A stretch of DNA of 23,256 nucleotides from Corallococcus exercitus (GTDB lineage Bacteria; Myxococcota; Myxococcia; Myxococcales; Myxococcaceae): the NCBI RefSeq assembly GCF_013116615.1, contig NZ_JABFJW010000124.1, one strand, 5' to 3'. The stretch's first letter is position 1. Every line of letters starts with the position of its first letter. The translations under genes were made by a program, and so were the position numbers. Below the pieces are notes generated by a model. The model saw only the letters and a program-made list of their open reading frames with translations, searched no databases and was not told where the DNA came from. This document shows positions 1 to 23,256 of this stretch, piece after piece.

Positions 1-7606: not shown

Positions 7607-8296
7607 TCAGCCCCGGGCGGCCCGGGCGTCGCGGCCCCGGGCGCGGGCGGCCTTGGAGAGCACGTCGCTCCCCTTTTCCTCGCCCTTCATCCACGCCTTC
7701 ATCGCGGGCACCACCTGCTTGCTCCAGGCGCGGCCGGCGCGCATGGGCAGGAAGTCCTGCACCAGCGCGTCCACCAGTCCGGAGAGCTGCTCGGTCAGCT
7801 CCAACCGCTCGGTGAGCTGATCATCCTCTTCCTCGGTCATGAGCGCGGGCAGCTTGGCGGCGCGGATGTCCAGGAACTCGGAATCGAGCGTGACTTCGTA
7901 TTCGCGCTCGCCGTGCGAGATGCGCAGCCGCGCCTGGGACACCAGCAGGCCCCGGTCCAGCGAGTGGCGCACGTTCTCCGAATACGGCGCCAGCGTGCCC
8001 TTGGCGCTCATCTCCGTGACGTCGCCCGCCACGCCGCGCAGCACCACCTTGCCCAGGAAGAGGACCACGACACCCGCGCCGTCGAACTCCACCAGCGGGT
8101 CGCCCGACTCCGAGCGCCACAGCAGCCACGTCATGAACTCGCGGCCCAGGTAGGCGCGGCCGCGCAGCAGTTGTTCGCGCGCCTTGCCCTTTTCGACCTC
8201 GGCTTCGTCCTTCTCCTCCTCGGTGGCGACACCGTCCACTCCGACATCGCCCCGGGCGAACGCCGCCTCTTCCCTCGCCTGCTCACGCCTCGCCAT
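7607..8296 (-). CDS. RdgC-like protein, C-terminal portion (Glu-rich N-terminal segment, then a region collinear with the RdgC C-terminal third)
   Basis: ATG at 8296, overlapping the stop of the upstream ORF by 14 nt. From memory, …FMTWLLWRSESGDPLVEFDGAG… ~ E. coli RdgC …[23 protein letters not shown]…, and …LTERLELTEQLSGLVDALVQDFL ~ …[23 protein letters not shown]. The first ~60 aa (MARREQAREEAAFARGDVGVDGVATEEEKDEAEVEKGKAREQ…) are acidic low-complexity. Confidence 0.65.
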   Translation of the reverse strand: MARREQAREEAAFARGDVGVDGVATEEEKDEAEVEKGKAREQLLRGRAYLGREFMTWLLWRSESGDPLVEFDGAGVVVLFLGKVVLRGVAGDVTEMSAKGTLAPYSENVRHSLDRGLLVSQARLRISHGEREYEVTLDSEFLDIRAAKLPALMTEEEDDQLTERLELTEQLSGLVDALVQDFLPMRAGRAWSKQVVPAMKAWMKGEEKGSDVLSKAARARGRDARAARG

Positions 8297-8933
8297 GGGT
8301 GTCCTCCACCGAAGCCGTCGCCGGCAGGTCCATTCCAATGAGCTCCGCCGTGGGGCCCAGGGCCTTCTCGTCGATGCCCGCGCGCTGCGCCATGGACGCG
8401 GGGGTAATTCCAATCACCTTCACCGCCAGGGCGCCTTCCAGCGCCACGCAGATCTCATCCACCGTCTTGCGCGACGCGGCCCAGACCTGCACCGTCTGCG
8501 TCTTCAGGTTCCACGTCACGTCCAGCACGCTGGTGCGCGGCACCGCGCGCTGACGCAGGAGCTGCTTGAGCTCCGCGCGCTGCTTGTTCTTCTCCGCGCG
8601 CGCGGGCGGCCGGCCGTTCTCCCTGGCGAAGGCGGCGGACCACTTGTCCAGCTCCGACTTCATCATCGACGCTGGCACCTTCAGCGTGTCGATGCGGAAG
8701 CCGAACAGGGCGTACTCGCCATAGAAGAGGTTTCCGGTGGCGAACTCGGAGGACTCCGGGTTCTCCAGCTCCACGAAACCGGCGGCGCGCTCCTCCTCGG
8801 AGCGGCGGTCGATGGGCTCGAACGCATGGGACTTGAGTCCCTTGGTCAGCCAGCGCTTGACGTCGGACGGCGCATCCTTGGCCGGCTCGGTCCGGAAGCG
8901 CGAAAAGGTCACGGCACCACGTAGGACAGGCAT
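8283..8933 (-). CDS. RdgC-like recombination-associated protein, N-terminal portion
   Basis: ATG at 8933 (revcomp of cat at 8931-8933). MPVLRGAVTFSRFRTEP… is collinear with the E. coli RdgC N-terminus MLWFKNLMVYRLSREIS… through …RTSVLDVTWNLKTQTVQVWAASRKTVDEICVALEGALA ~ …[39 protein letters not shown]. It stops at TGA 8283-8285, 14 nt inside the next ORF. Confidence 0.7.
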   Translation of the reverse strand: MPVLRGAVTFSRFRTEPAKDAPSDVKRWLTKGLKSHAFEPIDRRSEEERAAGFVELENPESSEFATGNLFYGEYALFGFRIDTLKVPASMMKSELDKWSAAFARENGRPPARAEKNKQRAELKQLLRQRAVPRTSVLDVTWNLKTQTVQVWAASRKTVDEICVALEGALAVKVIGITPASMAQRAGIDEKALGPTAELIGMDLPATASVEDTHGEA

Positions 8934-9123
8934 GGGGCGCGGCAGGATGGGGGTCGCGTGGCGCCGCGTCAAGGCACTCGGTGTGGCTGGACGGAGCGGC
9001 CCGGGAATAGCCCGCGCGCGAAGCCGTTTGCCCGTGCTCCGTCCAACCGTGCACGCCTCCGCCCCACCCCGCCGGCGGGAAACCATGACACTCCCAGGCA
9101 CGCGACATACGGTGGCCGCCGCC

Positions 9124-10608
9124 ATGCGCCGCGCCCTCTTCCCCGCCAGCGTTGCCCTCTTGCTGTCCGCCTGCACCCACGCGCCCGCCACGCCGGACGG
9201 CGCCCCGCGGAACACCCTGCCCGGGGTGACGAACGCCCTGCTGGAGACCCTGGAGGCGGACGGCGCCATCACCGGCGCGTATGTGGTGGACGCTCGCACC
9301 GGGGCGCCCCTCTTCACGCACCGGGAGAACGTGCGGCTGTTGCCCGCATCCACGATGAAGGTGGTGTCCACCTCCGCCGTGCTGTCCGCGCTGGGGGCGG
9401 ACTTCCGCTTCGTGACGCCGGTGTCGCTGGAGGGCTCGCAGACGGGAGGCCTGTTCCTGGGCGACGTGGTGGCGCAGGCGTCCGGGGACCCGTCGCTGGG
9501 CTCGTGGCGCTTCCCGGAGACGGCGCTCGCGTGTGACCGCATCGCGGAGGCCTTCCAGGCGCGCGGCATCCACCAGTGGCGCGGCAACGTGCGCATCGCC
9601 GGCACGGACGGCGTGGATGGCGGCCTGGGCCCCGGCTGGGCCTGGGACGACGCGGCGTATGCCTACAGCGCGGCGCCCACGCCCTTCGTTTTCCGCGAGA
9701 ACGTGGTGGACCTGGCGCTGACCCGCGCTCCCGGCGCCACCTGCGCGGACGCGCCTTCCGTCCAGTGGACCCCCACCTTCGCCACGCTGTCCGCGGTGGT
9801 GAACGTGGACGTCAACGCGGAGCGCGCGAACCTGGCCTGCGTGCGTGGGGGCGGTGGAGTGCGGTGCACGTGGCGCTCGCCTTCGGGGGGGCCGTGTCCC
9901 CAGGCCGCCGCGGTGAAGCTGTCCGTGGACGCGCCGGAGGCCCTCTTCGCCGCGTGCGTGGACGACGCGCTGGCGCGGCACGGGGTGACGCGGCTGCCGA
10001 TGTCGCTGGAGGCGCCCACCCCGCCCATGCCGCCGGTGCCGGTGCCGCTGGTGGAGCTGATCAGCCCGCCCCTGTCGGAGCTGGTGCGCGCGACGAACAA
10101 GGAGAGCCTCAACCTGTACGCGGAGCGGCTGGGCATGCGCTTCGCGCGCGAGCGCACCGGCAACGAAGGTTATGCCGCGCTGCGCACGGCCCTGGTCGCT
10201 GAGCTGACGCGCCGGGGCGTGCCGTCCAAGGACCTGCGCCCGGTGGATGGCAGCGGCCTGTCCCGCTACAACCTGGCCACGCCCCGGGGCATGGCGCGGG
10301 TGCTGCTCACCAGCCTCCAGGAGCCCTACGGCGCCGCGCTGGTGGACAGCCTGCCGGTGCTGGGCGTGGACGGGACGCTGGCGGGCCGCAAGACGACGCA
10401 GTCCACCGCGGGCCGCATCCGCGCGAAGACGGGCACGCTCACGGGCCAGAAGTGCTTCGTGGGCGTGGCGGAGCGGCCCAATGACCCGGAGCACCCGCGC
10501 GTCGTCTTCGCGCTGATGCTCGGCAACATGGACGAGGGCACGAAGCCCAACGCCAACGAGACCTTCGACACCTTCTCCACCGCCCTGGTGGAGCTGCCCC
10601 TGCGATGA
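9124..10608 (+). CDS. dacB: D-alanyl-D-alanine carboxypeptidase/endopeptidase, PBP4 family (peptidase S13), lipoprotein-type signal
   Basis: MRRALFPASVALLLSAC is a lipobox signal; the alternative in-frame ATG at 9085 adds MTLPGTRHTVAAA. Motifs: SxxK (LLPASTMKVVSTSAVL), KTG (IRAKTGTLTGQ), and …VDGSGLSRYN…. Length ~495 aa is typical of DacB/PBP4. Confidence 0.85.
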   Translation: MRRALFPASVALLLSACTHAPATPDGAPRNTLPGVTNALLETLEADGAITGAYVVDARTGAPLFTHRENVRLLPASTMKVVSTSAVLSALGADFRFVTPVSLEGSQTGGLFLGDVVAQASGDPSLGSWRFPETALACDRIAEAFQARGIHQWRGNVRIAGTDGVDGGLGPGWAWDDAAYAYSAAPTPFVFRENVVDLALTRAPGATCADAPSVQWTPTFATLSAVVNVDVNAERANLACVRGGGGVRCTWRSPSGGPCPQAAAVKLSVDAPEALFAACVDDALARHGVTRLPMSLEAPTPPMPPVPVPLVELISPPLSELVRATNKESLNLYAERLGMRFARERTGNEGYAALRTALVAELTRRGVPSKDLRPVDGSGLSRYNLATPRGMARVLLTSLQEPYGAALVDSLPVLGVDGTLAGRKTTQSTAGRIRAKTGTLTGQKCFVGVAERPNDPEHPRVVFALMLGNMDEGTKPNANETFDTFSTALVELPLR

Positions 10609-10645
10609 GCGTCCCGCAGGGGACCACCCGCATGCGAGGTGAACC

Positions 10646-12826
10646 ATGAAGTCCAGAATCGCAGTGACGACCGCCGCGCTGCTGCTGCCGCTGGTGGCGG
10701 GAGCCGCCGGCAAGGCGCCCGCGAAGCCGGCCGCCGCGAAGAAGCAGCCCGTGGAGACCACCTACCACGGCACCACCGTGGCGGATCCGTACCAGTGGAT
10801 GGAGTCCGCCACCGACCCCAAGGTCCAGCAGTGGACCGACTCGCAGAACACGTACACGCGCGCGTACCTGGACAGGCTCCCGGGCCGCGAGCCGCTGCGC
10901 CAGCGCATCACGGAGATCCTCTCCTGGAAGTCGCCCGGCTACGGCGGCCTGGACGAACAGGGCGGCACGCTGCTGGCGCTGAAGTACCAGCCGCCCAAGC
11001 AGCAGCCCTCGCTCATCGTGGTGGGCTCGCTGGACGACACGTCGAAGGAGCGCGTGCTGGTGGACCCAACGGTCGTGGACACCTCCGGCAAGACGACCAT
11101 CGACTGGTTCCAGCTGTCGCACGACGGCAAGAAGGTCGCCGTCTCCATGTCCAAGGCGGGCACGGAGAGCGGTGACGTGTCCGTGTGGGACGTGGCCTCC
11201 TCGAAGGCGATGCCCAACGAGCTGGTGCCGCGCGTCAACAGCGGAACGGCGGGCGGCAGCCTCGCGTGGAACGCGCAGGGCACGGGCTTCTTCTACACGC
11301 GCCATCCGCGGGGCGAGGAGCGCCCGCCCGAGGACCGCAACGTCTACCAGCAGGTGTACTTCCACGCGCTGGGCACGCCCACGGAGAAGGACGCGTACGC
11401 GCTGGGCAAGGACTTCCCGCGCATCGCGATGACGGAGCTGGAGTCCAGCGACGACGGCCAGTACACCTTCGCGCGCGTGGCCAACGGCGACGGCGGCGAG
11501 TACGACCTGTTCCTGCACGGTCCCAAGGGCACCTGGACGCAGGTGGCGAAGTACGCGGACAAGGTGGTGTCCGCGCGCTTTGGCAGCGACGGCGCGGCGT
11601 ACCTGATCAGCCGCAAGGATGCGCCGAAGGGCAAGGTGCTGCGGCTGCCCCTGGCCACGCCCACGCTGGACAAGGCCGCCGTCATCGTGCCGGAGGGCGA
11701 GGCGACGGTGCAGGCCGTGGTGCCAACGAAGAGCCGGCTGTACCTGCTGGAGCAGTTGGGCGGTCCGTCGCAGCTGCGCATGGTGGACCTGACGGGCAAG
11801 GCGCTGGGGCTGGTGCCCACGCTGCCGGTGTCGTCGGTGGGCGGCCTGGTGCGCCAGGGCGCGGACGACCTGCTCGTCGTCAACGGCAGCTTCACCCAGC
11901 CGGCCGCGTGGTTCCGCTACTCGGCGGCGGACAACAAGCTCACGAAGACGGCGCTGGCGCGCACGGCCCCCGTCGACATGAGCGACGTGGAGGTGGTGCG
12001 CACGGAGGCCACGTCCAAGGACGGCACCAAGGTGCCGCTCACCATCCTGAAGAAGAAGGGCACGAAGCTGAACGGGAACAACCCCACGCTGCTCACCGGC
12101 TACGGCGGCTTCAACATCTCCATCTCCCCGGGCTACAACCCGGTCACCGGCATGTGGCTGGAGCAGGGCGGCGTGTTCGCGGTGGCGAACCTGCGCGGCG
12201 GCTCGGAGTTCGGCGAGGAGTGGCACAAGGGCGGCTCGCTCACGAAGAAGCAGAACGTGTTCGACGACTTCTACGCGTGCGCGAAGCTGCTGGTGGACCA
12301 GAAGTACACGCAGCCGAAGAAGCTGGCCATCCAGGGCGGCAGCAACGGCGGCCTGCTGATGGGCGCGGCCCTGACGCAGCACCCGGAGCAGTACGGCGCG
12401 GTGGTGGCGCGCGTGGGCATCTACGACATGCTGCGCACGGAGCTGACGCCCAACGGCCAGTTCAACGTGACGGAGTACGGCTCGGTGAAGGACCCGGAGC
12501 AGTTCAAGGCGCTGTACAGCTATTCGCCGGTGCACCAGGTGAAGGACGGGACGAAGTACCCGTCGGTGCTCTTCACGTCCGGGGCCAATGACCCGCGCGT
12601 GGATCCGTACCACTCGCGCAAGATGGTGGCCCGGATGCAGTCCGCGACGGCGTCCCCCAAGCCCATCCTGCTGCGCGCCAACGCGGAGACGGGCCACGGC
12701 ATGGGCACGCCGCTGTCCGCGCGCATCGAGGAGGAGGTGGACGTCTACTCCTTCGTCTTCAACGAGCTGGGCATGACGTACAAGCCCAACGCGACGAAGA
12801 AGGTCTCCGCGCCCGCGCCCAAGTAG
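10646..12826 (+). CDS. Secreted prolyl oligopeptidase (S9A family prolyl endopeptidase)
   Basis: ATG at 10646 with GAGGTGA 6 nt upstream. Signal peptide MKSRIAVTTAALLLPLVAGAAG. The N-terminal beta-propeller region shows …TTYHGTTVADPYQWMES…. The catalytic triad context is GGSNGGLLMGAA (Ser nucleophile, identical to the POP GGSNGGLL motif), …SGANDPRVDPYHSRK (Asp) and …ETGHGMGTP (His). Only 37 bp separate it from dacB, on the same strand. Confidence 0.9.
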   Translation: MKSRIAVTTAALLLPLVAGAAGKAPAKPAAAKKQPVETTYHGTTVADPYQWMESATDPKVQQWTDSQNTYTRAYLDRLPGREPLRQRITEILSWKSPGYGGLDEQGGTLLALKYQPPKQQPSLIVVGSLDDTSKERVLVDPTVVDTSGKTTIDWFQLSHDGKKVAVSMSKAGTESGDVSVWDVASSKAMPNELVPRVNSGTAGGSLAWNAQGTGFFYTRHPRGEERPPEDRNVYQQVYFHALGTPTEKDAYALGKDFPRIAMTELESSDDGQYTFARVANGDGGEYDLFLHGPKGTWTQVAKYADKVVSARFGSDGAAYLISRKDAPKGKVLRLPLATPTLDKAAVIVPEGEATVQAVVPTKSRLYLLEQLGGPSQLRMVDLTGKALGLVPTLPVSSVGGLVRQGADDLLVVNGSFTQPAAWFRYSAADNKLTKTALARTAPVDMSDVEVVRTEATSKDGTKVPLTILKKKGTKLNGNNPTLLTGYGGFNISISPGYNPVTGMWLEQGGVFAVANLRGGSEFGEEWHKGGSLTKKQNVFDDFYACAKLLVDQKYTQPKKLAIQGGSNGGLLMGAALTQHPEQYGAVVARVGIYDMLRTELTPNGQFNVTEYGSVKDPEQFKALYSYSPVHQVKDGTKYPSVLFTSGANDPRVDPYHSRKMVARMQSATASPKPILLRANAETGHGMGTPLSARIEEEVDVYSFVFNELGMTYKPNATKKVSAPAPK

Positions 12827-12840
12827 CCGTGCTTCTCTTC

Positions 12841-12890
12841 ACGCCCGTCTCCCGAGCCCCAGGGCTTGGAGACGGGCGTTTCTTCTTCCG
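12841..12890 (+). terminator. Rho-independent terminator downstream of the prolyl oligopeptidase gene
   Basis: acgcccgtctcc (12841-12852) and ggagacgggcgt (12868-12879) form a perfect 12-bp stem that extends into the loop (gagccc/gggctt). The T-rich tract ttcttcttcc (12880-12889) follows. Confidence 0.6.
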
Positions 12891-12914
12891 GATTTCGTGG
12901 CAGCCTGCCGCCCC

Positions 12915-13346
12915 ATGAGCCCGCTCATCCCCTACTTCATCCTCTCGCCCGTGGTCGCGGGCGGCCTGGCCTGGTGGACGCTCACCCGTCTTGGAAAGAA
13001 GCGGAACGCACGCGCGAAGGGTTCGCTGGACGCGGTGGTGACGCGGCTGCAAGGGCAGAAGGCCACGGGGACGGTGGACCTCTTCGTCCAGGACGTGTCC
13101 TGGTCCGGAGAGACGGAGCTGTCGCCGCAGAACTGCCGCGTCCGCGTGGTGATGGGTGGCCAGGACGCCGCGAGCATCCCCCCGCGCTTCGAGGTGGAGA
13201 GCGCACCGGGAGCCCCGCGCCCATCCGCGGACGTGCTGGCGGCGCTGCGCGTGCTGGATGCGCAGGCGACGGAGGCCCTGAAGTCCGGCGGCTGGAGCTG
13301 GCAGCGGCCCACGGTGAGCTTCGAGTCAGCGGCTCCGCCGCAGTAG
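12915..13346 (+). CDS. Hypothetical small membrane-anchored protein
   Basis: ATG at 12915; the ORF track starts at GTG 12897. MSPLIPYFILSPVVAGGLAWWTLTRLGKKRNARAKG… gives one N-terminal transmembrane helix followed by a basic stretch. No recognised domain. High GC3. Confidence 0.5.
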   Translation: MSPLIPYFILSPVVAGGLAWWTLTRLGKKRNARAKGSLDAVVTRLQGQKATGTVDLFVQDVSWSGETELSPQNCRVRVVMGGQDAASIPPRFEVESAPGAPRPSADVLAALRVLDAQATEALKSGGWSWQRPTVSFESAAPPQ

Positions 13347-13411
13347 CAATGGGGTTGCCTGCCGCACGCCCGGCGGGATTCATGTGACGGGTCGAGGAGC
13401 GCGGTGCCAGC

Positions 13412-14506
13412 ATGCGCCGCATGTCCTCGACCTTCCTCGATACGCTCGACACGCCCGCCGCCATCGTGGACCTGGACCGCGTCGAGCGGAACCTCCAGCG
13501 CGTTGCGACCTACGCCCGCGAGCACGGCCTGCGCTGGCGGCCCCATACGAAGACGCACAAGACGGCGGAGCTGGGCGCGATGCAGGTCGCGGCGGGAGCC
13601 TCCGGCGTCACGGTGGCCACGGTGCTGGAAGCCGAGGTCATGGCATCCGTGTCCGACGACGTGCTGCTCGCGTACCCGCCGGTGGGTACGCGCAAGCTGG
13701 CGCGGTTGATGGCCCTTCCCTCGCGCGTGCGGCTCACCGTGGCGCTCGATTCGCATGAGGCGCTGGAGGGCCTGGCGCGTGCGGCCCGGGACGCGGGGCG
13801 CACCGTGGGCGTGCTCGTGGAGGTGGACCTGGGCATGCGCCGCGTGGGGCTGCGCACGCCGGAGGAGACGGTGGCGCTGGCGCGCGCGGCGGCGTCCACG
13901 TCCGGCGTGGAATTTCGCGGGGTGACGTTCTACGCAGGCCACATCCGCGTCCCCCAGGCGGAGCTGTCCGCCGCGATGCAGGCCCAGGCAGAAGCGCTGG
14001 CGACGTTCGTGGGCGCATTGAGCCGCGCGGGCCTGCCGCCGGAGGTGGTCAGCGGCGGCTCCACGCCGACCCTCTGGCAATCCCACACCGTGAAGGGCCT
14101 CACGGAGATCCGCCCCGGGCTCAACGTGTTCAACGACCGCAACGCGGCGATCATCGGTGCCTGTGATTGGACGGAGTGCGCCTATTCGGTGCTGGCCACG
14201 GTGGTGAGCACGGCCGTGCCCGGCCAGGTGGTCATCGACGCGGGGGCCAAGGCGCTGGTGAAGGAGGAAGGGCTTGCGCCGGGCTATGGAGTCCTGCTGG
14301 ACCGGCCGGAGGTCGTGGTGAAGAACCTGTCGGAGGAGCACGGCCTGCTGGACGTGTCCGGCACGACGTGGCGCCCGCGCATCGGCGAGCGCGTGCGGGT
14401 GGTGCCCAACCATGTCTGTGTTTCCGTCCCGCAGCATCCCCGGCTGTATGTCGTGCGGGGCGACACACACTTGGCGACGTGGGAGGTCGCCGCGCGCGGC
14501 TGGTGA
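13412..14506 (+). CDS. DSD1-family PLP-dependent enzyme (alanine-racemase-like N-terminal domain; D-serine deaminase / D-threonine aldolase-like)
   Basis: ATG at 13412 with GAGGAG at 13395-13400. The N-terminus …AAIVDLDRVERNLQRVATYAREHGLRWRPHTKTHKTAELG… fits the alanine-racemase-N/DSD1 pattern (PLP-Lys in the HTKTHK context). Length ~364 aa is typical. The C-terminal half (…GERVRVVPNHVCVSV…) is consistent with the D-Ser-dehydratase-like C-terminal domain. Confidence 0.8.
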   Translation: MRRMSSTFLDTLDTPAAIVDLDRVERNLQRVATYAREHGLRWRPHTKTHKTAELGAMQVAAGASGVTVATVLEAEVMASVSDDVLLAYPPVGTRKLARLMALPSRVRLTVALDSHEALEGLARAARDAGRTVGVLVEVDLGMRRVGLRTPEETVALARAAASTSGVEFRGVTFYAGHIRVPQAELSAAMQAQAEALATFVGALSRAGLPPEVVSGGSTPTLWQSHTVKGLTEIRPGLNVFNDRNAAIIGACDWTECAYSVLATVVSTAVPGQVVIDAGAKALVKEEGLAPGYGVLLDRPEVVVKNLSEEHGLLDVSGTTWRPRIGERVRVVPNHVCVSVPQHPRLYVVRGDTHLATWEVAARGW

Positions 14507-14515
14507 GCCCAGGCT

Positions 14516-15511
14516 TCAGACGATGCGCTGCAACTCCTGCGTCAGCATCTCCTCCAGGTGCCGGATGTTCCGGTAGACGAGGCACCGGTAGCTGGAGACA
14601 TCGAAGCGCAATTCCTTCACGTCGCGAACAAGCATCAGGGTGGGCTTGCCACGTCCCCATGCATAGCCCACCTCCAGATAGACATTGGGGTTCGCCAATG
14701 ACAGGTCCGCGATGACGACCTTCGCGGTGTCAATACGGTCCCGGATGCGCTGGATGATGGGGCCATCGAAGACGGCCTGGTCCACCCGCTCGCACAGGAG
14801 CCCGGCCGCCTTCACGGGGTTCAGGATGCCGTAGTGGTAGGTGTCCTCCAGCTCCGGCGCGAAGGGCATTGCCACGAAGGCGTGGGGCTTCTCGTTGGAG
14901 TTCGCGCCCGCGCTCGCCATGGGCGGCGCCTGGACGAAGCGGGACGTCCGCCGCACGCGGAAGCCCGTGGCCCCCATCAGCGGCTCCACGCCCGGCGTGA
15001 GTCCCAGCCCCAGCGCGATGGCCTTGCGCAGCCGCTCCACGCGCTTGGGGTTCAGCTCCACCACCGTGATGCGCTTGAGGTCGCGCGGCCCGCTGCCGCG
15101 CTGGAACGCGTCCACGAAGCCGCCCACCAGGGCCAGCACGGCCTCGTCCTCGTCCAACCCGTAGTTGGGGCCGTGCACCGTGCACGCGAGGTGACGCACC
15201 TCGTGCCGGGGCTCCAGGAGCTGGAGCGCTCGCACGGAGAACTGGCGGATCTCGTGGTAGCCAAACTGCCGCAGGCGCACCGTGCCCAGGAAGAGCACCA
15301 GCGGAGCCCCCAGGCTCCTGCGCGTGTCGATGAAGCGGTGGTCCCCAGGGAGCAGGTCGAAGGCGTCCATGGCCACGCCCGCCGCCTCCAGCCGGCGCGA
15401 CACCGCGCCGTCCGCCCCGTGGAAGCCCTGCGCGTACTTCAGCAGCACGGCGTCCGCGGGCGTCTCCCCCACGTCTCCCAGGTCCACCACGACGTCCAGC
15501 GTGTCTCCCAT
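14516..15511 (-). CDS. Two-domain protein: N-terminal Macro (ADP-ribose binding/processing) domain fused to a C-terminal nucleoside 2-deoxyribosyltransferase-like (NDT/TIR-like Rossmannoid) domain
   Basis: ATG at 15511. The N-terminus LDVVVDLGDVGETPADAVLLKYAQGFHGADGAVSRRL…LLPGDHRFIDTRRSLGAPLVLFLGTVRL…EVRHLACTVHGPNYGLDEDEAVLALVGGFVDAF follows the Macro pattern (GDIT…DAIVNAAN…GGGV…AI; …pGe..iT.g..L…VIHtVgP; …IAFPaIStGiyGyP…eAa). The C-terminus HAFVAMPFAPELEDTYHYGIL…IDTAKVVIADLSLANPNVYLEVGYAWGRGKPTLMLV carries the NDT-superfamily signature (…aD.vva.ld…N..v.fElGyA.a.gKPv…). There is no signal peptide or TM segment. Confidence 0.75.
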   Translation of the reverse strand: MGDTLDVVVDLGDVGETPADAVLLKYAQGFHGADGAVSRRLEAAGVAMDAFDLLPGDHRFIDTRRSLGAPLVLFLGTVRLRQFGYHEIRQFSVRALQLLEPRHEVRHLACTVHGPNYGLDEDEAVLALVGGFVDAFQRGSGPRDLKRITVVELNPKRVERLRKAIALGLGLTPGVEPLMGATGFRVRRTSRFVQAPPMASAGANSNEKPHAFVAMPFAPELEDTYHYGILNPVKAAGLLCERVDQAVFDGPIIQRIRDRIDTAKVVIADLSLANPNVYLEVGYAWGRGKPTLMLVRDVKELRFDVSSYRCLVYRNIRHLEEMLTQELQRIV

Positions 15512-15672
15512 GGGCCGGGGACTGTAGGGCGTCCCGGTCCGCCCACGCCATCCCCTGCATCCGTCGCCGTGCGTCAGGAAGGGCGAAACACAGACGTGAC
15601 AGCAGCGGCCAATCCCTGTTCAATGACGCCCTTGCGCCTGCCTGGCTGTCTTTCAGGCCACCCTCATGCCGC

Positions 15673-15690
15673 CTGTGAAGCGCTTCACAG
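15673..15690. promoter_or_regulatory. Perfect CRP/FNR-family binding-site palindrome (TGTGA-N6-TCACA) upstream of the tandem cNMP-binding protein gene
   Basis: cTGTGAagcgctTCACAg is a perfect 18-bp palindrome at 15673-15690, ending ~27-36 nt before the candidate starts (TTG 15717 / ATG 15726). It lies in the 205-bp divergent intergenic region shared with the Macro-NDT gene. Confidence 0.5.
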
Positions 15691-15725
15691 TTTCCGGCGG
15701 GGCGGCCCGGTAGCATTTGGGCACC

Positions 15726-16619
15726 ATGTCCCTGTTCGCGCGCCTGCAGGCCCTGCTGTCCGCCCACCCGTCCGCCCCGGCCACCTCCGCCGGACAGACG
15801 CCCGCGACCTCCGCCGCGCCCACGGCGGCAGGCGCTCCGACGGATGCGGAAGCTGCCCCCGCGCCTCCGCCCGTCTGCACGCGCTACCTGCCCGCGGGCC
15901 AGATCGTCGTGCGCGAGGGCGACCCGGGCCATTCGATGTTCGTCGTGCTGGAGGGCCGCGTCGCGGTGCTGCGCGGCGGCGACAACGGCGCCAACACGGA
16001 GGTCGGCCGCCTGGGCGCCGGCGAGTTCTTCGGCGAGCTGGCGCTGCTCACCGGCACGCAGCGCACCGCCACCATCGTGACGGTGGAGGACGCAGTGCTG
16101 CTGGAGCTCACCCAGGCCGGCGTCCGGGAGCTGGGCAAGGACTACGGCGTCAAGGGCGAGCAGATGCAGGTCACCGCCCGGGAGCGCCTGCTCGCGGACG
16201 CGCTGCGCAGCAACCCGCTCATCGCCGCCCTGCCCCCGGAGGTGCAGCACGAGCTGGGTGACGCCTTCGTCCCCTGCACCGTCCCCGCCGGAGAGACGCT
16301 GCTCACCCGGGGCCAGCCGGGCGACGCGCTCTACGTCCTCATCCGGGGCCAGTGCGAGGTCTTCCACACGCACGGCGACGGCCGCCAGTCCCCCTACCCC
16401 ACGCTGGAGGAAGGCGCCCTGTTCGGGGAGATCTCCCTCTTGCGCAGCCGGCTGGCCACCGCCACCGTGCGCACCGTGACGCCCTGCACGCTCCTCAAGC
16501 TGGAGCGAGACGTGTTCAAGAAGGCCTTCCTGGGCCAGCCCGACCTGCGCGGCGCCCTGGTGCGGCTGGGCCTGGAGCGGCTCAAGCACACGATGGAGGT
16601 CATGGGCGGGCCAACGTAG
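15726..16619 (+). CDS. Tandem cyclic-nucleotide-binding (CNB/CAP-effector) domain protein with an Ala/Pro-rich N-terminal region
   Basis: ATG at 15726; the ORF track starts at TTG 15717. There are two complete CNB domains with phosphate-binding-cassette motifs: GEFFGELALLTGTQRTATIVTVED and GALFGEISLLRSRLATATVRTVTP, each preceded by the usual beta-roll context (…IVVREGDPGHSMFVVLEGRVAV…; …LLTRGQPGDALYVLIRGQCEV…). There is no HTH, kinase, TM or other output domain. Confidence 0.85.
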   Translation: MSLFARLQALLSAHPSAPATSAGQTPATSAAPTAAGAPTDAEAAPAPPPVCTRYLPAGQIVVREGDPGHSMFVVLEGRVAVLRGGDNGANTEVGRLGAGEFFGELALLTGTQRTATIVTVEDAVLLELTQAGVRELGKDYGVKGEQMQVTARERLLADALRSNPLIAALPPEVQHELGDAFVPCTVPAGETLLTRGQPGDALYVLIRGQCEVFHTHGDGRQSPYPTLEEGALFGEISLLRSRLATATVRTVTPCTLLKLERDVFKKAFLGQPDLRGALVRLGLERLKHTMEVMGGPT

Positions 16620-16640
16620 TCCTCGGAGCCTCCCGCGGCC

Positions 16641-17234
16641 TCAGCCGTGGAGCGTCTCCCCGGCCTCCAGCATCGCGACGAACTTCTCCAGCCGCCGCGC
16701 CCGCGTCTCGGGCTTCTTCGCCTCGTGGAGCCGGTAGAGGATGGCGTAGCGGTTGGCGCTCTTGAGCGTGGCGAAGAACGCCTTTGCCTTCGGGTTCTTC
16801 TCCAGCGCGAGCGTCAGGTCCGCCGGCACCTCGATGGTCTTCGCCCCCGCGTACGCGGCCTCCCAGCGGCCATCCGCGCGCGCCGCCTCCACCTCGCGCA
16901 GGCCCGCGGCCTTCATGCGCCCGGCGGCGACCAGGGCCTCCACCTTGCCGCAGTTGATCTTGGACCACTTGCTGCGCGGGCCGCGCGGCGTGAAGCGCTG
17001 GAGCCAGTACTCCGCGTCGAGCGCGTCCTTCTGCCCGTCGATCCAGCCGTAGCAGAGCGCCACCTCCAGCGCCTGGGCATACGTCACGGACGGGATGCCG
17101 GACTCCAGCTTCGCGAGCTTCACCCAGACGCCCGGCGCGTCGGCGTGATGCTTCTCCAGCCACTGCTCCCACGCCTTCTCCGACGCGAACGGCACGACCG
17201 GGAGCTCCTGCTTCACCTTCGCCTTCTCCTTCAT
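16641..17234 (-). CDS. YdeI/OmpD-associated (OmdA, 'bacteriocin-protection') family protein
   Basis: ATG at 17234. The ~197-aa protein MKEKAKVKQELPVVPFASEKAWEQWLEKHHADAPGVWVKLAKLESGIPSVTYAQALEVALCYGWIDGQKD… matches the size and N-terminal W/L-rich pattern I recall for the YdeI-like family. The family call is from memory. Confidence 0.65.
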   Translation of the reverse strand: MKEKAKVKQELPVVPFASEKAWEQWLEKHHADAPGVWVKLAKLESGIPSVTYAQALEVALCYGWIDGQKDALDAEYWLQRFTPRGPRSKWSKINCGKVEALVAAGRMKAAGLREVEAARADGRWEAAYAGAKTIEVPADLTLALEKNPKAKAFFATLKSANRYAILYRLHEAKKPETRARRLEKFVAMLEAGETLHG

Positions 17235-17278
17235 CCGGGGGCCCGCCTTTCCCTGTCCCGCGCTCGCGCGACGGGTTC

Positions 17279-18085
17279 ATGACAATCCCACTCTACCGGC
17301 GGAAGGCGGCGGGCGCGGAAGCGGTTATGAAACACGCCATGGTTGATTCCACCCTCCCGCCGCCCGGCGCCGTGCCGCCCTCGCTCGCCCGCGTGGCCTT
17401 CCACGCCGTCGCGGCCGGGCTCACCCCGCTCATCCCCGTGCCCTTCCTGGACGACTATGCCCTGCGCCAGGTGCGTGAGCAGTCCGTGCGCGACCAGCTC
17501 AAGGACAAGGGCCTGAAGGCGCCGGACAAGGCCGTGGCGGTGCTCGCCGGCTCGTACGAAGCGCGCAGCCTGGGCGGACAGCTGATGTCCTATCTCAAGG
17601 CCGTGGCCCTCTTCCCGGTGCGCAAGGTGTTCCGCAAGGTGTTCTTCGTCCTCTGGGTGAAGGACTGCGTGGACCTGACGAGCGCCTGCCTGCACCACGG
17701 CTACCTGCTGCACCACGCGCTCCAGCGCGGAGACCTGGACGCGACCTCGCTCCAGGGGGACGCGCCCCGGAAGGTGCAGGCCGCCATCGTCGCCGCCTGC
17801 GCGGAGTTGGACGCCCGCCCCATCAACCAGGCCCTGCGCCGCATCTTCCGGAGCAGCCGGGTGCTGATGGCCGAGGCCACCCGCGCCTTCATGGATCCGA
17901 AGCAGGGCGGCGCCCGGGTGCCCGACCCGAAGAGCGAGAGCGCGGAGGTGAAGTCCCTCACGGACCGGCTCCTCCAGGAGATGTGGGAGGAGCGCGGCTA
18001 CTTCACCGCGCTGGAGAGGCACTACGACAAGCACCTGCGCGGCGCCCCTGCCCCCACGCAGGCCCCGGCCGCCACGGGCACCTGA
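17279..18085 (+). CDS. Hypothetical protein (no recognised domain)
   Basis: An ORF of 268 aa from ATG 17279; the alternative ATG at 17327 gives MKHAMVDS…. High GC3. Its start region overlaps the divergent promoter of the YdeI-like gene. It ends 20 bp from the stop of the convergent membrane protein gene. Confidence 0.55.
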
Positions 18086-18104
18086 GGCCGGCCGGCGCCA
18101 GACC

Positions 18105-19112
18105 TCAGGGCGCGGGCGCGGTGGCGGTCTGAAGCGGCGCGCGGATGCGGGCGGAGAAGTCGTCCCGCCCCTGCGCGGCCAGGGCGCGCGCGTTGATGTG
18201 GTAGCGCTGGCGGACCTGCGGCAGCGGCACGTCCGTGTCGATGATGCCCAGCTCGTAGGCGAGCTCGTCCGCGAACGCCGGCATCAGCGTGCGGTGGTCG
18301 TACGGCACGTCCTTCGTGGCCACCTTCTCGAAGTGGCGCACCAGGTTGGTGGTGCAGTTGCTGGTGAGCGTGTCGTAGAACTCCGGCTGCGAGTGCAGCC
18401 CGTTCATCCGCTGCACCATGTCCAGGAAGAACGCGGTGATGCGCTCCCGGGACGCGTTCACCGGATACACATACACGACGTCGTGGCGGAAGTTGGACCG
18501 CAGCTGGATCAGGTCCCGCTCGTCGCCCACGACGTAGGCGATTTCGAAGCGGCGGAACAGCCCGCCCAGCGCGGAGAAGGTCTCCCCCTGCTCCCGCCGC
18601 ACCTCCACGGAGAACACCACGCGGCGGCCGTCCTGGAAGCCGAAGCTCACCATCGTGTGCGCGGCGCCGTAGAACCCGGAGAAGGGCTCCACGATGAACG
18701 ACGCCTCCGTGAGCGCGTCCGTGTCGTAGGTGGCCGTGTACCAGGCGGGGTCCCAGTCCGTGGTGCTGCGGTAGCGGAAGTCACGCACCTCGTGCAGCGT
18801 CACCTTCGAACCCGCCACCTCCGCCCACGGCGCCCGCGCCAGGTCCGGCGCCCAGTCGCGCGTGTTGGAGGGCTGGAACGTCCGCACCCAGCCCTGCACG
18901 CCAAGGCACCCCAGCAGCATCACCGCCACGCCCCAGCGCCGGGAGCGCCACCGCCAGGCCGCCACCGCCGCGGCCACCAGGGCCCCCGCCACGAGGGTCC
19001 GGGCCCCGTGCGGCCCCTCCGGCCCCGTCCCCGTCAGGGCCAGGGCCAACGAGGCCCAGGCGCCCCCCAGGAGGAGCACGAGCCCCGACATGGCGTTCTT
19101 CCAGATGCGCAT
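18105..19112 (-). CDS. Membrane-anchored protein with two N-terminal TM helices and a large periplasmic/extracytoplasmic domain (tentatively DUF4105-like)
   Basis: ATG at 19112 (alternative ATG 19091). The N-terminus [28 protein letters not shown]…[17 protein letters not shown]…[15 protein letters not shown] has two hydrophobic helices, followed by a ~250-aa soluble domain. The DUF4105/Lnb-type resemblance is a weak recollection and not verified. Confidence 0.6.
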
Positions 19113-19298
19113 GCGGCCGAGTATCCGCGCCCCATGCCGCTCGTGTCACGGCCACGGATTCCGGGCGCAACCCCGGCGGGCGGCCGGGCGCGGATCCGCC
19201 CTTCCAGGAAGGTCCGGGCGTTGTCGCCTCCACCTACCTTGACCGCTTTTCCCCGGGTGTGCGACGAAAGGGGGTCCCCTGCTTCCAGGAGCCCCCCG

Positions 19299-19526
19299 AT
19301 GAGCGACGAGCGCGAAGACACGACCATCTACAAGGTCGTCGTCAACCACGAAGAGCAGTACTCCATCTGGCCCGCGGACCGTGAGAACGCGCTGGGCTGG
19401 AAGGACGCCGGCAAGCAGGGCCTGAAGGCCGAGTGCCTGGAGTACATCAAGGAGGTCTGGACGGACATGCGTCCGCTGAGCCTCCGCAAGAAGATGGAAG
19501 AGGACGCGGCCCGCAACAAGAACTGA
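19299..19526 (+). CDS. MbtH-like protein (NRPS adenylation-domain chaperone family)
   Basis: ATG at 19299 with AGGAG at 19286-19290. The 75-aa sequence [65 protein letters not shown]… contains the MbtH signature NxExQxSxWP…GW…CLxYIxxxWTDMRP. Confidence 0.9.
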
Positions 19527-19550
19527 AGGCCGCGTGCGCTTCCCACCGCG

Positions 19551-19600
19551 CCCTCCCCGCTTCAACGGGGAGGGTGGGCCGGACCGGCTAGAGGTCCGGC
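19551..19600. terminator. Pair of stem-loops between the convergent MbtH-like and LuxR genes (likely terminators)
   Basis: ccctccccg (19551-19559) and cggggaggg (19566-19574) form a perfect 9-bp stem with a 6-nt loop. A second hairpin follows: ccggacc (19579-19585) / ggctagag / gtccgg (19594-19599). Confidence 0.4.
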
Positions 19601-20274
19601 GGAGGCCTGACGCCCAGGTGGCAGGCGCGCAGGGCAAGCTGGGTGCGATTCTCCGCGCCCAGCTTGCGGTAGAGCTGCGTGACGTGTGACTTCACGGTGC
19701 GCTCGGCGATTTGAAGGTGCGCGGCGATCTTCAGGTTGTCCGCCCCGCCCGCCACGTACTGGAGCACCTCGCGCTCCCGCTGCGTGAGCAGCAAGAGCAC
19801 GCTCGCCGTGGGTGACGTCACCGGCGGATGCTCGAAGTCGTTGCGCAACAGCTGCACCGGGAAGAGGCGCTCGCCCCGCACCAGCGACTGGACCGCGGAG
19901 GACACCGCGTTCACGCCCAGCCCCGCGCGGAAGAGATACCCGGAGGCCCCTTCGTCGAAGCACTGGGAGATGACCTCCGGCGTGCTCACCGCGGACAGAA
20001 GCAACATGCGCACTTCCAGCCGGCGCTTGCGGGCCTCACGCAGCAGGTTGAGCCCCTCCGTCACGGAGCATCCGATGGCGGCCTCGCCGTCGCTCTCCAC
20101 GTCGAGGATGGCCACCTGCGGTGGATCCGTGCCAAGTCCGTCCAGGAAGCCGCGCACGTCGCGCGTCACCGAAGTGGAATGACCCTCACCCCGAAGCCCA
20201 TCGGACAAGCCCTGCCAGGCCGCCCACGGTCCTTCGAGAATAGAAATACGAACTGCCGATTGATTCGCTGCCAT
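19588..20274 (-). CDS. LuxR/GerE-family transcriptional regulator with an atypical (possibly phosphorylation-independent) receiver-like N-terminal domain
   Basis: ATG at 20274; the ORF track starts at TTG 20331. The C-terminal HTH is LTQREREVLQYVAGGADNLKIAAHLQIAERTVKSHVTQLYRKLGAENRTQLALRA. The N-terminal domain has receiver-like topology with a candidate phospho-acceptor Asp (AILDVESDG) and conserved Ser (LLLSAV). The acidic pair is replaced (RISILEG instead of …DD) and the conserved Lys position is Arg (YLFRAG). Confidence 0.85.
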   Translation of the reverse strand: MAANQSAVRISILEGPWAAWQGLSDGLRGEGHSTSVTRDVRGFLDGLGTDPPQVAILDVESDGEAAIGCSVTEGLNLLREARKRRLEVRMLLLSAVSTPEVISQCFDEGASGYLFRAGLGVNAVSSAVQSLVRGERLFPVQLLRNDFEHPPVTSPTASVLLLLTQREREVLQYVAGGADNLKIAAHLQIAERTVKSHVTQLYRKLGAENRTQLALRACHLGVRPPPDL

Positions 20275-20759
20275 GCGATGGCCCCCCAGCCGTCGTGGCG
20301 AATTGCTTTCAATGCTACCTGTCGACTTCAACCTGCCCCGGAGTCGGTGGAACCGCGGCGGAACTTCCGCCAGTGCTGAGCGTGCGAGAACCGCGCTTCA
20401 ACTCCATCCGGGGGTCTTGTCAGTGCTGCCCTGCGGACTGCGCTTGCGACTGCCGAACTGGCCCATCCGGGCCGTTCCTCCCTTTCCGTTTCAGGCAATT
20501 CCTGCCAACCGAGACCCTAACATCATCCACGGCCTGTTGCGAACCGCCCCTGTCGGGACTGTCAATTGCGCACGAATCGTATCGAAATCCAGGGCCCTGT
20601 CCGTCAGGTCGTGATCGCTGTCGGCCGCGGGACACGCATCCGGCGTCCAGATTCAGATGTTTTGCTCGGTGTTTCGGGCAATGGCGGCACATGGGAGCAC
20701 TGTCGCGCGGAGATGGCGCGTCCTGGACGCCAAGGGCGTATGCTGTGCGTCCCGCGCGC

Positions 20760-21539
20760 ATGACTCCCTCCGCCCCCGCACCCCACGTCGACGTCGCCAC
20801 CCCCGAACGCGTCGCGCTCTCCCTGCCCGTGGCCGGTATCGGCTACCGCTGTCTGGCGTGGCTGGTGGACGCGAGCCTGCTGTTCTTCTTCTGGGTGGCG
20901 CTCTACTTCGTCATCACGCTGCTGGTGTCCGACGTGCTGGGAGCCTTCCAGGCGCTGTCGGGCCTCACGCAGACACTGCTCGCGGTGGGCCTCTTCGCCA
21001 CGCAATGGCTGTACTGGACGCTGGCGGAGGTCTTCTTCCATGGACAGACACCCGGCAAGCGCGTGATGCGCATCCGGGTGGTGCGCGAGGATGGCTCGCC
21101 GGTGGGCTTCTTCGAAAGCGCGGTGCGCAACCTCTGCCGTGCGGTGGACTTCCTGCCCGTGCTCTACGCCACCGGGTGCATCACCATGCTGCTGGACTCG
21201 CGGCACCGCCGGCTGGGGGACCTGCTCGCCGGCACCGTGCTGGTGCGCGAGGAGGCCATCGACCTGGACAAGTACACCCAGGCGCCTCCGGCGGACGCCG
21301 CGCCCGGCTCCACGCCCGGCGCCGGCATGCAGCGGCCCCTGGACGCGGAGGACGTGGAGCTGGTGCTCGCGTTCCTCGCGCGCGCGCCCGGCCTGGAGCC
21401 GGAGGTGCGCCAGCGGCTGGGCGCGCGGCTGGTGGACCGCGTGGGCGCGTCGCTGACGGACGAGGAGCGCGCGCGGGTGCTCCAGTCCGCGGAGGCCACG
21501 GAGGCCTTCCTGCGCACGCGCGCGAAGGCGGCCCACTGA
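20760..21539 (+). CDS. RDD-family integral membrane protein
   Basis: ATG at 20760 (alternative in-frame ATG at 20691). …AGIGYRCLAWLVDASLLFFFWVALYFVITLL… and …FFHGQTPGKRVMRIRVVREDGSP…DSRHRRLGDLLAGTVLV carry the RDD motif pattern (Arg…Asp…Asp with the GxTPGKR loop). The C-terminal tail is soluble and Ala/Arg-rich. Confidence 0.75.
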   Translation: MTPSAPAPHVDVATPERVALSLPVAGIGYRCLAWLVDASLLFFFWVALYFVITLLVSDVLGAFQALSGLTQTLLAVGLFATQWLYWTLAEVFFHGQTPGKRVMRIRVVREDGSPVGFFESAVRNLCRAVDFLPVLYATGCITMLLDSRHRRLGDLLAGTVLVREEAIDLDKYTQAPPADAAPGSTPGAGMQRPLDAEDVELVLAFLARAPGLEPEVRQRLGARLVDRVGASLTDEERARVLQSAEATEAFLRTRAKAAH

Positions 21540-21540
21540 C

Positions 21541-22551
21541 ATGGCCGTGCCCCTGCCCACGTTCGTCACGCGGCGCCGCCCGGACTGGGACGCGCTCCAG
21601 GCGCTGCTCACGCGCCAGCGCTCGGGCCGCCTGGGCCTGACGGAGCTGCGCACGCTGGACACGCTGTACCGGCGCGCGGCCGCGGACCTGGCGCAAGCCC
21701 AGACGTTCTATCCAGGCACGGACGCGCACCGCTTCCTCAACCAGCTGTGCGCGCAAGCATATGGCGCCATCTACCAGCCGCCGCGCGAGCGCTGGGCCTC
21801 CACGCGCGACTTCTTCCGCCGCGACTTCCCCGCCACCCTGCGCCGCGAGGCGCGCTTCGTGGGCGTGAGCGCGGGCTTGCTGGTGCTGGGATTGCTGCTG
21901 GGCGCGCTGGTGGTGACGCTGGAGCCGCGCGGCGCGGAGCTGCTGGTGCCGGAGGGCGTGCGGCGCTACGTGGCGCAGGGGCGCATGTGGACGGACGACC
22001 TGTTGTCCGTGGCGCCGCCCAACGCCGTGGCCTCCGGCATCGCGACCAACAACCTCACCGTCACGCTGTTCGCGTTCGCGTCCGGCATCCTCCTGGGCGT
22101 GGGGCCCATCTTCACGCTCGTGAACAACGGCGTGCTCATTGGCGCGGTGGGCGCGCTGTGCTTCCGCGAGGGCATGGCCGCGGGCTTCCTGGACTTCATC
22201 GCCGCGCACGGGCCGGTGGAGCTGTCCATCATCGTCATCGCGGGCGGCGCGGGGCTGATGGTGGGCCAGGCGCTCATCGACCCCGGCGAATTGCCGCGCG
22301 CGCAGGCGCTCCAGGCGCGCGGACGTGAGGCGGTGAAGCTGGTGGTGGGCTGCGCGCCCTTCCTCGCCGGCATTGGCGTGGTGGAGGGCTTCATCTCCCC
22401 GGGCCACCTGTTCCCCACCTGGGCCAAGGTGGGGCTGGGCCTGTCACTGGGAGCGCTGTTCTGGCTCTACCTGTTGCGCGCGGGCAGGACGGACGCGGGC
22501 GTGGCGCGCGTGGACGTACCGGAGGCCATGGCCTCCAGCCGCTTGCGCTGA
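21541..22551 (+). CDS. Stage II sporulation protein M-like (DUF95/SpoIIM family) integral membrane protein
   Basis: ATG at 21541, 1 nt after the RDD stop, so translationally coupled. A ~100-aa cytoplasmic N-terminus is followed by 5-6 hydrophobic helices (…FVGVSAGLLVLGLLLGALVV…; …NNLTVTLFAFASGILLGVGPIFTLVNNGVLIGAVGAL…; …VELSIIVIAGGAGLMVG…; …VVGCAPFLAGIGVVEGFISPG…), matching the DUF95 architecture. RDD–DUF95 pairs are commonly adjacent. Confidence 0.65.
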   Translation: MAVPLPTFVTRRRPDWDALQALLTRQRSGRLGLTELRTLDTLYRRAAADLAQAQTFYPGTDAHRFLNQLCAQAYGAIYQPPRERWASTRDFFRRDFPATLRREARFVGVSAGLLVLGLLLGALVVTLEPRGAELLVPEGVRRYVAQGRMWTDDLLSVAPPNAVASGIATNNLTVTLFAFASGILLGVGPIFTLVNNGVLIGAVGALCFREGMAAGFLDFIAAHGPVELSIIVIAGGAGLMVGQALIDPGELPRAQALQARGREAVKLVVGCAPFLAGIGVVEGFISPGHLFPTWAKVGLGLSLGALFWLYLLRAGRTDAGVARVDVPEAMASSRLR

Positions 22552-22982
22552 CGGTGCTTGAGGATGCGCTCGTAGGCGGCGTTGAGCTCGCGCATCTGCT
22601 CCGCGGAGCCGCCCCGGTCCGGGTGCCGCTCCATGGCCAGCGCGTGGAAGCGCGCGCGGATGACGTCCGCGGAGTCCAGCGGCGACACGCCCATCGTCTG
22701 GTACGGGCACTGCTCCTGGACGGCGGTGAGCCACTGGTCCAACCGGGCCTTCACCTCCACGAAGCGCGCGTCCGCGTCCGCGGTGTCCTTCACCGGGTGC
22801 GTGCGCATCTTCGCGTCCGCGCGGAAGACCTCGCTGTAGGTGCTGGACACCCAGCGGTGGCATGAACCGCACCGGTAGTACTTCACCCGGCTCCCGGGCT
22901 GGAGCGTCATCATCACGCCGCAGTGGGTGCACTCCACCGTGACGTTCTCCAGTGTCTGCCAGCTCGCGACCGCCGCACTCAT
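22467..22982 (-). CDS. J-domain (DnaJ-like) protein with an N-terminal 4-Cys zinc ribbon
   Basis: ATG at 22982. The N-terminus …CTHCGVMMTLQPGSRVKYYRCGSCHRW is C-x2-C-x17-C-x2-C. The J-domain YQTMGVSPLDSADVIRARFHALAMERHPDRGGSAEQMRELNAAYERIL has the invariant HPD. Its 3' end overlaps the DUF95 gene by ~85 nt (convergent). Confidence 0.75.
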   Translation of the reverse strand: MSAAVASWQTLENVTVECTHCGVMMTLQPGSRVKYYRCGSCHRWVSSTYSEVFRADAKMRTHPVKDTADADARFVEVKARLDQWLTAVQEQCPYQTMGVSPLDSADVIRARFHALAMERHPDRGGSAEQMRELNAAYERILKHRQRKRLEAMASGTSTRATPASVLPARNR

Positions 22983-23129
22983 GGTGACTTCGACCTCCGT
23001 TCGCAACACGCCTGTAGCAGCGGCAACCTCCCACGTCCGGCGATCCCGTCAAGAAAATGTCGTGGACGACCCAGGGGGAGCCCCCGGGCGCGCTGCCGGG
23101 CTTCCCGGGTTTCGGGTAGAACGAGGCCC

Positions 23130-23256
23130 ATGCGACCGCTCCTCGCCGCCGCCCTGCTCCTGACCGCCGCCGCGCACGCCCAGGCCCCGTCGGCCCCGGC
23201 CGCCGCGCCCAAGGCCTCCCCGAAGCCAGAGAAGGCCCCCGCGGACAGGGCCGCCC
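23130..23256 (+). CDS. 5' part of a gene for a secreted protein (signal peptide plus Ala/Pro/Lys-rich region); continues beyond the window
   Basis: ATG at 23130 with AGGCCC upstream. MRPLLAAALLLTAAAHA|QAPSAPAAAPKASPKPEKAPADRAA… has a clear signal peptide with an AxA cleavage site. It is truncated by the window end. Confidence 0.4.
   Translation, partial: MRPLLAAALLLTAAAHAQAPSAPAAAPKASPKPEKAPADRAA

Follow-up and report, generated by a model that had tools for sequence, protein, structure and literature searches.

A perfect 18-bp palindrome directly upstream of a gene encoding tandem cyclic nucleotide-binding (CNB) domains is predicted to serve a dimeric CRP-subfamily regulator as its operator. 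The regulator is probably a 226-aa Crp/Fnr protein that would activate the tandem-CNB gene from a class II position, a reading that we hold with reasonable confidence. The palindrome is real and conserved across the genus Corallococcus, and it most likely lets a cyclic-nucleotide-sensing CRP-type regulator switch the gene on. The analysis covered a 23,256-bp stretch of Corallococcus DNA closest to C. exercitus, referred to below as the window, in which the operator and its proposed target are as follows.

15673 to 15690, no strand assigned: proposed operator CTGTGAAGCGCTTCACAG for a dimeric CRP-subfamily regulator, put forward on its uniqueness and half-site conservation
15726 to 16619, plus strand: predicted regulated tandem-CNB gene, 297 aa, with two Pfam cNMP_binding matches (5e-47)

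The first-pass annotation had described a perfect CRP-consensus palindrome of 18 bp, and CTGTGAAGCGCTTCACAG at 15673-15690 is exactly that. Its core TGTGAAGCGCTTCACA (TGTGA-N6-TCACA, 15674-15689) agrees with the CRP consensus at 10 of 10 positions and consists of two inverted TGTGA half-sites 6 bp apart. The dyad falls between 15681 and 15682, and the symmetry stops at 18 bp, where c15672 and t15691 are non-complementary. This is the single perfect TGTGA-N6-TCACA match in the window, against 0.01 expected from dinucleotide-preserving shuffles (a match in 1 of 100). Allowing two mismatches gave five matches compared with 4.8 expected. Since these occur at the chance rate, the perfect site alone is notable within the window, and the weak second sites were rejected.

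The site had also been claimed to be rare by chance in GC-rich DNA. The G+C content of the window is about 70%, and the base frequencies in the 421 kb of DNA from myxobacteria examined (A 0.147, C 0.354, G 0.351, T 0.148) yield a chance rate of 1.6e-7 per position for the perfect site, or about 1.6 per 10-Mb genome, in agreement with that claim. The same 421 kb contain 16 perfect sites against 0.07 expected, a comparison that tests the prediction of autoregulation and is not an unbiased survey, because the regulator loci in the set were picked for having the regulator. All 16 sites lie at the promoter of the CNB gene or its orthologs, or at the promoters of two CRP-type regulator genes.

Thirteen additional Corallococcus genomes and a MAG supplied the orthologous locus. 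Both half-sites are kept at the same place in each of the Corallococcus orthologous promoters (14 of 14), with drift in the spacer and the flanks. In a 12-sequence Corallococcus promoter alignment the invariant columns read TGTGAA.C..TTCAC.GT, and the central 4 bp of the site vary among the aligned promoters (GCGC, GCAC, CCGC, GCAT, and CCAT). C. praedator and MAG PMG_225 carry GTGTGAACCATTTCACTG, in which C1 is changed to G and A17 to T without compensation.

The divergent gene (14516-15511, minus strand) had been labeled Macro-NDT and proposed to share control by the site, and neither point could be upheld. No Macro domain was found at Pfam E ≤ 1, and the only match, to nucleoside 2-deoxyribosyltransferase (NDT), is sub-threshold. 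In five species (C. llansteffanensis, C. sicarius, Corallococcus sp. CA053C, C. praedator, and the MAG) the NDT-like and the CNB genes are separated by an additional alpha/beta-hydrolase-like gene, and in all five the distance from the site to the CNB ATG is unchanged. Because the site keeps this distance despite the change of neighbor, it belongs to the CNB gene and not to the divergent gene. Retention in every Corallococcus promoter, while the spacer, flanks, and upstream neighbor change, also bears out the view that the site is non-random and functional. Outside the genus, no such site was found upstream of the Pyxidicoccus, Citreicoccus, and Myxococcus orthologs of the CNB gene (64-66% identity), although the regulator is present there. 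On this distribution, the link between site and gene is genus-specific and not obligatory for the gene.

That the palindrome has nothing to do with the CRP family, having arisen by chance, as an RNA or DNA hairpin, as a repeat element, or as the operator of an unrelated regulator, is very improbable. Any perfect palindrome can form a hairpin, and the predicted RNA fold of 15655-15730 indeed has a 7-bp stem at this place. However, the fold is no better than those of shuffled sequences (z = −1.7; 13 of 200 shuffles as good), and the changes in C. praedator and PMG_225 break pairs, while the center of the site loses symmetry. Such non-compensatory substitutions argue against a hairpin and for a protein reading two half-sites. 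An RNA element was rejected, with no Rfam match at E ≤ 1, no terminator-like feature, and a fold not above shuffles. A repeat or mobile element was likewise rejected, with no other copy in the window; in the loci examined, no further copies were found beyond the orthologous sites and the regulator promoters. Judged from the sequences, origins by chance, hairpin formation, or repetition are effectively excluded.

The site had been placed directly upstream of the tandem-CNB start codon at a distance of about 30 nt. The placement is correct and the distance is not, as the end of the palindrome and the ATG at 15726 are 35 nt apart. This gap can be divided into the following elements.

15691 to 15710, plus strand: spacer from the operator to the −10-like box, its length kept and its sequence not
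15711 to 15716, plus strand: −10-like hexamer TAGCAT (TAGCGT in some species), with a putative promoter role
15722 to 15726, plus strand: predicted transcription start zone, placed by reference to the −10-like box

The spacer is 19-21 nt long (20 nt in 10 of 14 species) and unconserved in sequence. It leads to a TAGC(A/G)T box whose first four bases and last base are the same throughout the alignment. In all 14 promoters the box is separated from the ATG by exactly 9 nt; these 9 nt differ between species, and no Shine-Dalgarno sequence was found in them. The box begins 29.5 bp past the operator dyad, and the stretch from the end of the site core to its second base, A, measures 22 bp in 10 of 14 promoters, 23 bp in three, and 21 bp in one. 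TAGCAT agrees with TATAAT at 4 of 6 positions. No −35 hexamer was found 16-18 bp from the box, the hexamer at 17-bp spacing being CAGTTT with a 1/6 match to −35, and a scan for consensus −35/−10 promoters reported nothing.

TAGCAT is a putative −10 element by its conservation and position. If TAGCAT occupies −12 to −7, transcription would start at about 15723 and the dyad would lie at −41.5. The predicted leader would then be 0-4 nt, corresponding to a leaderless or near-leaderless mRNA. Spacing of 22 bp from the site to the −10 element's second base is described as exclusive to class II CAP promoters (PMC10187061). This 22-bp gap, the absence of a −35 element, and the invariant box together suggest an activator-dependent class II promoter, a geometry that is consistent with the earlier expectation that the site overlaps the core promoter.

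The same CRP-type regulator could instead repress by blocking sigma region 4 at −35, in which case the CNB gene would be on only at low cyclic nucleotide. Occlusion is one way in which CRP-family proteins can repress. The site does overlap the predicted promoter in its −35 region, and the tandem sites in front of the regulator's own gene, described below, have no class II offset to an obvious −10 element, so that more than one mode of action is possible. Repression by CAP is mentioned in the literature (PMC10187061). On the other hand, the absence of a −35-like hexamer leaves little basal promoter to repress. The 29.5-bp distance from the dyad to the −10-like box moreover varies by no more than 1 bp among 14 species and is seen again at the promoter of a paralogous tandem-CNB gene; such a fixed, helically phased offset is expected for stereospecific activation, and occlusion does not require it. 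We therefore consider repression unlikely and retain class II activation as the preferred reading.

In the 297-aa protein, a conserved helix at the N-terminus and an Ala/Pro-rich linker precede two tandem CNB domains; no DNA-binding or catalytic domain was found in it. Autoregulation by the tandem-CNB protein itself was rejected, because the DNA-binding domain is missing. Residues 1-52, MSLFARLQALLSAHPS followed by the Ala/Pro-rich linker, contain no RRx[SA] motif and gave no other Pfam match. The ortholog in C. exercitus is 96% identical, and orthologs are annotated as "cyclic nucleotide-binding domain-containing protein"; relatives are labeled "cAMP-dependent protein kinase regulator" by JGI. 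Its highest-scoring matches among solved structures are PKA RI-alpha regulatory subunits (E about 1e-24), which also have two tandem CNB domains. In contrast to PKA RI-alpha, the target protein has neither a dimerization/docking domain nor, in the N-terminal 50 residues, an RRxS/A inhibitor (pseudosubstrate) site, and its CNB2 lacks the canonical cassette arginine. The predicted protein resembles a stand-alone nucleotide receptor or buffer and is not a PKA-R member. CNB1 has an R-T signature, which goes with cGMP selectivity in PKG. A further protein of this kind, CbpB of M. xanthus, reportedly has two cAMP-binding domains. By description, it resembles the target protein in its two tandem nucleotide-binding domains.

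A search with phmmer, applying E. coli and Mtb CRP against every ORF of the window and of the first 24 loci, found no complete CRP-type protein in any Corallococcus locus, and the sole transcription-regulator match from Pfam searches of all 18 window genes was a LuxR-type response regulator. A regulator encoded near the site was thus rejected, and the candidate was found via paralogs of the CNB protein instead. It is a 226-aa Crp/Fnr protein with cNMP_binding (PF00027) and HTH_Crp_2 (PF13545) domains in Pfam, whose family is 70-90% identical across Myxococcus, Pyxidicoccus, Corallococcus, Stigmatella, Hyalangium, and Archangium. One cluster at 90% identity (P0235, with the C. exercitus members P0242 and P0250) includes C. 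exercitus with strain SDU142, C. coralloides, C. exiguus, C. interemptor, C. aberystwythensis, C. carmarthensis, C. macrosporus, C. caeni, and several further strains. C. exercitus and at least 12 further Corallococcus taxa have the regulator, which occurs throughout the genus. Regulator cluster and site co-occur in C. exercitus, C. coralloides, C. exiguus, C. interemptor, C. aberystwythensis, and Corallococcus sp. RDP092CA. The regulator-bearing C. exercitus strain SDU142 is also the source of one of the ortholog loci (L002). The regulator is documented in the genomes of the nearest relatives, of the same species group and with the 96% identical CNB ortholog, and its presence in the window's own strain is presumed from them.

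The nearest solved structure is Mtb CRP (E 2e-34, full length), followed by 4BYY, 4CYD, and 3R6S, which we take to be Corynebacterium glutamicum GlxR, and then by E. coli CAP. GlxR, a comparison system alongside Mtb CRP, reads TGTGA-N6-TCACA. CAP and Mtb CRP read the same motif (PMC10187061). In an alignment, the recognition helix of the candidate is T-R-E-S-(V/T)-N-K, compared with S-R-E-T-V-G-R in CAP and S-R-E-T-V-N-K in Mtb CRP, and the DNA-reading residues R-E-x-x-x-K align with R180, E181, and R185 of CAP. The cAMP contacts G-E...R-S are kept as well: G71, E72, and R82 are invariant with CAP and Mtb CRP, and S83 is found in the myxobacterial proteins. This R-S cassette suggests cAMP as the ligand. 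The 226-aa Crp/Fnr protein is predicted to be the most probable binder of the site. At least one Corallococcus genome has two or more CRP-type paralogs; the site may answer to any one of them.

The loci that encode the regulator carry the same motif. In three of three loci, the CRP-type regulator is the gene directly upstream of a paralogous tandem-CNB gene. On a contig labeled C. terminator (L031), the intergenic site TGTGAAGGCGTTCACT (given also as GTGTGAAGGCGTTCACTG) has TACGTT 22 bp downstream. The corresponding pairs before the paralogous tandem-CNB gene are TGTGATGGGCTTCACT and TACGTT, 22 bp apart, in M. stipitatus (L036), and TGTGAAGCGCTTCACT and TACAGT, 23 bp apart, in Pyxidicoccus caerfyrddinensis (L037). 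In the latter species the cluster is compact and also includes an FHA-GAF-cyclase gene and a further CNB gene. The predicted promoter of the paralog thus repeats, independently, the geometry from the site to the −10-like element, and it is physically linked to the regulator. The frequency of TAnnnT, calculated by hand from the 421-kb composition, is about 0.003 per position, and a chance origin of this pattern at the exact same offset in two independent promoters is unlikely. The paralogous CNB gene pair of Corallococcus sp. RDP092CA (L029/L030) was found to have no site.

Upstream of the regulator gene, C. exercitus SDU142 (L035) and Corallococcus sp. M7 (L034) both carry two tandem sites with starts 23 bp apart, namely CTGTGAA(C/G)CGGCCCACAA with one mismatch and the perfect GTGTGAAGGCGTTCACAC; the regulator gene is followed by FHA-GAF-cyclase and kinase-receiver-cyclase genes. 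A second M7 paralog (L033) has two perfect sites 23 bp apart in a 161-bp divergent region that it shares with a kinase-AAA-GAF-cyclase gene, with two weaker sites ahead of the next gene. The motif is thus present before the regulator in three of three loci examined for the prediction of autoregulation, and the regulator is likely to be autoregulated. Its neighbors are class III cyclases, a PKS gene, and an amidase gene, with no mrp-like locus among them. The first-pass annotation had proposed a cyclic-nucleotide-receptor-type regulator, and a CRP-subfamily factor with CAP-like residues, the same motif in its own promoter, and adjoining cyclases fits this proposal well.

A different member of the family has to be weighed against this candidate. 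Corallococcus forms fruiting bodies and presumably has MrpC, the CRP-like developmental master regulator of Myxococcaceae. If MrpC bound the site, the CNB gene would be a development-induced target. By ChIP-seq, MrpC has the consensus TGTYN8RAC(A). This imperfect palindrome was matched by TOMTOM to the E. coli CRP motif (PMC4320627), and it has the same TGT-N10-ACA frame as the site. TGT and ACA do match, but position 4 of the site is G, and its mirror C, instead of Y and R, and this is invariant in 14 species. Furthermore, the exact motif type is carried in its own promoter by a different CRP paralog with CAP-type residues, which adjoins cyclase, PKS, and amidase genes and not an mrp-like locus. 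We regard binding by MrpC as improbable. MrpC and the 226-aa candidate have in common a CRP-family, dimeric nature, a host of the same bacterial family, and the TGT-N10-ACA palindromic frame; they differ in that MrpC prefers TGTY/RACA, whereas the site here is TGTG/CACA and the candidate is encoded beside cyclases. The mrpC gene adjoins mrpAB. Control of MrpC is by synthesis and phosphorylation, according to a source that also names the mrpAB operon (PMC10187061).

With the 226-aa protein as the preferred regulator, the following sequence of events can be proposed. Class III cyclases, several of them encoded beside the regulator genes, would make a cyclic nucleotide that loads the regulator. 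The loaded dimer would bind TGTGA-N6-TCACA centered about 41.5 bp upstream of the transcription start and, in place of the missing −35 element, would recruit and activate RNA polymerase at TAGCAT in the class II manner. The transcript would begin 0-4 nt before the ATG and encode the PKA-R-like tandem-CNB protein. In this way, cyclic nucleotide signaling would induce one of its own receptors, which could serve as an effector or a buffer. We infer the binding, the transcription start, activation as opposed to repression, and the nucleotide sensed from DNA and protein sequences.

The closest parallel for the promoter is given by E. coli class II CAP promoters (−41.5, e.g. galP1), which have the same TGTGA-N6-TCACA motif, the 22-bp gap, and no usable −35 element; Corallococcus likewise has a dimeric cNMP-binding regulator with the R-E...R/K residues. 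The Corallococcus case differs from the E. coli CAP system in the G+C content of about 70%, a regulator only about 29% identical, TAGCAT as the putative −10 element, and a predicted near-leaderless mRNA. The target is a cyclic nucleotide-binding protein and not a catabolic operon, and both the start and activation are predictions here. Mtb CRP (Rv3676), the closest solved relative, has the same R-E-(T/S)-V-N-K helix and the same motif, and Mtb and Corallococcus are both high-GC bacteria with many class III cyclases and several cNMP-binding proteins. The comparison crosses phyla, however, from Actinomycetota to Myxococcota, and in myxobacteria the protein comes with paralogs and with cyclase and tandem-CNB genes physically linked to its own.

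A regulator with a similar gene neighborhood is CgrA of Rhodospirillum centenum, a resting-cell former, where this cGMP-binding CRP of the gcyB-gcyC-cgrA operon has a perfect TGTGA-N6-TCACA in its own promoter region (PMC10187061). Like CgrA, the candidate lies beside cyclase genes and has a perfect motif in its own promoter region. CgrA has an R-T cassette and senses cGMP (PMC10187061), whereas the cassette of the myxobacterial regulator is R-S and cAMP-like, and R-T is found here in CNB1 of the target protein.

Effects of cAMP and cGMP on myxobacterial development have been known since the 1970s. In M. xanthus, only one of many putative cAMP/cGMP-binding proteins has been identified experimentally, according to a 2025 review (PMC12288465). 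No description of a TGTGA/CAP-type CRP regulon in myxobacteria other than that of MrpC was found in the literature searched. The site ties a CAP-type, non-MrpC regulator, adjacent cyclases, and PKA-R-like tandem-CNB proteins into one testable regulon. With the operator sequence, the promoter architecture, and a candidate protein all defined, it offers an entry to the cAMP/cGMP network of myxobacteria, of which little is known. The mechanism is a textbook one, and the value of the case is that of an entry point, not of a new principle. The regulon also appears to have been rewired, as the gene is without a site in Myxococcus and Pyxidicoccus, where a paralog beside the regulator carries one.

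A broader and rather speculative extension is a self-contained, previously undescribed Myxococcaceae circuit in which class III cyclases, some fused to Ser/Thr kinase, FHA, or GAF modules, would act together with an autoregulated, non-MrpC, CAP-type regulator and class II-activated PKA-R-like tandem-CNB genes. The product of these genes would be either a buffer providing negative feedback or the regulatory subunit of a eukaryote-like kinase. Such a circuit is doubtful at present; if true, it would supply the missing receptors for the developmental effects of cAMP and cGMP.

One further element was noted in the same promoter region.

15636 to 15645, plus strand: GCCTGCCTGG box, a possible second regulatory element, kept in all Corallococcus orthologous promoters

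The box may be a second regulatory element, and it possibly belongs to the system described here. From one species group to another, the interval between it and the palindrome shifts by about 4 bp.

Promoters of CRP-type regulator genes, among them that of the 226-aa candidate binder of the TGTGA-N6-TCACA palindrome ahead of the window's tandem-CNB gene, carry two sites each in three Corallococcus loci, with a start-to-start distance of exactly 23 bp:

L033 (Corallococcus sp. M7), 5902-5940: paired sites at the promoter of a second regulator paralog
L034 (Corallococcus sp. M7), 5880-5918: paired sites at the regulator promoter
L035 (C. exercitus SDU142), 5880-5918: paired sites at the regulator promoter

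The same 23-bp pairing is seen again at L033 6757/6780, ahead of the next gene. This fixed spacing suggests that the two sites are occupied cooperatively or in tandem. The window's palindrome is accompanied by a conserved box and faces a divergent gene:

15636-15645: GCCTGCCTGG box, kept in all Corallococcus orthologous promoters
14516-15511 (-): divergent gene

In these promoters the GCCTGCCTGG box precedes the palindrome by 28-32 bp, a distance that differs between species groups by some 4 bp, and the box may be a second regulatory element.

Pyxidicoccus caerfyrddinensis has a compact cyclic-nucleotide cluster (L037, 1232-5672) with the following members:

an FHA-GAF-cyclase
a 336-aa CNB protein
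the CRP-type regulator
a 298-aa tandem-CNB paralog

An additional near-perfect site, TGTGAAGCCGTTCACT, is located at 3838-3853 of this locus. Since this site is inside the 5' end annotated for the divergent CNB gene, the start of that gene may have been mis-called. In Myxococcus faecalis (L027, 3468-4001), the regulator gene is absent from the syntenic place, and no site with two or fewer mismatches was found in the 500 bp scanned ahead of the tandem-CNB paralog, whereas in the syntenic locus of M. stipitatus (L036) both regulator gene and site are present. The CRP-type regulator of L031, a contig labelled Corallococcus terminator, shares 90% identity with proteins of 'unclassified Myxococcus' and 87% with M. 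stipitatus, against only 71-77% with other Corallococcus proteins. Mis-assignment of the contig or horizontal acquisition of the locus may lie behind this.

The tandem-CNB protein of the window (15726-16619, +) begins with MSLFARLQALLS (residues 1-12), and its opening codon run ATGTCCCTG is kept even in Pyxidicoccus. The phosphate-binding cassette of CNB1, GELALLTGTQRTAT (residues about 100-115), carries Arg-Thr, as do the cassettes of PKG and the cGMP-binding CgrA, whereas in the CNB2 cassette, GEISLLRSRLATAT (residues about 232-247), the canonical Arg position is occupied by Ala. It may follow that CNB1 and CNB2 have different ligands or are in part degenerate.

The first-pass annotation had described the divergent gene product as 'Macro-NDT'. 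No Macro domain was found at E<=1, and the NDT part is reduced to a single sub-threshold Nuc_deoxyrib_tr match, which scores 24.5 bits at residues 252-301 where the cut-off is 28.8. The gene has no NCBIfam match, and the N-terminal 200 residues of its product are without domain assignment.

A further symmetric palindrome lies elsewhere in the window:

3616-3631: TGCGATCAGTTTCGCA, in an intergenic stretch of lower GC content (3541-3730)

Each of its half-sites departs from the CRP core by one change, the two changes being symmetric, and a different regulator could bind here. The gene downstream of it (3731-4765) gave no Pfam match and was unannotatable. Among the other genes, a 761-aa ORF at 4810-7095 (-) carries the full Major Vault Protein domain set (MVP_shoulder, 3e-45; Vault, Vault_2, Vault_3 and Vault_4). 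The shell protein of eukaryotic vaults has a bacterial homolog here. A LysM protein with a T6SS VgrG3-like C-terminal part (peptidoglycan-hydrolase-type) is encoded at 1942-3540 (-); the product of 190-1836 (+), 548 aa long, has a biopterin-dependent aromatic amino-acid hydroxylase domain.
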